A stretch of 64,000 nt of DNA from a virus. Taxonomy: Duplodnaviria > Caudoviricetes. The translations under genes and the position numbers were made by a program. The notes below the pieces were generated by a model, which was not told where the DNA came from, ran no database searches, and saw only the letters and a program-made list of their open reading frames with translations. Numbering within the stretch: position 1 is the first letter of the stretch; every line of letters begins with the position of its first letter. Location of the stretch: IMG/VR virus record IMGVR_UViG_3300029288_000060, positions 64,001 to 128,000 of that record; one strand, 5' to 3'. Below, in pieces: positions 1 through 64,000 of the stretch.

Positions 1-2
1 AT

Positions 3-1868
3 GATAATTTACATTATGATAATGCTACATCTGGACTTAAAGATTTAGATGTAGATAAGTATACTGTTAACTGGATTTATAGATTGATTTCAGATGATGA
101 AGAGTCTGATGAAATTATGTATATACAATCATGTTCTCAATATGATACTCTTGGTGATGCAAGTGACGCAACTATTCCTGCCGCTCCTGAAATGTTATCT
201 TCTCATTGTTTGTTAGTAGGAAGAATTATTGTTAAAAAAGGTGATGTAGTCGCATCATTAATAGAGAGCGCATTTGACACAACATTTACTGGAAGTCAAA
301 TTAGTGACCATAATTCATTAACAAATTTACAAGGGGGGAAAGCTTCAGAATATTATCACCTTGAACATACACAACATGATGTTTTAACTGATGGTTCTGA
401 TGCTGACTCATTACACACACATAATTTAAAAGCTGATAAAGTTGTTGGTGCAACCAATGGTCATTTTGCAAGTTTGGATGCTCTTGGTAATTTAGGTGAT
501 TCCGGACATAAAGATTCAGATTATGCAGATGCTATTCATACTCATGATGATAGATATTATACAGAATCTGAAAATGATATTTTATTAGCCGGTAAATCCT
601 CAACTGCTCATTTACATGATGATAGATATTATACAGAATCTGAAACAAACTCATTATTAAACAATAAATTAAATATAGTGCAAAATACTATTAGAGTAAG
701 CCCAGTTGGTGGAGACTATCAAACATTAAATGAATGTATAACATATCTTAATTCTTTAACAAGTACAGATGGAATAAGAGTTGTTGTAGACGGTGGAACA
801 TACGATATTGCTTCAACAATTACCATAAATGCCACTATGCCAATTTCAATTGAAGGAAGTGGTATTTCCAATTCTATTTTAAATACTGCTGCTGGTCTTT
901 TAAATAATAATATGTTTGAAGTTTTGTCTCAAACACATTTTGATAAATTAACTTTTCAGGGAACTGATGCTTGGGTGGCAGGAACAAATGCATCTTTTAT
1001 AAGAATTAATAATAATAATTTATATTGTGAAATTAAAGATTTTATCATGGATAAATGTAAAAAAGGTATTGAAGTTATAAAAGATTCAGAAATATTTGCT
1101 TTTGATTTTATTATTAGTAATGCTACAGTTTCTGGAATTGAAATAAATACTGCTGGAGCTTGTTCTATAGATACAGAAATAGGTAATTTAGAGAATTGCC
1201 AAATAGGAATAAATTTATTACAGTCAAGTTTAGCTAATGTATTTATTGATACTTTAAGATTTATAAACGGTTTAGATAATACTTCAATTATATATACTCC
1301 GGCTAATTTTACATATTATACTTTTACAATTGGTTCTTGTGAATGGAATAATATAGGTACATTTTTGTCTGGTTTTGATTTTACAAATTCAAGAGATGCT
1401 AATATTGAAATAATAAATTGTATTGGTATTGAATCAAAATCACCATTTGCAAAAATTAATTTAGTTGGTAATACTACTGTTACAACATTAAATCAAAATG
1501 TATGGACAAAAGCAGTATATACAAATACATCAATATATGATTGCAAATTCACAATTGCTAATAATAAAATAACTTTTCAACCAGATCATTCAAGAGACCT
1601 TATAATGTATATATCTGGTTCCATTTATATTTCATCAAATGGAACCAGAGAAATTAAATATTCAATTGTTAAAAATGGTGATTCAAGTTCAGTTTATGGA
1701 TTAGGAACTGTAACTGTAGATCAAAATTCTAGAAAATTTACATTTACAACTAATGTTTATTTAGAAAGTGTTGCTAAAAATGATTATTTTGAAATTTGGA
1801 TAATGAACATAACAAACGGTGATGATCCAACAATTTCAGATTTAACATGGACTACAATATCAAGGTAA
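3..1868 (+). CDS. Tail fibre / virion structural protein (5'-truncated by window)
   Basis: Frame is open from nt 3 (DNLHYDNATSG...). HDDRYYTESE occurs twice, typical of phage fibre proteins; beta-helix-like C-terminal half. Confidence 0.6.
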   Translation, partial: DNLHYDNATSGLKDLDVDKYTVNWIYRLISDDEESDEIMYIQSCSQYDTLGDASDATIPAAPEMLSSHCLLVGRIIVKKGDVVASLIESAFDTTFTGSQISDHNSLTNLQGGKASEYYHLEHTQHDVLTDGSDADSLHTHNLKADKVVGATNGHFASLDALGNLGDSGHKDSDYADAIHTHDDRYYTESENDILLAGKSSTAHLHDDRYYTESETNSLLNNKLNIVQNTIRVSPVGGDYQTLNECITYLNSLTSTDGIRVVVDGGTYDIASTITINATMPISIEGSGISNSILNTAAGLLNNNMFEVLSQTHFDKLTFQGTDAWVAGTNASFIRINNNNLYCEIKDFIMDKCKKGIEVIKDSEIFAFDFIISNATVSGIEINTAGACSIDTEIGNLENCQIGINLLQSSLANVFIDTLRFINGLDNTSIIYTPANFTYYTFTIGSCEWNNIGTFLSGFDFTNSRDANIEIINCIGIESKSPFAKINLVGNTTVTTLNQNVWTKAVYTNTSIYDCKFTIANNKITFQPDHSRDLIMYISGSIYISSNGTREIKYSIVKNGDSSSVYGLGTVTVDQNSRKFTFTTNVYLESVAKNDYFEIWIMNITNGDDPTISDLTWTTISR

Positions 1869-1896
1869 TTTTACAAAAAAGGAGAATAAATAAAAA

Positions 1897-2493
1897 ATGA
1901 AAAAATCAGAATTAAAAATTATGGCAATGGAAACATGTTTCATGTCAGATTTGTCTTCTAAGGATAAAAAGAAACATTTAGATTATATTAAGGAAGCAGA
2001 TACTTATCAATGTATTGGATATATTCTTGATGGTAAATTTTATAATTTAAATGAATCTGGAAAGCAGGAATTAAAGAGAAGATTTGTAAAAGAGCAAACT
2101 GTCAGGAAAACTGTACATAGTGCTATTGGTGCTGTTGCCTCTCTGGGAACATTTGCTATTTATAGAGGATTGAGAGCAATGTTTGATCAATGTACTAAGG
2201 CATGTGGAGTTGTTGGATTAAATACTGTAAAAAGACAATATTGTTTGTTAAATTGTAAAATCAGAGTTAAACAAAGAGAAATATCAGAGGTACAAAAGAT
2301 GATGAGTCAATGTAACCAAACTGGTAATCCTGAAAAGTGTAAACAAGGGTTAATGAAAAAAATGGAGAAGGCTAAAAATCAATTAGCTGGATTAACACAA
2401 CAATTAGCTAAAGCAAAACAGTATATGGTTCAAAAAGGAAAATCAATGGAAAAAGGTGATAATGTTGAACCAGGGAAAACAAAACTAATATAA
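1897..2493 (+). CDS. Basic Cys-rich putative virion protein (paralogue family A)
   Basis: AGGAG RBS; Gly/Ala hydrophobic segment then C-x3-C...C-x3-C...C-x7-PEKC pattern shared with 2495, 43312, 44029. Confidence 0.55.
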   Translation: MKKSELKIMAMETCFMSDLSSKDKKKHLDYIKEADTYQCIGYILDGKFYNLNESGKQELKRRFVKEQTVRKTVHSAIGAVASLGTFAIYRGLRAMFDQCTKACGVVGLNTVKRQYCLLNCKIRVKQREISEVQKMMSQCNQTGNPEKCKQGLMKKMEKAKNQLAGLTQQLAKAKQYMVQKGKSMEKGDNVEPGKTKLI

Positions 2494-2494
2494 A

Positions 2495-3175
2495 ATGTTA
2501 ATAAACTGCGAGCAAAGTATTATTGATTATCTAAACAAATATGGATTCTTGTTTGAGAATGATACGTTAATATTATTAGATGATATTAAATTAAATACAA
2601 AAATTGAAAAGATAAAGAGGATTTTTAGAAAAAAGAAAATTGATATAAAGAAAAATCATGAAGAAAAAATAGATAACCTAAAAAACTACGCTAAAGATGT
2701 TGGTGAAGACTTAGGTAAAGATACATTAGATGAATTCACAAAAAAAATTAGAGACAAAAGTAAACGGCTCAGATCTGTATATTTAGCTAGATTAGCAATG
2801 TTAGGAAGAGAAGAAGCTAAAAGAATTGAAAATGTCAGATCTATGTCTAAAAAGGGAGCTGTTTTAGTTTCAGGTTTAAGTTTAGCTGCTATGATTATTC
2901 ATTTATCTTATCAATTGTATAGAGAAGAAAAAAATAAAATAATAAAGTCTTGCTCAGGTAAAGAGGGTAGAGCAAAAGAATCATGTATCAGGGAGAGTAA
3001 AATAAAAGCTATTCAAAAAAGAATTGTTTTTTTAAATAGTTCTACTCTTAAATGTAGATACTCGAAAGACCCTCTTAAATGCAAAGATAAAATCGATGAA
3101 GAGATTTTAGAATTAAGAGAATATTTAAGGAATGAAGGAAGTAAGTTTGGAAAAAAATTAAGGATTGAGTTTTAA
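2495..3175 (+). CDS. Basic Cys-rich putative virion protein (paralogue family A)
   Basis: Hydrophobic segment followed by SC...SC...KC...PLKC pattern. Confidence 0.5.
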   Translation: MLINCEQSIIDYLNKYGFLFENDTLILLDDIKLNTKIEKIKRIFRKKKIDIKKNHEEKIDNLKNYAKDVGEDLGKDTLDEFTKKIRDKSKRLRSVYLARLAMLGREEAKRIENVRSMSKKGAVLVSGLSLAAMIIHLSYQLYREEKNKIIKSCSGKEGRAKESCIRESKIKAIQKRIVFLNSSTLKCRYSKDPLKCKDKIDEEILELREYLRNEGSKFGKKLRIEF

Positions 3176-3185
3176 GTATAATCAT

Positions 3186-3219
3186 CTTGGGATTTGATAT
3201 TTTATTTTCAAATCCCAAG
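3186..3219 (+). terminator. Intrinsic terminator-like hairpin
   Basis: CTTGGGATTTGA / TCAAATCCCAAG inverted repeat followed by T-run. Confidence 0.6.
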
Positions 3220-3227
3220 TTTTTCCG

Positions 3228-3629
3228 TTGAACTTGAATATTTTATTGAACAAATTAAAAATGAAAGCTAAAGATATAAGGAATTATAGTTTGAATAATA
3301 TCTATCTGGAAGAGTATTTAAAGAAATTAAATAATAATTTAGATAGTTTCCTGTCTAAATATTTAGATGTAATAAAATATGATAAACCAGAAGATATAGA
3401 AAAAGGGTTGTTACGTTTTAAAGAAATTCCAAGAGGAAAAGTATTTTTATTTATTTTACCTAAACAAGAAATATTACATTTTCATACAGTAGGAATGAAA
3501 TTTCCAATTGATATTTATTTTTTTAATTCAAATAAAGAATTAGTATCTTTTTATAAAAATGTTAAATCTGGTATAGAAGATATTAGTTCTAAAAATCCAG
3601 CAAAATATGTAGTAGAGGTACCATGTTAA
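3228..3629 (+). CDS. DUF192-domain protein (true start possibly ATG 3261)
   Basis: C-terminal FHTVGMKFPIDIYFF...AKYVVEVP matches the DUF192 signature. Confidence 0.7.
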   Translation: MNLNILLNKLKMKAKDIRNYSLNNIYLEEYLKKLNNNLDSFLSKYLDVIKYDKPEDIEKGLLRFKEIPRGKVFLFILPKQEILHFHTVGMKFPIDIYFFNSNKELVSFYKNVKSGIEDISSKNPAKYVVEVPC

Positions 3630-4369
3630 ATCAAAATAAAGTATTTCAGATTATAACTGAATTAGAAGATGTTAGTTATAAAACCCCTGAAATAAATAAG
3701 ATGGTTAAAACCAGAGAACGAAATATAGAAAGTTCTAAATTAGTATTAAAGAATGTAGGTATTAATTTAAAAACGTTAGATGACAATTTAAATGATATAG
3801 CAATTAAAATTGTTAGAGGAAAGAATTATAATATTGATAAACAACTAGATATCATGACAGAGGATTTAAAAGAAAAACTAGATAAGATTAATAATAGCAA
3901 ACTTGTAAAAATTGTTATTTTAAATATATTTGTTTATGTTTTTAATTTTATAATTTGGACAATTTTTGAAATTACATTTAAAAGGTTTGGAGTAAAATCA
4001 CCAAAAACATTAGCAACTATTATAACTGGATTTATTGTATCACCCATTACAGATGAGCTTGCAACTAAAATTTCTGAAAAAGGAAAATATGAACAAGGTT
4101 TCTTTTCAAAAGTTGGATCAAAAATTGTAATGGCAATAATACATAAATTATTCTTGATTAGTGGAACAGTAGCTGGAAATCAATTAATAGTATCTTTAGT
4201 TGGTATGGTATTAAATAAATTAAAATGGTTATTTTCAGAAGAATTAGATAATGTTGTAATTGAAAAAATTGTTATGTCAATTAGATCAATTACTTATTAT
4301 TGTTATATAGTAGTTTTTAAGATAATAGAAAAATTGGGAGTATTAATACCAGGTGGCGGAATAAAATAA
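3623..4369 (+). CDS. Hypothetical membrane protein
   Basis: Several hydrophobic helices; overlaps the upstream gene. Confidence 0.5.
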   Translation: MLNQNKVFQIITELEDVSYKTPEINKMVKTRERNIESSKLVLKNVGINLKTLDDNLNDIAIKIVRGKNYNIDKQLDIMTEDLKEKLDKINNSKLVKIVILNIFVYVFNFIIWTIFEITFKRFGVKSPKTLATIITGFIVSPITDELATKISEKGKYEQGFFSKVGSKIVMAIIHKLFLISGTVAGNQLIVSLVGMVLNKLKWLFSEELDNVVIEKIVMSIRSITYYCYIVVFKIIEKLGVLIPGGGIK

Positions 4370-4384
4370 AGAAAGGAATAGCAA

Positions 4385-4945
4385 GTGGACATATTCATTG
4401 AAAAGATTGATGAAATTTTAAAAAGGCACTTAACTCAAAAATCTTTTGATTTATGGGTGGGAATTCGAGAAAAAATAAGCAATAAATGCTGGGAAAAACA
4501 AACTAGTTCTACTGGGAAACATCATCAGAAAGAAGATGGACGAGTACCTTCAGTTTCAGAACACACTTATGAAATGGTCTTTGTGGCGGATAAAATTATT
4601 AGAATGTTTGAAGGTATGTTTAATAAAGATGTAATTTTTCTTTCTTTGGTATTACATGATGCATATAAATATGGATTAGTTAAAACATGTAAACATACTG
4701 AGCAAAGACATGATCAACTTATTGCAGATATAATTAAAAAGAATCAAAAAATATTTACTCAAGCTTTGAGTTTAAATGATACCATTTTATTAGAGGAAAC
4801 TGTTCGTTTTCATACAGGGAAGTGGTCTACTAATGCTCCTGCTGATTTCGACTATTCAAATTATAACCCACTAGTTTTATTTTTAAGTACTTTAGATATG
4901 TTGTCAAGTAGAAATTGTTTAAAAATTATTGAGGATAAAGAATGA
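4385..4945 (+). CDS. HD-domain phosphohydrolase
   Basis: TGKHH...EHT...LVLHDAYKYG...H...FHTGKW...D motif order. Confidence 0.75.
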   Translation: MDIFIEKIDEILKRHLTQKSFDLWVGIREKISNKCWEKQTSSTGKHHQKEDGRVPSVSEHTYEMVFVADKIIRMFEGMFNKDVIFLSLVLHDAYKYGLVKTCKHTEQRHDQLIADIIKKNQKIFTQALSLNDTILLEETVRFHTGKWSTNAPADFDYSNYNPLVLFLSTLDMLSSRNCLKIIEDKE

Positions 4946-5541
4946 GTTTATCAGCTACAAAAGTAGTTCCAGATCTTTTATTTTATGCCCAAAACTATGT
5001 TATCAATAGTACGGCAAATAAATTTAAGATTCCTTTTCCGGATACTTTTTCCGTTACTTATTTAGAAGATAACAAATCATTTATTAGATTATTATTTGAT
5101 GAAACCTGGCCTGTAACTTTAACTAGTTATAGACATTTATTTAGAGAACAAACTGATTTAACTAGCGTACCAGAATCTTTAAGAAGAAGAATGATGGTAT
5201 ATCCAAGTAATTCTAAATTTTATATATGTGACTCAGATTCTACTTCAGTTTGTAGCGTAAATATTTTTGGATTAGAACAAGATGATTTCGATATGTTGGA
5301 TAAATTATTACAATACAGAATTGATACTACCTCTTGTGATATAACAACAATTATTTATACTAATTTAACCACCAATCTATCTAAATTAATTTATATTTAT
5401 TTAAAGTTTAAATTAACTAGTGAATATACTTTATTTGATAATACAACCCCATTGTCAGATGATAATAATGTACTTGAAAATTTTTATGAATCATTTATTG
5501 TCGATACTATATTTACTTATTTGAGTTCCTTTGGTACGTAA
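4942..5541 (+). CDS. Putative virion/baseplate protein
   Basis: ATGA coupling inside a structural block; Thr/Ser/Asp-rich. Confidence 0.4.
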   Translation: MSLSATKVVPDLLFYAQNYVINSTANKFKIPFPDTFSVTYLEDNKSFIRLLFDETWPVTLTSYRHLFREQTDLTSVPESLRRRMMVYPSNSKFYICDSDSTSVCSVNIFGLEQDDFDMLDKLLQYRIDTTSCDITTIIYTNLTTNLSKLIYIYLKFKLTSEYTLFDNTTPLSDDNNVLENFYESFIVDTIFTYLSSFGT

Positions 5542-5574
5542 GAATATTTTTCTTTAAAAATAGGAGACAAAAAT

Positions 5575-7332
5575 TTGTTTACAGTAACTGATTTCATTAA
5601 TTTAATGAAATATTTCAAAGGTGAACAAGTAGATGACCTTGATACGAACTTAATCGTTCAAGCTGAGGATTCAAAAGCTAAGTCAACCACTATTTTTAAT
5701 GAAAATATTGATTTAGCATGCCATGCTTCTGATGACTATAAAAGACTAAAAAACTTTTTAATTCCATGGTATGCATCATTAAGAACATTTGTATCAACAA
5801 TGAAAAATGCATCTGATATCAGATCTCTACCAGAAGAACATATAAATGAATTAATAAGAAGTTTTGGTTTTGTTGATAGTTTAGAAGAAATTACTCGTGA
5901 AAATAAAAATGACTTTTTTTATGATTTGGTTAACTTATATAAAATTAAAGGTACACCGGAAGCCCTATTAAGAGTATTAGGATTTTTTGGAATTCCAGAT
6001 ATTGAAATAGCAGAATATTGGTTACAATATGACTCAAATTCAGAGTTAGTTTTTAGACCAGAAACAATCTCAACTACCACAGAAAGTTATAATTTAAAAG
6101 ATATATCTTTTGAAACAATTACTAATCCAGATCCTCATTGGATGTTAAGTAAAGATCAAATTAATCAGTTATTTTTAAATAATAAAATTGCATTTCCATC
6201 TAAAAGTCCTTACTTTGGAATTAGACCTGTTTCACAATTATCAGGAGATGTTATAAATCCTACTATTGCAATTTTATCTAGATTAATTCAAGATCAATAT
6301 TCAGATTATATTTCAGGAAGTCCACCCGATAAAGATATCAGATTAACATTAAAAATTTATGCATCTCTTTTAGATTTGTATTTAGCAGTTTTATATACTT
6401 TTAATCTTATATATGTTAAAACAATTGATTCAACAGATTTATCATTTTTAATTTATAATGGGTCTATGAGTTTAACCAACACTCAGATATATGATTTATA
6501 TGACACTATTACTAAAAGATCAAACTCAACAACAAAAGCAGAATTAGAAGCTAATAGAGTTTTATATTATAATGCATTTACTAGATTAAGATCTACCAAT
6601 TTTATTTCAACTTTTGATACTGCAAAAAATGTTCTTGCTTTAACAAATAGTGACTTAAAAGATCTTATTGATACTTATCATACCGCAGGTAATACAAATG
6701 ATATATTAAAATCCTTGTTAAAAGATCTAAGTAGTTGGATTAAAAATAATATTAGTATTTCTGCTCCAAATTTATTAGTATTAATGTTTGGTTTTTCTTC
6801 TCTTGAATACATTACAAATGTTGTTAAGTTTTTTAAACCATACAGAGCAAGACTTATTTCTGTTGAGCACGTTTATATCATTGATAATCCATTATTAGAT
6901 GCAGAATTAACTTTTGATGTTTTAAAAAGTATTGATATAGAACAAACAATCGTAGATTGGGATACAGCAAATAGTACAGGATGTTGTTGCGCGGATGAAG
7001 ATAACCCAGAACCATGCTTAGATAGTACAGCTTCTATTTATTATTCAAGGGCTACTTATGATTGTGGATCATATTTTGATATTGGAGCTTCTATTGATGA
7101 AGAAGATTATGGTTGTAAAATAGATATAACTCAAGAAGATACTATTATTTATAATTATCATACTGACGATTCGACTGCTTATGTACATACAGAATATACT
7201 GGTGATATAACTGGCGCTACTTATTACGCTTTACAAGATGGCGGTTTCATTGACTTTGATGACGATGGTCTATTTGATGCACCACAAATCTCAGATGTTT
7301 GCGAAATCTATGTTATGCCAGCAGGTCCATAA
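5575..7332 (+). CDS. Baseplate wedge / tail protein I-like
   Basis: LYKIKGTPEALLRVLGFFG motif typical of P2 gpI / T4 gp7-like wedge proteins; FFKPYRA motif; TTG start after AGGAG. Confidence 0.6.
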   Translation: MFTVTDFINLMKYFKGEQVDDLDTNLIVQAEDSKAKSTTIFNENIDLACHASDDYKRLKNFLIPWYASLRTFVSTMKNASDIRSLPEEHINELIRSFGFVDSLEEITRENKNDFFYDLVNLYKIKGTPEALLRVLGFFGIPDIEIAEYWLQYDSNSELVFRPETISTTTESYNLKDISFETITNPDPHWMLSKDQINQLFLNNKIAFPSKSPYFGIRPVSQLSGDVINPTIAILSRLIQDQYSDYISGSPPDKDIRLTLKIYASLLDLYLAVLYTFNLIYVKTIDSTDLSFLIYNGSMSLTNTQIYDLYDTITKRSNSTTKAELEANRVLYYNAFTRLRSTNFISTFDTAKNVLALTNSDLKDLIDTYHTAGNTNDILKSLLKDLSSWIKNNISISAPNLLVLMFGFSSLEYITNVVKFFKPYRARLISVEHVYIIDNPLLDAELTFDVLKSIDIEQTIVDWDTANSTGCCCADEDNPEPCLDSTASIYYSRATYDCGSYFDIGASIDEEDYGCKIDITQEDTIIYNYHTDDSTAYVHTEYTGDITGATYYALQDGGFIDFDDDGLFDAPQISDVCEIYVMPAGP

Positions 7333-7352
7333 AAATATTTTTTTAAACAAAA

Positions 7353-7396
7353 AAATAACAGGGATGAGTGTATCTTAAAACTCATCCCTGTTATTT
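7353..7396. terminator. Bidirectional terminator between convergent blocks
   Basis: AAATAACAGGGATGAG / CTCATCCCTGTTATTT inverted repeat. Confidence 0.7.
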
Positions 7397-7400
7397 CCGT

Positions 7401-7793
7401 TTACATGGTATCATTTTGATAGATAAAATCCACAGGATCTTTAATATTGATATTATATGTCATTGTTTTTATCGCTGTCGACATATCTGGCTTTACCAAA
7501 ATTGGACAAATGAACACGGTAACTTTTCCAGTCCTTTTTTGAAGAGAAAGATCCGTAGCTAGAGCAAGCATTCGCGGAGGATATATTGTTCCACTTATCA
7601 TTTTAGATTCTCTTGTAAAATCAGTGGATTGTAATATTTTCTCAGCTTTTTCTAGCTTGTCAAACATTATTGCATTTTGAAAAGTTGAAGTCCAATATGA
7701 AACACCTCCGGAAGGATAATCAATTGCGAAGTATTTAACTGCGCCGGCATCGTTTTCACACATCAATACATATTTAATATTTCCGTTGTCCAT
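7401..7793 (-). CDS. Hypothetical protein
   Basis: ORF with AGGAGG RBS. Confidence 0.6.
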   Translation of the reverse strand: MDNGNIKYVLMCENDAGAVKYFAIDYPSGGVSYWTSTFQNAIMFDKLEKAEKILQSTDFTRESKMISGTIYPPRMLALATDLSLQKRTGKVTVFICPILVKPDMSTAIKTMTYNINIKDPVDFIYQNDTM

Positions 7794-7794
7794 T

Positions 7795-8286
7795 TTAATC
7801 CTCCTTAATTATTTTTTCTAATTCGAGGCAAACTTCATAGTCATTATATCTATCAACAAGAATTTTACCAGGTAAGATGTTTAAATCCACTATATTAACA
7901 AACCAAGAATATTGGTCAACAGGTAAATCCGGAGCTCCGTTTTCTTTGATCTTATTTACCATATTACACGTTAAGTTAAATAATGGACTGGTAACTCCAT
8001 CATTTTTCCAACAACTATCATGGTCTGAAGTGAATCTAAATTTAGCAGTAGAATTAAACTTAAGCGCAGACAAATCATTAGGTCCAACCGCCATTATTAC
8101 CGTAGTATAGTTAGTTGGACGATAGAAAGCAAAGTGAATTGAATTGAAAACTCCATCAACCTTTGTTTTACTATCTCTATAATTAACCGAGACTCTAATG
8201 GTTGCGCATAAAACTTTACCTTCTGTAAATCTGGGCAGAAAATAGTCTACGATTGATATTAACGCAGAACTTAAGTCTATCTTCAT
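7795..8286 (-). CDS. Hypothetical protein
   Basis: ORF with AAGGAG RBS. Confidence 0.6.
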   Translation of the reverse strand: MKIDLSSALISIVDYFLPRFTEGKVLCATIRVSVNYRDSKTKVDGVFNSIHFAFYRPTNYTTVIMAVGPNDLSALKFNSTAKFRFTSDHDSCWKNDGVTSPLFNLTCNMVNKIKENGAPDLPVDQYSWFVNIVDLNILPGKILVDRYNDYEVCLELEKIIKED

Positions 8287-8309
8287 ATAATTTTTCTCCT
8301 TAATTTAAT

Positions 8310-9398
8310 TTAAGATTCTTTAATTTTCTTTAAATATTCTGTTAGTTTATCATACCCCCAAGCATGAATTCCTTCTTTCCATTTTATTGTATTTTCAGAT
8401 TTAAATAAAACATCATAATCAGAACCATCTGGCCAAATTAATTGAATAACGTTTTTTCTCCACCCGACTGTAAACATCCCAAATTCTGTATCAATTTGGT
8501 ACCATGGTCCTCTCCATGATTGACTTTCATACTCATTTTTAATTGGAACAACTGAGAACCATAACATATTTGATCTATTAAAGCATTCTACGAACTTTTT
8601 AATTGACCAACTGTTAACAAAATTTTGATAACATTTTTTGTGATAATAAGTGGTTACCTCAAATGATATTTCATCACCTTTTTCAATTACATGTGATGTA
8701 TCAGCAATAATTTTATTACCCTTTCGATTGTCTACCCAACCATATTCGTTTATTTTAAGAGTTGGATATTTTGGATCTGGAGTTAAATCAATATATTTAT
8801 CATTTCTTAAAAATATATCATTCGTAACAGACCAAATTGCAGTATGGAGATTTGACCAGTCTTCTTTAATTTGCTCTATTGTATATCCTATGTATAGAGA
8901 CATATTCATTGTTTTAACTTCTGGTTCTTTATGAGAATCAAAACAATTTGATATTGTCCATCCTTTTTTACAAACAGGACAAATTAAATCTGGTCGAGGA
9001 ATTTCTGGATCAAATGAATATGCAATACTCATAGGAAAAGGTCTTTTGTTTGTCTTATAATTAAAATCTTTTTTGCTTATTTCTTCTCTAGATAGAACAT
9101 CAGGATGGAGTGATAAGTCATATTCATGAATTTTTTTGAAAAAATAATCACTTGTCATTAATTTTGGTAAAGTATTAATATAATCTGCGGGAATAAATGT
9201 TACCAACTTCATCATATTTCCACAATTATCAGCCTTCCACTGCCCACCGAAGATGTAAAATTCGTTAAGATTTTCTTTTTCCTCATAGTGAGCATAATGA
9301 CGAGCTTTTATTAATTCATGAAAACCTTCTAAAGTTTTAAGTTTTTCTAAAATATATTTTGGTTGATCATACCAATTAATAGGGTAATTTTCGTTCAT
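8310..9398 (-). CDS. Hypothetical protein with CPVC zinc-binding motif
   Basis: 362-aa ORF, RBS, early-type promoter motif upstream. Confidence 0.65.
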   Translation of the reverse strand: MNENYPINWYDQPKYILEKLKTLEGFHELIKARHYAHYEEKENLNEFYIFGGQWKADNCGNMMKLVTFIPADYINTLPKLMTSDYFFKKIHEYDLSLHPDVLSREEISKKDFNYKTNKRPFPMSIAYSFDPEIPRPDLICPVCKKGWTISNCFDSHKEPEVKTMNMSLYIGYTIEQIKEDWSNLHTAIWSVTNDIFLRNDKYIDLTPDPKYPTLKINEYGWVDNRKGNKIIADTSHVIEKGDEISFEVTTYYHKKCYQNFVNSWSIKKFVECFNRSNMLWFSVVPIKNEYESQSWRGPWYQIDTEFGMFTVGWRKNVIQLIWPDGSDYDVLFKSENTIKWKEGIHAWGYDKLTEYLKKIKES

Positions 9399-9424
9399 AT
9401 ATTAAATCTCCTTTATTTTATAAT

Positions 9425-9452
9425 AAATATATATAGTTTAGAATTTAATATA
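9425..9452 (-). promoter_or_regulatory. Putative early promoter (CTATATATATT motif)
   Basis: Same motif at 18957-18972, 20736-20750 and 38441-38455, each at the head of a minus-strand block. Confidence 0.55.
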
Positions 9453-9481
9453 TGATTAAAATGATGAATATATTTTTACAA

Positions 9482-9512
9482 AAAAAATGGACTATATAAA
9501 TAGTCCATTTTT
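9482..9512 (-). terminator. Intrinsic terminator
   Basis: AAAAAATGGACTAT / ATAGTCCATTTTTT inverted repeat. Confidence 0.6.
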
Positions 9513-9538
9513 TAAATTTTTGTTTATTAGTTATCTTT

Positions 9539-9820
9539 TTACTTTTCTTCCAATAATTGTTTTTGTTTTTTATTGAAAACTTCATTATTGAAGATAAAGA
9601 ATGGGAATCCCTTATCAAGTTTAACTATTGCAAAAGGTTGGTCCTGGAAAATAATTCCTCCATTATCGCCATTGAATCTTACTCGTTCTGCATATCGAAG
9701 TCCACAAATAACATAAATATAATGAAGAATTCTTCCCATTGAATTATCTTTATAATTCCTATAGAAGCTACCCTTTTCATCAATTGGTGTTAAAACAGTA
9801 TTATATTTCTGCTCGCTCAT
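9539..9820 (-). CDS. Hypothetical protein
   Basis: ATG at 9820 after GGAGG, coupled (ATGA) to the upstream gene. Confidence 0.55.
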   Translation of the reverse strand: MSEQKYNTVLTPIDEKGSFYRNYKDNSMGRILHYIYVICGLRYAERVRFNGDNGGIIFQDQPFAIVKLDKGFPFFIFNNEVFNKKQKQLLEEK

Positions 9821-10500
9821 TTTTCCTCCAATGGTGTATACCACTTATCTTCAAAACCAATTGCTGATAAACATGTCCATTTACAATTATTATTATAACC
9901 TTCTTTAAAACAATGCATGTGACCAAAATACCATAATTTTGGTTGATATTTTTCTAATACCAAACTTAATGCATATCTTGATGGGTCACGATAAAAATCC
10001 TCATGATAATCAGGAATTTTAAATTCAATTGGTGCAGTATGACTAATCACAATGTCAATTTTTTCTTCTGGTAAATTGTAAATATCTTGTTGACTGATGG
10101 TTTCTTCTGGGAACCAATCTCGACCTGGCGTTCTATAATCTTTATCGATGGAATAAGCTCCACCTATAAATAAAATTTTTCTACCATCCTCTAATGTCAA
10201 AACTGAGCCTCTTTTCATGTAGAAAACATTCGGAATAACCTCATTGTTTTCTATTTTTTTAATCGAGTCATGATCTTCATGATTACCATCACACCAATAT
10301 ATTTTTACATTATTATTTTGTAATGTATTATTATCAAATCTGTATGGAGTTGAGACATAACCATACCATGACGGATTAAAAAATCTGGGCCAAAAACCGA
10401 AATCGCCACATTGTAAGATAGTGGTGATTTCAGGAGAATCTGAAATAAACTTAGTTACTTGTTTAAACTTACCATGAAAATCACCACATACTACGATCAT
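9817..10500 (-). CDS. Calcineurin-like metallophosphoesterase
   Basis: GDFHG, GDFG, DGNHE, SHTAP, GHMH motifs. Confidence 0.85.
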   Translation of the reverse strand: MIVVCGDFHGKFKQVTKFISDSPEITTILQCGDFGFWPRFFNPSWYGYVSTPYRFDNNTLQNNNVKIYWCDGNHEDHDSIKKIENNEVIPNVFYMKRGSVLTLEDGRKILFIGGAYSIDKDYRTPGRDWFPEETISQQDIYNLPEEKIDIVISHTAPIEFKIPDYHEDFYRDPSRYALSLVLEKYQPKLWYFGHMHCFKEGYNNNCKWTCLSAIGFEDKWYTPLEEK

Positions 10501-10518
10501 TAGAAATCTCCTCCTTTT

Positions 10519-11025
10519 CTATGAATGGTTTTCAGTAATGATAATTAAATCTTTTTTAAAAGTTTCCATATTATGACCATTTGCGTGTAGTGCAGAACAT
10601 ATATCATTAGAATCCATAATTCCTTCTCCACCGCTATTTCCAAATTCTACTTCAACTGCGCTATCAAAGTCAAATATTGATATTGCTTGTTTTGCAATCT
10701 CATAATGTAAAAAAGTTTCAAGATAAACTTCATAAATATAATTTACATCTTTTTCTTTTAATAATATTCTTGTTACCTCTCTTAAATCATTAAATAATCT
10801 GTTTTTGACTTCATGAATGTTCTTAATTCTAATTCTTTTTCTGTTAGCTCTTAACACATCTGCAATATCATAACCAGAATAAAATTTATGTTCGCAGTCA
10901 AAATCTTCTATAAACAAGTCTGAATCATTCAAAACTTTATATAAATTTCTTTTTGTATCACCTTTAAATAGAAAAATATAATTTGTGGAAGAAGAATTTG
11001 TAATAAAGTCTGTTTTAATCTTCAT
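10519..11025 (-). CDS. TNSSS-motif protein 1
   Basis: N-terminus MKIKTDFITNSSSTNYI shared with three other ORFs. Confidence 0.65.
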   Translation of the reverse strand: MKIKTDFITNSSSTNYIFLFKGDTKRNLYKVLNDSDLFIEDFDCEHKFYSGYDIADVLRANRKRIRIKNIHEVKNRLFNDLREVTRILLKEKDVNYIYEVYLETFLHYEIAKQAISIFDFDSAVEVEFGNSGGEGIMDSNDICSALHANGHNMETFKKDLIIITENHS

Positions 11026-11037
11026 TAAATACTCCGC

Positions 11038-11316
11038 TTATCTAAGATTATAAATCATTTCGCTGATTTTATATGAATCATCAAATGTAACAATCGCATA
11101 AGAATAACCATTTTTGAATTTATGAGGCATTTCTACTGAGTTGACTGGATGACCCTTCTTAATACAATGGAGGTTGCGTTTCCATAATAACTTACCACTT
11201 TTCTGACAACTTATACATCCGTCATTCCAAACTTGAATAACTACTTTATTTCCAATACTACTTAAAAGTGGGTTATCAACTTTTTTTACAAAGTCTTTAA
11301 TTAAAGATGGTGTCAT
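11038..11316 (-). CDS. Hypothetical protein
   Basis: ORF with RBS. Confidence 0.5.
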   Translation of the reverse strand: MTPSLIKDFVKKVDNPLLSSIGNKVVIQVWNDGCISCQKSGKLLWKRNLHCIKKGHPVNSVEMPHKFKNGYSYAIVTFDDSYKISEMIYNLR

Positions 11317-11327
11317 ACTTATACCCC

Positions 11328-11747
11328 CTAATTAAGTTTCTTTTTTTCTAAGTTTTTCTCAACTTCTTGATTTAAAAGTTTCAACGTATTTGAAACTGTT
11401 TTATCTATTTCTCCAAAATAATTTTTTGCTGTTTCTGATTGTACAACATCAATACCTTTTTTTGTAATAATTATTTTGATAAGAGTATCTGACGTGGGAA
11501 TTAATATAGCTGACAAGAATGATAATATAAAAGGAAAGATACAAATAATAAACATTTTTTTTGAAAACCTTTTATAAATCAACCTTTCAGCTTCACTTTC
11601 TGGAGTAAGAGGTAATTCTGCAGATATAGCGTAGAGATAAATACATATTGCAAGCATTATTGCTGCAATAGTGACACCAGCAATAACTTCAAAAAGTAAT
11701 TTTATACTGTCAATATTCCAAATAATGTAAGATTCTAACCAAGACAT
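11328..11747 (-). CDS. Hypothetical membrane protein (2 TM)
   Basis: Two hydrophobic helices; AGGAG RBS. Confidence 0.6.
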   Translation of the reverse strand: MSWLESYIIWNIDSIKLLFEVIAGVTIAAIMLAICIYLYAISAELPLTPESEAERLIYKRFSKKMFIICIFPFILSFLSAILIPTSDTLIKIIITKKGIDVVQSETAKNYFGEIDKTVSNTLKLLNQEVEKNLEKKKLN

Positions 11748-11758
11748 ATTTTTCTCCT

Positions 11759-12553
11759 CTATTCTTTAAATTCCCCTAAAAACATTCCATTTTTACCATA
11801 CACTTTGACCATACCTTCTATGGTTGTTATAACAATCACCCCAAGTTTTACCAATTCAAACGCAGGATGATTGATATTTAGCTTCATGAATTTGTTGACT
11901 GCATAATATTCACAAACATAACATTGATTCCAGATCGAACCCCAGATTGAATCACAGACTGAACCCAAGATTGAATCACCGACTGAATTCCAAACTGAAT
12001 CCCAAAATGAATTCCAAACTGAATCCCAGATCGGACCCACGACTGGATTCTTGACTGGATTCTTGACTGAATTCCTGACTGAATTCCAGGGATTCGATCT
12101 GATCGAATCCCTGACCGAACCTTCTATATCTACCAATATCCTTCTCAGCCTTTTTTCATCTGGCATCTTTGTTGCTTTTATGGGATTGATAAATTTATAC
12201 TTTTGCAACCTTGTATAGATATCTTTCGTATATCCCCAGTTAGGAACAACCTTATTAAAGTCCAGCTTTTTACAAAATTCCTCTACTTGTCTAGAATCAT
12301 CAAGTATAAATCCTTCGTTATAATCTACTGCGTTTAATTGATCAATTATAAACTTTTTTGTAAACGGATTATATTCATATTTGTTGGCTTTATCCACTGG
12401 GATTTCACGTCGGAAGTAATCACCAATTGAATCATGAGAATCTTCTGAGTATGATATTTTACCATCACGAATCTGTTGGCGAATATCTTTATCAAAATAA
12501 CGTATTTTACCTTTCCCATTCGATATTAAACTGAAAAAATCGCACATTATCAA
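11759..12553 (-). CDS. Hypothetical protein with (W/G/R)(D/N)SV tetrapeptide repeats
   Basis: MCDFFS start; WDSVWNSFWDSVWNSVGDS repeat tract. Confidence 0.65.
   Translation of the reverse strand: MIMCDFFSLISNGKGKIRYFDKDIRQQIRDGKISYSEDSHDSIGDYFRREIPVDKANKYEYNPFTKKFIIDQLNAVDYNEGFILDDSRQVEEFCKKLDFNKVVPNWGYTKDIYTRLQKYKFINPIKATKMPDEKRLRRILVDIEGSVRDSIRSNPWNSVRNSVKNPVKNPVVGPIWDSVWNSFWDSVWNSVGDSILGSVCDSIWGSIWNQCYVCEYYAVNKFMKLNINHPAFELVKLGVIVITTIEGMVKVYGKNGMFLGEFKE
11926..12121 (-). repeat. Degenerate 12-nt coding tandem repeat
   Basis: Units such as ACTGAATTCCAA / ACTGAATCCCAA / ACTGGATTCTTG recur with 12-nt period. Confidence 0.75.
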
Positions 12554-12588
12554 TCTCCCATTAAAATTTTTTAAATGTCAATTGTCCA

Positions 12589-12801
12589 TTAATTATCATC
12601 TTTTTCATTATAATTTTCATTATATATTCTTTCCCAATACCAAATAGATTTAGGAGTATGAGTTAACCATAATCCGTAATAAGCTAGTAATGATGTTGGA
12701 ATAGTCGATACTAATGAAATTAACCAACCTCGTATGACCAAAGAAGAACATTGTTCAATCGCAGTTGGAGAATTAGTCATCGGACCTAAAACTTCACCCA
12801 T
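12589..12801 (-). CDS. Small membrane protein (start uncertain)
   Basis: Hydrophobic ORF; frame is open about 30 codons further upstream without an ATG. Confidence 0.35.
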   Translation of the reverse strand: MGEVLGPMTNSPTAIEQCSSLVIRGWLISLVSTIPTSLLAYYGLWLTHTPKSIWYWERIYNENYNEKDDN

Positions 12802-12942
12802 TGCAATAAAAAGTAAAATTAGAACACTACAACCTCCAATAGTTAAAACATAATAAATTAATGAGCAAGTAATAAAACAAATTATTTTTTCTAATTATCT
12901 TTATTAAGTAATTATTTCTATACATATCATCCTCTCTTTTAT

Positions 12943-13185
12943 TCATGGGTGAGTTCTAAGTTCATCTAAATGTTTATCTTCCTCTAATTCTTTTAAATAT
13001 TTTTCAGCATCTTCGTAAGTTTCAAAATACTGAGAATCTCTTGATCCTGGTTCTGTAAATTTGAATTCTGGATTGTAATACATTGTTCCAATGTAATAAC
13101 CACATCCGGAGTGACATATTTGTAAATCTGAATAATTTTTTTTATCATAAATATATTCTGCAGCTTCTATCATTGGTGATCTCAT
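12943..13185 (-). CDS. Hypothetical phage protein
   Basis: GYYIGT...EPGSRDS.YF.T pattern; AAGGAG RBS. Confidence 0.6.
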   Translation of the reverse strand: MRSPMIEAAEYIYDKKNYSDLQICHSGCGYYIGTMYYNPEFKFTEPGSRDSQYFETYEDAEKYLKELEEDKHLDELRTHP

Positions 13186-13405
13186 ATCTTCTCCTTTTAT
13201 CCAAAAATCTAATTTTTTATTTTAATGGCAGTTAAGCCATTAACTGCCAAAAGTTTATTTAACACTTCAAGATTAATATATCTTGTTCTATTTAATATTT
13301 CCCAACATGAATCACAGATGCAATCTTCGAAACTTTCATTTAATTCCCAACCGCAGTATTTACATATTATTTTCTCTTCCATCAAACATTTTCCTCCATG
13401 TTAAT

Positions 13406-13495
13406 TGGGGCAGGAGGTAGGACTTGAACCTACAATTGTTGGTTTCTCGTTTTATCGAGCCGGCTCCCATGCGCTTCCATTAGGCGACTCCTGCC
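13406..13495 (-). tRNA. tRNA-like RNA: His-type acceptor (G-1:C73), encoded CCA, aberrant anticodon arm
   Basis: GCAGGAG/CUCCUGC acceptor + C73 + CCA; T arm GUAGG-UUCAAGU-CCUAC; D loop AAUGGA; no 7-nt anticodon loop. Confidence 0.7.
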
Positions 13496-13502
13496 ATATT
13501 TA

Positions 13503-14732
13503 TTAACTTTTCTTCCAAGGTTTTACTTCAGTTGAATCTTTTATATTATGAATTGGAATAATTCTATCAAGAATAGTTGCTGTTGGTTCTATTGCTTTTT
13601 CAATTATTTTTGAATCTTTATAAGCATCTGGAGATTCATCTATTGTTGCCATACAAACTGATGTAGAAAATATTCCTTCCATATCATTTTTGAATTTTTC
13701 AATGTCTAAATCCTCTTTAGCTTTTGCTCTAGAATGGTTTCTACCTGCACCATGAGGAGCAGAATAATTCCATTCTGAATTAGATTTTCCTTCACATATA
13801 AGAATTCCATCTCTCATATTAAAGGGGATTAACATTCTTTCTCCAATATAAGATCTAATTGCACCTTTTCTAATTATTCCATCTTTTGGATCAATGTAAT
13901 TATGAATGGTTTCAATTTGATCTTTTATATCTACTGATATTTTTAGATCATTTTTTAAAATACTTATAATTGATTCCATTATGGTTTTTCTATTTAATTT
14001 TGCATAATCTTGACAAAAGTACATATCTTTCAAATAGCTGTCTTTATTATCACCTTCAAGAAAATCTAATGGTGATGGTTTTAATCTTCTTCGTTCATTA
14101 TTAAGTTGTTTAATTTTTTTATCCCATTCTTTTTTAGGATATGTTTCTTTTATTTCTTTTATTGCTATATTTTTATCTGGAAGTTTTCTTATAGAAGCAA
14201 TTTTCTGCCAGTATTCACAAACTTTTTTTCCTAAATTTCTTGAACCTGAATGAATTGTAACCCAAACATCATTATTGGTTACTGACTTTCCTATTTCTAT
14301 AAAGTGGTTTCCTCCACCAAGTGTTCCAATACTATGAACGACATAATCAGAATTAATTCCAAGTTTTTTACATAATTCATAACCTGAATTATGTAAATCG
14401 CTTTTACTTTTTTTATTAATATTCTGCCCCAAGGGTATTGATTGTCTTATTCTTATATCTAATTCTTTATGATTAACAACAATGTCGCCTACATTAAAAG
14501 AAAGCATTCCACAACCTTTATCAACTCCAACTACATTTGGTATAACTTTATCACTTACTGGCATTGTAAATCCAATAACTGATCCTTTTCCATAATGACA
14601 ATCAGGCATAATGATAACTTTGTTTGTAAAAGCTTCATGATTAATCATTTGAATAATTTGACTTATACATGATTCTTCCACTTCATCAATCATTATATAA
14701 GCTGTTGTATATTTACCTATTAAAGGGAACAT
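13503..14732 (-). CDS. rtcB: RtcB RNA ligase
   Basis: MPDCHYGKG, GVDKGCG, GTLGGGNHFIE, HSGSR, HNY, SAPHGAGR, DESPDAYK motifs. Confidence 0.95.
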   Translation of the reverse strand: MFPLIGKYTTAYIMIDEVEESCISQIIQMINHEAFTNKVIIMPDCHYGKGSVIGFTMPVSDKVIPNVVGVDKGCGMLSFNVGDIVVNHKELDIRIRQSIPLGQNINKKSKSDLHNSGYELCKKLGINSDYVVHSIGTLGGGNHFIEIGKSVTNNDVWVTIHSGSRNLGKKVCEYWQKIASIRKLPDKNIAIKEIKETYPKKEWDKKIKQLNNERRRLKPSPLDFLEGDNKDSYLKDMYFCQDYAKLNRKTIMESIISILKNDLKISVDIKDQIETIHNYIDPKDGIIRKGAIRSYIGERMLIPFNMRDGILICEGKSNSEWNYSAPHGAGRNHSRAKAKEDLDIEKFKNDMEGIFSTSVCMATIDESPDAYKDSKIIEKAIEPTATILDRIIPIHNIKDSTEVKPWKKS

Positions 14733-14759
14733 AAGATTCTTCCTTTTCTAAAAAATATT

Positions 14760-14930
14760 TTATATATAATGATTTTTGATTCTCTCCATTTGAGCTTCTG
14801 TTAAATTTAGTCCTTTCCAATCAAGAATACCTAGTTCTTTATCAATTTCCCATCGTTCTTGGTCTGACAATTTTAAAAAATTTCTTGGTCTTTCAAATGA
14901 CTTTTCATACATTTCTTCTTGAGTTAACAT
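14760..14930 (-). CDS. Small hypothetical protein (56 aa, MLTQEEMYEKSF...), not in the ORF track
   Basis: AAGGAG RBS; the open frame fills the gap upstream of rtcB. Confidence 0.5.
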   Translation of the reverse strand: MLTQEEMYEKSFERPRNFLKLSDQERWEIDKELGILDWKGLNLTEAQMERIKNHYI

Positions 14931-15624
14931 GTTTCTTCTCCTTTAAACGTTGAAGGTTATGTTTTTCTCTTAATTCAATTCCATTTTCATGTAGTTTTGC
15001 AACCAATTCCATAATTTTTTCAACGGTTGGTTCTAAAAGATTATGCCCTTTACTATCCGCACCAAGATTGATAAATTCTGGTTTTATGTCAACAATCCAA
15101 TTGCATAAAATATCAACATCAAAATCTAGGATTGGTTCAAGAGTGATAAACTTTCTTTCATTTAATTTCATCATACAAATGGCTCTTTCTTCTGTAGTAG
15201 GTGCATTTGAAATATTGGGTATTAATCTATTAGTTTCTATTGTTGTGCCAAAAATTCTGTGTTCAGGCCAAATATTAAAATAATCTAAAAGTTTTTGAAA
15301 AAGAATTGGATTTTTAGATTGGAAAACATAAGTATTATTTGGCCACATTTTACAATGCATTAAAATATTAAATATGTATTCAATAGGAACATCATTTGCA
15401 AATAAATCATTCATATGCTCAATAAAAATTGTTTTGTCAGTACCATAAATTACATCAAATTCTGCATCAATTATTCTTAGGGGACCTTTAAATCTTTCAT
15501 TTCTTCCAAGGTTTGGATTATCAACATAACAATAAATACATCTATGAGAACACTCACCAGCTAAATGTGAATGCATATGAGTAACCCAATGATACATATT
15601 TCCTTTTGATTTTATTAATGGCAT
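14905..15624 (-). CDS. Radical SAM-like protein (DUF5131 / phage Gp37-Gp68-like)
   Basis: CSHRCIYCY motif, MNDLF, QSKNP, GTTIETN, TLEPI. Confidence 0.7.
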   Translation of the reverse strand: MPLIKSKGNMYHWVTHMHSHLAGECSHRCIYCYVDNPNLGRNERFKGPLRIIDAEFDVIYGTDKTIFIEHMNDLFANDVPIEYIFNILMHCKMWPNNTYVFQSKNPILFQKLLDYFNIWPEHRIFGTTIETNRLIPNISNAPTTEERAICMMKLNERKFITLEPILDFDVDILCNWIVDIKPEFINLGADSKGHNLLEPTVEKIMELVAKLHENGIELREKHNLQRLKEKKHVNSRRNV

Positions 15625-16241
15625 GTTTCTTCTCCTTCTCCTTCTCCTTCTAATGAATTATAATAATGATTTTCTTCTATATATTTCATAATTTTTTCTA
15701 ACGAGTTAAAAACTTTTAATTCATACGTAGAGTGACGTCTTGTTTTCATTAATTTATATATATTCTTTTTGTCATTAAACAAGATAAAATAAACACCATT
15801 TTCATATAATGTGTGTTCAAAAATATCTATGAATTTAAACCCTTTATAGGCGCCTTTTTTAAAAGGTTTTAAAAATGGCGAGATTTCTTTAATACTATCT
15901 ATTATTTTATTAGTGAACTCAGTATTATTTTTTATTAATGCTATTTTAATGCTATTTTGAGAAGTTTCTTGAATGATACCACCAGTCAAAAGATTCCGAC
16001 GTCGCATTTCCTCGCAAAATTTATCATATACTAGTTGTCCACTATAACAATCTAAAAGTACTGTCCAATTTAAAGTTTCAGATAATAAAATTTTTCCTAT
16101 TTCATCTTGAATGCTATCAATTTTTTCACCATTAGATGAAATTTCATCTTCTATTGGTTTTAGAAGCTTATGTAATTCCTTATTTCTTTTTTCTAATTCT
16201 TTTTTCTGTCTGGTTAATTTATTTATTTTTTCTTTATTCAT
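15615..16241 (-). CDS. Hypothetical protein, N-terminal coiled coil
   Basis: 208-aa ORF in operon. Confidence 0.55.
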   Translation of the reverse strand: MNKEKINKLTRQKKELEKRNKELHKLLKPIEDEISSNGEKIDSIQDEIGKILLSETLNWTVLLDCYSGQLVYDKFCEEMRRRNLLTGGIIQETSQNSIKIALIKNNTEFTNKIIDSIKEISPFLKPFKKGAYKGFKFIDIFEHTLYENGVYFILFNDKKNIYKLMKTRRHSTYELKVFNSLEKIMKYIEENHYYNSLEGEGEGEETCH

Positions 16242-16288
16242 TTTTTATCACCAATATATCTCAAAAGTTAGTAAGCCCTCTTATATCC

Positions 16289-16498
16289 TTACTTGTTATT
16301 ATCATTTTTTTCCGTTTCCTCTATTTTTACCTCGAATACTGTCCACATTCCATTTTTTCTTCTAACACCATCTTTCACTACTCTATGAGCTAAATCTCTA
16401 GCCACATAGTTACGGATTTGTAAGATATCTTTAGAATCACCTTCCCACAAAACGCCGTGACCTAAAATGTCATTATCAAACAAGACTCTAATTCTCAT
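16289..16498 (-). CDS. Hypothetical protein
   Basis: GAGG RBS. Confidence 0.5.
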   Translation of the reverse strand: MRIRVLFDNDILGHGVLWEGDSKDILQIRNYVARDLAHRVVKDGVRRKNGMWTVFEVKIEETEKNDNNK

Positions 16499-16644
16499 CT
16501 TTCACCTCAAATTGAACCTTTACTTAATATTATCCATAACATTTTTAACCTCTATTTACAATAAATGACCGTAAAAAATCCAACACAAATTATAGCAAAT
16601 ATTGTAAACAATATAATCATTAATCTTTTGAGATCAGACATGTT

Positions 16645-17172
16645 TTATCTCCTCTCAGCTCCTTTTATAAAGTTAAAATTATCTGGTTTATCTTCCATTA
16701 AAAGAAAGATTTTTTCTTCTGATATTGGATAATAATTATTATTATCTACTCCAATATCATAACATTTTCCTTGTATTATATCATTTAATCTACCATGTGA
16801 ATGACCAAAGAGCAAAATACTATTATGGTGTGATTTGGGCCAAACTATCATTGCAAAATGACATACAACTATATGATTATTATTAATTCTTCTTTGCCAT
16901 ATTTCATGATAATTTTGATTCATCCATTTATCATGAGAACCTCTAATAAAGAAATGATTTCCGTTTAATTGATCAATAATTTTTTGTGCATCTTGGTACT
17001 TATTTAAAAAAGTAAAATCACCCCCATGAATAACTATATCATTTTTAGTAACAATTTCATTATTTCGTTTTATTAATTCTTTATGCATTTCAGTTAAGTT
17101 TTTAAAAGGTCGATTACAATATTTGATGATGTTTTTGTGATAGTAATGTTCGTCAGCGGTAAAAAAGTACAA
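16645..17172 (-). CDS. Metallophosphoesterase (phage type)
   Basis: TADEHYYHKNI, GGDF, RGSHD, CHF, FGHSHG, DIGVD motifs. Confidence 0.85.
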   Translation of the reverse strand: MYFFTADEHYYHKNIIKYCNRPFKNLTEMHKELIKRNNEIVTKNDIVIHGGDFTFLNKYQDAQKIIDQLNGNHFFIRGSHDKWMNQNYHEIWQRRINNNHIVVCHFAMIVWPKSHHNSILLFGHSHGRLNDIIQGKCYDIGVDNNNYYPISEEKIFLLMEDKPDNFNFIKGAERR

Positions 17173-17201
17173 TTATTTACCTCCTCTTAAATTTATATTT
17201 T

Positions 17202-17459
17202 TCAATTGATTTTAGGTAATTTACCTCTACCAAAAGTTACTCTATTAAAAGTATGATGTAATTTTTTTAAATAATTTATAGATGCACCTCGTTGGTGATT
17301 TACAGTTATTATTTCTTCTTCCTCTGTAAGATGCTCAATTTTTTCAGAGTTCACAAATATAACAACTTCCGGAATTTTATGATTAGTAAAAAAGTTATTT
17401 GTTGATTTCCAACCATTACTAAATAAATATTGTTTACACATCTCTTCTACTGATCTCAT
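17202..17459 (-). CDS. Hypothetical protein
   Basis: ORF with RBS. Confidence 0.5.
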   Translation of the reverse strand: MRSVEEMCKQYLFSNGWKSTNNFFTNHKIPEVVIFVNSEKIEHLTEEEEIITVNHQRGASINYLKKLHHTFNRVTFGRGKLPKIN

Positions 17460-17473
17460 ATTATATTCCTATT

Positions 17474-17830
17474 TTATATTTTAACTCCCATTTTTTTAGC
17501 TTTTTTAACAGCACAATTTGGACATCTAAACTCCGGATCCTTCTCTCTTGTTTTATCATACTTATGCTTTAAAGCAATTCTAAAACCATACTTATAGATG
17601 GTATTACAATCACTACATTTAATATAACTTTTAATTTCCCATAAAGGTTTATAATATTTTACAACGAATATGTATTGGTCAACCCAAAAGAAGATACATG
17701 CTCCAATAAAATTTGCTATTATTGTAAGTATTAGATCATTATCAACTATAACACGTAAATACTTTATACATGCCCAAAGAATAGGTGTACTTAATTGCCA
17801 CCGTACTGCATAATATATAAATTTTTTCAT
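17474..17830 (-). CDS. GtrA-like membrane protein with C-terminal zinc ribbon
   Basis: RWQLSTPIL...IIANFIGACIFFWVD; CSDC...CPNC. Confidence 0.5.
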   Translation of the reverse strand: MKKFIYYAVRWQLSTPILWACIKYLRVIVDNDLILTIIANFIGACIFFWVDQYIFVVKYYKPLWEIKSYIKCSDCNTIYKYGFRIALKHKYDKTREKDPEFRCPNCAVKKAKKMGVKI

Positions 17831-17882
17831 TAATTGTCCTTTACTTTTCTTGATTTTATAACAAAAAAATATATTCAGGAGT

Positions 17883-17917
17883 GGGCAAGTAATAGTAAAA
17901 ATCCCTATTACTTGCCC
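17883..17917 (-). terminator. Terminator-like hairpin downstream of the ncRNA
   Basis: GGGCAAGTAATAG / CTATTACTTGCCC perfect 13-bp inverted repeat. Confidence 0.65.
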
Positions 17918-17956
17918 TATGGAGGAGGATAAATGGTGAAGCAGAACACATTTTTA

Positions 17957-18232
17957 AAGTTCCAAGTGGCAGCTGGAAGTTGTTAAGATGCTGAGAGAAG
18001 CACAACTTTACCCAGATTTTTCCAATGTCTTCAATCTTTTTATCTTAAATCTTAAATACCCAATATTTTATCTGCGTGGGTATGCAGTCAATCTTTAGTC
18101 TTTAGACTTTAGTCTTCAAATAGGTAGTTGGACAATATCCAACAATCGTTTTATTATCCCAATAGCATAAGTTCATTCATTAACCCAAGAATGTGAGGCT
18201 CTCATTTCTTATTTTTACACCACTGAAACCTT
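17957..18232 (-). ncRNA. Putative structured ncRNA with two arrays of 7-nt NNAAGAY repeats
   Basis: No ORF; 5' AAGGUUUCAGUGGUG pairs with 3' UGCCACUUGGAACUU; internal hairpins; AGAACAAA promoter motif upstream (18243-18250); hairpin downstream. Confidence 0.65.
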
Positions 18233-18275
18233 GATTTTATATTTTGTTCTAAAAAAGTAATTAAAAAACTTTTAT

Positions 18276-18806
18276 TTAAGATACTACATCTGTTGTTGCA
18301 TTTAACATTTCAAGATGAGCATCGATAAAGTCAAGTTTATTTTGTAGATCTTTTAAATAATTATTTTTAAATTCTTCATCATAGAGCTGAATCGATATGG
18401 ATTTGCTACCATCCACATTATATTGCATACCTCTCATTAATTTTGAATCAGCTAATGTTTTATTTAAGGCATTAAAAACTGCCTGATATTCTTTATAATT
18501 TAGTTTAAACATAAGAGCTTCCGCAATTGATATTTCTTCTTCTGGAATGATAATACCTTTTGGAATTCTAATTTTTGTTTTGATATTGGTTTGGTCAATT
18601 ATAATTTTTAGCTCTGCTCTTCTTGAAAGAAGGTCCAAGGCTGATTGAATCAAACTCATAACGTAGTTTTTCTGAGTTTTCTCAGAATCAAATGCAGGTT
18701 TTTCTGTTGATGTTATTGATGAGTATTTTTGAATATCTTCAATAACATGAAGGACTTTCTTTTTATTTAACTTCTTTTCTTTTAAAACTTCAATCATTTT
18801 AGGCAT
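18276..18806 (-). CDS. DIP1984/DUF6847-like helical protein
   Basis: Pattern LK..I.QTN.KT...ISIAEAL...IDAHLEMLNATT recalled for this family; coiled-coil character. Confidence 0.55.
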   Translation of the reverse strand: MPKMIEVLKEKKLNKKKVLHVIEDIQKYSSITSTEKPAFDSEKTQKNYVMSLIQSALDLLSRRAELKIIIDQTNIKTKIRIPKGIIIPEEEISIAEALMFKLNYKEYQAVFNALNKTLADSKLMRGMQYNVDGSKSISIQLYDEEFKNNYLKDLQNKLDFIDAHLEMLNATTDVVS

Positions 18807-18956
18807 AGATTAATCTCCTTTTATATATTTTATAGGATTATTTTAATAATCCTTTCTGCCCAATACAAAATAAATAAATAAAAAAGACTTAGTCGTGTCT
18901 AACACACGACTGGTCAAAAAGCAATCTATAGTTAGATTATAATTTGTTTTTCTTAG

Positions 18957-19020
18957 TAATTAATATATATAGAGGTTATTTTTAAACATGATTTTTAAAT
19001 TTTATAGAACAAATATATGA
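18957..19020. promoter_or_regulatory. Divergent promoter pair: CTATATATATTAA (minus) and TAGAACAAA (plus)
   Basis: Both recurrent motifs sit back-to-back between divergent genes. Confidence 0.55.
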
Positions 19021-19090
19021 ATCAACAAAATCCAACCGAGTTAAAAATAAAAAGTGAGCCTACTCGGTGCTCAGTAAAAGGAGAAATATC

Positions 19091-19864
19091 ATGACATACA
19101 ACACAGGATTTGTCGCAGTAGTAAAATGGAATGGAAAGATTTTACGGGAGGATAAGGATTTAGTATTTTTACCTTTTGGATCAGAATATTCTATTCTTTT
19201 AAAAAATCTGAATTCAAGAAAATGTTTAGTTAAAATTTCAATTGATGGACAAGATGTATTAGATAACAATTCCTTGGTATTAGAACCTAATACTGAAATA
19301 GAACTGGAAGGTTTTATGAAAGGAATGAAAGCAAAAAATAAATTTAAATTTATTAAGAAAACTAAAGAAATTTCAGATTATAGTGGTGATAGAATTGACG
19401 ACGGAATTATTAGAATAGAATATTGGTTTGAGAAAATAGTTAAAAGACTACAAATTATAAATGAATACATTTATACTCCCTACTATACTTATGATCTTAT
19501 TTCAAATTCTACTCAATGGCACCAATTACAGTATGGAACACCACTAAAACAAAATACTTTAACAGGTGATAAAGTTTCAAGTAACCTTTCTTCTAGTATT
19601 AATTTAAATTCAGTAAATTTTGTTCAAGATGAAGGAATTACAGTTAAAGGAAGAGAGATTAACCAAAACTTTTCTTATGGGCATTTTGGCCAACCAGAAG
19701 ATTATTCGAATGTTATCATTTTAAGATTAATTGGATCTAAAAAAACTGGAGAAATTATTAAAACTCCTATAACAACAAAAACAAAAAAAATATGTTCAAC
19801 ATGTGGTAAAAAATCAAAATCTAATTTAAAATATTGTAGTAATTGTGGAACATTTTTAGACTAA
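19091..19864 (+). CDS. Hypothetical protein with C-terminal double zinc ribbon
   Basis: ATG 19091 after AAGGAG; LPFGSEYSILLKN motif; CSTCG...CSNCG. Confidence 0.7.
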   Translation: MTYNTGFVAVVKWNGKILREDKDLVFLPFGSEYSILLKNLNSRKCLVKISIDGQDVLDNNSLVLEPNTEIELEGFMKGMKAKNKFKFIKKTKEISDYSGDRIDDGIIRIEYWFEKIVKRLQIINEYIYTPYYTYDLISNSTQWHQLQYGTPLKQNTLTGDKVSSNLSSSINLNSVNFVQDEGITVKGREINQNFSYGHFGQPEDYSNVIILRLIGSKKTGEIIKTPITTKTKKICSTCGKKSKSNLKYCSNCGTFLD

Positions 19865-19865
19865 A

Positions 19866-19908
19866 AAAATAAGAGAGTGAGATGATACTAATCTCACTCT
19901 CTTATTTT
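19866..19908. terminator. Bidirectional terminator
   Basis: AAAATAAGAGAGTGAGAT / ATCTCACTCTCTTATTTT. Confidence 0.75.
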
Positions 19909-19910
19909 GT

Positions 19911-20693
19911 TTACATCTTGAGAAACTCTACCTCGGCCGGCGAAAGATTCTTTTGGGAAATGATGAGCTGCTGCACCAGTTTGATCAAGTTGGTCACGTC
20001 AACACTGTTGTCTACCGGCTTAGTTTTCTCCGCCAATAAATTGAAGAGAAAATCAATCGAGGCCGTGATTGATTCAAGTTCTTTCTTGATGTCGATGTCA
20101 GACGGAATTGTAGTTTTGGATCTCGAAGAAACATGTCGTGGTTTACCATCGCGATTTTCCTGATTTTGCTTTAGGAACAAAGCAAAAGCGGTATCTAAAT
20201 CATCATTTGCTTCTGTAGAAGCAAACTTGAATTTAATACCACTTTTAACTTCAGGATTAGGAATTTTTTCAATCACGTTTGGCACCACAGAGGCCATCCT
20301 GGTTGTTGTTGTTCGTATAGAAGCGTCTTTGATCGTCGTTTTTACTTTTTTGAAGTCTTCGACAATCTCATTGTGAGTAGCTTCGCCGCGTCTCTTGATT
20401 ATTGACAAAATGATATACTCGCTTGTCTTTTTTGCTTCGGTAATTTTCATTCTTTCCTCCAACTCCATTATTTTTTTTACTGGATATATTATATCGTTTT
20501 CCTTTTTGAAGAAGGGATTTCCTTTTATAGGATATTTGTATATACTCTTCTTCTTTGAAGTAACATAACCAGAAAAATCTGTAACTACGTTCTTATCCAA
20601 GTAATTACCAAACTCATCCTTCTTTTGGGTGGTATCTTTTTGTTCTTCTTTTACTAAACCATTTCGTACTAACTCCTCCTTTAAAGTTGCCAC
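19911..20693 (-). CDS. Putative winged-helix DNA-binding protein
   Basis: GTG 20693 after AAGGAGG; ILSIIKRRGEATHNEIV...SIRTTTTRM resembles a wHTH. Confidence 0.45.
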   Translation of the reverse strand: MATLKEELVRNGLVKEEQKDTTQKKDEFGNYLDKNVVTDFSGYVTSKKKSIYKYPIKGNPFFKKENDIIYPVKKIMELEERMKITEAKKTSEYIILSIIKRRGEATHNEIVEDFKKVKTTIKDASIRTTTTRMASVVPNVIEKIPNPEVKSGIKFKFASTEANDDLDTAFALFLKQNQENRDGKPRHVSSRSKTTIPSDIDIKKELESITASIDFLFNLLAEKTKPVDNSVDVTNLIKLVQQLIISQKNLSPAEVEFLKM

Positions 20694-20831
20694 ATCCCCC
20701 TCCTTAAAAAAAGTTAATTTCCTTATTATTTCAAAAATTAATATATGTAGCAATACATTATTAATAGAATTTTTCTAATCTTATGAAATGTCTAGAACAA
20801 AAATAAAATATAATAGAGGATTGATTATCAT

Positions 20832-21512
20832 ATGGATCAAAAACAAAAAGACTGTATTATTAAAATTACAGATAAATATGGTGATTGTTTATCTGATAAA
20901 ATGGTTGGAAATTCTTGTAATAAGAGAGATAACCGTCCTCAAGGTTTTGTAGAAATATATGATATATCAATTGATAATAAGAAAGAGTTATTAGGGAAAC
21001 AAAATCTTGTAGTTTATAATGGAAGAGAATGGTTAATATCTAGAGCTTTTAAAGTTAAAAATACTATGATTACCGCTGGTGAAAATGATTTTATTACCTG
21101 GTTTGGAGTTGGTGATGGAGGTTGTCCAATCGGTGATCCTCTAAATCCTACTTCACCTGATAGTACTGATAGTGATTTAAGTAATTCAGTAATGATTAAC
21201 GCTACTGACGCAACATGTGCTGATTATAGGTTGGTTCCGGATGTTGGTTATTATAAACATCCATTTGATAGCGACTTAGAATTTGAACAGGATGGAGACA
21301 ATTATAATTATTGGTTGATTGGAAAAGTTGAAACCACAATATCTTCAGCTGACGCAAATGGTTTTAATTTAAATGAAGCAGGTTTATTTGCTGCAGTAAG
21401 TGATGCAGGTGGATATGGAGGTCCATTTACTTTATATGCTCGTGTTACTTTTCCAACAATTGTGAAAACTGCAGCAAGACAGTTATTATTTGTATGGTAT
21501 GTGTATTTTTAA
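20832..21512 (+). CDS. Tail-collar / baseplate fibre-attachment-like protein
   Basis: NLVVYNGRE, GVGDG, NEAGLF, YARVTFPTIVKT...W motifs of tail fibre N-terminal domains. Confidence 0.6.
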   Translation: MDQKQKDCIIKITDKYGDCLSDKMVGNSCNKRDNRPQGFVEIYDISIDNKKELLGKQNLVVYNGREWLISRAFKVKNTMITAGENDFITWFGVGDGGCPIGDPLNPTSPDSTDSDLSNSVMINATDATCADYRLVPDVGYYKHPFDSDLEFEQDGDNYNYWLIGKVETTISSADANGFNLNEAGLFAAVSDAGGYGGPFTLYARVTFPTIVKTAARQLLFVWYVYF

Positions 21513-21614
21513 TTAAATTTTAAATTTTTGGGGACAGGACTGATCATCTTGAGGAAGAACCTATACTTCTTCCTCTAACCCAATTAGAAAATTCTGTATA
21601 GGAGAATTATAAAA

Positions 21615-22472
21615 ATGAGTCTAGTTAAATGTATGATATGTGAAAAAGAATATAAAAGTTTAAAAGGAATTTCAACACACATTATTGTTCATAAGATCAC
21701 AGCTTATGAATATTATGAAAAATTCTTAAAAAAAGAAAATGAAGGTGTGTGTTTAAATCATGGTAAAGTTAAAGATTGTAAAAAAGATACTACATGGATA
21801 AATATGGTTGTTGGTTATCATAAATATTGTAGCGTAAAATGTATGACTAAATCTGACAACTTTAGAAAAATGTCTTCAGAATCAAAAAAAGGTGATAAAC
21901 ACTGGTTAAAGAAAGAAGGTAATATACATCCAAATAAAAATAAAACTTATGAAGAAATTTATGGATTAGAAAAAGCAAAACAATTAAAAGAAAATTTATC
22001 ATGGTTAGGTAAACAATTAACTGGTTTAAAAAATCCATTCTATAATCATAATCATACAAACAAAACTCGTGAAATTCTTAGAAATAACAAACTTGGAAAA
22101 ACAAACATTGAATTATATGGGTGCGATAAAGCAAAAGAAATTAAATTAAAACAATCAAAACCACAGAAAAAACCTTGGTTATCAGAAAACAATCAACTTT
22201 ATACTTCGAAATTTTACAATAAAAAATTTAGAAAACAAATTCTCATAGATCAAAATATGTTATGTGGTTATTGTAGTTGCAAACTGTTTAAGAATTATAG
22301 ACATTTGCATCATATAAATTTCATAAAATGTGATGATAGAAGAGAAAATTTAATTTATTTATGTCCATCATGTCATGGTAAAACAAAAAATAGAGTAATA
22401 TATAAAGAAACCATGAAATTTTTAAATGATAGAAATCAAATGATTTTAGAATCTGTAAACAAGAAAGGTTAA
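21615..22472 (+). CDS. Free-standing HNH homing endonuclease
   Basis: N-terminal C2H2 finger, NUMOD3-like NPFYNHNHT, C-terminal CGYC...HHINF...NLIYLCPSCH. Confidence 0.85.
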   Translation: MSLVKCMICEKEYKSLKGISTHIIVHKITAYEYYEKFLKKENEGVCLNHGKVKDCKKDTTWINMVVGYHKYCSVKCMTKSDNFRKMSSESKKGDKHWLKKEGNIHPNKNKTYEEIYGLEKAKQLKENLSWLGKQLTGLKNPFYNHNHTNKTREILRNNKLGKTNIELYGCDKAKEIKLKQSKPQKKPWLSENNQLYTSKFYNKKFRKQILIDQNMLCGYCSCKLFKNYRHLHHINFIKCDDRRENLIYLCPSCHGKTKNRVIYKETMKFLNDRNQMILESVNKKG

Positions 22473-22518
22473 ATCTGAATAGAAAAATAAATAAAACTTA
22501 GAAAAAGGAAAAAATAAA

Positions 22519-24772
22519 ATGTCAAACGTATCACCAGGGGTAGATCTTTAAAAGAATATGCCCTCTTAATAGGAATAGAAAACTATTAAGTAATAAACTG
22601 GGTGAATTGCTGGAACGCTAAATCAATATTTTTTGATATGCCAATCAGCAGCTAAGCTCATCGAATAAGGATTTTTGTAGATGAGAAAGTTCAGAGACTA
22701 GACAGTGAGGATCCTTAAACCAATAATCTGTCAAACAGCGCCCAGTACTCAAACTCTAATAGAGATGAGTAAAGATATAGTCCAAGCTTATAGGAAACTA
22801 TAAGGGATAGAACTAGTATTCAAAAATAATAGATCTCAGTAGCTATGTTCAATCAGTTCCTAGTACAATTGGTTGTATAATGGCATTAACTAGGAAAGGT
22901 AGAGATAATCAGTTTACGTTTGTAGGGTCAAGAGCAGAATTAATTTCTGGTTGGGGCGAACCTAATATTAATGACTATGGTAAAAACTATGGTCAAGGTT
23001 TGTACGAAGCATACAACTTTTTAGGAGAATCTGGAGCTCTTTATTTTCAGAGGTGTTTACCAGACGATGCATCATTTTCAAATATTAAAATTAACGCAGA
23101 TTTAGCGGTTTCTGACGCAACTGCAATTATTTCAGTAACATATGTTGATAGTTTAAATACAATTGATGAAATTCAAACTGCCCTTGTTTCTGCAGGAACT
23201 ACTTATCCAATTTGTATTTTATATCCTATCGGAAGAGGTGAATATTATAATCAGATTGGCGTAAGATTCACTGAATATTCTAACCCTATGATAAGTGGTG
23301 TTTATGTTATGGATATTTATGAAAAACAATCTGATGGAGATGATGTAATCATTGAATCATTTGAAGTTTCATTTGATCCAAAATCTACTGATTCATCTGG
23401 AGATTCAATTTTTATTGGCTACATTTTGGAAATGTATTCTTCAGTTTTAAGATGTGAAATGACATTAGCGTCTGGTGCTTATACATCTGGTTATGAATTG
23501 GTTGCAAAAATTTACGATAAGGATATAGGAAGTGTATCAGTTACTGAAACTACAGCAACCGCAGAGATTAGTGATAATAAACAAGTATTTACAGATTGGG
23601 AAACTACTCCAGAAACTGGTAATGCTACGTATATGGTTGTTGCAAAAGACGGAAAAGGAAATATTTTATATGGTTGGTTAGGAGCAGCAACAGGAACTGA
23701 TTTTGACCATGTTAATGTTTTTGATGGAAGAAATTTGACCACAGCTTCAAGAGGATGGGTAGGAGATACAAGTGCTTTTGATACATCTAGCACAATTACT
23801 TATGAAGTTAAAAAATCTAATTCTTCAATTGCAGATCCTTTTATATCTTCAACTCCAGTTCCTTTAAAGAAAGGGTCAGATGGAACTCTTTTAGATGCAT
23901 CTGGAGACTTAGATACCACAGTTGCCACACAGGTTTTGGCAGAAGGTTATGCAGGAACTTTAACTAATCCTATAACTGGAATTACAGAGGATGCAATTAC
24001 AGATACAGAAAATGTTTATTTTACAATGACTTTTGATGGAGGTTACCCTTCCAGCGTAAAACAACAAATTTCTACGTTAGTTCAAACAAGAAGGGATGGA
24101 GTAGCAATTCTTGATAATGGAGATAACTCTTCATACAATATTGCAATTGCTTCTAGAACAAATACAAATACTTATAATAACTATTACACTGCTCTTTATG
24201 AAGAATATAATAAAGTTTATGATATTTTTACAGGTCAAGATATTTGGGTAAGTCCTGTTTATCATATGGCGTATATTCTTCCAAGAAATGACACTGTTGC
24301 AGAACTTTGGTATGCTGCAGCTGGTTTTAATAGAGCAGCAATTGACACAATTAAAGAACTTAGATTTAATCCAAAATTGGGTCAGAGAGATGGAATGTAT
24401 TTAAAACAATTAAACCCAATAGTGAAATTTAGTAATGGTTATACTGTTTGGGGTCAATTAACAAGTCAGGCAAAACCATCTGCTTTACAGGATTTAAATA
24501 TTGTTAGATTAGTTTTATATTGCAAAAAGAGCATTGAAAATTTTGCAAGATATTTTGTATTTGAAATGAATGACCAAATTACATGGAATAAATTCAATAA
24601 TGAAGTAGTGGGTTTCTTAGAAGAAATTAAGAGAAAAAGAGGTCTTTACTCATTTAATGTTAATACCTATGCCACAGACTATATGAAAAAGACGAAGACA
24701 TTCACTTGCGATATTGAGCTATACCCGGTCCGGACAGTAGAAAAAATTGAATTAAATTTCTTTATTAAGTAA
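22519..24772 (+). CDS. Tail sheath protein, intron-split (exon 1 22519-22541, exon 2 22816-24772)
   Basis: Spliced N-terminus MSNVSPGVYSKIIDLS is the canonical sheath start; C-terminal WYAAAGFNRA, NPI, VWGQLT, LNIVRL, FVFEMND. Confidence 0.9.
22542..22815 (+). mobile_element. Group I intron (ORF-less, 274 nt) in tail sheath gene
   Basis: P GAATTGCTGGAA, Q AATCAGCAG, R TCAGAGACTA, S AAGATATAGTCC; P1 GGGGU/GCCCU; P9 CTTATAG-GAAA-CTATAAG. 3' boundary uncertain by 1 nt. Confidence 0.9.
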
Positions 24773-24790
24773 TATAATTACTAGCAACTT

Positions 24791-24833
24791 AACTCCCTCT
24801 ATAGAACAAATAATAAATTTTATAGAGGGAGTT
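24791..24833 (+). promoter_or_regulatory. Hairpin: sheath terminator and RBS sequester, enclosing a TAGAACAAA promoter
   Basis: AACTCCCTCTATA / TATAGAGGGAGTT plus T-run; the 3' arm contains the RBS of the next gene. Confidence 0.65.
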
Positions 24834-24842
24834 TTTTCCGTT

Positions 24843-26924
24843 ATGATACAATGTCAAATATGTAAAAAAGAATTTGAAAAACCATCAAGTTTAGTTTCAC
24901 ATCTAAGTAATCCAAAAGGAAATTGTAAAATTTCAATAAAAGAATATTACGATAAATATTTAAGAAAAGAAAATGAGGGTATATGTCAGGTATGTAAAAA
25001 AGAAACATATTTTGCAGGAATAGTACAAGGTTATCCAACTACTGTTTGTAAATATTGCAAGAGCAAATTAGAAAAAACAAAATTATTAAAAAAGATAAAC
25101 AGCGGCAAAAAAAGAGAAATGTTAGATAAAGAAAAAGAAGTAAAAAAAATAAATGATGGTTACTATGATTTTCCTATTCAATGTGAATTATGTAAGGAAT
25201 CAAACTCAATTTACAAATGTAAAACATATAAAGCTTTATCAACACATTTAAGATTTATTCATCCACAAACAACAATAAAAGAATATTATGATAAGTATCT
25301 CAAAAAAGAAAATGAGGGTATATGTCCAATTACTGGAAAACAAACTAATTTTAAAAATTTAAGAGAGGGGTATTTTGTATATAAAAATAAAGGAACTTGT
25401 GTAAAAGATTCTATTATAATTAAAAAATCTAAAGATACAATTTTTAAAAATCATGGGGTAACTGCCCCAACATATGTAAATACAGAACAAAGAGTAAGAA
25501 ATTATAAAAATACAGTTAAAAAAAGAATTGACTTAAATAATGAAAGAATTAACTTAATTAGTTTACTAAGAAAATTAACTATTGATAAAACAAACAAAAA
25601 CCAATGTCAAATATGTGGAAGAATATTTAGAGATACAAATCAATTAGGCTTGCATATTAAGATTCATAACATCAAAATAAAAGAGTATTATGATATATTT
25701 TTCAAAAAAGAAAATGAAGGGTTATGCCCAATTTCAAATCTAGAGACCAATTTTGATTCTTTAGAAAGAGGATATTTTAAATATCATAAATTATTTATTA
25801 CTTATACTGATGAAATTAAAAATGGAAATAAAAAAAGAAGAATAGATTATATTCAAGAAAAGATAAAAATGTTTGAAAATATATTTGATGTTCAATTTAT
25901 TGATCTAAAAGATATCGAACATATTGGAGATTTAACAAGAATTAAATGTAATAAATGCGGAACTATTTACAAAAATAGATTTACAAATTTAATTTCTGGA
26001 TTTGGAAAATGTGAAAGATGCAATCCAAGAAACAATCATAGATCAAGTCATGAAAAAGAAATGTATGAAACTATAAAAACTTTTATGAAAGATGAAATTG
26101 TTTTAAATAATTGTAAGCAAATAATAAAGAATCCAAATACAGGAAACAATCTTGAATTAGACATATATATTCCAAGTAAAAAAATAGCAATTGAATTTAA
26201 CGGATTGTATTGGCATTCTGAATTGATTTTAAACGAAAAAGCTGAGCGATATCATTTTACTAAATGGAATGAATGTAAAAAAGAGGGAATACAACTTATT
26301 CAAATTTTTGAGGACGAGTGGTATGAAAAGAAAGATATAGTACTATCAATGATAAAACATAAATTAGGTTATAATTCAAACAAAGTTATTTACGCAAGAA
26401 AATGTATAATCAAAGAAATTACGTCAAATGAAAAAAATAATTTTTTAGATTCCAATCATATTCAAGGAAGAGATTTATCTAAAATAAAATTGGGCGCTTT
26501 TTATGATAATAAATTAGTTGCTGTTATGACTTTTGGTTTAGGAAATATTTCTAGGGGTGGCAATCCATATGATTTAGAAAAGTGGGAGTTGTCAAGATTT
26601 GTTACAAAAAAAGAATACCATGTAATTGGAATAGCAGGGAAATTATTAGAATATTTTAAGAAAAATTACCATTGGAAAGAAATTTATAGCTATGCTGATT
26701 TAAGAATTAGTAATGGTAATTTATACAAAAAATTAGGATTTAATCTTATAAAACAAAATCCGCCAAATTATTTTTATGTATGGCAAACTAAACGAATTCA
26801 TAGATTTAATTTAAGGAAAACATTATCAGAACCAGAAAATATTCCAGAATGGAGATTACGCCTAGATCAAGGATATTATAGAATCTGGGATTGTGGTAAC
26901 TTAAAATTTAGTTTAACAAAATAA
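24843..26924 (+). CDS. Free-standing homing endonuclease (zinc-finger repeats + PD-(D/E)XK/Vsr-like domain)
   Basis: Three IKEYYD...KENEG.C modules; ELDIYIP...AIEFNGLYWHS; YARKC...FLDSNHIQG...IWDCG tail. Confidence 0.8.
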   Translation: MIQCQICKKEFEKPSSLVSHLSNPKGNCKISIKEYYDKYLRKENEGICQVCKKETYFAGIVQGYPTTVCKYCKSKLEKTKLLKKINSGKKREMLDKEKEVKKINDGYYDFPIQCELCKESNSIYKCKTYKALSTHLRFIHPQTTIKEYYDKYLKKENEGICPITGKQTNFKNLREGYFVYKNKGTCVKDSIIIKKSKDTIFKNHGVTAPTYVNTEQRVRNYKNTVKKRIDLNNERINLISLLRKLTIDKTNKNQCQICGRIFRDTNQLGLHIKIHNIKIKEYYDIFFKKENEGLCPISNLETNFDSLERGYFKYHKLFITYTDEIKNGNKKRRIDYIQEKIKMFENIFDVQFIDLKDIEHIGDLTRIKCNKCGTIYKNRFTNLISGFGKCERCNPRNNHRSSHEKEMYETIKTFMKDEIVLNNCKQIIKNPNTGNNLELDIYIPSKKIAIEFNGLYWHSELILNEKAERYHFTKWNECKKEGIQLIQIFEDEWYEKKDIVLSMIKHKLGYNSNKVIYARKCIIKEITSNEKNNFLDSNHIQGRDLSKIKLGAFYDNKLVAVMTFGLGNISRGGNPYDLEKWELSRFVTKKEYHVIGIAGKLLEYFKKNYHWKEIYSYADLRISNGNLYKKLGFNLIKQNPPNYFYVWQTKRIHRFNLRKTLSEPENIPEWRLRLDQGYYRIWDCGNLKFSLTK

Positions 26925-26979
26925 ACAAAAAAATATTCATAGAGTTTGTTTATTCTAGGAATATTTTTTTGTTTTTTTA

Positions 26980-27438
26980 TTATTTTTTAAATTTTTTAAG
27001 GAATTTTTTAAAATTTCGTATTTCATTTTCTCTTTCTCTAAGATCTTGTATTACAGACTTCTCAAAAATTATATCTAACTTTTGTTTTTGTATAAAATTT
27101 ATTCCCTCCGTAGTATTTGAGGCTATAATAACAATTTTTAAGTCATTTATTAAGGTAATTTTATCTGTAAGTTTTAAATATCCATTACTACCTAAATTTA
27201 ACGATGTAATTAAATCATGAAAATATTGGTCTTTTGTTGGTATTAACTCAAAACCTTTCTGGTTATAACGCTTGTTAACTATCCATTTACATCTATTCCA
27301 TATTGTAGAGTTTTCTAAAACATATTTTGCAGACAATATCATCTTTTGTTTTGTTAATATATCAATTTCCTTTATAAGTTTAGATATTATTCTATTTTTC
27401 GTTTTTATTTCACTATCAATTTCTTTTATTTGATCCAT
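26980..27438 (-). CDS. Hypothetical protein
   Basis: ORF with RBS. Confidence 0.55.
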   Translation of the reverse strand: MDQIKEIDSEIKTKNRIISKLIKEIDILTKQKMILSAKYVLENSTIWNRCKWIVNKRYNQKGFELIPTKDQYFHDLITSLNLGSNGYLKLTDKITLINDLKIVIIASNTTEGINFIQKQKLDIIFEKSVIQDLRERENEIRNFKKFLKKFKK

Positions 27439-27456
27439 TGTTATTTTGTCCTTTTT

Positions 27457-27672
27457 TTATTTTAATATAAAACCTACTATTGAAAAAATTACCAATAAAC
27501 TCCAAAACCAAAATCCAAGATCAAATAACTTACATGTGTAAGTTCGACCTTCATACCAATCTTCTAAAGGTAGTTTACGTAATTCAGAGAACATATCTTC
27601 CCAAAAAACTATCCTTATAAGAGTTCTGTTAATTATCCATGTAGGTAAGGCTAAAAATTTTTTAATTAACAT
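27457..27672 (-). CDS. Small membrane protein
   Basis: C-terminal hydrophobic helix. Confidence 0.5.
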   Translation of the reverse strand: MLIKKFLALPTWIINRTLIRIVFWEDMFSELRKLPLEDWYEGRTYTCKLFDLGFWFWSLLVIFSIVGFILK

Positions 27673-28247
27673 TTAATAGATCCCATAAATGAATTTGTAA
27701 AATTAGAACGATTATCTTTTAGAATACTCACAATTTTTGTTAATATACTTTTAACTTCCTTTTCAGGTTTATTTTCATTTAATAAAATTCTTTCTAGACT
27801 GGATAGGATTAGAAAAACTTTATCCCCGCTTATCATTTCTTTACCCAAACAGAATAGAAATTTTTGAAATATTGGATCAAGTGTTACTAAGTTTTCCTCT
27901 ATAATATTTTCATTCTTTCTGGGTTTAACATCTTTTCTCCAGCTGTTTAAATTAGAACAACAACCAGCTCCTATAAAAAGTTCCTCTTTATATCTTTCAC
28001 TTAAAGTACCTCTATTGCAAAGTTTACAAATATATCTTGTTCCAATCCATTCTAATTCTGGACATCCTTCAATTCCATCACCATATATTCTTCTGGATAC
28101 ATAACATGGAGTTGTTATACAACAATACCCGCACCCAACACACGGTTTAACTGATATACCGTCAATTATTGTTCTCTCATCTTTTTCATTTTTATGAATC
28201 ATACCATGACTCCTCAATGAATTCAATTTGTTTAACATCAAATCCAA
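27666..28247 (-). CDS. CxxCxxCC (YkgJ-like) Fe-S/Zn cluster protein (likely start 28202)
   Basis: KPCVGCGYCCITTPC...CPEL...ICKL...GAGCC. Confidence 0.65.
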   Translation of the reverse strand: MDLMLNKLNSLRSHGMIHKNEKDERTIIDGISVKPCVGCGYCCITTPCYVSRRIYGDGIEGCPELEWIGTRYICKLCNRGTLSERYKEELFIGAGCCSNLNSWRKDVKPRKNENIIEENLVTLDPIFQKFLFCLGKEMISGDKVFLILSSLERILLNENKPEKEVKSILTKIVSILKDNRSNFTNSFMGSIKC

Positions 28248-28572
28248 GACTATTTAATTCAAGAAGTATTTTTTCTTTAAATTCTCTTAGGGTTTCATCA
28301 TCTTTTAAATCAGATGCTTTTCCTCCTATATAAATTACATCATCCCATACTTTCCAATCTATAATAATATTTGTGGGCAAATAATCTAAGATTTCATAGA
28401 TATCTACAAAACTTTCAATCGATTCTGTACCATCATATTTAGTTTTATAGTTATCAAAGGCTTTTTTTATTACTTCCTTTTTATCTAATAAATCATTAAC
28501 ATCTAAAGTTATGCCCCATCCTACGAATGAGGTTGAACTTGAATTTGTTATAAAATCAGTCTTAATTTTCAT
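28192..28572 (-). CDS. TNSSS-motif protein 2
   Basis: MKIKTDFITNSSSTSF. Confidence 0.65.
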   Translation of the reverse strand: MKIKTDFITNSSSTSFVGWGITLDVNDLLDKKEVIKKAFDNYKTKYDGTESIESFVDIYEILDYLPTNIIIDWKVWDDVIYIGGKASDLKDDETLREFKEKILLELNSLGFDVKQIEFIEESWYDS

Positions 28573-28916
28573 GGATTCTCCACAATTTCAAGCTTTATGT
28601 TTATAAAACCAAAATCTAATAACAAGTCTGGATATATATTTTGAAAAATTATGACGTATTTCATCCAATTTGGTATATCACTTAAAAAATTATACGCTGA
28701 AGTCCATTGTTCTATCGTAAAGAGATTTTTTCTTATATGGAATATTTTTATATTATTGTCTGCAAATTTATGAGTTTGATAATATTCTTTTTCAAATTTT
28801 TTTATAAAATTTTCCCAAGCTTCTTTAAATCTATCAAAGTCATCTGAAATAAATGTAATGTAAAGAATAAAAGATGCGCTTGATGAGTTTGTTACAAAGT
28901 CTGCCTTAAACTTCAT
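28569..28916 (-). CDS. TNSSS-motif protein 3
   Basis: MKFKADFVTNSSSASF. Confidence 0.65.
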   Translation of the reverse strand: MKFKADFVTNSSSASFILYITFISDDFDRFKEAWENFIKKFEKEYYQTHKFADNNIKIFHIRKNLFTIEQWTSAYNFLSDIPNWMKYVIIFQNIYPDLLLDFGFINIKLEIVENP

Positions 28917-29146
28917 TTAATGCTCCTTCTAACTCTTCTGTTAAAAGTAATCCTATGTTTATACCACCATATCTTACATTCCCAACCTTTTTTCTGAAAT
29001 AACCAATAATCTTCATATGGACATTCCTCTACCCAACCATGAGCTTTTAATCTTTCTATTGTCATATATGCTATTTTTGCAAAATCGCTTAACTTATCAA
29101 ATCTTGCAATTGTTTTAGTTACATCTTCTTTAGGCATAACAAACAT
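28913..29146 (-). CDS. Hypothetical protein
   Basis: GGAGG RBS, coupled to the next gene. Confidence 0.5.
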   Translation of the reverse strand: MFVMPKEDVTKTIARFDKLSDFAKIAYMTIERLKAHGWVEECPYEDYWLFQKKGWECKIWWYKHRITFNRRVRRSIK

Positions 29147-29177
29147 AATTAACCTCCGTTATTTTTTTAATTTTAAT

Positions 29178-29212
29178 TACCATGAGGGATATTTTTATAT
29201 ATCCCTCATGGT
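29178..29212 (-). terminator. Terminator-like hairpin
   Basis: ACCATGAGGGATAT / ATATCCCTCATGGT. Confidence 0.6.
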
Positions 29213-29223
29213 TATAGTCAATT

Positions 29224-29835
29224 TTATTTAAAATCTTTATGTTTTAATTTAGTTATAACTCTTGCTCCACCTCTTGTTAAAAGAGGAACTTCAGGTATTA
29301 ATACTAAACCTTCAGCTAAAAAATCTCCCCATTTTGAAGTAAAACCATTTTTTACTAATTCCTCAGCTTCAAAAAGTGTTCCAGTTCCTACAATTGGAAC
29401 AACAGGAATATTAACTTTTTTAGCTATATCTTCTACATCCTTTCTTAATAACCACCAATCTCCAATTTTTATATCAAACAAAACAAAGTCTTGATGAGCA
29501 GAATAATTTCCTGATCCTTTTGTCATTCCAGCACCATAACCTTCTCCATAAAAGCATATATCAGATAATTCTGCATCTATAAATTTCGATGCTGGAAATA
29601 ATTCTATTAATTTATTTAGCAAGTTTGGAGAAATTATGGCGTTATCTGTTTTTCCACCAAATTCAACAATCCTATCATTCCACATTACTCGTATGTTTGC
29701 TCCATTGACCTTTTCTGTCCATAACCACTTATTATTGTATAAGTATTCAAATTCTGGTCTGGAAAAGTCACCTTTTATAATTTTTTTATTTTTATCTCTT
29801 TTATAAATTGTATGTATTTTGTGGTATTTTATCAT
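29224..29835 (-). CDS. ATP-dependent RNA ligase (Rnl2-like adenylyltransferase domain)
   Basis: Motif I TEKVNGAN, III YGEGYG, IIIa FVLFDI, IV EGLV, V KLK. Confidence 0.8.
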   Translation of the reverse strand: MIKYHKIHTIYKRDKNKKIIKGDFSRPEFEYLYNNKWLWTEKVNGANIRVMWNDRIVEFGGKTDNAIISPNLLNKLIELFPASKFIDAELSDICFYGEGYGAGMTKGSGNYSAHQDFVLFDIKIGDWWLLRKDVEDIAKKVNIPVVPIVGTGTLFEAEELVKNGFTSKWGDFLAEGLVLIPEVPLLTRGGARVITKLKHKDFK

Positions 29836-30536
29836 TTGTTTTCTTTCCTTAAAACAGTAAATCCCCAGACTCGAGCTTTACCTATACCTTTTTTAACTTC
29901 AACGCCCCAATCATCAACCGATACTTTTACTAGGGTATTACCATTCGGCCAAATACCAAGCCCAAAGCTATTTTCACAATCTTTTCTCATATCACATTTC
30001 CAATCTTTATAATATCTTCCTTTTTTGTAGAAGATCGTTTTATTATAATTTCCACGACCATAAACATCGTGATTTCGGAAAGCATACAAGAATTCACCGT
30101 CAAATTTAAGATTATGTTTCTTAACATACTCTTTTATTTCTTTAATCTTTTGTTTTTTTGTTTTGGAAATATGAACAACATCATGTAATATGTTGTTAAC
30201 TTTATCTTCAAACTCTTTTATAAATTTTTTAGAGAGTTTTTGATGTTTACTAATATTATCCCAATTAACTTTACCTTTAAACTCCCTTATAAATTTTTGC
30301 GAGAGTTTTTGATATTTACTAATATTATCCCAATTAACTTTACCTTTAAACTCCCTTATAAATTTTTGCGAGAGTTTTTGATATTTACTAATGTAACTCC
30401 AATTAACCCTATTTTTAAACTCGCGTATGAAACCTTCAGAGAGTTTTTGATATTGACTAATGTAATTCCAGTGATGTTTATCCTCAAGTTGTAGCTGTTT
30501 CATTGGTTTTTCTTTATTATTGGTTGAATTTCTCAA
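29832..30536 (-). CDS. Tryptophan-repeat protein
   Basis: Four 22-23-aa W..ISKYQKLS..FIREFK units. Confidence 0.7.
   Translation of the reverse strand: MRNSTNNKEKPMKQLQLEDKHHWNYISQYQKLSEGFIREFKNRVNWSYISKYQKLSQKFIREFKGKVNWDNISKYQKLSQKFIREFKGKVNWDNISKHQKLSKKFIKEFEDKVNNILHDVVHISKTKKQKIKEIKEYVKKHNLKFDGEFLYAFRNHDVYGRGNYNKTIFYKKGRYYKDWKCDMRKDCENSFGLGIWPNGNTLVKVSVDDWGVEVKKGIGKARVWGFTVLRKENK
30190..30475 (-). repeat. 69-nt coding tandem repeat (about 4 copies)
   Basis: Near-identical units at about 30231-30368. Confidence 0.8.
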
Positions 30537-30547
30537 TTTTTCACCTA

Positions 30548-31540
30548 TTATAATTCATATGGACAAGTCATTTGATTATTTTTTAATTTTTCTCTAAACA
30601 TTTGAAAAGCTTCACCATTCTGCCATATTCTTTTAATTGGATTTTCTTCATTAATCGGAGTTCCATACTCATATTTATTACCAAATGAACATGGCATAAA
30701 ACGCATATCCGGTGAAATATAACAACTCATTCTTGATCCTTCACAGGTATCAACAAAGAGTTTTTCTGTTTCATTTAATTCTCTTACTTGACTAACTTTA
30801 TTAATCATGCAAGAATCACAACCAATTTTGAAAATACTTTTTGGTTCAAGTAATTTATCTGAAAATTCTTTGATTTGATTTTTATTTAGGCATAAATACT
30901 TTTTGTCTGCTCCATTTCCTTGAGGTTTAAATAAAAGAAATACAACAGCATTTAGCTTTTCAATAGGAAATCTGCCATACCAAATATCTTCACCATTTAA
31001 AATTCTGATTGCATCACCGAATGTTTCATCTGAAATTACAAAATGAATATTAGTTTTAATTTCGGCATTTATAAACTTATTTAACGCCAAGTATGTATAA
31101 TCATTATTATAGTTCGATACAGCTACAGCACCTACCCATTTTTTTGTAATTTCAACTTCCTCATCAGTGAGTCCATTACCAGAAGTGGTATAATTTGGAG
31201 CCACATTATTTTTCCTGCAATATTCCATAATTTCATTAAAATTTTCATGTTTATTTGGATCCCCTTTGCCACCAAGAGCAACTTGATTGATATGATCTTT
31301 ACATTGATCAATAATCATTTTGAAGTTTTCCAACGTCATATTTGGTTCATTGATACTTCCTTGGTAACATATTTTACAATTATTAAAACAATGTCCCATA
31401 ACTCCAACATCAATCATACTTGGAGCATCAAGAATAAATGGATCAGGATTTCCGTTAATACCAGATAATACTTCAGCTCCAGTTATCCCATTAAACAAAA
31501 TTATATATTTTTCTGTTTCAATCTTTTTAGTAAATATCAT
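30548..31540 (-). CDS. Radical SAM protein with SPASM/twitch-like C-terminus
   Basis: CFNNCKIC motif, VALGGKGDP, YTTSG, CEGSRMSCYISPD..FMPCSF. Confidence 0.85.
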   Translation of the reverse strand: MIFTKKIETEKYIILFNGITGAEVLSGINGNPDPFILDAPSMIDVGVMGHCFNNCKICYQGSINEPNMTLENFKMIIDQCKDHINQVALGGKGDPNKHENFNEIMEYCRKNNVAPNYTTSGNGLTDEEVEITKKWVGAVAVSNYNNDYTYLALNKFINAEIKTNIHFVISDETFGDAIRILNGEDIWYGRFPIEKLNAVVFLLFKPQGNGADKKYLCLNKNQIKEFSDKLLEPKSIFKIGCDSCMINKVSQVRELNETEKLFVDTCEGSRMSCYISPDMRFMPCSFGNKYEYGTPINEENPIKRIWQNGEAFQMFREKLKNNQMTCPYEL

Positions 31541-31842
31541 ATCTGACCTTTCTTATTTTCTTTTTTTATTTTCTTTTTGGTCGGTTCTTTTTCAATTTTC
31601 ATATTAATTTCAGGTAAATTAGCAATTGAAACATCATTACATGAAGTTTGTGTAAGTTCATTAATAAGCATTATAACAGCTTCAAAACCTCTTGTGAATG
31701 ATGAAGCAATACATTTCATTACTTTTTTATTTATGTCTTTTCTTTCTAAATCCCAGATGTTATATATCTCTCCATTTGGCATATTTACCCAGATTGATAT
31801 ATAACCATCTCTTTCTTTTAGAGTGATTTTTGGTTCATACAT
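31537..31842 (-). CDS. Hypothetical protein
   Basis: AGGAG RBS, coupled to the radical SAM gene. Confidence 0.55.
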   Translation of the reverse strand: MYEPKITLKERDGYISIWVNMPNGEIYNIWDLERKDINKKVMKCIASSFTRGFEAVIMLINELTQTSCNDVSIANLPEINMKIEKEPTKKKIKKENKKGQI

Positions 31843-31856
31843 TCTAAATCTCCTAA

Positions 31857-32396
31857 TTAATGTTCATTAATTCTAATATGTGGTAGTTTTTCGAATGTGC
31901 CTCCATGTTCCATTTCTCCCCAAAAACTGCCATCCTCATCAGCATAACGATAAAAATAAATAAACCCTTTATCATTTTTAACAATTAATTTTTTTAGCTC
32001 ATTAACACCACAATTTAGTGAATCATACCCAAAAAATGAATGTTTTTCTATTTTTAGTATAATATCGTCTACTTGATCTATAGGAACTAATATATGCGGA
32101 ATTCTTTTTGATGTAGATTCAATGATTTCATTTACAAGATCTTCCACAATCATCCTATCTAAATGTCTTGTTAAAATAGAACGAATAAGTTCTATTAGCT
32201 CTATTTCTTTATCATCTACTCGAAAATCTATTTTTATTGGAGTTTGTTCCAATGATTCCCTAAAAACAACTTCAGCTTTGTCAACCGACATATATTTTTT
32301 TACGTCTACTATTGTTTCTATTTTCTTTGGAAAAATAACTATGAAAGATGAAGAAGAAGAATTAGTTACAAAGTCTTGTTTAATTTTCATACTCAC
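31857..32396 (-). CDS. TNSSS-motif protein 4 (likely start MKIKQ at 32390)
   Basis: MKIKQDFVTNSSSSSF; C-terminal YADEDG...EMEHG...INEH. Confidence 0.65.
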   Translation of the reverse strand: MSMKIKQDFVTNSSSSSFIVIFPKKIETIVDVKKYMSVDKAEVVFRESLEQTPIKIDFRVDDKEIELIELIRSILTRHLDRMIVEDLVNEIIESTSKRIPHILVPIDQVDDIILKIEKHSFFGYDSLNCGVNELKKLIVKNDKGFIYFYRYADEDGSFWGEMEHGGTFEKLPHIRINEH

Positions 32397-32414
32397 GCTC
32401 CATTTTTTAGAGTT

Positions 32415-32672
32415 TTATAAACCATATGTATTATGGATGAAAGATTGTTTTGCGATTTTTTCTCTATTTTTATAAGGAAGGTCTAAAAATTTTTTTAGAA
32501 TGTTTTTATGTAGATTTCCATAATCATAAAGATAATGTAAGGAAACTACAACAACTTCATCTTTAGTAATATTTTTCCTTCCTGTAGCTTTTATTATGTC
32601 TGCTCCAATTGTTTGCCAAACTACATTTAATGCTAGTTTGACTTTTTTCATTTCATCATTATTTAGAATCAT
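32415..32672 (-). CDS. Hypothetical protein
   Basis: ORF in operon. Confidence 0.5.
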   Translation of the reverse strand: MILNNDEMKKVKLALNVVWQTIGADIIKATGRKNITKDEVVVVSLHYLYDYGNLHKNILKKFLDLPYKNREKIAKQSFIHNTYGL

Positions 32673-34008
32673 TATTATAACTCTCCTTCACTATGCTTAT
32701 TAATTTTTCTTTTTCATTTAGATCTGGATTATCGATAACTAATTCTAACAAGAGATTTAAAATGTCACCAACTTCTTTTCCTGGAGTTAAACCAGTTATT
32801 TCCATTATGTCATATCCATTTACTTTCAAATCAGAAAATTGATTGACAGGATCTTTTCTATTAGCTTGTGTTTTAAAATCTTTAACTAATTTATAAACGT
32901 CTCTCAAAGTACGTTTATGTCTATTTTTTAAATTACCCATTTTATCACATAAGGAAACTCTTAAAAGACTTTGATAAGGGATTGAAAAATCATTTAATAA
33001 TTTTAATGTTCTTCTAATTCCTTTTGGTTGCAATCTTTCACTAGATATTCGCATATGTAATAATACTAAATTTGAAATTATGTTGACTTCTTCATTTGAA
33101 AATTTCAAATTCTCTAATTCTTTTTTGACAACTTTACACCCCGTTTTTTCATGCCCTTTAAACCAAATATTATCTGTTTTTGGATTTATTCTTGATGATA
33201 TAGGTTTTCCGACATCATGTAAATAAGCGGCTAATTTAACTAATGGAAATTTTGTTGATGCATGATCACCTGACATCATACAATGTTCAAAAACATCTTC
33301 TAAATGATATGGTCCACCTGGATGTAAGTAACTATTATTTAAACTTGGAAAAACATATTTTAAAACATCAATGTCATGTAGAGTTTTAAAGAATAATGAT
33401 GCATTTTTAATAGTTAATACTTTAAGAAGTTCTAATCTAATTCTTTCAGGTTTTACATAGAGAACGTATTTAGAATATTCAATTAAATCTTTTAAAGTAT
33501 CTTCTGAAAAAGAACCATTTATTTTTACTAAAAACCTACATGCTCTTATAATTCTGTTTGGATCTTCCCAAATTCTATCTTTACCATTACCATTAAATCT
33601 GATTATTTTCTTTTGAAGATCTTCTTGACCATTTACATAGTCAATAATCTTTTTTGTAATTGGGTCATAAAAAAGAGAATTCATAGTAAAGTCTCTTCTT
33701 TTTGCATCCTCTTCCGCAGATTTAGAAATATTTATATCAACATTTTTATCATTAAAACCTTTGTATGAATCTGTTCTGAATGTTGATACTTCAATATCGT
33801 TAATAAATGTGACTAGAAAACTTTTACCTAAAGTTTTTATTTTTTCATCTTTAAAAATTTTAATTAGTTCATCGGGAGTTGCAATTGTTGCTATGTCTAT
33901 GTCTTTATATGGAATATTAAGAATCATATCTCGAACACAACCACCAACAAAATAACTTTCAAATCCCAGATCTTGTAATTTAGTGATTATATCAAATGCA
34001 CTATTCAT
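32659..34008 (-). CDS. cca: CCA-adding tRNA nucleotidyltransferase with HD domain
   Basis: [56 protein letters not shown]. Confidence 0.9.
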
Positions 34009-34285
34009 CTTCTTTTAAGCACCCACATGAAATTAATTGTCCGTGACATTTAGGACATTCTTCGACGTCACAACCTGGATGATGTATACCACCAATTTTT
34101 ACATTACAATCGTGACATCTTTTATTTTCTATAAAATCACCATTATCATATCTACCAAAATTTCCTCTGGTTTCGTAACCATATCTAATTGGATCCATTG
34201 CATAATTTGGAAAACATATTTTAATATCTTCTCTACATGAATCAACTTCTGACATATCTTTAGCACAACAATGACATATTGACAT
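34001..34285 (-). CDS. Cys/His-rich zinc-binding phage protein
   Basis: RCHDC...[22 protein letters not shown]. Confidence 0.6.
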
Positions 34286-34296
34286 TTTAATCTCCT

Positions 34297-34728
34297 TTAG
34301 AAAAGTTTATCATTTAATTTATCTCTTTTCTTCATAATTAATTTTCCTAAATGATTTAAACCTTTTCCTGTCTTTAAATTTACCCCCCAGTATTCATCTC
34401 CCCAATAGTTTCCTTCTTGAATATATTCTTCTCCTGTTTGTAAGAGCAAAGACTTAAAAGGTTCTTGGTCAAATTTTTGATTGATACATTCTTCCATAAC
34501 TTTTAATTTTCTCTTATTCCATTCTTTTAAATTGATTTCTAATTTTCTTGATTTTTTCTTAACAATTGATGCATCTTCATTTTGACATAATATTTTCCAG
34601 GACAATTCTTGGCTTTTTTCTGATTGATAAGCATGTTCAACACTTGGAAATATTAAACTATTTATTTTTATCAGACATAGATAAAAATTACTTAACCATG
34701 AATATTCATCTTTAAATTGTTTAATCAT
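34297..34728 (-). CDS. NADAR (YbiA-like) family protein
   Basis: [42 protein letters not shown]. Confidence 0.9.
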
Positions 34729-34750
34729 GTTTTTCTCTCTTTTAAATGAT

Positions 34751-35797
34751 TTATATAAGAAATTGTTTAACTATTTTTCTACATAACTCATCAATTTTAA
34801 CTCTATCTGGAGAATTAGGTAATGAGGTTTTTTCATATAAATCATCAAATTTTTGATCAGAGTTTTCTAATATTTTACTTATTTCATCATATGTATATAC
34901 ACCATTTTTTATATCTAATAAAAATTTAGCATTTGGTGCCGGAAATGTAATTGTGCCAGTTGTTAATAATTCCTCGCCTTCTAAGACTAACCTACATAAA
35001 TGCAAGGCATGTTTTAAATCAAAACCATACTCATTTTCCATTTTTGCTCTTACAGGATTTCTATTCTTTTTCCAATTTTCATATTGATTATAATATCTTT
35101 GTGCTTGAGCATAAGCATTTTCTTTTTGTAAAATATCAATAAATTGTTTTGAAATTGGAATCATGGATTGAATAGCATTTATGTTTATTTGGACAAATTG
35201 TTTACATAGTTGTTTAAAATTATGTGTTTCTTCCATTTGTTCTAATTGTTCTTTTAACGGGTGAAATTCTTTTAAATTTTCAAGTTTTAATGCAAGTAAA
35301 ACATTAAATGCTCCAATTTGATCTTTAGTTAAATCTGATCTAAAAGGAGATAAACCAAAATCTTCTCTTGCAGGTTTTTTCTTTGGTGGGTTTAATAACC
35401 ATTTCCTATGAAGTTTTATTTTGTTGAATTGCATATGAGCATAACCAGAAAAAGTATGTTTTACTTTTTTAGAAATAAATAAATTTTTATTTTTATAAAT
35501 TTGTAACCATTCATCTGAATCTTGTAACCACTTGTTTTTTGGTATAAATAGTAACTCTATTATATTTGGATTATTATCCATGGCTAATTGCATAAATTTT
35601 CTTAGTTCAAAATATACTGTATCATTATTTTTATCTTCAAATTGTTCTGTTCTATATAAAAAACCATAGAAATACTTTTCACTTGGAATAAAAACACCCC
35701 TCTCATCAATATCAGAATCAGGGGAGTTCGTTCCATAAAGATGCGAACCTACGATTGCACGAAAAATCAATTTAAAGTTACCGGGAAGTGTTATCAA
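34751..35797 (-). CDS. Pol-beta-superfamily nucleotidyltransferase (YcgL/RlaP-like)
   Basis: GSHLYGTNSPDSDIDERGVF, NPNIIELLF, FSGYA, KHALHLCRL. Confidence 0.85.
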   Translation of the reverse strand: MITLPGNFKLIFRAIVGSHLYGTNSPDSDIDERGVFIPSEKYFYGFLYRTEQFEDKNNDTVYFELRKFMQLAMDNNPNIIELLFIPKNKWLQDSDEWLQIYKNKNLFISKKVKHTFSGYAHMQFNKIKLHRKWLLNPPKKKPAREDFGLSPFRSDLTKDQIGAFNVLLALKLENLKEFHPLKEQLEQMEETHNFKQLCKQFVQININAIQSMIPISKQFIDILQKENAYAQAQRYYNQYENWKKNRNPVRAKMENEYGFDLKHALHLCRLVLEGEELLTTGTITFPAPNAKFLLDIKNGVYTYDEISKILENSDQKFDDLYEKTSLPNSPDRVKIDELCRKIVKQFLI

Positions 35798-35829
35798 TTA
35801 TATTACCTCCAAAAAAATTTAACGAATAA

Positions 35830-35868
35830 CTTGAGGATATTAGCACTAAATTAACTAATATCCTCAAG
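35830..35868 (-). terminator. Terminator-like hairpin after the 628-aa gene
   Basis: CTTGAGGATATTAG / CTAATATCCTCAAG. Confidence 0.6.
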
Positions 35869-35884
35869 CTTTTATTACTCAGAT

Positions 35885-37771
35885 TTAACTTATTAATTTT
35901 ATTATTGTATCTTTTTCTAAGGATTCTGGAGATAAATCTATTTCACTTTCCTCCTTAGAATTAACAAATTCCGCTCCTGCTTCTGTAAGAACATCGTTTA
36001 AAGTTATGGTTCCAAAATAAAAATCAAAAAGATATTGTCTTACTTTTCTTGTTAATTCTGTTTCACTTGAACTTATTGCTCCAGTTAAATTGCTTTCTAT
36101 GTAGTAAAATTTACATATTTTTGGTGTTGTAACTAACAAACCAAGAATTTTTTGTTTTACATCTATTTTACTACTATCTGAAGCAACAATATCATTAGGA
36201 TTTATCATGTATCGCTTAGAAAAATTAGAAACACCTTTTCCAACAATTATTTTATAAGGAACATCTACATTCTCGCGATAGTTAAAATAGTTGACAAATA
36301 AAATTGCAAGGTTATTCCGATAAGATGACACATGAAACAATTCAGAAGCGCCATGAGGTTTTGGCGCAGTAGTTAAATCACCAGAAAACATAATTCTTTT
36401 TCCGTCATCTCTGTAAGCACCATCCCATCCAACCTTGTTTCCATTTAGATCAATTAAAGAAAGATCTAAGTCAATTCTTGTATCATCAACATTAAACCAA
36501 TTAATACCAAAGACCATACTTTGCGGAATTGTCACAGATGTTCCAACAGGAAAGTTTCCGATAAATTGCTTTTCAGTCGCAGGCAAGGTATATGTTATAC
36601 CTTCTGGAATATAAATCTTCTTCCCAGATACTTTTTCTTTTAAATCATCTGATATAGATTTCAGGATGATATTTAAAGGTTGCATATACAATTCTGCTGG
36701 TTGTTTATCAAAATCAGTTATGAATGATTTCCCATTTCTGATTCTATACATAATGTTATCTGGACTATATAATCTAAACTTTAAAGCATAAGCTAGTCTT
36801 ACTTTCCTAAAAATGTTTGTGTTTTTTAATTCTCTTTTAAGTTTAGTTATATCTAAACTTTTCTTTTTAATATTATTAGTAACATTATTTAGGAAATCTT
36901 CAGGCATAGGTTTATGGTGAGTAACTGCAAGTCTTCTGATCTTATTGGTTATTTTTCTCATTTCTGAATTTGTTCTAAACGCCAAAAATAAGGGTTTGAA
37001 ACGGTAATAAATTGAAGCAAGATTTTCCAATCCATACTTGTCTGAATATTGCTTAAACAATTTTGAAATTCTAATATTTCTTTTTGATTTAATTTCTTCA
37101 ATTGTTTTTTTATCTTTAATTAACAACGTTTTCTCAGTAGCTTTATAGATAGCAAATCTTAAGAATTCGGTTGGATTTTTTGGAATTTGACCCAAATAAT
37201 CATACAAAATTACCCGAATTTCTTTATTTTTAATTTCTGATAATTCTTCTTCATTAATACCAACATAGGTTATAACTTCAACCATATCATTTATGGTATC
37301 CTCTGATAAAGCAATTCCAGAATTTAGAACAACTTGAACTTTTTCTTTTAATTCTTCTTTGGTATATCCTTTTATAACTACCAAAGGTATTTCTTTAATT
37401 TTTATTTTTGGAATTTTTAATCTTTCAGTTGGTATATAAACCAAATTGTTATCATAAATACCAGCAGCTTCAAAACCATATGTGGTTATGTAATGAATTA
37501 TTTGTTGGCATATCAGATATTCCATATCAGCATCTCTGATTATTTTCCATGATTTATGAAAAGTATTGTTCATGACATTAGCATCTAAACCAATACTTTT
37601 TTTAACTATATCAATTAATACTTTTAATTCTTCATCTAAATAGTTAAAAACAACTTCTGGTGAAAAAATAAACCCATATTGAATTGTTTTTGAAACTAAT
37701 TCCTTTGATGGGTTCTTTTTTCCTATTTTCGTAATGGGTACTGCTTTAAACAAATTCACAAAACTCTTCAT
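35885..37771 (-). CDS. Large helical protein with C-terminal TerD-like domain
   Basis: GINW...IDLDLS...GWDG...FSGDLTTAP.P.GASELF resembles TerD-family motifs; N-terminal NNTFHKSW...QQIIHYITTYG. Confidence 0.55.
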   Translation of the reverse strand: MKSFVNLFKAVPITKIGKKNPSKELVSKTIQYGFIFSPEVVFNYLDEELKVLIDIVKKSIGLDANVMNNTFHKSWKIIRDADMEYLICQQIIHYITTYGFEAAGIYDNNLVYIPTERLKIPKIKIKEIPLVVIKGYTKEELKEKVQVVLNSGIALSEDTINDMVEVITYVGINEEELSEIKNKEIRVILYDYLGQIPKNPTEFLRFAIYKATEKTLLIKDKKTIEEIKSKRNIRISKLFKQYSDKYGLENLASIYYRFKPLFLAFRTNSEMRKITNKIRRLAVTHHKPMPEDFLNNVTNNIKKKSLDITKLKRELKNTNIFRKVRLAYALKFRLYSPDNIMYRIRNGKSFITDFDKQPAELYMQPLNIILKSISDDLKEKVSGKKIYIPEGITYTLPATEKQFIGNFPVGTSVTIPQSMVFGINWFNVDDTRIDLDLSLIDLNGNKVGWDGAYRDDGKRIMFSGDLTTAPKPHGASELFHVSSYRNNLAILFVNYFNYRENVDVPYKIIVGKGVSNFSKRYMINPNDIVASDSSKIDVKQKILGLLVTTPKICKFYYIESNLTGAISSSETELTRKVRQYLFDFYFGTITLNDVLTEAGAEFVNSKEESEIDLSPESLEKDTIIKLIS

Positions 37772-37787
37772 GCAATTCTCCTTTTTA

Positions 37788-38107
37788 AAGCGGTTAGTAT
37801 TTTTTAAATTTTAAATAGGAACTAACTATGCTTCAAAAACATAAAACAAGGCGGAGAGTATATTAATCTAAAAGGATTTTTGTATAGGAACTCTCATTTG
37901 CCTTTTTTACAAAGTATAAGCGGGAAGTAGATAAATTATCCAAAATTTTAATAGGAACTTCCTATGCTTATTATAATAGCGAGTGGTATTTATAATCTTA
38001 GCAATTATATTTTTTAGGAACCACTTATGCTATACATTTTTAAAAAATAAAGCGGAGAGTATATTTATCGCAACGATTTTTTGTATAGGAACTCTCATTT
38101 GCTTTAT
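37788..38107 (-). ncRNA. Array of five covarying RNA hairpins
   Basis: Units 37788-37833, 37848-37904, 37917-37970, 37976-38033, 38047-38107; conserved GC/internal loop/UCCUA with a variable but always paired 6-bp stem. Confidence 0.75.
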
Positions 38108-38440
38108 CTTTAATTTGTTCTTAATAAATTAGATTTTATCTCGTTTTTTTGTTTCTTAAATAATAAATTTTCCATGGTTTTAAATTCATGCTCGCTCTCG
38201 TTAGAAAAATCTATAATTAATTTATATTTTTTAGTTAGAAAATCATTAAATTCTTTTTCATTATCCACTTTTTTTACTTATTATTCTTCAACAAAAAAGT
38301 TCTTGCAAGTAAATCATTACGTATTGTCATACCATCTTCCTCCACAATAGAATTACCTGACTTTAAAAATAAAGATATTTTTTTGAAAATTTTTTTAAAA
38401 AATAACATCTTTCCCCCTATACATAATATTTTATTTCAAA

Positions 38441-38530
38441 TATTAATATATATAGTGCTATTCTTTAAACATAAAATCGGAAGTTGTTAAAAAAATTTTT
38501 TAACTTACATAATTTTTAGAACAAATAAAT
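38441..38530. promoter_or_regulatory. Divergent promoter pair (CTATATATATTAA minus; TAGAACAAA plus)
   Basis: Same arrangement as 18957-19020 and 20736-20801. Confidence 0.55.
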
Positions 38531-38545
38531 AAGATCGGAGGGTTT

Positions 38546-39049
38546 ATGATTATTGAAAGATATCTAAATCAATTAAATAAAGAAGATGCTGGAGGATTTG
38601 CAATAGATTCTTTCCCGACTAAAGCTAAATCAAAACCTCTAATTATGTCTTATGAAAAATCAATAGTTGAAGAAGCGTATGATTTAAATACAAAAAGAAT
38701 TATGATTGATTTAGATGGCACTATACACAAATATTCAGAAGGATGGAAGGATGGTACTCTATATGATGAACCTTTTGATGGAGCTAAACAAATTATTAAT
38801 CAATTAAAAAAAGATGGTTTTGAAATAGGTATTTTTACAGCAAGGTTAAGTAAAGAAACCAATGTAGACATTACCAAACAAAAATTAATGATTGAAGAAT
38901 GGCTAACACAGAATGGGATAGAAATAGATTTTATTACTTCTGAAAAATTACCAGCTGAAGTATATGTAGATGACAGAGGTTTACATTTTGAAGGTCAATG
39001 GGATAAAGAATTATATAATGAAATTAAAAATAGAATTGGGGTGAAATAG
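38546..39049 (+). CDS. HAD-superfamily phosphatase with N-terminal extension
   Basis: IDLDGTI, IFTAR, K-LPAEVYVDDR. Confidence 0.8.
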   Translation: MIIERYLNQLNKEDAGGFAIDSFPTKAKSKPLIMSYEKSIVEEAYDLNTKRIMIDLDGTIHKYSEGWKDGTLYDEPFDGAKQIINQLKKDGFEIGIFTARLSKETNVDITKQKLMIEEWLTQNGIEIDFITSEKLPAEVYVDDRGLHFEGQWDKELYNEIKNRIGVK

Positions 39050-39067
39050 AGAACAAATATTAAATGG

Positions 39068-40282
39068 TTGAGTGGGAAGGAGCTTTTTATTAATATGGTG
39101 ATTGTTAAAGAAATTCTAAATAAAAATGAAAATTTAATATGTGATTATGGCTGTGGAAAGAAAGCAAATTTTAGATTTTTAAATGGAAAAGTTTGTTGTG
39201 AAAGTAATTATGGTAAATGTGAAGGAGTTAGACAAAAAAATAGAGAAACTCAAATTGGAAGAAATAGACCAGAATATCAAATTATAAAAATTAAAAACGC
39301 CGTAATAGAAAGAATGAAAAATGAAAGTAAGGAAGAAAAGAAAAAATATGGAAGTAAAAAAAGAAGCATAGAAACTGTTTTAAAATTATGTCCAAATTTT
39401 TTAGAATATGAAGAAATTAGATATAATCCAGGTAATAAAGATGAATTACAAGTAAGATGTAAAAATAAAAATTGTGTACATAGTAAAGAAAATGATGGTT
39501 GGTATACTCCGAATCCTAGAACAATAGAACATAGAATTTCATGTTTAAAAGATGGAAAAATGCATAATGGACATTTTTATTGCTCAAAAGAATGCAGAAT
39601 CACAGATGCAGATCAAATTAGTTATTTTTCTGAGTTAAGATTAAATTATTATAAAAATTTAGATAAAGAAGAACATAATAAATTATATCTTTATCCACGA
39701 AGAATTACAATAGAACAAATTAATAAAAGATATCCAAATTTCTCAAGTATTGAAGAAATAAGGTATCATCCAGGAAAAGAAGTAAATAAAATTATTCAAG
39801 GACATTGTATTAATCCAAATTGTCCTAACAGCAAAGAAAAAGGTGGATGGTTTGATTTAGATCGAAGACAATTAGAAAGTAGGATAATGGCTTTAGAAAA
39901 CTCAAAGTGTAAAGCTAAATTATATTTCTTTTGTAGTAGAGATTGTAAAATTACAAGTGGATTATTTAGCAGAAAACCAAATTCTTTACAAAATGATTTA
40001 GATTTTATAAAATACTCAAAAGAAGTTTGGAAATATACATATTATTCAGTTAAAGATAACAATCATCAAATAAAAAATATAGATTTAAGAAGTAAAAATT
40101 TTCATTTAGATCATAGATATTCTATAACAGAAGGTTTTAAAAATGGTGTTGATCCAAAAATAATTGCGCATTGGAAAAATTTAGAAATCTTAACAAGATT
40201 TAAAAACATTTCAAAACATAAAAAATGTTCAATTAGTTTGGAAACATTACTAACAGAAATAAAAAAAATTGAAATAACATGA
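39068..40282 (+). CDS. Free-standing HNH homing endonuclease (likely start ATG about 39096)
   Basis: CDYGCG module, duplicated EEIRY.PG...C.N.NC module, C-terminal FHLDHRYSI...NLEIL...N.SK. Confidence 0.75.
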   Translation: MSGKELFINMVIVKEILNKNENLICDYGCGKKANFRFLNGKVCCESNYGKCEGVRQKNRETQIGRNRPEYQIIKIKNAVIERMKNESKEEKKKYGSKKRSIETVLKLCPNFLEYEEIRYNPGNKDELQVRCKNKNCVHSKENDGWYTPNPRTIEHRISCLKDGKMHNGHFYCSKECRITDADQISYFSELRLNYYKNLDKEEHNKLYLYPRRITIEQINKRYPNFSSIEEIRYHPGKEVNKIIQGHCINPNCPNSKEKGGWFDLDRRQLESRIMALENSKCKAKLYFFCSRDCKITSGLFSRKPNSLQNDLDFIKYSKEVWKYTYYSVKDNNHQIKNIDLRSKNFHLDHRYSITEGFKNGVDPKIIAHWKNLEILTRFKNISKHKKCSISLETLLTEIKKIEIT

Positions 40283-40296
40283 TAGGAGGAAATCTT

Positions 40297-41289
40297 ATGC
40301 GCTACAGTTTTGCAGCACTTGGAGAAAATATTCTAACAAGAAAATTTGGTAAGTAAAACTGCCACTTATAGAAGAAATTCTATTCGAAAACTCCTCTAAT
40401 TCAGGGAAACTCCAGTTCATAAAATTGGACAATCCTGATCGAAGCTTTGAAGAAATTCAAAGAACGAGCAACGACTATCTCGAAAGAGAGTAGACTCAAG
40501 TGAGTCGAAACGGGGAGGACCTTAACTTTTTATACCAAAAAAGAAAGGTCGTGATATAGTCTCAACTTAATGGTAACATTAAGCAGCTTGAATAAAGCGG
40601 GTAAGAATTAACGACTCTTGCTGAAGAAATTGGGAACTTCTGTTGGCGTTGCCGACCCGTATATCACTGGGTATCATTTTGTATGGTTCGACATATTACC
40701 ACCAAGCTTAATAAATTTTACTAATGGTTTTAACAGTGGAATCGGCTCTGTCGGAGAAATTCAAAACATTTTAGCCGCGTCTTGCTTAAGCGTAACACCT
40801 CCAGGTGGGACTCTTGGTAAAGTAGAGTTTGCAGGGCTGGGTGGTGTAAAATGGTCTGTGCCATCAAATGTTGACTACGGTACAGAAGTTTCTGTAAAGT
40901 TCTTAGAATTTAATAGAACACCAATTTTGGATATTATGTCTGGTTGGGTAAAATTAATTCGTGACTACAGAACAGGTGTGACTGATTTAGTTGATGGCGA
41001 TGATGGTAGTGGGTATACCAAGAAAACATATTCAGGATTAATGTATTACTGGACCACAGCTCCTGATGCTCAAACAGTTGAATTCTTTGCTTGTTATGAT
41101 GGAGTTTTTCCAACTAAAGATCCAGCAGATTTATTTTCAAGTGATGTGGAAACTGTTGGACGTCTTGACATTGAAATTCCTTTTAATGTTGATTATACCT
41201 GGAGAGAACCTTGGGTAAAAGCAAAATGTCAGAGCTTAGCAGCTACTTTTATGACAGCTAAAGAAACAGTAAAACAATATCACTATTAA
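40297..41289 (+). CDS. Tail tube protein, intron-split (exon 1 40297-40350, exon 2 40633-41289)
   Basis: AGGAGG RBS; spliced MRYSFAALGENILTRKFG|GTSVGVADPY; tube-like features (GVFPT, F.VD); position before gp26/gp25-like genes. Confidence 0.7.
40351..40632 (+). mobile_element. Group I intron (ORF-less, 282 nt) in tail tube gene
   Basis: 5' site after U (UGGU/GCCA P1), P AATTCAGGGAA, Q AATCCTGA, R ACGACTA, S GATATAGTC, terminal G; removal restores the frame. Confidence 0.9.
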
Positions 41290-41326
41290 TATAATATTAG
41301 AACGCGAAACGAAAGGAGATTAAAAA

Positions 41327-42118
41327 ATGCCATTTACAGGTTTCAATTTAAAGTATCCCGAGTACGAGGTAATAACACCACATACACATTTATCATTTAC
41401 TGTCAGAACTTTAAATGTACAAGATGAAGAAAGATTAAAAGGTTCTTTAATGACTCCAATTAAAGTCATAGAACATTTAAATAAATGTATCTATGAAACA
41501 ATAGTTAAAAAACCAGATAGTATTAAAGAGTATAAAGATTTTTTAAAGTTGCTGACCTTAAAAGATAGAGATGCATTGTTATATGGACTTTATCATATAA
41601 CATATGAAGATATTAGAAATTATGATGTAAAATGTAAAAATTGCAAAAAAGATTTTTCAGTTACGGTATCAGCATCTGATACATTTAATTATCTTCCTTA
41701 TCCTGGTGAAGATGTTTTAACAAGAAGAATTAGAGTTGACTTACCAAAATCACCAGGTATTTCTGCTTGGATTAAACAGCCGACCTTAGAAGATGAAATG
41801 GACACAAGTAAAAAGATGTCGAGTAGACCAGGAACAACATTAGACATTATTACAGAAACATTAATTATTGAAAAATTTGAACAAGAAATGGAAAGTATGG
41901 TGGATCCTGCTATTATTACTGAAAGAATTGATATAATTGATGCCTATAGAAGTCTCCCTGCTAAAGATAAGAGAGAAATTCAAGAGAAATATAAAGAAGA
42001 ATTTGGAAAATATGGAACTGAGTTAAAAATGCAAGTCTTTTGTCAACATTGTGGGACAGAAGATATTGTAGAAATTGATTTAGTTGACAACTTTTTTCGG
42101 ATGGTGTATTCATCATGA
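41327..42118 (+). CDS. Baseplate hub / tail assembly chaperone (T4 gp26-like)
   Basis: LTLKDRDALLYGL..ITY, CKNC, CQHCG, DNFF near the C-terminus. Confidence 0.7.
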   Translation: MPFTGFNLKYPEYEVITPHTHLSFTVRTLNVQDEERLKGSLMTPIKVIEHLNKCIYETIVKKPDSIKEYKDFLKLLTLKDRDALLYGLYHITYEDIRNYDVKCKNCKKDFSVTVSASDTFNYLPYPGEDVLTRRIRVDLPKSPGISAWIKQPTLEDEMDTSKKMSSRPGTTLDIITETLIIEKFEQEMESMVDPAIITERIDIIDAYRSLPAKDKREIQEKYKEEFGKYGTELKMQVFCQHCGTEDIVEIDLVDNFFRMVYSS

Positions 42119-42326
42119 TGATATTTTTACCTACAAAAAGAATTTATCTGAAAATATTTTTACCTTAATGGAATTAATGAAAGTAGGTTATCATGATGCT
42201 ATTTTCATGCCTGTAAAAAGATTTTATGATTTAATTAAATGGAAGAATGATATAGAGGATGAAAGAGCTAAATTAATGAAAGAACAAGAAACCAAAATTA
42301 GATCTAGTCAACAAAAGAGGAGATAA
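42084..42326 (+). CDS. gp51-like small chaperone, possibly a frameshift extension of the upstream gene
   Basis: Y.DAIFMPV..F motif; no evident RBS; overlaps upstream ORF in +1 frame. Confidence 0.5.
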   Translation: MTTFFGWCIHHDDIFTYKKNLSENIFTLMELMKVGYHDAIFMPVKRFYDLIKWKNDIEDERAKLMKEQETKIRSSQQKRR

Positions 42327-42328
42327 AC

Positions 42329-42751
42329 TTGAACATTTTAGATAAGTTTAATAATACTTCTGTTGGTTCTTCTGGAAGAATTTTAGACTATAGTTCTAAA
42401 TTAGCCACAAGTGGTGATTTTACTAAACTCTTTGATTTAGATGCAATTATTACATCGTGGAAAAATATTCTAGTTACTCCTCGTGGAAGTATGGATCATG
42501 ATCCAGAATTTGGAAGCAATCTATATCTGTTTTTATTTGAACCTGCAGATTCTAATACAAAAAATGCAATTAAAAATGATATCATTCAATCATTAGCTGT
42601 TTATGATGATAGAGCTAGAATTGAAGATATAGAAATATCTTTTTTAAAGAATATGAAAGGTTTTAATATTAACATTATTGTAGACTATCAAGGAAATAAT
42701 ACAAATTTAAATGTAATGATTGATGAAAATGCATATCAAAATTATATTTAA
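42329..42751 (+). CDS. Baseplate wedge gp25-like protein
   Basis: NILVTPRGS...PEFGSNL..FLFEP...DDRARI. Confidence 0.85.
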   Translation: MNILDKFNNTSVGSSGRILDYSSKLATSGDFTKLFDLDAIITSWKNILVTPRGSMDHDPEFGSNLYLFLFEPADSNTKNAIKNDIIQSLAVYDDRARIEDIEISFLKNMKGFNINIIVDYQGNNTNLNVMIDENAYQNYI

Positions 42752-42770
42752 TTTAATGGAGATAAAATAA

Positions 42771-43319
42771 ATGGATGGTATAATTAGATATTGTGTTGTA
42801 AAAAAATATAAAGGCATTCTAATTAAAAAACATAAGAGTAATACGCATCTATTTTTTATTCCAATAGATCCAAAAAAATATATGTATTTAGCTCTTGTTG
42901 GTCAATTAACAGAAGAGGATGATACATATGTAGCACAACTATTAGTAAAGATACCAGAAGATATTATTGATGATACAATTAGCGGTGAATATGATTATTT
43001 TGGAAATAGATTTGTTGAAATTGAATCTATAAAATGTCATTCTACAAATCCATCTCCAGGAAAATACAAAATAACTTTAGTTAAAAAAGGCTTTAATATA
43101 AGATCTAATTTAGAAATTGATTATCATGTTGAATATAGTACAGTGAATAAAAGAATTTATTTGGTCAAAGGTGATTTGAATTTAGTCACTGGTGAGGTGA
43201 CTGAAAAAGATATGAAGATGGTCGCAGCTAAGCAAGTAGCTTTTATGGGTGGAAAACAAAGATTTGAAGAAATGAAGAAAATTAATAATACCAGGAGGGT
43301 TAAATATTACCATGACTAG
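42771..43319 (+). CDS. Hypothetical protein
   Basis: GGAG RBS. Confidence 0.55.
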   Translation: MDGIIRYCVVKKYKGILIKKHKSNTHLFFIPIDPKKYMYLALVGQLTEEDDTYVAQLLVKIPEDIIDDTISGEYDYFGNRFVEIESIKCHSTNPSPGKYKITLVKKGFNIRSNLEIDYHVEYSTVNKRIYLVKGDLNLVTGEVTEKDMKMVAAKQVAFMGGKQRFEEMKKINNTRRVKYYHD

Positions 43320-44028
43320 AGATAGAAGATTATTAGAACTTGCATGTAAAGAAGTATTAATGAATATAGTTAAAGAAAGTAAAACTATAAGTGAAAAACT
43401 TACTTTCTTTCAAAAAACATTAATGTATGATATGATTAGAGAAATGGAATACAATGAGGTTCTTTCATTATTAATTAACAAAGGTGAAAAAATTACAAGT
43501 GAACAAAAAAGAGAATTTGAATCTAAAACAAAAAAGACAGCAAAATATAGTGCGGCAGCTATGGGTGGTGGAATAGCTGCAAAAAGACTAAAAACTCTTG
43601 CAGCTAAAGCAAAAATTAAAGCAATTGATAAGAAAGTGGGAAAAGGTAAGTTGGATTATCAAGTTGGCAAAGATCTAAAATCTAAACTTGTCAAAGGAAA
43701 ATTAAAAAGTTTTCGTCTACAAAAAGGCGGAACTCGCGCTGGCTGGAAAGGAGCTATTGGAGCAGTTGCAGCACTGTATTTATTTAGAAAATTAACTGAT
43801 CCTTGTGTAAGAAATAATCTTGGAAATAAAAAAGCACAATTAGCATGTAGAATGGAAGCGATTAAGAAAGTAGTATCAGTTATTAAGGCAGATATGGGAA
43901 AATGCGCTGCAGCAGCAAATCCAGCAAAATGTAAACAAAAACTTGGTAAAGAATTAATTAAATGGAGAACTAAATACCAAAAATTACTTATTCAATACAA
44001 TCAAATAGCAAGGAAAAAAAATAAATAG
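43312..44028 (+). CDS. Basic Cys-containing putative virion protein (family A)
   Basis: GAIGAVAALYLFRKL..PC...AC...KC....NPAKC. Confidence 0.55.
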   Translation: MTRDRRLLELACKEVLMNIVKESKTISEKLTFFQKTLMYDMIREMEYNEVLSLLINKGEKITSEQKREFESKTKKTAKYSAAAMGGGIAAKRLKTLAAKAKIKAIDKKVGKGKLDYQVGKDLKSKLVKGKLKSFRLQKGGTRAGWKGAIGAVAALYLFRKLTDPCVRNNLGNKKAQLACRMEAIKKVVSVIKADMGKCAAAANPAKCKQKLGKELIKWRTKYQKLLIQYNQIARKKNK

Positions 44029-44583
44029 ATGAGCTATAAAGAAATAAGACTTCTGTTATTAAATCTTATATATGCGAGTAATACAATAAAAGAATCTATT
44101 TCTGTTGAACAAAGAGATCAAATTGCAGAATCAATTTTACTTCTTGCTAATGAAAATTTAATAAAGTTATATAAAATTATAGTTGAAGGCAAAAATTATT
44201 CAAAAATAAAAAGACAAGTTGATCGTAAAATCGGTTTAATTTCAGTAATACCAGTACCAGGAACAATAGCTTTATTTGCTATTTATAAATTAGTTTCTAG
44301 AATAAATTATAATTGTGTTATGTCATGTAATAAGTCTGAAAAAAATATAAAAGAAAAAAATCTTTGTTATAAAAAATGTAACATCTTATCAATTGAAAAA
44401 GCTATTATAGAAGTGAAAAAAGAATTAAATGATTGTTGGTATGAAAAAAATCCTAAAAAATGTAGAAAGAGTACTATTAAATATTTAAATGAACTCTATG
44501 AAAAATTGGAAAAATCACAATTATCATTAAATAATTATAAATATAAACTAACAAAGGGTCAAAATAAAAATGCAAAATTATAA
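44029..44583 (+). CDS. Basic Cys-rich putative virion protein (family A)
   Basis: ALFAIYKL...CVMSC...CYKKC...DC....NPKKC. Confidence 0.55.
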   Translation: MSYKEIRLLLLNLIYASNTIKESISVEQRDQIAESILLLANENLIKLYKIIVEGKNYSKIKRQVDRKIGLISVIPVPGTIALFAIYKLVSRINYNCVMSCNKSEKNIKEKNLCYKKCNILSIEKAIIEVKKELNDCWYEKNPKKCRKSTIKYLNELYEKLEKSQLSLNNYKYKLTKGQNKNAKL

Positions 44584-45211
44584 TAGGATTAATGATTATT
44601 TTCAAGATTATTGGACCCTAGTATACGATTATTATTCTAAACATGGACAAGCTTATTTAGTTACTTATTATAATATAGATACTGAAGAAACAGTTTGGGA
44701 TAATCAAGATTTAATGGGTGGATATTATGAAAAAATAGGTAGTCTATCTGGTGTTAGATGGAAAAAAATCTTAACTCTTCCTGTTTATTTTATCGGAGAA
44801 ACAGATACTATATTTGACGCTCAAGATATTGGTTATGTTAATGAAGGTCGCACAGAATTTGTAATTCCAAGTTCTTATGGTATTACCCCATATCCAAATG
44901 ATATAATTAAGTTATATCAAAATTATTTACATGATGATGATAGGTATGCTTTATTTACAGTTACTGGAATACAAAAACAAAGTCCAGGAGATAGAACTTA
45001 TTGGAAATGTCAATGCTTAGTTGAACAATCTCGCACAACAACTGAGTTAGATTTACAAGTCTCAGATACATTAATTTATTACGATTATGATAAAAAAATA
45101 CATCAAGTTTCAAATGCAACTTCAATGACCAATTTATTAACAAAAAATGAAATTATTAGATCAAATTTAAAGAATTTATTCGATCAAAATTCAGGACTTT
45201 ATTTTATATGA
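44570..45211 (+). CDS. Putative neck / head-completion virion protein
   Basis: Structural context; GITPYPNDII beta-barrel-like motif. Confidence 0.4.
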   Translation: MQNYNRINDYFQDYWTLVYDYYSKHGQAYLVTYYNIDTEETVWDNQDLMGGYYEKIGSLSGVRWKKILTLPVYFIGETDTIFDAQDIGYVNEGRTEFVIPSSYGITPYPNDIIKLYQNYLHDDDRYALFTVTGIQKQSPGDRTYWKCQCLVEQSRTTTELDLQVSDTLIYYDYDKKIHQVSNATSMTNLLTKNEIIRSNLKNLFDQNSGLYFI

Positions 45212-46227
45212 AACTATGCGAATATGGATGCGGGCAAGAAGCTAAATATCAATTAAAAAATGGAAAATGGTGCTGCAGTAAAAGTTCTAATTCATGTCCA
45301 ACAAATATAAATTCAAAAAAATATAAACGCTTTGATAATCAAGAAAATCATCTTTGTGATTATGGTTGCGGACAATTAGCTAAATTTATTTCTAAAAAAG
45401 GAAAATATTGTTGTAATGATCATTTAACAAAATGTTCAATAATGAAAAATAAATATGGACTAATTTCTAAAGGTAAAATCAGAGGCCCACATTCAGAAGA
45501 AAGAAAACATAATATAAGTAAAGCTAAAAAAGGTAAACCAGTACATAATATTGAATTTAAAGAATCTCAAAGAAATAAAATGTTAAATGGATTTTCAAAA
45601 ACTTTAAATGAAATACCAAGAGATCCTAATAAGTTAAAAATAAAAGAAGAAAAACAAAAAGAAAGAATGCTAAATGGTATGGCAAAATATGTTTCATTAT
45701 TTAGAAAACCCCATACTGATGATAGAAAAGAAAACCAAAAAAAATTTATGATAGAAAAAGGAGCAAAAATTGCTAACTCAGCACAATGTCAAGGATTTAA
45801 AAATAAAAAAGAATGGATGTTAAATGGCGGAGCATCTTATTTAAATTCTTGTCCAGTAAAGGGATTTAAAAATCATAAAGAATGGTTATTAAACGGCGGT
45901 CATTCTTATATTTCTTCTTTTATTAAAAAAATTTCAAAAGATGAAATTAAATTAAGAAATTTAGTTCAAGAATTATATTTAAATTGTATACCGCAATATA
46001 AAATTTTAAATTATGAAATAGATATTGCTTTACCTGAATATAAAATAGCAGTTGAATTTGATGGTTATTATCATTTTGATACAGAAGAACATAAAGAATA
46101 TCACAAGCAAAGACAAATAAAAATAGAAAATGAAGGATGGAAATTTTATCGCGTAACAATGTTTGACAAATTCCCAAGTTTAGAAGAAGTTAAAGAAAGC
46201 ATACAAAAGTTATCAGAGGAAAACTAA
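45208..46227 (+). CDS. Free-standing homing endonuclease (DUF559/Vsr-like)
   Basis: Two C(E/D)YGCGQ modules, NUMOD3-like HSEERKHNISKA, YEIDIA...AVEFDGYYH...GWK. Confidence 0.8.
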   Translation: MKLCEYGCGQEAKYQLKNGKWCCSKSSNSCPTNINSKKYKRFDNQENHLCDYGCGQLAKFISKKGKYCCNDHLTKCSIMKNKYGLISKGKIRGPHSEERKHNISKAKKGKPVHNIEFKESQRNKMLNGFSKTLNEIPRDPNKLKIKEEKQKERMLNGMAKYVSLFRKPHTDDRKENQKKFMIEKGAKIANSAQCQGFKNKKEWMLNGGASYLNSCPVKGFKNHKEWLLNGGHSYISSFIKKISKDEIKLRNLVQELYLNCIPQYKILNYEIDIALPEYKIAVEFDGYYHFDTEEHKEYHKQRQIKIENEGWKFYRVTMFDKFPSLEEVKESIQKLSEEN

Positions 46228-48777
46228 ATGACTAATAATTCTGTTGATACTACCTTATCAAACCAAATATATCTATCTCGAGATAATATACGTAATCAGA
46301 TAATTGAGTATATGCAATATTATCTTGAATTAGAAAATGTTGACTTGGTAAAGAGTTCATTTTTGTCATTTATGGTGGATACCCTTGCTACCCTGACATC
46401 AAACGTTTTATTCTATTCTAGCTCAACCTATAAAGAGTTCTTTCTAACTAAAGCAGCCTTGCCAGAGTCTATTTATAATTTATCTGCTTTTTTGGGTTAT
46501 AACACAAAAGAAGCTTCGTATGCAATAGCGAATGTTTTAATGACTTTTCCTTTTGGATTTACAGATTCAACCACAACTTTTACAATTCCAGAATTTTTCA
46601 AATTTTATTCTGGAGAAATTGAATTTGTCACTTATTATGAAACAACGATTAATATAACTGGAACAACAAACGTTAATGTTACAGTTTTGCAGGATGGAAC
46701 AAAAACATACAATCTTCCTGTGAATATTGATACCACATCTGCTGAGCCATCATTTTCTTTTGTTTTGCCTTTAAGACAATATAAACAAGTTGTTCAAGAA
46801 TTCCAAATCGATGAGGATATTGAGTTATATCAATTTATTACCATAGATGTTCCATTAGATGGAAAGGTATCAACAATGTCTGTTGAAGTTAGGGATCCGG
46901 ATAGTTCTGCATGGAGATTATACACTGAATTTAATAGTGTTTATTTAATGTCTTCAACAGATTATGGATTTGTGTCTAGAACAACAAGTAATGGAAGAAG
47001 GTTAACATTTGGGAATGGTTTAATAGGAGTTCAACCTTTAGGTGGATCTACCGTTAAAGTTACCACAAATATAACAGAAGGTGTTGACGGAAATGTCATT
47101 GCTTCTTCAATTAAAACGGGTGATAGGATATATGTAACAGATTCATTTGGTAAAACAACCATTGTAAATTATAGTGTAATAAATCCCTCCCCTGCAACAA
47201 GCGGAGAGGATGAAGAATCAATTCAAGAAGTTAGAAGCAATGCAATTGCTAATTTAGTTGCTTTAAATAGATTGGTTTCTGAGTATGATTATCAACACGC
47301 TGGAGCAATCATTCAAGATTCTCCAATTGCTGATAATACATTACCAGTATTGAAAAGATCAGATGTTAAATGTAATGAAGTTCAATTATTTTCTGTTGTA
47401 AAATTTGGGACAACAACAAGAAATTCTGTGATAACTGGGGAAACAGTCACAGAAGATGCTATTGTTCCTACAAGAAATGCTTTATATGAAGTTCCAATTA
47501 CAACAACTTATATTCCAAGAAATACAATAATTACAATTGATTTATATGATTATTATACTTTATTTGATATTACCATAGACTTAATTAATTCTAGTGCTTA
47601 TTATAATTATATTATGTACGAAGTTGAAGTGGTTCCAATTTTAGTGACTAGTTATGGTATTGTTTATGATATTGTTTGCTCAAAATTAGCAGTTTCAAAA
47701 TCTGGAAATTTAGCAATTTTTGAAATTAGTTATAATTCAACAGAATTAGATTATGATTTATGCGTAGCAAAATTAAAAGTTATTCCGACATCCTTAATAT
47801 ATACGATGACAAATGATTCTATAAGTAAAAAGTTTACTTATACATTTAATCCATATACATTATTTCCGACTGGAAATGTTGATCTAGAATTTACTATCTA
47901 TACAAATTCTGGTTCACCAATTGCTACATATACATCTGAAGTCACTTTTAATAAACCCTTAAATGATTTTATGATGTCAAATGTTGTAATTGATACTACA
48001 GGCGCGACTACTGTTGTTTATGACATTCCGGTTGTGGAGAAAACATATTTTGATTCTATCGTAGAAAAAGATTTTGAATTATCCGTTTTGCAAAATATGA
48101 TGACAATTATGGATTTTAAGTCTTATAGAATGTTAACAGATTTTACTAATTTAAAGTTTACAAATACAATTGGTAATATGATTAACATGAAATTTAATAG
48201 TATAACGAAAGATGATTGTATCGATATTAACGTAACAACACCGCCCACAAGTCCTTCCATTGGTGATAGGTATATTATTGGACATACTGAATCAGGACTT
48301 TGGGCGAATAAAGATGGACAAATAGCCCATTGCATTGATACGACTGGAGTAATTTGGTTTTATTTTACTCCAATCACAGATGACATTATTTATGTAACAA
48401 ACAAAGGAAAAAAATATATTTATAATGGAAATAAGTTTGTATCAATGGAATATCAAATTCCCCTTGAAATTGATGTGGAAATTTTTAAACAAACCAGTTA
48501 TTATGGTTCTGATGTAGAATTATCCAATCTCGTAAAAGATACGTTGTTAACTGAATATTCAACCAGATTTGGTCCAAATATAACATTATATAGATCTGAA
48601 ATTATTAGTACGATTCAAAGTATTACTGGAGTTAGTCATTGTAATTTAATCAAACCAGAATCAAATATTTTCTTTGAATATGAATTAGAAAGTTTATCTG
48701 AATTAGAATTGTTAGAATACAGTGCAGAATATATTTATTTTGATGAAGATTCAATTTCAGTAAAAATTTATACATAA
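46228..48777 (+). CDS. Baseplate wedge protein (T4 gp6 / gpJ-like) with DUF2793-like insert
   Basis: EFFLTKA..ESIYNL..FLGY, FGNGLIG, GEDEES, NRLVS..DY; GDRYII...W...GQIA insert. Confidence 0.8.
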   Translation: MTNNSVDTTLSNQIYLSRDNIRNQIIEYMQYYLELENVDLVKSSFLSFMVDTLATLTSNVLFYSSSTYKEFFLTKAALPESIYNLSAFLGYNTKEASYAIANVLMTFPFGFTDSTTTFTIPEFFKFYSGEIEFVTYYETTINITGTTNVNVTVLQDGTKTYNLPVNIDTTSAEPSFSFVLPLRQYKQVVQEFQIDEDIELYQFITIDVPLDGKVSTMSVEVRDPDSSAWRLYTEFNSVYLMSSTDYGFVSRTTSNGRRLTFGNGLIGVQPLGGSTVKVTTNITEGVDGNVIASSIKTGDRIYVTDSFGKTTIVNYSVINPSPATSGEDEESIQEVRSNAIANLVALNRLVSEYDYQHAGAIIQDSPIADNTLPVLKRSDVKCNEVQLFSVVKFGTTTRNSVITGETVTEDAIVPTRNALYEVPITTTYIPRNTIITIDLYDYYTLFDITIDLINSSAYYNYIMYEVEVVPILVTSYGIVYDIVCSKLAVSKSGNLAIFEISYNSTELDYDLCVAKLKVIPTSLIYTMTNDSISKKFTYTFNPYTLFPTGNVDLEFTIYTNSGSPIATYTSEVTFNKPLNDFMMSNVVIDTTGATTVVYDIPVVEKTYFDSIVEKDFELSVLQNMMTIMDFKSYRMLTDFTNLKFTNTIGNMINMKFNSITKDDCIDINVTTPPTSPSIGDRYIIGHTESGLWANKDGQIAHCIDTTGVIWFYFTPITDDIIYVTNKGKKYIYNGNKFVSMEYQIPLEIDVEIFKQTSYYGSDVELSNLVKDTLLTEYSTRFGPNITLYRSEIISTIQSITGVSHCNLIKPESNIFFEYELESLSELELLEYSAEYIYFDEDSISVKIYT

Positions 48778-48789
48778 GGAATTACATAC

Positions 48790-49896
48790 ATGCAAATTCT
48801 TTTAGCAAATGCAGTTTTTAATGATGTTAAAATAAAAAATTATATTAGCAAACTTACAGTACAAGAATTAAATAACTTAACAGAACCATGTTATTCCGCT
48901 AATTGGAAAAAACATTATTATGAATTACTTCAATTAACAAACTTAGAAGAAAAAGATATAAAATCCTTTATCAAGAGATTTTATTATAATACAAAAGCTC
49001 AAGATTCAATGATTCAATCTGAAGTTGGTTCAAATTTTTTATTTATTCTAATGTATCATTTTTTACAACAAAAAGATGAAGCTACATTTTCAATTGTAAT
49101 GATATATCATATGATTAGACAATACTCGAATTTATTTAAGAAATTTTTTAGATATTGTAAACCAGAAGTTTTTTCATATACATTAACTCATATGAATCCT
49201 GCGCATTTATTTAATAGAGAAAAAACTATTTCAAATACATTATTTTATTTGTCAAAGCAGATGAAAACTAGATATACTAAATATTTTCTTTCATTAGATG
49301 CCGAAAAAGTTTCTTTATTTTTATATGAATCTAGATCTAGAATTTCTCAAAGTTTGAGAAGTTTTGCAATTGAATATTATAAAAATGAATCACAAGGGTT
49401 AGGTATATCTAGTCAAAAAGAAACTGAAATGGGAGAAGAAATTTTTAATCCTGAATTAGAAAAAGGTAATAAAATAGCAGAATTAGTTTCTAATAAAATT
49501 ACGATATATAAAGAAATAGATTATAAAGCCCTAGAAGAAGCTAGAAAGATAACAAAGATTAATACATCCTATACAACATTAATTACAAAAGGATTGCAAA
49601 ATTCTAATTTTAATAGTAGTGTAAAATTTATTATTGAATTATATTTAAGAGATATTAAATCAGTTAATGAAATATGCGGGAAAGATTCAATACCGTACAT
49701 TAAAAAACTAATGAGTATTAAAAGGACAACAAAGGAAGTTTACTTTAAACAAGAAATTAGTAATTTAATGCAAAAAATAATCAAAACCACTCCCTTAGCA
49801 CCAAAATATCAAAAACTAACCTCCCAAACACAATTCCAAATTAATTCCTTCCTTGCATTTTATCTTGCACTCTATACAAAAAATTTAGTTTGTTAA
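48790..49896 (+). CDS. Hypothetical helical protein
   Basis: 368-aa ORF with RBS. Confidence 0.6.
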   Translation: MQILLANAVFNDVKIKNYISKLTVQELNNLTEPCYSANWKKHYYELLQLTNLEEKDIKSFIKRFYYNTKAQDSMIQSEVGSNFLFILMYHFLQQKDEATFSIVMIYHMIRQYSNLFKKFFRYCKPEVFSYTLTHMNPAHLFNREKTISNTLFYLSKQMKTRYTKYFLSLDAEKVSLFLYESRSRISQSLRSFAIEYYKNESQGLGISSQKETEMGEEIFNPELEKGNKIAELVSNKITIYKEIDYKALEEARKITKINTSYTTLITKGLQNSNFNSSVKFIIELYLRDIKSVNEICGKDSIPYIKKLMSIKRTTKEVYFKQEISNLMQKIIKTTPLAPKYQKLTSQTQFQINSFLAFYLALYTKNLVC

Positions 49897-51152
49897 CCTG
49901 GATAAAAACCAGATTTATCCAAATTTCTTAATCCGTTCTCAATTGTTCTTCTTATAGTATCAATTCTAGATGGAGGTGGGTCACTTAAATCTGAAGATAC
50001 TGAAGCTGCATTACTTACTAGTGAAGATAAACTTTGTCCCGCAGAAGATGCTCCAGATTCCTCTCCATATATTGGTTCTAGTTTAAATTCATCTAACATA
50101 TTATCTAAATAACCTTTTAAAGTAGGTCTTGTATCTATTCCATTTTTTGACAATAATAAAGTACTATGTAAGTTAACAAAATCCATTCTTACGTCTACTA
50201 TAGAAACTCTTTGATTAAAACCAACTAAACCAGCATCTCCACCTTTAACTATAGTAATATTTGAAATAGCTCCTGCATGAATTTTGAATAATCCAGGACA
50301 GTCAACTTTACAAAAGAATGGATAATTATATGAATTTACTTCTTTTGATTGAGGTAATGCTAAAGTTAAAAGCGCTGCTAATGGAGCTACAATATATTTT
50401 TTTGTTGATTCTTCGCTTCCTGGATTTGGGTTATATAATTTTAATGAGCAACTAAATGTTGGTGAGTAAGAACTTCCTTTCCATATCATTGGAAAGTCAA
50501 CTCTAGCTCCTGCAAGCAATTGATTCATGGTTGATCCAATAGTTCCTTTTAACCCACCCGCTTTTTCCCATTCTTTTGCTTTTTGGTGAGCACCTGCTCC
50601 AGCAGATTCTATCCCACCTCCAAGAGCTGACATAAAATTACCAAACATACCTCCAAAACTTTCTGACCCTTCTTTCATCATTGTTCCCATATCTTTCATA
50701 GTACTAGTCGCATCTCTATTTCCTGACATTTGTGCTAATTGACCTAAACCACCTGCAGCAACATCAGTAAGTTGATTTAAAAAACTTTCTCCATAATCAT
50801 TTTGAAAAGAATCAGTTGGGTAATTTTCAGCCTGACATACAATCGTTATACTTTTAGATTGGTTTTGTAATTCTGAGGTTTGAAAATTTACATCTTTTAA
50901 TAATTTAACATATTCATCCCAAGCTTGTTGAGAATCTAAAATGAATAAAGAAAGACCTGTTTGACTTTTAGGTACACAAGGTTGTATTGAAACTTGTAAA
51001 CCAGAATTAATCATTAAATTTTTAGTTGCCGTAACACTTGAACCAGTGTCTGGAGGCCCTCCAATATAATCTGGAATTGTGGATGGAGAAGATGATTTAA
51101 CAGCGGCAGGTGATGCTTTTGATTTTGGAGAGCTTGCTGTATATTTAAACAT
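49893..51152 (-). CDS. Putative baseplate-tail tube initiator (gp48/gp54-like)
   Basis: FPMIWKGSSYS...YPFFCKV...ISNITI..G pattern; follows the tape measure gene. Confidence 0.5.
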   Translation of the reverse strand: MFKYTASSPKSKASPAAVKSSSPSTIPDYIGGPPDTGSSVTATKNLMINSGLQVSIQPCVPKSQTGLSLFILDSQQAWDEYVKLLKDVNFQTSELQNQSKSITIVCQAENYPTDSFQNDYGESFLNQLTDVAAGGLGQLAQMSGNRDATSTMKDMGTMMKEGSESFGGMFGNFMSALGGGIESAGAGAHQKAKEWEKAGGLKGTIGSTMNQLLAGARVDFPMIWKGSSYSPTFSCSLKLYNPNPGSEESTKKYIVAPLAALLTLALPQSKEVNSYNYPFFCKVDCPGLFKIHAGAISNITIVKGGDAGLVGFNQRVSIVDVRMDFVNLHSTLLLSKNGIDTRPTLKGYLDNMLDEFKLEPIYGEESGASSAGQSLSSLVSNAASVSSDLSDPPPSRIDTIRRTIENGLRNLDKSGFYPG

Positions 51153-51172
51153 TTATTTTTACTCCTTCAATC

Positions 51173-54100
51173 TTATGTTTTTCCTGTTAGAATTCTTTCT
51201 ACCACATCTCCTTCTGCGGAAGCTTTCGCCATTCCAGAACTTACAGAACTAGCTAAACTATTTACAGAAGCGGCGAGTGCATTACTGATATTATTAATCA
51301 TCACAACTGAATTTTTACTAGTTTTATTTAGAGCGTCTAATGCTTCTTGATTGATATTATCTATATTAGCTTTTAATAAATCAGATTCAGTTATATTTAC
51401 TGATGACTGTATTCTTGCTACATCCTTTTTTGTTAAGACTGGCATATTAGGAATTTCTAAAACTGGTTGTGGTTGCTGTGGAATATTTGGTATTGATTTT
51501 TCTCTTATTGATGCAGTATTATTTTCAATATTAGTTGGCACTTTTGTGATAGCAGAAGGTATTGCAGCTGGAGCTGTTGAAGCTTCTATTGCTTTTTGTC
51601 CTGCTGACCCTCCACTTTTTCCAGCAACCATTAATGCTAATTTTTCTTCTGCGTTATATCTTCCAACTTCTTTTGGCCAATATTTTTTTCTTGCTCCGTA
51701 TAGTGCGGAAACTTGTTCCGCCGCGGAAGCTTTTCTTGTATCTCCAACACTTTGTTCTAGTATATTATCTGCAATAGGAAGCACACTTGGAACAAAACGA
51801 CCATGTTGAACTGATCCAGACCAAACAGCGTTTTGTACTCCTTCATCATTCATTTTAAAACCCTTACTTCCTGCCGCTCTTGCAGCCTTATCATAATGTG
51901 TTCTTTTTATATAAAGTTTTTGTGAATTATAAAAACCTTGAGGATCTCGTTGAGCAATTTCTCTCCATTTATTTTTAAAAGCTGGAGAGTTTATAGGACC
52001 TGCCCTTAACAATTCCTCTCCATAAACATTACCTTCAGAAGATTTTAAATAGTCTCCTAAAGTTCCTACTTTACTTGCTAATTGCCATGGTCCATATGAT
52101 ACTCCACCTTTATCACCTACTCCACTAGAGATTGTTGCTAATGATTTATTAATATTATTAGTTCCTGTTTCAAATTTTTGTGATACCCAACCAATAGATT
52201 TAGAAACTCCTTCCATAATTGCAGTTTTTACTTCAGATGCTTTTTTACCGACATATTCTCCTGCTTCTCTAGCTCCAGTTCCCACAGCAGCCGCCGCGGT
52301 TCTTACTTTTTCACTTGTATTAGTTATTGCTTTTTGTGATGTATCCCTAACATTAGTGGCAACATTTCTAACGGCTATTTCTGCTTTGTCTGTTGCTCTC
52401 GCAGCGGTTTCTTTAACGGCAACAGTTGCTGCAGTTGCTTTATTTACTACATTTTCTGCAGATAGATCAGAACTTGCTCCAGTTTCTTTTCTTGGTGAAC
52501 TTATTTCAAATCCTTTTGACATACTTCTTAATGTTGATATAGTATTTATTATACCACTTTCAATCCAGTCTGGAATAAATTTTTTAATTGCTCCAGGTAT
52601 TTTATCCCATATCCATTGTAACATGTTTGACCCCAAACCTATCATTATACGTTGGGGCCATGTAACAAGATTTACCATTTGTTTTCCAACATCTGCTACT
52701 TTTTCAAACAATGATTTTTCTGGATCTGAAACCCAAGCCATAAATCTATCTTTTAAATCTGCAAGAACTTTGAATGGATATGTTATAACACTAATTACAC
52801 TTTCAGATAATGTTTTTACTTTTTCCCAGATCCAATCCACGCCTTTAGCAACATTTTTACCACCTATCATTCCAAGCAAACCACCAGCTAATGCCCCAAT
52901 TCCGGCGCCTATTGGTCCAAACATTAATCCTATTCCAGCACCTTTTAACATTCCAGACATAGCGCCAGAAGCACCTCCTTCAGTTCCACCTAACACAGAT
53001 CCAATTCCTGCACCTACTTTAGAGGTTCCCCATTCTTCAGCTTGTTGTACTCCTTCATATGCATCTAAACCTAATAAAGCTCCACCGACAACTCCACCAC
53101 CAATTCTAGCAAATTTTGCAAATTTACCTAACTTACCTAGTTTTCCGGCCTTGCCTAACTTTCCAGCTTTTTTACTTTTCTTGGATACACTATCGCCTCC
53201 AATCCCTCCGGTATCAGTCATTACTCGTCTTCCCGCTAACATGGCAGGTAATTTTGTTAACCAGGATATTCCTTTGCTTACTATTCCAGTTAATGAACCA
53301 AAGGCAGTTTTCAAAAAACCAAAAGCAATCATTAACCATGTTGTAATTGAACTAAAGGATTTCTTCATCATTGAATGAGCTATACCTAATCTTTTTTCAG
53401 TGCCTTCAGTTGCTTTTTTAATTTTAGTTAGCGATGTTTTCCCTATTTTACTATCTTTGGCCATTTCTATATTGGGTTTTAAATATTTTATCATAGTATC
53501 ATATTTTTCCATTGACATGGAATAGAAAGTTGAAAAATCTTCTGATAATCTAACTTTTGGATCTTTACTTTTTGATAAAACCCTAGAATGTCTATTTTTA
53601 AAATATTTATAAATTGCAATTCCACCTGTTACAGCACCGGCTATCATCTTCCAATTAATATATGAAACAATTCTTTTTAAACTAATATTTAGAGGTTCTA
53701 GAGCTTCAATAAAAGCTTGTTTCATCTTTGAAATTGGTGTTACTACTTCTGCGGCGTGTATTATCGCTGCGCCGCTCTTTTTAACATATCCGCCACTTTG
53801 TAGTTTTGGTAATGTTTTTTCATTTTTCTTTGTTTCTCGTTTTTTAGATACCAAATTTTTTCCGCGTTCTTTTGTTCTGGACCATATATCTCTTATTTTA
53901 TTTCCAACAAAACTTACTGCCATGGATAACTTACTTTTAATTAATTCTGAAAAATGTTTAAAAACACTAGTTTCCATAAATTTGCCAGCAAAATAACCAA
54001 AAATTGGAGATGCTTTTGCTAAAGTCATTGCTACAAAATTTGTTTTATTGATGGCAAAATCCGCACTTATAGCTTGTCTGTATTCGCTTAAAGATTCCTT

Positions 54101-54484
54101 TGTTGTTCTCGCAGTGTCAAGTAATATTTTTTTAGAAGTTTTTCCTAATATACCAATAGTATAACCAAGTTTTCCTAAAATTTGTTGCACTGATTTTTCA
54201 ACTACTTTAACTTCTTTTGAAGATGACAATTCCTTCATTCTGATTTTTTGAATTAATTGTTGTTGTTGTTTTGCAGTTGAAGAAATTGATGATGATAAGC
54301 TCTTAAATTGTTTATGAGCATCCATTTGAGTTTTTTCTAATTGTCCTGCCAATGAATTAATATTTTTATGTTCTTTAGTTACTCTAACTTTGTCATCTAT
54401 TGATGTATCGGATAGAATATTTTCCATTTTTGCATCTTTTCGAAATTCTTTGCCATACTTTATTTCATCATGATAATCTGACAT
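51173..54484 (-). CDS. Tape measure-like protein with C-terminal peptidoglycan hydrolase domain
   Basis: Long helical, Gly-rich TM-like segments; SQKFE.G...GGVSYGPWQLAS...VWSGSVQHG...RY..E lysozyme-like domain. Confidence 0.7.
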   Translation of the reverse strand: MSDYHDEIKYGKEFRKDAKMENILSDTSIDDKVRVTKEHKNINSLAGQLEKTQMDAHKQFKSLSSSISSTAKQQQQLIQKIRMKELSSSKEVKVVEKSVQQILGKLGYTIGILGKTSKKILLDTARTTKESLSEYRQAISADFAINKTNFVAMTLAKASPIFGYFAGKFMETSVFKHFSELIKSKLSMAVSFVGNKIRDIWSRTKERGKNLVSKKRETKKNEKTLPKLQSGGYVKKSGAAIIHAAEVVTPISKMKQAFIEALEPLNISLKRIVSYINWKMIAGAVTGGIAIYKYFKNRHSRVLSKSKDPKVRLSEDFSTFYSMSMEKYDTMIKYLKPNIEMAKDSKIGKTSLTKIKKATEGTEKRLGIAHSMMKKSFSSITTWLMIAFGFLKTAFGSLTGIVSKGISWLTKLPAMLAGRRVMTDTGGIGGDSVSKKSKKAGKLGKAGKLGKLGKFAKFARIGGGVVGGALLGLDAYEGVQQAEEWGTSKVGAGIGSVLGGTEGGASGAMSGMLKGAGIGLMFGPIGAGIGALAGGLLGMIGGKNVAKGVDWIWEKVKTLSESVISVITYPFKVLADLKDRFMAWVSDPEKSLFEKVADVGKQMVNLVTWPQRIMIGLGSNMLQWIWDKIPGAIKKFIPDWIESGIINTISTLRSMSKGFEISSPRKETGASSDLSAENVVNKATAATVAVKETAARATDKAEIAVRNVATNVRDTSQKAITNTSEKVRTAAAAVGTGAREAGEYVGKKASEVKTAIMEGVSKSIGWVSQKFETGTNNINKSLATISSGVGDKGGVSYGPWQLASKVGTLGDYLKSSEGNVYGEELLRAGPINSPAFKNKWREIAQRDPQGFYNSQKLYIKRTHYDKAARAAGSKGFKMNDEGVQNAVWSGSVQHGRFVPSVLPIADNILEQSVGDTRKASAAEQVSALYGARKKYWPKEVGRYNAEEKLALMVAGKSGGSAGQKAIEASTAPAAIPSAITKVPTNIENNTASIREKSIPNIPQQPQPVLEIPNMPVLTKKDVARIQSSVNITESDLLKANIDNINQEALDALNKTSKNSVVMINNISNALAASVNSLASSVSSGMAKASAEGDVVERILTGKT

Positions 54485-54510
54485 TTTTTATAAATCTCCA
54501 TATAAAATTT

Positions 54511-55458
54511 TTAAGCTAAAGATTTTAGGCCTATTCTAATCTTTGGACTCATTTTAATATCTGAGTAACCACAGATTACTTCTGATGGATACATCATTTC
54601 TTGATAACAACCTTTAAGTGGATTTTTCCCAAAGACATCTTTATATGATTGATATAATGGAACAATTAAATATTTATATTTTTCTTTTGCTAAAGCAATA
54701 AATTGTGATATTTCGTATTGAGACATTATTCTTACTGAATTTACATAATCCTTTTTAACAGTATTAAATTCATTTTTATCTAAAGTTGAATAATCTTTTA
54801 ATTTATTTAAGTTGTTTGAAATACCTGTTAATGTAATGTTATCAGCAATTTCAACTTTTAAAAATAAAAATTTATAAATCTCTTCTATAACATTTTCCAA
54901 TGTTTTTTCTTTCTTAAGTTTGAAAATTGTAGTAAAATAATTTGAATAATAAGAGTTTAAATCATCTTTAAACAAACTTAAGAATTTGTAGGGATATTGG
55001 TGAGCATACATATGCATCATTTCATGAGTTAAACTCAATGTGATAGAATTATCTACTGCAATTACAGAGAAGGTATCTGTAATATGATTACTTATTAAAA
55101 TGATAATTTTACCTGAATTAAAATCATAGAAAGCGAGTACGTAATCTAATGGATGACCAATAGGTTTTTTTGCTCCAATAATAATTCGAACAATTCTTAA
55201 TAAACCACCACTTGTGTCATGAGAAATTCTTCGTTTAAAATAACTTAGAATACCACTGTCTGCAAAGCAAGGAATTATTTGTTTTTCATCTACCATTTTT
55301 TTAACTGTACCAATAATTAATTTACCTCTTTTTGTTTTAGAAATAGCTTCAATAAATTTTTCATTTAAACCTTTGGAACCATATAGAGATATATTTCCAA
55401 AAGTAACCACTTTTTCTAAACCAATGGGTAAAGCAAATAATTCCGTAAGATTATCCAT
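54511..55458 (-). CDS. Putative zincin metalloprotease-like protein
   Basis: LTHEMMH (HExxH); own AGAACAAA promoter motif at 55493-55500. Confidence 0.5.
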   Translation of the reverse strand: MDNLTELFALPIGLEKVVTFGNISLYGSKGLNEKFIEAISKTKRGKLIIGTVKKMVDEKQIIPCFADSGILSYFKRRISHDTSGGLLRIVRIIIGAKKPIGHPLDYVLAFYDFNSGKIIILISNHITDTFSVIAVDNSITLSLTHEMMHMYAHQYPYKFLSLFKDDLNSYYSNYFTTIFKLKKEKTLENVIEEIYKFLFLKVEIADNITLTGISNNLNKLKDYSTLDKNEFNTVKKDYVNSVRIMSQYEISQFIALAKEKYKYLIVPLYQSYKDVFGKNPLKGCYQEMMYPSEVICGYSDIKMSPKIRIGLKSLA

Positions 55459-55509
55459 TAATCTATAACCCTCACTTACCTTATATTTTTAATTTGTTCT
55501 ATTTGTTTT

Positions 55510-57150
55510 TTATCCTCTGTTATAAAATGATAAAGTATTAATTAAATTATCGTTTGGATTGGTTGTATTTTCTTTTACATGTTTCATAATGTCAGAATTT
55601 GTCATAAAAGTATCATCGCTTTTTGAATCGTTCATATTTAAAATTTTAGTAAACGCGCTTTCTGCAACTTTGTTATTATCTAAAAATAATGGAGGGTCAT
55701 ACTTTCTAACGTACATACAGAATGCTAATGTCAAAGCTAAGTCGTCATGACATCCTGAATCCCCTTCAACTCTGCCATTTTTACTAACTAATCCAATGAG
55801 TTCTAGCGCTAATCTTTGAGACTTGACCATTTCAGGAAATTGGTTTACATAAGAATATAATGCATCTATCATTAATGGTCTAGTTTTCATGTTATTTGAA
55901 AGTCCTGGAACTATTTTATTTTCTCCTCTTTTTTCTTTGTACATCATTATTGAATATTCACTATTATTTATTTCTTCCATAACTTGGTTTCCATATGAAT
56001 TATTTTCAATAACAATTGTTCCATTGTATGAAGCCGCTGCATATTTTACTACTTTTACAAAATCTTTAACCTGACATTTAGTTTGATATTCCCACACTTG
56101 GTTTAATGTCTCATAATCCCATATAGTAATAGCAGATTTATCTTCGCCAAACTCTGGAGCTGTATCAACTCCAATTATATAATGTTTTCCTGGAATTGAA
56201 TTTTCAAATTTCCAAATTTCACCTTCAAATAATTTAAAAGTCTCAATAGGAGTTATTGAACCTTCTTGTAATTTTAAACAAACTTGTTCATCAAAAAATG
56301 AACCACTTGAAGGAAGAAATTTAAGTTCAAGTTCTTGTTCAATTTTTCTATTATCATTTTCAAACATTTCACACTGATTTTTATACCAATTTGGATCATT
56401 TGCTAATTCTGGAATATCTTTCCAGTAAACAATAAATACTTTAAATATACCTTCTTTTGACATAGCTTTTTGATATCTATTAAAAAACCATGCTCCCATT
56501 CCAGTAGTTTTATTTGGTGTTGAAATAACTAAAACTCCATATGGAGTTCCTGATTTTCTAGCAGCTTTTGCAGCAGTACTAAGTGCTGGTACTAAAGCCG
56601 TCCATGCAATATCCAATTTATTTATGAATGCGGCTTCATCAATTACCAAAAATGTTACTGCTTTACCACGAAGAGTTTTTTCAGGAGCATTCGGATTTAC
56701 TGTTGCTGTAAACAATTTAGAACCGTTTGTTAAAATAAAACTTTGTTCTGATTTTTTATCAAAACAACCGCCTTCTCGTCCTTTCTTTGGAGTTAAAAAG
56801 CTTGGTAACTTTTCAATCATATTTCTAATAGCTCTTGAAAAGTCTGTGCTCTCTCGGCCATCTTTTGAGATTACCCCAATTACAACATTGTCATAAAAAT
56901 TTAATAACCAAGCACAGTAAGCTTGAGTGGTTGTGCTTATTCCAGTTTGACGAGTTTTTAAACAAATTATATTTTTATACTTTTGAATAGATCTAACGAA
57001 TTCTAATTGTTTTTGATAAGGTACATATAAAACATCTCCACCGGCTAATTCTAAATAAATATATCTAGTCGCGAAATATTCAAAATCATCTTTACATTTT
57101 ATATATTCCTCAACTTGCCATTCTACCTTATCTTTAGTTTGTTGTTTCAT
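55510..57150 (-). CDS. terL: Terminase large subunit
   Basis: KTRQTGIST (Walker A), LVIDEAAF (Walker B), ISTPN, GVDTA, IENN, HDDL. Confidence 0.93.
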   Translation of the reverse strand: MKQQTKDKVEWQVEEYIKCKDDFEYFATRYIYLELAGGDVLYVPYQKQLEFVRSIQKYKNIICLKTRQTGISTTTQAYCAWLLNFYDNVVIGVISKDGRESTDFSRAIRNMIEKLPSFLTPKKGREGGCFDKKSEQSFILTNGSKLFTATVNPNAPEKTLRGKAVTFLVIDEAAFINKLDIAWTALVPALSTAAKAARKSGTPYGVLVISTPNKTTGMGAWFFNRYQKAMSKEGIFKVFIVYWKDIPELANDPNWYKNQCEMFENDNRKIEQELELKFLPSSGSFFDEQVCLKLQEGSITPIETFKLFEGEIWKFENSIPGKHYIIGVDTAPEFGEDKSAITIWDYETLNQVWEYQTKCQVKDFVKVVKYAAASYNGTIVIENNSYGNQVMEEINNSEYSIMMYKEKRGENKIVPGLSNNMKTRPLMIDALYSYVNQFPEMVKSQRLALELIGLVSKNGRVEGDSGCHDDLALTLAFCMYVRKYDPPLFLDNNKVAESAFTKILNMNDSKSDDTFMTNSDIMKHVKENTTNPNDNLINTLSFYNRG

Positions 57151-57166
57151 TTTTTATTTTCCCATC

Positions 57167-58411
57167 TTATATATACTGATTTGTCCTCATAATCTCTATT
57201 ACACATGAGCTAGTCCAGTCTGCTTCTGATCTAGAAAAATTTATATCACTAGATTTTAAAACATATTTATTCCCTAATGGAACATACTCAAGCGATCCAC
57301 ATTTTACCTTTACAACTTCTCCAACTTTCATTAATTTCATCATAGGAAGATCTTTTTCAAGCGCGATTTTAACTGTTGAAAGATCTGATATTTCTTTTGC
57401 AATTGCAGCAATTGCAAAAACATCTGAGGCATCATTTCCAGAATGAGAGGTAATATATCTTTCTCTATCATCTAAATTTAAATCAAGTTTTATTTGACCT
57501 TCTTTAGCAATCAACCCATATTTTAAACATGCTTCTTTTACATCTATTGTTATTTTTCGTGATAATTCATCTTTAGGGTGTACAATATAATGAACTTTTT
57601 TACCAAGAGCTGTAATTTTTGAGCTTCCTGAATATTTATTTTCTAGGGACCCATAAGTATAAAAGGTTTTCCCATCTGTACATTTTTTAATTATTTCTTT
57701 ATTGTTTGCATTATCAGATGCTAATTGATAAACAGTAAATTCTTGTTTCTTACTCATTTTTTTTGTTAAATTTTGAATGTATACTTTATTATCATACTGA
57801 CAAAAACCTAAATTAGTTGCTCCTTTAAATAAGCCGAAATATTCATCTAAATAAGAAATTGTATAATATAATGTTTGAGGAGGCAAAACAATCTGTGAAA
57901 TTGGATCCTTGTTTTCGTCATCAGAATCATATACTAATTCCGCACCAACTTTTTTAACTAATTCTGTAATTATTTGTCTTGGAGTTTTTTCAATATATGC
58001 TTTATCAGCATCAACTTTTGACATCATTGTTTTAAAAGGTTTTCTTCCAACAGTAATTATTTTAACAATTGATCTATCTTTTGTTTTTCCTTCAGACATT
58101 TGTTCTTTCGGTTGTGCAAATGAATTATGGTTAACATATTGAAGTTCCATCTCAATATCTTCTTGGGGAATTTTTTCTAATTCTCTACCAATTAATTTGA
58201 TAGATAATTTTATTGGTTCTTTCCCCATTATATCTTCTAACGTTAAATTATTTGGATCCAAAGAAAGTTCTAACACAACTATTTGATATGGAGTATTTAA
58301 TGATGAAACTATTCTAACTGTTCGTATATCATTTGTGTAATCTAGTTTTTTAATTTTTACTTTAATATCATATGAATGTACAGGGGTATAAACTCTCTTT
58401 TTTTCTGGCAT
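57167..58411 (-). CDS. Putative baseplate hub / tail protein
   Basis: Size, beta-rich C-terminus (VGEVV...YVLKSSDINF), late operon context. Confidence 0.45.
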   Translation of the reverse strand: MPEKKRVYTPVHSYDIKVKIKKLDYTNDIRTVRIVSSLNTPYQIVVLELSLDPNNLTLEDIMGKEPIKLSIKLIGRELEKIPQEDIEMELQYVNHNSFAQPKEQMSEGKTKDRSIVKIITVGRKPFKTMMSKVDADKAYIEKTPRQIITELVKKVGAELVYDSDDENKDPISQIVLPPQTLYYTISYLDEYFGLFKGATNLGFCQYDNKVYIQNLTKKMSKKQEFTVYQLASDNANNKEIIKKCTDGKTFYTYGSLENKYSGSSKITALGKKVHYIVHPKDELSRKITIDVKEACLKYGLIAKEGQIKLDLNLDDRERYITSHSGNDASDVFAIAAIAKEISDLSTVKIALEKDLPMMKLMKVGEVVKVKCGSLEYVPLGNKYVLKSSDINFSRSEADWTSSCVIEIMRTNQYI

Positions 58412-58447
58412 CTAGTTCAATATCTCCTTTCTTTAAAACTTTTTTCT

Positions 58448-58765
58448 CTATTCGTGTTCTACATATTTTTTTAATAATGTATAATAATCATCACCTTTCC
58501 CTGTTCCTGGAACTTCTTCCATATGAACAAGCGCAATCTTGCCTGTCATAATAGGATCATCATTTGTTACATTAGTTTTTGGATATCTTAACCCGTGCTC
58601 ACGTTCAACATCTAACCCAATTCTAAAATTTTTTAATTCATGTTTAGACCAATCAACTCCAATTTTATCTCCAATTTCTTTAGCTTCTTCTAAAGTAAAA
58701 GTTTCTTTGGAAGCATTTATTTCTATCAAATATTTTTCTATAATTTTATTATATTTTCTATTCAT
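58448..58765 (-). CDS. DUF5661-like protein
   Basis: GLDVEREHG...TNVTNDDPIMTGKIALVHMEE...DYYTLL; ATG after GGAGG. Confidence 0.65.
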   Translation of the reverse strand: MNRKYNKIIEKYLIEINASKETFTLEEAKEIGDKIGVDWSKHELKNFRIGLDVEREHGLRYPKTNVTNDDPIMTGKIALVHMEEVPGTGKGDDYYTLLKKYVEHE

Positions 58766-58836
58766 GCTTGACGCCTCCAAATGTATTTATATTTTGTTCT
58801 AACAAAAAAATAAACAAAAAAATAATTTTAGAGGAA

Positions 58837-58878
58837 AAATAGAGGTCAAAGATAATATAAATTCTTTGACCTCTATTT
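58837..58878 (-). terminator. Terminator hairpin
   Basis: AAATAGAGGTCAAAGA / TCTTTGACCTCTATTT. Confidence 0.65.
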
Positions 58879-58890
58879 CAACTTTTTTAA

Positions 58891-59124
58891 TTAATCTTTT
58901 TTATTTATTAATTTTTTAAGATCATTTAATACGTCATTTGCTATAGTATTAACAGTAACATGTAAAGCTGTGTATGCAGCTGCTCTTTCTTCTGGACCAA
59001 GTGTTTCAATCAAAGAATATGCAAATTCTAATGCTTCTTTCGTATTAGGTTTTGTAGCAAATAAACCATGATTTAATTTTTTCAAAAAATTATTTGTTTC
59101 TTCTATATTCATAATTTTATCCAT
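58891..59124 (-). CDS. Hypothetical protein
   Basis: ORF in operon. Confidence 0.5.
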   Translation of the reverse strand: MDKIMNIEETNNFLKKLNHGLFATKPNTKEALEFAYSLIETLGPEERAAAYTALHVTVNTIANDVLNDLKKLINKKD

Positions 59125-60025
59125 TTAAAGTTTTCAATGTTGATTCAATTTCAACAGGAATAACTAACACTTTTTCAGCGATATCTTCCAATAATGACTT
59201 AATGTTAATATTTCTTTCAATAGTGGAGAAAAACGTGATTGCTAAAAATAATGTCCATGCATTAACTCTTCCATTGCTTTCTTTTGTTATTTCAGTAATA
59301 TATGTTGAAACATCTTTTCTTCTTTTCTTTCCTATTTTTTCTAACATATCAAATACTGATAATAAATGCTCTTCATTGATTTCTGTATTAAAGTTTGCAT
59401 CAATAATTTGATTAATATTATTTGAAAAAACTTCCATATATTTTCCTATTGATGCAGAAAAAGAAGTTCTTGCGTGAACGTTATGAACTTGTCTTAAATT
59501 ACCGATTTTACTTTTAAATCCAAATCCGAATACTCTATCATTAGTCTCTTCAAGAACACTAAAACCAAAATGAAATTCTCTAGCTCCACTTCCATCATAA
59601 GTATTTTTAACTACAACTTGAGGATAAACATCACCAACACGTGGAATAGAGGTACTGTTCTGAATTAATATTTCATTTGACATTCTTGTTCTATGAGGCT
59701 GATTTAAGTAAATATATTCTCTAAAAATTGGACTACCAACTTCAAGAATTGATTGCCGGATTTTTTGATTCATTACCTCATTGCCTTCAAATTGATACAA
59801 ATCTGATACATAACCAGCATAGTTAAACTCTATATTCTCTACTGGAGGTTTAGTAAAAATCGCATACATAGGTACATCTTTTAAATCTTTTGTTTGTAAG
59901 TGAGCATATATCACACTACCTATTGAATCATCATATTGAAAACATTCATTCCCAATATCACGCAAACCCATTTCTACTGCTCTGGATTGAAATGTTATTC
60001 TTGACATTTTTGTACACTCCTTCAT
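59117..60025 (-). CDS. Hypothetical protein, DUF932-like
   Basis: VVKNTYDGSGA...H and NAWTLF motifs; likely start MSRIT. Confidence 0.4.
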   Translation of the reverse strand: MKECTKMSRITFQSRAVEMGLRDIGNECFQYDDSIGSVIYAHLQTKDLKDVPMYAIFTKPPVENIEFNYAGYVSDLYQFEGNEVMNQKIRQSILEVGSPIFREYIYLNQPHRTRMSNEILIQNSTSIPRVGDVYPQVVVKNTYDGSGAREFHFGFSVLEETNDRVFGFGFKSKIGNLRQVHNVHARTSFSASIGKYMEVFSNNINQIIDANFNTEINEEHLLSVFDMLEKIGKKRRKDVSTYITEITKESNGRVNAWTLFLAITFFSTIERNINIKSLLEDIAEKVLVIPVEIESTLKTLNG

Positions 60026-60203
60026 CTACAATTTTGATTGTTACATCACAACCAAGCTCTTTTTCTAAAAATTTTATTTTTTCATCAAATTCATTATCAA
60101 TTTTTGTTGGAAACAAAAGAAGTTCAAATTTTTGTTTAACAGTAATTTTTTCTAGATTTAAAAATCTTATTATTTTATCTATGTTTTCTTCGTTAACTAC
60201 CAC
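59958..60203 (-). CDS. Hypothetical protein
   Basis: GTG start after AAGGA. Confidence 0.45.
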   Translation of the reverse strand: MVVNEENIDKIIRFLNLEKITVKQKFELLLFPTKIDNEFDEKIKFLEKELGCDVTIKIVDEGVYKNVKNNISIQSSRNGFA

Positions 60204-60218
60204 AAATTTTCCTTTATA

Positions 60219-60839
60219 TTATTTTTCTATTCTTTCAACTAAAAATCTAAGATAAATATCTCGTCCATCAAATTTATAATTTTCTTGAATATGTAAAACT
60301 TTAAACCTACCTTCTAATTCAAAAAAGTACCTTGCTCTATCTACAGTCCATATAGAACAGTGTGGGCAATAAGGTTCATTTAGTAATTCAAACGTTGTTA
60401 TTATATCTTCCGATTCAAAATTTATATCATTAACATTTTCATTTAGAATCCTTTGTGCCAGTTTTTTATAATCAGGCACAATTACATCTATATATCCACC
60501 AATTTTTACGGAAGTTGATAATAGATAAATAAAATATAACAATTTAACTTTAGGAACATGTTCCAAAAATCTATACATTGTAATACAATCAAAGAGTAGA
60601 TGATATCTTTCAAGAAAAGTATATACATCTATATCCGAATTTAATACCATTTTACTTGTAGTATTTGAAATGGAATGGGAATTTATAATATCATTTATGT
60701 CTACTGGGTTAAAATACATTTGGTCTAAGTTAAGTAAAAAATGAACACGATTATATAACAAAATATTAGTTTCTGGAAATTCAATTGGTCTAATCTTTCC
60801 GCCGCCAATATTTAGAATTGCATTGCCATGGTATGACAT
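60219..60839 (-). CDS. Class I SAM-dependent methyltransferase-like protein
   Basis: ILNIGGG, FLEHVP, GGYIDVIVPD. Confidence 0.7.
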   Translation of the reverse strand: MSYHGNAILNIGGGKIRPIEFPETNILLYNRVHFLLNLDQMYFNPVDINDIINSHSISNTTSKMVLNSDIDVYTFLERYHLLFDCITMYRFLEHVPKVKLLYFIYLLSTSVKIGGYIDVIVPDYKKLAQRILNENVNDINFESEDIITTFELLNEPYCPHCSIWTVDRARYFFELEGRFKVLHIQENYKFDGRDIYLRFLVERIEK

Positions 60840-60850
60840 TTTTCTTCTCC

Positions 60851-61576
60851 TTATAAGAATTCAATTGTAATACTATCAAAAAATGGTTGAAAGTAATAAT
60901 CAAAATATCTTTCTTTATCTATCTCATCTGTATCTATGATATTGATTAATGTTTCACCAATTTCAAATTGACCATATTGTTTTAAGAAAATATTATATTT
61001 ATTTTCACCAATGGGTATAGCATATAACTTTCCATTAGAAGAATTCAAAATTACATCTTTTATATTTTGTAAGCTTTTAAATATTGAATCTTTGATCATA
61101 TAATTAATAGATAAAATTTTTTTATAAAAATTATCTATTTCATCATATCTATATGCAATTCCTTTTATAGTTATTTTATTACCATCGGATGCAATAAATT
61201 TTGTTCTATCTAACGAAATAATAAAAACTGAATAAATTTCTCTTAACTCTATTGGTAAATATTGATCAGTTACTATAGCTAAAGGTTTTGTTGACATAAA
61301 ACCATCGTACTGTCTAACTATAATATTATCAAGAGAGATTTTATTTCTTAAAATATATTCATCAATTAAAGAATTAGTAGTCGATCGTAAGATACTTGTT
61401 AGTTTTGGATTATCTCTCATCATTTTACCTATCTGAATATTTCTAGTAAGTTTATTTTCTTTTTCAATATTTGAAATATCCAAATTCAAGTTTTTTAATA
61501 TATTATAATGACAAGAAGAAATGTCATAAGAATATACATTATTTAAAAATAGTCTGCAATTATTATTGATGTTCAT
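60851..61576 (-). CDS. Small family-B DNA polymerase-like palm/thumb protein
   Basis: YDISSCHYNI (motif A-like), RQYDG (motif C-like), IKGI, IDKERYF. Confidence 0.45.
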   Translation of the reverse strand: MNINNNCRLFLNNVYSYDISSCHYNILKNLNLDISNIEKENKLTRNIQIGKMMRDNPKLTSILRSTTNSLIDEYILRNKISLDNIIVRQYDGFMSTKPLAIVTDQYLPIELREIYSVFIISLDRTKFIASDGNKITIKGIAYRYDEIDNFYKKILSINYMIKDSIFKSLQNIKDVILNSSNGKLYAIPIGENKYNIFLKQYGQFEIGETLINIIDTDEIDKERYFDYYFQPFFDSITIEFL

Positions 61577-61776
61577 ACACCACTATCTTTAACTTTCCAT
61601 CCACACATATTCGGATTAATACCTACTTTTTCTAGTTGTTTAACTAGATCTGGATGAACCCATACTTCTACCTGAGGATCATCTCCATCTATTTCAGTTA
61701 ATAATAAAAATATTCCTGGAGGAAGAGTTGCTGTTAAAACTCCTTTTCTTAAATTATATGGTCCTGATTTTCTCAT
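61573..61776 (-). CDS. Hypothetical protein
   Basis: GAGG RBS. Confidence 0.5.
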   Translation of the reverse strand: MRKSGPYNLRKGVLTATLPPGIFLLLTEIDGDDPQVEVWVHPDLVKQLEKVGINPNMCGWKVKDSGV

Positions 61777-61888
61777 TACTTCACCTCTATTCTATATTCA
61801 AATTATTTCAAAACTTATTTTTAGAATATTATTGTCGGAATTTGGGAGAGGATATATTTATATATCCTCTCCTCTCCCTTCTTTCTAA

Positions 61889-62638
61889 CTAAATAACATG
61901 AATTAGAACATCATCAATTTTCAACAGGTGGTTTATATCTACAATACCTGATTGTTTTTGAATAAACCAATCCACTGTTTTTTCTTTTGTTGTAAATACT
62001 TCTTTGAATTTGGAAGCTTGCTTATACAATAATTGAACTTTTTCTTCGTCGACATTATTAGCAAGTTTTTCTTTTATTTCATTAGAAATCCCGTCATAAC
62101 CAACTAATTTAATAGAGGTTACATTCTTTTTAATTTTTGTTTTTTCATATGGAATAATTTTTCCATCAACATTGGCACAATATACCAAAATTAATCCTGT
62201 TTTTACTCCGTAACTTTTAATGAAAATTTCATCATTATATTGATGTAAAATTTCAAAAGTATCATTTTTAAATATTTTTAGGTAAACAGGAGGCAGATTT
62301 AATACAGGTCTTAATGAAGGATTATAAAAACTAACCAACTCCATATCATCATTGTTTCCTTTTTTAACTTTAAAAATCATATTATCTTTTGGATTAATAT
62401 TTGAAACTTCGGCTTTAACTCTTGAAATATTATGTATAGAATCTGTAAATTTTTCAAACCAGTCATAAAAATTAATTAAATTAATTTCTGGAGTACTTGG
62501 TTGATCTTCTGATTTTGAAGGTTCAGTTTGTATTTCTGTAGTAGGAATTTCCTCTTGTCCTGGATCTTGTTGGACTTTTGTTTCTTCGTTTTCAGAACTA
62601 TTAAGATTTTTTACCATTTCTTGTAAATTTTCTTGCAT
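61889..62638 (-). CDS. Hypothetical protein with acidic N-terminus
   Basis: AAGGAG RBS; hairpin downstream (about 61843-61878). Confidence 0.6.
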   Translation of the reverse strand: MQENLQEMVKNLNSSENEETKVQQDPGQEEIPTTEIQTEPSKSEDQPSTPEINLINFYDWFEKFTDSIHNISRVKAEVSNINPKDNMIFKVKKGNNDDMELVSFYNPSLRPVLNLPPVYLKIFKNDTFEILHQYNDEIFIKSYGVKTGLILVYCANVDGKIIPYEKTKIKKNVTSIKLVGYDGISNEIKEKLANNVDEEKVQLLYKQASKFKEVFTTKEKTVDWFIQKQSGIVDINHLLKIDDVLIHVI

Positions 62639-62648
62639 GTATTACTCC

Positions 62649-62867
62649 TTATAGAGGTTCTATTGATATTCTGTTTTTACCTGAATGAATATAAACAATT
62701 TTGTACATCATATCTTCAAATTTGATTTTTTGCCCTACTTCATGTAAAACCATATCTTCAAGATTTCCAATTTGTTCAATTCCAATCCTATTCTTTTTCT
62801 CATTTAAAAAAGTTATTTTATATTCAATACCATTATACATAAATGTGCTTCCAATAATTATTGTCAT
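62649..62867 (-). CDS. Small protein with internal duplication
   Basis: IG..F.Y....YKI.......RI.IE repeated twice. Confidence 0.55.
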   Translation of the reverse strand: MTIIIGSTFMYNGIEYKITFLNEKKNRIGIEQIGNLEDMVLHEVGQKIKFEDMMYKIVYIHSGKNRISIEPL

Positions 62868-62869
62868 AT

Positions 62870-63223
62870 TTAAGAATCACCCTTCCATTTTTCTTTTATT
62901 CCATTTTCTCTCCATTTATCAACATCAATTGCTGAATAAGATTCTAACGCTGCACCAGCTAATGTAAAAATTTTAATTAATTCTTCATAACAATCTGATG
63001 GACATGAACCTTGTTCTATATATTCTTTTGTTGATAACAACCAATTTGGTAGATCGACTGTCCATTTAGAAACATAATTTTTTTTACATTTTTGTAAATA
63101 ATTATCTAAGAATAATAAAAAAGAACTTAAATTTAATGATGGATTATTTTTATATTCTCCAAAAATATTACCTTGATAATTTCTTTCTTTTTCATATAGT
63201 TTAATAAGCTCATCTCTTGTCAT
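62870..63223 (-). CDS. Hypothetical protein, weakly MazG-like helical
   Basis: ER.YQ and EELIKIFTLAGAALE pattern. Confidence 0.4.
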   Translation of the reverse strand: MTRDELIKLYEKERNYQGNIFGEYKNNPSLNLSSFLLFLDNYLQKCKKNYVSKWTVDLPNWLLSTKEYIEQGSCPSDCYEELIKIFTLAGAALESYSAIDVDKWRENGIKEKWKGDS

Positions 63224-63582
63224 TAATGATCACGCCAGTTTTGTATAATATTTATATTTGCAAAAGTATTACCTGTCAATTTTAAGATTTCTTTTTCTAA
63301 TATCTTTAATACTTTTTGATTTTTTCCTCCAATATGCCATGATTTAATATCATTTGATGTAATACTAATATCACGTTCATATGATGGACCATCTTTATAA
63401 TTATAAATTGTTATAATTTCATTATCAATTTCTAAAATCCATTCCCAATCTACTTTAAAATCTCCAGAAGGAAATTTACTGCTTGGTTCACCAAAAATAG
63501 ATACAATTTCATCATAATTTAGATTTAAGTATCCTTGTAATGAAGTAATTGTATTCAATGGATATGCTTTTAATTTTTTCAT
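63223..63582 (-). CDS. Hypothetical phage protein
   Basis: SLQG...FGEP...KVDWEW...TIYNYK...WHIGG. Confidence 0.6.
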   Translation of the reverse strand: MKKLKAYPLNTITSLQGYLNLNYDEIVSIFGEPSSKFPSGDFKVDWEWILEIDNEIITIYNYKDGPSYERDISITSNDIKSWHIGGKNQKVLKILEKEILKLTGNTFANINIIQNWRDH

Positions 63583-64000
63583 TTATCTAATCCATAGTCT
63601 ATATTAACAATTTCTGATTTTTCATATTCTCTTTTTCTAATTGCTACTCCGCGCTCTCCTACTCCAGGTTGAAATAATACTAATCTCTCCCATTTAGTTC
63701 TTTTTCCGGGAATGACATAATCCTTTTCCCACTTAACATCCTTTAACCACGCAGGCAGAGTATTTGTTTTTGCATTATAGTATGATAATTCTGTTGCTCT
63801 TGTTGCAAACCTTAGTTTTGGAATTGTTTTATATACATATTGTTTTCTTAATTTTGTTAATGTAACTAGATTTTCCTGATTATGCTTATAAACTGGAAAT
63901 GTTGATTCATTTTCTGGTATATCAATTTCTACATTAAAGGCTTTTACTTTGATTGATTTGCCTTTCTCTGATACTTGTTTTGGCCACTCAACTGGAGTTT
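63579..64000 (-). CDS. Partial hypothetical protein (5' end outside window)
   Basis: Frame ending ...RLVLFQPGVGERGVAIRKREYEKSEIVNIDYGLDK*, ATGA-coupled to the next gene. Confidence 0.55.
   Translation of the reverse strand, partial: TPVEWPKQVSEKGKSIKVKAFNVEIDIPENESTFPVYKHNQENLVTLTKLRKQYVYKTIPKLRFATRATELSYYNAKTNTLPAWLKDVKWEKDYVIPGKRTKWERLVLFQPGVGERGVAIRKREYEKSEIVNIDYGLDK

What the first reader, a model, noticed from the sequence alone, without database searches (positions are those of the whole stretch)
17883..18806. Structured ~275-nt ncRNA with twin 7-nt repeat arrays, paired with a DIP1984/DUF6847-like gene
Seen (minus strand): an ORF-free region with its own AGAACAAA promoter motif (18243-18250). 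A closing stem joins its ends (AAGGUUUCAGUGGUG / UGCCACUUGGAACUU). It contains hairpins GUUGGA/UCCAAC, AAGUUGU/ACAACUU and CUGG/CCAG. Two four-copy arrays, UGAAGAC-UAAAGUC-UAAAGAC-UAAAGAU (18091-18118) and UUAAGAU-UUAAGAU-A-AAAAGAU-UGAAGAC (18027-18055), symmetrically flank a pseudoknot or switch (CUGC/GCAG, whose loop AUACCCA is complementary to UGGGUAU). A 13-bp hairpin follows. Inference: periodic single-stranded repeats suit binding by an oligomeric protein, as TRAP binds NAG repeats. The best candidate is the helical protein encoded immediately upstream, giving a two-component RNP, an RNA antitoxin-like pair or a sponge. I do not recognise it as a named RNA class.
Basis: partly seen in the sequence, partly recalled or inferred. 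Interest (0 to 1): 0.85.

Follow-up and report, generated by a model that had tools for sequence, protein, structure and literature searches.

The report
New phage RNA with protein partner
A ~280-nt, pseudoknot-rich RNA carrying two arrays of a 7-nt repeat lies directly after a small helical protein gene in most loci examined from many uncultivated phages; it matches no catalogued RNA family and probably forms a particle with that protein.

Summary
Window 17957-18232 (minus strand) encodes a conserved structured RNA. Two arrays of four heptads (consensus U-N-A-A-G-R-Y) stay unpaired. On 19 homologues, 96.8% of pair cells are standard pairs, 24 of 30 pairs show changes on both sides, and 0 of 500 shuffles reach this.

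No Rfam 15 family matches. The RNA lies just 3' of a ~175-aa protein gene in about 45 loci. Protein identity falls to 25-35% and GC ranges from 25% to 56%. This protein is the only neighbour conserved across loci. It has the DIP1984/DUF6847 fold (3kdq, Z 11.4) and is predicted to self-associate.

In distant relatives the variable region holds tRNA-like modules, one of them YrlA-like. Cellular DUF6847 genes are also followed by a structured RNA, and in one bacterial order they sit inside Ro60-YrlA loci.

My best reading, at about 50%, is a two-part ribonucleoprotein in which the heptad arrays are multimer binding sites. Binding and function are not shown. The scan noted this same stretch once before (e1-5682035), with the same reading. 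I rate it a new RNA class of high interest.

The parts
18276..18806 (-). Gene for the 176-aa helical protein with the DIP1984/DUF6847 fold; the invariable upstream partner of the RNA
   Evidence: The ORF is listed. The AlphaFold2 model has pLDDT 93. The best solved match is 3kdq: Foldseek probability 1.0 and VIA Z 11.4 over 149 of 152 residues. DUF6847 is hit by 13 of 44 family members and phrog_1491 by 43 of 44. The family has 940 clusters at E<=1e-3.
18243..18250 (-). AGAACAAA motif, a probable phage promoter for the RNA
   Evidence: The genome holds 79 copies against 23 expected. Many sit 15-30 nt before a ribosome-binding site and ATG. The same motif precedes the RNA in L004, L005, L006, L012, L014, L036 and L037. 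Its function is inferred.
17957..18232 (-). Core of the structured RNA, 276 nt from closing stem to closing stem
   Evidence: Covariance model R1 scores it at 258.6 bits. It occurs once in the 268.8-kb record. No Rfam family matches.
18218..18232 (-). P1 closing stem, 5' strand
   Evidence: Of 13 pairs, 11 show changes on both sides and 97.6% of cells are paired. G-U pairs fix the transcribed strand.
17957..17971 (-). P1 closing stem, 3' strand
   Evidence: Supported. The same stem is supported in clade B, where no permutation of 5000 reaches the cognate energy.
18199..18204 (-). 5' strand of pseudoknot PK-C; it pairs with the apical loop of the 3' hairpin
   Evidence: Cognate duplexes average -7.4 kcal/mol against -5.1 for non-cognate pairs, and no permutation of 2000 reaches this. 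Many compensatory variants occur.
18174..18200 (-). Pseudoknot PK-A: a short G+C stem whose loop pairs with the strand 3 nt downstream
   Evidence: About 15 different loop/partner sequence pairs occur at the homologous place. The permutation test is biased by my optimisation.
18127..18143 (-). Hairpin in the variable region; in relatives this place holds other hairpins or a tRNA-like module
   Evidence: It is not conserved in alignment A2. tRNA-like inserts occur here in L016 and in many clade B members. L060 has a YrlA-type module here.
18091..18118 (-). Heptad array 1: four copies of U-N-A-A-G-R-Y, predicted unpaired
   Evidence: It is conserved in the aligned clade-A members, though some heptads lose the exact AAG triplet. 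Spacing is 7 nt in 69 of 85 steps. It is unpaired in the consensus fold.
18056..18087 (-). Pseudoknot PK-B between the arrays: a 4-bp hairpin whose loop pairs with the strand 10 nt downstream
   Evidence: All four stem pairs show changes on both sides. For the loop pairing, no permutation of 2000 reaches the cognate energy. The element is absent in L016, L038 and clade B.
18027..18055 (-). Heptad array 2: four copies, with one 8-nt step
   Evidence: Shown.
17973..18015 (-). 3' hairpin whose apical loop (17992-17997) forms PK-C
   Evidence: Helices 3-5 show changes on both sides in 9 of 13 pairs. The inner AAGUU/AACUU helix also recurs in clade B.
17883..17917 (-). 13-bp hairpin after the RNA, a probable transcript end; the T-run starts about 14 nt later
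   Evidence: The fold is. The simple terminator scan does not list it because its loop is 9 nt. Different strong hairpins, or a tRNA gene, occupy this place in relatives.

Best explanation
The locus is a self-contained two-gene module of large uncultivated phages. It encodes a ~175-aa DUF6847/DIP1984-fold protein and, directly downstream, its cognate ~280-nt non-coding RNA.

Shown: the RNA folds into a compact core made of the P1 closing stem, pseudoknot PK-A, and the 3' hairpin locked to the 5' region by PK-C.

Inferred: a long loop protrudes from this core. It consists of array 1 going out, a distal pseudoknot, and array 2 coming back. The eight heptads (U-N-A-A-G-R-Y) would thus be presented as two antiparallel single strands. 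They would be binding sites for a multimeric protein, most likely symmetric dimers of the neighbouring protein. Each dimer would bridge one heptad of each array, giving a ladder of about four dimers.

More speculative: the particle acts in RNA or tRNA metabolism during infection, in the manner of Ro60-Y RNA particles. The hints are the tRNA-like modules, the tRNA-cluster context, RtcB in the same gene block, and cellular DUF6847 genes lying inside Ro60-YrlA loci.
For: - **Structure.** Covariation supports the nested helices, PK-B and PK-C, PK-A, and P1 in clade B.
- **Arrays.** They are conserved in the members examined, though degenerate in some, while the helices around them change sequence. 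The AAG core persists across 25-56% GC. They are unpaired in the consensus fold.
- **Coupling.** The RNA follows the protein gene in loci with protein identity down to 25-35%. An RNA-first pattern scan gave 13 true hits, all with the gene directly upstream. The protein is the only neighbour shared by 16 loci.
- **Self-association.** The complex prediction score is 0.73, against 0.02 for the best of 3 controls. That mark was reached by 20 of 30 proteins solved as pairs of one chain and by 1 of 23 solved as single chains. The runs agree in at least 94% of contacts, the partner pLDDT is at least 85, and the interface is symmetric. The job held four copies, unlike the calibration. The multi-chain crystal 3kdq may also be remembered by the model.
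- **Precedent.** The HutP hexamer binds two sets of three XAG triplets with 4-nt spacers on its two faces (PMC2425495).
- **Link to the Y RNA world.** L060 carries a YrlA-type module inside the RNA (37.5 bits). Canonical cellular DUF6847 genes are followed by a structured RNA. In three related genomes they lie in the order Ro60, YrlA, DUF6847, RNA, YrlA. RtcB lies 3.2 kb downstream on the same strand in the window.
Against: - No experiment or model shows that the protein touches the RNA.
- The protein's conserved residues are mostly polar or acidic rather than basic.
- Three viral loci with the protein show no RNA within 520 nt (L042, L054, L057).
- No transcript data could be obtained.
- The cellular RNA after DUF6847 genes has no AAG arrays. 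Heptad recognition, if real, would then be specific to the phage branch.
- The Ro60-YrlA link rests on one bacterial order. The other two DUF6847 genomes examined lack Ro60, as does the phage record.
- Synteny alone can reflect co-expression rather than binding.
Confidence: 0.5

Rival explanations
1. The RNA works on a host factor and the neighbouring protein is only a helper for processing, stability or timing. One version: the arrays act as a decoy for a host oligomeric RNA-binding protein of the HutP, TRAP or CsrA kind. Another version: each heptad acts as a lysine-codon-like 'specifier' that pairs with the anticodon loop of tRNA-Lys. In that reading U pairs with A38, N faces the modified base 37, AAG pairs with the anticodon, and R pairs with U33. 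The RNA would then hold or shield tRNA-Lys from anticodon nucleases.
For: The heptad consensus U-N-A-A-G-R-Y fits anticodon-loop pairing position by position; this is my inference from general tRNA knowledge. In GC-richer members many heptads read like the CsrA-type motif with GGA. The module sits in or next to tRNA clusters, and a tRNA-Met(CAT) gene follows it directly in L014, L031 and L034. RtcB is in the same gene block. The AAG core is the same across very different phages, as expected for a universal target.
Against: It does not explain why the DUF6847-fold protein is the one invariable neighbour. The window's heptads contain no GGA. No HutP or TRAP gene is in the phage record, and the host is unknown. 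Pairing of 5-6 nt to an anticodon loop is weak without a docking platform.
Confidence: 0.2
2. It is a toxin-antitoxin-like pair. The protein is harmful or highly active when free, and the abundant RNA, made from its own promoter, sequesters it in an inactive oligomer, as type III antitoxin RNAs do.
For: It is a mobile two-gene module with no other conserved neighbour. It combines a repeat-bearing RNA with a protein predicted to self-associate. A separate promoter-like motif for the RNA could set the RNA-to-protein ratio.
Against: Type III systems have 34-45-nt repeats upstream of an endoribonuclease toxin that cuts them. Here the repeats are 7 nt, lie downstream of the gene and sit inside an elaborate fold. 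The protein has no nuclease-like fold.
Confidence: 0.1
3. The RNA is a catalytic or ligand-sensing RNA whose pseudoknotted core is the business end. The heptads would then be structural spacers.
For: Three pseudoknots and conserved junction nucleotides next to P1 are typical of ribozymes and riboswitches.
Against: The most conserved single-stranded features are the periodic arrays, which no known ribozyme or riboswitch has. PK-B is dispensable in several members. The RNA sits after a gene and before hairpins or tRNAs, and the downstream genes vary.
Confidence: 0.07
4. The heptads act at the DNA level as iterons: an operator or centromere-like site for a DNA-binding protein, as the omega repressor binds arrays of 7-bp repeats.
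Against: The arrays are embedded in an element whose helices and pseudoknots covary, with G-U pairs on one strand only. That is a signature of RNA, not of duplex DNA.
Confidence: 0.03

Closest known systems
hut terminator RNA bound by HutP, and the trp leader bound by TRAP (Bacillus)
   Same: Single-stranded NAG triplets occur at a fixed period. HutP sites are two sets of three XAG with 4-nt spacers, the same 7-nt period, separated by a linker and bound by the two faces of one oligomer (PMC2425495).
   Different: Those are short cis-acting leader segments that control a downstream operon. Here the arrays are four plus four (up to five plus four). They sit inside a free-standing, pseudoknotted ~280-nt RNA located after a gene. 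No HutP or TRAP gene is present. The candidate partner has a different, helical fold.
Bacterial Y RNAs (YrlA) with Ro60/Rsr
   Same: It is a modular non-coding RNA closed by a stem of its 5' and 3' ends and encoded next to its protein partner. Many relatives carry a tRNA-like module, of the YrlA type in L060. Cellular DUF6847 genes lie between YrlA genes beside Ro60 in one bacterial order. RtcB is nearby in the window, as in rsr-yrlA-rtcB operons (PMC4201824, PMC7790460; I saw only their titles and abstracts).
   Different: The window RNA has no tRNA-like module and no match to the YrlA model. No Ro60 gene is in the phage record. Y RNAs lack heptad arrays and this set of pseudoknots.
CsrB/RsmZ-type sponge RNAs
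   Same: Many copies of a short purine-rich motif occur in one RNA. In GC-richer relatives the heptads resemble A-N-GGA sites.
   Different: The window's heptads have no GGA. The motifs are strictly periodic and unpaired rather than displayed in hairpin loops. The RNA has a complex tertiary core.
Type III toxin-antitoxin RNAs (ToxI and relatives)
   Same: A repeat-bearing RNA is paired with one protein gene in a mobile two-gene module.
   Different: The repeat unit is 7 nt, not 34-45 nt. The RNA lies downstream, not upstream, of the gene. The protein is not a ToxN-like nuclease.
tmRNA with SmpB
   Same: A small protein gene lies directly upstream of a pseudoknot-rich RNA whose ends pair. tRNA-like elements occur in relatives.
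   Different: ARAGORN finds no tmRNA. There is no CCA end, tag reading frame or T-arm next to the closing stem. The protein is helical, not an SmpB barrel.

Membership tests
Any Rfam 15 family | Match to a curated covariance model | tested here: not met
   The window has no hit at gathering scores in this region. At E<=10 only chance-level fragments appear. Twelve relatives give only tRNA hits, one sub-threshold YrlA hit and one weak sub-threshold tmRNA hit (19 bits, cut-off 47) outside the RNA in L051.
YrlA / bacterial Y RNA | tRNA-like module: T-arm, closed acceptor-like stem and D-arm | tested here: not met
   The window RNA has only a plain hairpin in that place. Relative L060 has the module at 37.5 bits, below the gathering score of 69.
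YrlA / bacterial Y RNA | Ro60 (TROVE) partner encoded by the same genome | tested here: not met
   There is no TROVE match in the 268.8-kb record, which is 74% complete.
YrlA / bacterial Y RNA | Conserved Ro60-binding sequence in the closing stem | tested here: inconclusive
   There is no YrlA model hit over P1, but the stem motif was not examined by itself.
HutP/TRAP-type NAG-repeat RNA | Three or more NAG triplets at regular spacing, single-stranded | tested here: met
   The window has four plus four AAG triplets at 7-nt (once 8-nt) spacing. They are unpaired in the consensus fold.
HutP/TRAP-type NAG-repeat RNA | Cognate HutP or TRAP protein | tested here: not met
   PF09021 and PF02081 are not found in the phage record. 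The host genome is unknown.
HutP/TRAP-type NAG-repeat RNA | Leader position, overlapping a terminator or antiterminator of the regulated operon | tested here: not met
   The RNA lies after a gene and is closed by its own stem. The downstream genes differ between loci.
Type III toxin-antitoxin | Tandem 34-45-nt RNA repeats upstream of an endoribonuclease toxin | tested here: not met
   The repeats are 7 nt and lie downstream of the gene. The only full-length fold match is 3kdq.
tmRNA | tRNA-like domain formed by the ends, tag reading frame, detection by ARAGORN | tested here: not met
   ARAGORN finds none in the window, and there is no Rfam tmRNA hit there.
DUF6847 / DIP1984 family (the protein) | Match to PF20935 or NF038048 above the curated cut-off | tested here: inconclusive
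   The window protein has no Pfam hit and scores 15 bits on NF038048 (cut-off 70), though over its full length. Of the family, 13 of 44 members hit PF20935 at E<=0.01, best 5e-8. The relative in L064 scores 29.9 bits against a cut-off of 27.
DUF6847 / DIP1984 family (the protein) | Same fold as the solved member 3kdq | tested here: met
   Foldseek gives probability 1.0 and TM 0.54-0.62. VIA gives Z 11.4 with 149 of 152 residues aligned; it is the only full-length match. Atlas structural neighbours include DUF6847 clusters.

The most novel reading that the evidence does not exclude
DUF6847/DIP1984 proteins, a family of unknown function spread through bacteria and phages, are RNA-binding proteins that each come with a cognate structured RNA encoded directly downstream. 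The phage branch described here (pseudoknot core plus AAG heptad ladder, often with a tRNA mimic) and the cellular branch (found beside Ro60 and YrlA in one order) would together form a new class of ribonucleoprotein. That class would act in tRNA/RNA surveillance or repair, parallel to Ro60-Y RNA.
Probability: 0.3. Interest if true: 0.9.

Novelty: categorically new. Interest (0 to 1): 0.85.

Why it matters
Large RNAs with several covarying pseudoknots are rare, and new classes usually reveal new biochemistry.

- This one is widespread. Its partner protein family has 940 clusters at 50% identity.
- It was not found among 50,697 GenBank phage records, so it has escaped study.
- It comes with a defined candidate protein partner and a clear, mutable recognition motif. 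That makes it directly testable in a surrogate host.
- It gives a first functional lead for the DUF6847/DIP1984 ('septicolysin') family.
- It hints at a link between phage tRNA/RNA-repair modules and the Ro60-Y RNA world.

Tried and rejected
- **Rfam.** Searches at gathering and at lax thresholds gave nothing for this RNA.
- **GenBank phages.** A distant-mode DNA search and tblastn with two family proteins gave no match in 50,697 records.
- **PDB by sequence profile.** No hit.
- **Single-sequence folding energy.** Not exceptional, z = -1.17.
- **Coding potential.** The longest stop-free stretch in the window RNA is 31 aa, and the 49-aa ORF at 17856-18005 is not conserved. A few GC-richer relatives are stop-free over their whole length in one frame, which I take as chance.
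- **tmRNA or tRNA.** ARAGORN finds none in the window.
- **Ro60, HutP, TRAP.** Not found in the phage record.
- **CsrA decoy.** Attractive for GC-rich relatives, but the window's heptads lack GGA.
- **CspB coincidence.** The complement of the commonest heptad equals a heptamer that I recall as preferred by Bacillus CspB. The G-U pairs show that the other strand is the RNA, so I dropped it.
- **RNase P-like, retron, telomerase-like template.** No model hit, and no reverse transcriptase among the neighbours.
- **Second, broader covariance model.** The link between the window's clade and clade B therefore rests on synteny with homologous proteins, shared architecture and only marginal R1 hits (E 0.1-0.6).
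- **PK-A tests.** The per-sequence shuffle test is weak. The permutation test is biased by my choice of the best decomposition.
- **Broad protein alignment on genome contigs.** A narrower alignment found only metagenome-assembled contigs.

Full report
**Where it lies.** The window is bases 64001-128000 of a 268.8-kb IMG/VR phage record. CheckV estimates the record to be 74% complete, and its GC is about 28%. The finding lies on the minus strand. A 176-aa ORF (18276-18806) is followed by 390 ORF-poor bases that end in a 13-bp hairpin.

**No known family.** Rfam 15 gives nothing here at gathering scores, and only chance-level fragments at E up to 10. ARAGORN finds no tRNA or tmRNA in the window. 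The folding energy of the single sequence is unremarkable (z = -1.17). The case for an RNA therefore had to come from comparison with relatives.

**Relatives of the window's clade.**
- The protein has 19 close relatives in metagenomes.
- Their contigs were fetched. All those long enough carry a conserved stretch downstream of the gene. The stretch is 70-80% identical over about 165 nt, at least as conserved as the 60-77% identical proteins.
- A MAFFT alignment of 11 distinct sequences, folded with RNAalifold, gave the closing stem, a central hairpin and a 3' hairpin, all with compensatory changes.
- Covariance model R1, built from this alignment, finds one copy in the phage record.

**More distant members.** R1 also finds the RNA directly after the homologous gene in much more distant phages. 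These are L016, L031, L034, L036, L037, L038, L041 and L043. Their proteins are 29-36% identical to the window's, and the RNAs have 25-55% GC.

**Structure.** On the 19-sequence alignment:
- 96.8% of pair cells are standard pairs.
- 24 of 30 pairs show changes on both sides.
- No shuffle of 500 reaches any measure, and sliding the partners drops pairing to 30-49%.
- G-U pairs fix the transcribed strand as that of the protein gene.

There are three pseudoknots.
Cognate loop/partner duplexes are more stable than non-cognate ones, and no permutation of 2000 reaches the observed mean.
- **PK-C** is new. It pairs a purine run just after P1 (18199-18204) with the apical loop of the 3' hairpin (17992-17997). 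The test gives the same result. Compensatory variants are many, for example G to A, G to C and A to G changes, each matched in the loop.
- **PK-A** is also new (18174-18200). It is a hairpin-type pseudoknot with about 15 different loop/partner sequences at the homologous place. My permutation test for it is biased by optimisation, so I rest on the list of variants.

**The arrays.**
- In the members where they are well preserved, each array holds about four units (up to five in some); several members have degenerate heptads.
- The unit consensus is U (87%), N, A, A, G, then A or G, then C or U.
- The step is 7 nt in 69 of 85 cases and 8 nt in 13.
- The arrays stay unpaired in the consensus fold.
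- They persist where the pseudoknot between them is lost, in L016 and L038.
- AAG triplets in such chains average 5.9 per RNA, against 0.12 in shuffles.

**A wider clade.** A profile search finds 940 protein clusters at E<=1e-3. Thirty viral contigs with proteins 24-36% identical were fetched. In most of them the downstream region has the same plan but a different sequence. The plan is:
- a closing stem, supported by 0 of 5000 permutations;
- an A-rich junction;
- a PK-C-like pairing, more weakly supported at 181 of 5000 permutations;
- a PK-A-like element;
- a variable region;
- two arrays, often five plus four, whose units more often read AAGG;
- a 3' hairpin with the same inner AAGUU/AACUU helix.

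R1 gives only marginal hits in these loci, and a broader model could not be built. Homology of the two clades is therefore inferred from synteny and shared architecture.

**tRNA-like inserts.** In this wider clade the variable region often holds a tRNA or tRNA-like element, several with odd anticodons. In L060 the element is a permuted tRNA mimic of the YrlA type (37.5 bits, local E 8e-7, below the gathering score).

**Coupling of RNA and protein.**
- A scan of IMG/VR with an RNA-only pattern gave 22 hits. Thirteen are real RNAs, and all 13 have the protein gene directly upstream. The other nine are coding sequence.
- Conversely, about 26 of 29 viral loci with the protein show the RNA.
- Among 16 loci with long flanks, the protein is the only neighbour shared by all.
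- The pair therefore behaves as a self-contained module that moves between genomic contexts. It is often in or next to tRNA clusters, and a tRNA-Met(CAT) gene follows it directly in three loci.

**The protein.**
- It models confidently (pLDDT 93).
- Its only full-length solved match is 3kdq, the Corynebacterium DIP1984 protein.
- Sequence models agree weakly.
- tblastn with two family members found it in none of 50,697 GenBank phage records. A genome-contig search with a narrow alignment found it only in metagenome-assembled contigs.
- A four-copy complex prediction supports self-association. The score is 0.73 against 0.02 for the best of 3 controls. That mark was reached by 20 of 30 proteins solved as pairs of one chain and by 1 of 23 solved as single chains. 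The runs agree in at least 94% of contacts, the partner pLDDT is at least 85, and the interface is symmetric. The job differs from the calibration, and a similar crystal exists, so this is support and not proof.

**Transcription.**
- The AGAACAAA motif occurs 79 times in the record against 23 expected. It often sits 15-30 nt before a ribosome-binding site.
- It precedes the RNA in many relatives, sometimes overlapping the stop codon of the protein gene.
- An independent promoter is plausible but not shown.

**Cellular relatives.** Canonical DUF6847 genes in five Acidobacteriota genomes are also followed by a structured RNA of about 170-220 nt.
- It has paired ends, a T-arm-like hairpin and a G-rich 3' motif.
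- It has no AAG arrays, and it has no Rfam hit at the loci scanned.
- In the three genomes of one order the gene lies in the order Ro60, YrlA, DUF6847, RNA, YrlA.
- The other two genomes lack Ro60.
- In the window, RtcB lies 3.2 kb downstream in the same-strand gene block. Next to it is a tRNA-like element noted by another reader.

**Interpretation.** The structure, the conservation and the coupling to the protein are shown. Three things are inferred:
- that the arrays are protein-binding sites;
- that the neighbour is the binder;
- that symmetric dimers bridge the two antiparallel arrays.

The HutP precedent makes this reasonable: it has two sets of XAG triplets at a 7-nt period on two faces of one oligomer. 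A role in tRNA or RNA surveillance is a lead only. The rivals are a decoy for a host factor or for tRNA-Lys, an antitoxin-like RNA, a ribozyme, and DNA iterons. They are weighed in their own sections.

Noticed in passing
L097:1250-1500 (-), L098:1060-1370 (-), L099:1290-1500 (-), L100:1933-2150 (+), L101 (minus strand, directly after the DUF6847 gene): Canonical cellular DUF6847 genes in Acidobacteriota are followed by an unannotated structured RNA. It has paired ends, a T-arm-like hairpin and a G-rich 3' motif. It has no Rfam hit at the loci scanned.
   Followed up: partly
L098:2612-2746 and 81-233 (-); L100:1303-1448 and 2280-2412 (+); L101:1356-1501 and 393-525 (-): In three related genomes the DUF6847 gene lies between two YrlA-like RNAs (38-46 bits, below the gathering score) and next to a Ro60/TROVE gene. 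This ties a family of unknown function to Y RNA loci.
   Followed up: partly
L060:2108-2209; also L016:2561-2638, L048:2092-2165, L052:2313-2388, L058:2109-2185, L061:2229-2304, L062:2314-2387: tRNA or tRNA-like modules are embedded inside the RNA's variable region in distant relatives. Several have unusual anticodons (ATT, AGG, an unreadable one). In L060 the module is a permuted, YrlA-type mimic.
   Followed up: partly
L014:3852-3927, L031:1102-1176, L034:2337-2411: A tRNA-Met(CAT) gene starts within 10 nt of the end of the RNA in three unrelated loci. In L041 and L050 the module sits inside a tRNA gene cluster.
   Followed up: no
window 13409-14732 (-): An RtcB RNA ligase gene (201 bits) has a weak tRNA-like element (31.7 bits) just downstream. 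It lies in the same minus-strand gene block as the protein-RNA pair, together with a calcineurin-like phosphoesterase at 16645-17172.
   Followed up: partly
L004:3560-3870; compare window about 37800-38121 (-): In L004 a 350-nt array of four hairpins with a GUUCCUAU motif is inserted between the AGAACAAA motif and the RNA. The same motif follows the AGAACAAA copy at window 38121, where another reader described a five-unit hairpin array. It looks like a portable 5' leader module.
   Followed up: partly
whole record; in the window for example 19006 (+), 20794 (+), 38518 (+), 58800 (-): The motif TAGAACAAA occurs 79 times against 23 expected, often 15-30 nt before a ribosome-binding site. It is probably a phage promoter class. 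From memory it resembles the AACA late-promoter element of giant phages with their own RNA polymerase.
   Followed up: partly
G000:C1:263759-263829 (outside the window): ARAGORN calls a tRNA with anticodon CTA (an amber suppressor) in the same phage record, which might point to stop-codon recoding in part of the genome.
   Followed up: no
L058:2046-2399, L059:2012-2325, L060:2031-2384: In three GC-richer relatives the RNA region is free of stop codons over nearly its whole length in one frame. I take this as chance, but I did not test it.
   Followed up: no

What the first reader, a model, noticed from the sequence alone, without database searches (positions are those of the whole stretch)
22519..22830. 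Group I intron in the tail sheath gene that appears to end in A, not omega-G
Seen: a full P/Q/R/S core. P1 places the 5' splice site after U22541 (GGGGU pairing GCCCU). The conserved sheath sequence SPGVYSKIID is then restored only if exon 2 begins at G22816 (GT+G TAT), which makes A22815 the last intron base. Splicing after G22816 shifts the frame and stops within 4 codons. The guide GAAUAU pairs contiguously with GUAUUC (P10) only in the omega-A register, and AG after P7 can pair with CU just before A22815 (P9.0). The P7 G-binding pair looks canonical. Established: terminal G is near-universal in group I introns; omega-A is known from some coral mitochondrial ND5 introns. Alternatives are a 5' site shifted to after A22542, or a 1-nt assembly error.
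Basis: partly seen in the sequence, partly recalled or inferred. Interest (0 to 1): 0.75.

Follow-up and report, generated by a model that had tools for sequence, protein, structure and literature searches.

The report
Phage sheath-gene intron ending in A
A self-splicing (group I) intron in the tail sheath gene of an uncultured giant phage has an A where its five closest relatives, and nearly all such introns, have the final G; this is a rare but already known oddity, not yet checked against reads or RNA.

Summary
Rfam finds a group I intron at 22532-22804 (100.8 bits). It splits the only tail sheath gene of a 268.8-kb AT-rich phage record after the second base of Val codon 8. The conserved SPGV|YSKIID is restored only by U22541|...A22815| or by A22542|...G22816|. 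The fully canonical pair, U22541 with G22816, shifts the frame.

I found five homologous introns at the same site in related sheath genes (L204, L196, L194, L195, L202). All five splice canonically (GGGGU|...G|N), between bases 2 and 3 of the Val codon. In the alignment A22815 falls in their omega-G column and G22816 in their +1 column. The nearest relative (L204, 86% identical, same guide) reads G|A where the window reads A|G. All core helices are intact in the window, and P7, with its G-C guanosine-binding pair, is invariant.

Best reading (about 0.6): a genuine omega-A intron. Rivals are a wrong or defective base (0.2) and both splice sites slid by one base (0.13).

Omega-A is published for hexacoral ND5-717 and a Coxiella 23S intron. 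Earlier notes of this scan report it in other phage genomes; I did not check those.

The parts
21615..22472 (+). Free-standing HNH endonuclease gene (285 aa) that ends 47 nt before the sheath ATG
   Evidence: phrog_589 HNH endonuclease, E 6e-8; no Pfam hit at E 0.001. Homologous ORFs lie just upstream of the same intron in L204 (63% identity), L196 (58%) and L202 (41%).
22519..22541 (+). Tail sheath exon 1: ATG to the second base of Val codon 8 (MSNVSPG + GU)
   Evidence: The same N-terminus and upstream AGGAA-type ribosome-binding region occur in intron-less relatives.
22537..22564 (+). P1 hairpin: 5' exon GGGGU pairs with GCCCU (22560-22564); U22541.G22560 is the wobble pair at the 5' splice site
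   Evidence: Pair table; conserved in all six family members.
22554..22559 (+). Guide segment GAAUAU, which pairs with exon 2 GUAUUC (22816-22821) as P10
   Evidence: six standard pairs in the window. The first pair (guide base with +1) is a standard pair in every member.
22542..22815 (+). Group I intron, 274 nt, no ORF, with P1-P9 plus P7.1
   Evidence: Rfam 100.8 bits. All helices are intact, with compensatory changes across the family in P2, P4, P5, P5a, P6a, P7.1, P8 and P9.
22694..22700 (+). P7 5' strand (GAGACUA, with A22695 bulged); G22696 belongs to the guanosine-binding pair
   Evidence: Pairs with 22778-22783; invariant in the five introns tabulated. My alignment to the Tetrahymena numbering is from memory.
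22778..22783 (+). P7 3' strand (UAGUCC); C22782 pairs with G22696
22815..22815 (+). Omega position: A where the five sister introns have G
   Evidence: Alignments. The column reads A/G/G/G/G/G.
22816..24772 (+). Tail sheath exon 2: third base of the Val codon, then YSKIIDLS... to the stop
   Evidence: PHROG tail sheath, E 6e-63; Pfam Phage_sheath_1C. It is the only sheath gene in the held record.

Best explanation
This is a mobile, ORF-less subgroup-IA-type group I intron. It sits between the second and third base of Val codon 8 of the phage's only tail sheath gene.

The proposed splicing path is as follows. The 5' exon end GGGGU pairs with the guide GCCCU, and exogenous G cleaves after U22541 at the U.G wobble. 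The guide segment GAAUAU then holds exon 2 (GUAUUC) in a 6-bp P10. The exons are joined after A22815, giving GGG GUG UAU. The intron therefore ends in A at the position where its five sister introns end in G, although its guanosine pocket is the ordinary G-C pair.

Inferred, not shown: 3' site choice here depends mainly on P10 (and perhaps a G-C-containing P9.0) rather than on binding of a terminal G, so the adjacent G22816 is not used.

Shown: the intron, its intact core, the frame logic, and the homology of the insertion site. Inferred: that A22815 is the true base, and that ligation happens there.
For: Rfam hit of 100.8 bits.

Only two junctions restore SPGV|YSKIID, a motif that is contiguous in 75 intron-less relatives.

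Five homologous introns at the same site are 62-86% identical to the window's intron: L204, L196, L194, L195 and L202. All have GGGGU|..G|N, and their wobble G lies in the same alignment column. A22815 aligns with their omega-G and G22816 with their +1 base.

The guide base next to the wobble G pairs with +1 in all six members. That pair changes on both sides between the window (U.G) and most relatives (G-C).

All core helices are intact in the window, and this is the only sheath gene in the held record, so the gene must be expressed through this intron.

Logan's separate assembly of run SRR22315503 carries an HNH identical over residues 7-285, with the same 121-nt and 408-nt gene spacings. 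This argues against an assembler-specific indel. Whether that run is a different sample from the window's is not known.

Neighbouring genes have the same lengths as in relatives.

Precedent: omega-A introns are spliced exactly in vivo in hexacoral ND5-717 (PMC6545197, PMC8146996), and a self-splicing Coxiella 23S intron 'lacks the canonical omegaG' (I saw only the title, in the reference lists).
Against: The base at 22815 could not be checked against reads, and no RNA junction could be seen.

Only this one genome shows the A, so its conservation is unknown.

The pocket is the unchanged G-C pair. From my own knowledge, in Tetrahymena a terminal A then blocks exon ligation unless the pocket is changed to A-U (Michel et al. 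1989; Been and Perrotta 1991).

A G lies immediately 3' of the A and should compete for the pocket.

Against L204, this reading needs two adjacent substitutions (GA to AG), whereas the rival alignment needs a single 1-nt loss.

The window's tail ..AACUAG resembles L202's ..AACAG|, which ends in omega-G.

The junction codon would be GUG, which makes up only 59 of 880 Val codons in the window's long ORFs.
Confidence: 0.6

Rival explanations
1. The A is not the working base. Either the assembly is wrong here, or the assembled variant is defective. The true base could be G at 22815, giving CUG|G UAU. Alternatively one base could be missing after G22816, giving CUAG|A UAU as in L204. Either way the functional phage has an ordinary U|..G| intron.
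For: One substitution (A22815 to G), or one restored base after 22816, makes every feature canonical. The second repair reproduces L204's G|AUAUUC exactly. All five sisters and the genome's second intron (U40350|..G40632|) are canonical. The pocket shows no adaptation to A. No reads could be inspected.
Against: The surrounding genes are intact and match relatives in length. A separate Logan assembly with the identical HNH has the identical 408-nt distance from the HNH stop to the sheath ATG, which speaks against an indel artefact. From general knowledge, a consensus error at one particular base of a good assembly is rare, and a lethal variant is unlikely to dominate a 268-kb assembly.
Confidence: 0.2
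2. Both splice sites have slid one base 3'. Cleavage would occur after A22542, at an A-U pair next to the intact U.G wobble, and ligation after a normal omega-G at 22816. The mRNA would read GGGGUA|UAUUC, identical to L204's spliced mRNA.
For: This gives the same protein and an equally contiguous P1 (GGGGUA/UGCCCU) plus P10 (UAUUC/GAAUA). It keeps omega-G for an unchanged G-C pocket. Relative to L204 it needs only the loss of the +1 A, which equals intron base 1. L202 may have a P9.0 separated from omega-G by one unpaired A, the same layout as AG/CU + A22815 + G22816. GUA is a common Val codon and GUG is rare.
Against: The wobble G is in the same alignment column in all six introns, and the five sisters cleave after that U. 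From my own knowledge, the U.G wobble specifies the cleavage site and Watson-Crick pairs there react poorly (Doudna et al. 1989; Barfod and Cech 1989). I know of no natural precedent for cleavage one base 3' of an intact wobble.
Confidence: 0.13
3. Splicing uses the canonical bases (U22541 and G22816), and a -1 ribosomal slip on CAA AAA UAA restores the sheath frame, giving ..GVIQKIIDLS...
For: That junction produces A AAA A followed by two stop codons. A -1 slip of tRNA-Lys at that point re-enters the sheath frame (my reading).
Against: It would replace the conserved Tyr/Phe of SPGV(Y/F), while the YS codons are preserved in the sheath frame. Slippage would limit the supply of a protein needed in many copies. 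No stimulatory structure was looked for.
Confidence: 0.02

Closest known systems
Sister introns at the same sheath site in uncultured phages: L204 (Logan SRR27686862), L196 (Logan SRR16951079), L194 (GCA_043955465.1), L195 (ENA ERZ27298648), L202/L203 (JGI 3300017971 and 3300028840)
   Same: Same insertion point (GU^N of the Val codon), the same P1 (GGGGU.G), an identical P7, and 62-86% sequence identity. An HNH homologue lies upstream in L204, L196 and L202.
   Different: All five end in G. The window has A at that column and G at +1, whereas L204 has G|A.
Hexacoral mitochondrial ND5-717 group I intron (PMC6545197, PMC8146996)
   Same: The terminal base is A instead of the near-universal G, yet the exons are joined exactly in vivo.
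   Different: It is organellar, obligatory and vertically inherited, carries genes in P8, and is back-spliced in corallimorpharians. The window's intron is a small, sporadically distributed phage intron with omega-G sisters, and its splicing is untested.
Coxiella burnetii 23S rRNA intron Cbu.L1917 (Raghavan et al. 2007, J Bacteriol 189:6572)
   Same: A bacterial self-splicing group I intron that lacks the canonical omega-G, according to the paper's title as seen in the reference lists.
   Different: Its host gene is rRNA, not a phage structural protein gene. I could not read the paper, so the details are unverified.
Phage subgroup IA2 introns (T4 td, nrdB, nrdD; Staphylococcus phage Twort orf142)
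   Same: The same conserved core sequences (R and S elements), an insertion between P7 and P3', and a GNRA-capped P9 that the window shares with over 100 IMG/VR phage introns. The comparison with T4 and Twort themselves is from my own knowledge.
   Different: Those introns end in G. Many of the related IMG/VR introns have an extra hairpin after P9 that the window lacks.
Engineered Tetrahymena ribozyme mutants G414A and G264A:C311U (Michel et al. 1989; Been and Perrotta 1991; from my own knowledge)
   Same: A terminal A at the 3' splice site.
   Different: In those mutants a terminal A works only when the pocket pair is changed to A-U. Here the pocket remains G-C.

Membership tests
Group I intron (Rfam RF00028) | Covariance-model score above the curated gathering score | tested here: met
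   100.8 bits against a threshold of 50, E 6e-25, full model 1-253.
Group I intron (Rfam RF00028) | P1 with a U.G wobble at the 5' splice site, formed with an internal guide | tested here: met
   U22541.G22560 within GGGGU/GCCCU; conserved in all six family members.
Group I intron (Rfam RF00028) | Core helices P3-P9 supported by covariation | tested here: met
   All helices pair in the window. Both-sided changes across the family occur in P2, P4, P5, P5a, P6a, P7.1, P8 and P9.
Group I intron (Rfam RF00028) | G-C guanosine-binding pair in P7 | tested here: met
   G22696-C22782 lies next to the bulged A22695. P7 is invariant in the five introns tabulated. My mapping to Tetrahymena G264-C311 is from memory.
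Group I intron (Rfam RF00028) | Terminal guanosine (omega-G) at the 3' splice site | tested here: not met
   A22815 occupies the omega-G column of five sister introns. G22816 could serve only if the 5' site also shifts.
Group I intron (Rfam RF00028) | Self-splicing with exact exon ligation | not testable with these tools
Subgroup IA (IA2-like) phage introns | Extra helices (P7.1/P7.2) between P7 and the 3' strand of P3 | tested here: inconclusive
   A 5-bp P7.1 (22701-05 with 22728-32) shows compensatory changes. No second helix was resolved, and no formal subgroup classification was run.
Natural omega-A group I introns (ND5-717, Cbu.L1917) | A at the position homologous to omega-G | tested here: met
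   Alignment to five omega-G homologues, provided the assembled base is correct.
Natural omega-A group I introns (ND5-717, Cbu.L1917) | Exons ligated 3' of that A in RNA | not testable with these tools
Collaborative homing (ORF-less intron with a neighbouring free-standing endonuclease) | Endonuclease gene adjacent to the intron, and linked to it in relatives | tested here: met
   HNH (phrog_589) at 21615-22472. Homologues lie upstream of the same intron in L204, L196 and L202. No homologue was detected for L194's upstream ORF.
Collaborative homing (ORF-less intron with a neighbouring free-standing endonuclease) | The enzyme cuts intron-less sheath alleles near the insertion site | not testable with these tools
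   Needs a cleavage assay.

The most novel reading that the evidence does not exclude
Both splice sites have slid by one base. The ribozyme would cleave after A22542, at a Watson-Crick A-U pair directly 3' of an intact U.G wobble, and ligate after G22816. This would rescue a 1-nt loss at the exon-2 start by donating the identical first intron base to the mRNA. To my knowledge it would be the first natural group I intron whose 5' site is not set by its own wobble pair.
Probability: 0.12. Interest if true: 0.8.

Novelty: new member of a known kind. Interest (0 to 1): 0.5.

Why it matters
If the A is real, this locus is a natural matched set. Six homologous ribozymes sit at one site with an identical guanosine pocket. 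Five end in G and one ends in A, and that A is followed directly by a G which must be ignored. The nearest pair (window and L204) differ at the junction only by AG versus GA.

Such a set allows a clean test of how much 3' splice-site choice in phage group I introns depends on G binding and how much on the guide pairings P10 and P9.0. It could also test whether a terminal A has a use. PMC8146996 suggests it may suppress 3'-site hydrolysis and intron circularisation.

The practical point is annotation. Gene callers start this sheath gene at the internal Met codon at 22880 (a 630-aa product), and rule-based intron annotation would place the 3' end at G22816 and so break the frame.

Tried and rejected

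Close copies of the intron: four exact-pattern scans of IMG/VR found nothing, and two scans of genome contigs found nothing. A looser family pattern found nothing in IMG/VR and one unrelated-context intron, L200, in metagenome contigs.

The sheath ORF's 90% cluster has a single member.

No DNA was available for P0012 or P0084 (630-aa sheath calls, probably intron-bearing). None was available for the same-strain Logan contig of SRR22315503 either.

L201, L197 and L198 proved intron-less at the Val site.

A blastn search of INPHARED phages matched only a short core segment inside DNA polymerase introns.

Among 114 IMG/VR introns sharing the S-P9 motif, none was close enough to inform the 3' end.

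P9.0 was rejected as a discriminator because its register varies within the family. Val codon usage was judged too weak to decide anything.

The Raghavan 2007 and Hicks 2011 Coxiella papers, and a Minnick and Raghavan 2011 review tried in their place, are not held. The only held paper that mentions the JCL1032 intron says nothing about its terminal base.

Alternative 5' sites after U22545 or U22548 were rejected. No guide pairing with a wobble G exists for them, and they would insert residues between V and Y that are never seen in relatives.

Full report
WHAT IS THERE

The window is bases 64001-128000 of a 268,812-bp IMG/VR virus record. The record is estimated 74% complete and has about 28% G+C.

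Rfam's group I intron model matches 22532-22804 on the + strand at 100.8 bits (gathering score 50, E 6e-25) over the whole model.

The downstream frame encodes a tail sheath protein: PHROG tail sheath, E 6e-63, and Pfam Phage_sheath_1C. It is the only sheath gene in the held record.

The ORF upstream (21615-22472) is an HNH endonuclease (phrog_589).

FRAME LOGIC

The sheath ATG is at 22519 and exon 1 reads ATG..CCA GGG GT(A). In the exon-2 frame a TAG at 22814-22816 closes the frame upstream.

Joining U22541 to G22816, or A22542 to U22817, gives MSNVSPGVYSKIIDLS in both cases. Joining the two canonical bases (U22541 and the base after G22816) gives ..GVIQK and two stops.

In 75 of the 77 related IMG/VR sheath loci that reach the gene start, the sequence ..SPGV(Y/F)(S/T)K.. 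is contiguous. All four Val codons occur among them.

SISTER INTRONS, THE KEY NEW EVIDENCE

A protein search with the truncated 630-aa gene call returned close relatives of exactly the same length. I fetched the contigs behind several hits and inspected them, and five introns at the same site emerged:

- L194 (83% sheath identity)
- L195 (82%)
- L196 (77%)
- L202/L203 (66%)
- L204, found through homologues of the upstream HNH (HNH 63% identical)

All five read GGGGU|intron..G|N, with N the third base of the Val codon (C, U, C, C, A). Each then translates to ..SPGVY(S/T)KIID...

Intron identity to the window is 86% for L204, 77% for L196, 72% for L195, 70% for L194 and 62% for L202.

In every alignment A22815 falls in the omega-G column and G22816 in the +1 column. 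L204 has the same guide (GAAUAU-GCCCU) and the same first intron base (A). It reads ..UUUG|AUAUUC where the window reads ..ACUA|GUAUUC.

STRUCTURE

A pair table over five of the introns (L204 had not yet been fetched) shows that all helices pair in the window: P1, P2, P3, P4, P5/5a, P6/6a, P7, P7.1, P8 and P9. There are both-sided compensatory changes in most of them. P7 is invariant, including the G-C pair next to the bulged A. The ribozyme core therefore looks functional and shows no adaptation of the guanosine pocket.

The guide base 5' of the wobble G pairs with the first intron base and with the +1 exon base in every member. The +1 pair is U.G in the window, G-C or G.U in the tabulated relatives, and U-A in L204 (by eye).

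- U22559 can pair with G22816 or with A22542. P1/P10 contiguity therefore also holds for the slid register.
- P9.0 in the omega=22815 register gives two pairs in the window, L196 and L195, one in L194 and L204, and none in L202.
- L202 could instead form GU/AC with one unpaired A before its omega-G. That is the layout the window would have if G22816 were omega.

WEIGHING THE READINGS

(a) A real omega-A spliced at U22541/A22815. This keeps the 5' site at the conserved wobble and the junction at the homologous place. It needs one unusual change (omega G to A) plus a neutral A-to-G change at +1. It has published precedent:

- Hexacoral ND5-717 ends in A and is spliced exactly in vivo (PMC6545197, PMC8146996).
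- A self-splicing Coxiella 23S intron lacks omega-G. I could verify only the title, from reference lists.

Against it are the unchanged G-C pocket and the adjacent G, which should compete for that pocket.

(b) Slid sites, A22542|..G22816|. This keeps omega-G and needs only the loss of the +1 A relative to L204. It requires cleavage one base 3' of an intact wobble whose position is fixed across the family. I know of no natural precedent for that.

(c) A wrong or defective base. One substitution at 22815, or one restored base after 22816, would make everything canonical.

Three observations speak against an indel artefact:

- The flanking genes are intact and match relatives in length.
- A separate Logan assembly with the identical HNH has identical 121-nt and 408-nt spacings.
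- The genome's second intron (U40350|..G40632|) is canonical.

(d) Rescue of the canonical-base product by frameshifting would destroy the conserved Tyr, so it is unlikely.

My odds are (a) 0.6, (c) 0.2, (b) 0.13, (d) 0.02, with the remainder unassigned.

MOBILITY

The intron is patchily distributed among sheath relatives. The closest sheath proteins, at 85-86% identity, are full length (659 aa) and so presumably uninterrupted, or carry only a second-site intron. Relatives at 83%, 82%, 77% and 66% carry the Val-site intron.

HNH homologues sit directly upstream of it in L204, L196 and L202. This fits homing driven by a neighbouring free-standing endonuclease, but that is an inference.

COMPARISON AND NOVELTY

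This is a phage IA-type group I intron in a structural gene, which is a known kind. It carries the rare, already published terminal-A variant.

Earlier notes of this scan report terminal-A introns in several other phage genomes, and one of them claims RNA support. I did not test those notes and used them only as leads, including the lead to the Coxiella paper.

What is specific here is the matched family with omega-G sisters, and the G immediately after the A.

Noticed in passing
L195:844-1500: The sheath gene of this ENA contig carries two group I introns separated by a 19-nt mini-exon (C UAU UCA AAG AUC AUC GAU). The first is the Val-site intron (867-1140). The second (1160-1455) follows the GAU of ..IID. 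Removing both gives MSNVSPGVYSKIIDLSAYVQ. [quoted passage not shown]
   Followed up: partly
L015:2682-3000; also L024, L197, L198: A second, related intron site lies 21 nt downstream, after the GAU of ..KIID. It has canonical U|..G| boundaries and occurs in several sheath relatives that lack the Val-site intron.
   Followed up: partly
window 40351-40632: A second ORF-less group I intron (92.4 bits) splits a virion structural protein gene (MRYSFAALGENILTRKFG|GTSVGV..). The whole-window cmscan at gathering threshold did not list it, although genome search and a locus cmscan did.
   Followed up: partly
L038:3001-5774 and L039:3001-5774: The sheath match spans 2774 nt instead of about 1950 nt, which implies an insertion of roughly 820 nt inside the gene. 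No Rfam family reached its gathering score in these loci.
   Followed up: no
window 24843-26924: The 693-aa ORF after the sheath gene combines C2H2-type zinc-finger repeats with a Mom-like/GNAT-like C-terminal region. ORFs of 692-693 aa sit in the same position in L196 and L197.
   Followed up: no
window 13409-13494 (- strand): A weak tRNA hit (31.7 bits, gathering score 29) with a 29-nt insertion where the anticodon arm should be.
   Followed up: no
L200:520-1000 (- strand): An intron with the same S element and J7/9 (..GUCCAAA..) on metagenome contig VYLG01000111.1, in a different sequence context. Its tail reads ..AAUUAG followed by CGCUC. I did not determine its exons or splice sites.
   Followed up: no
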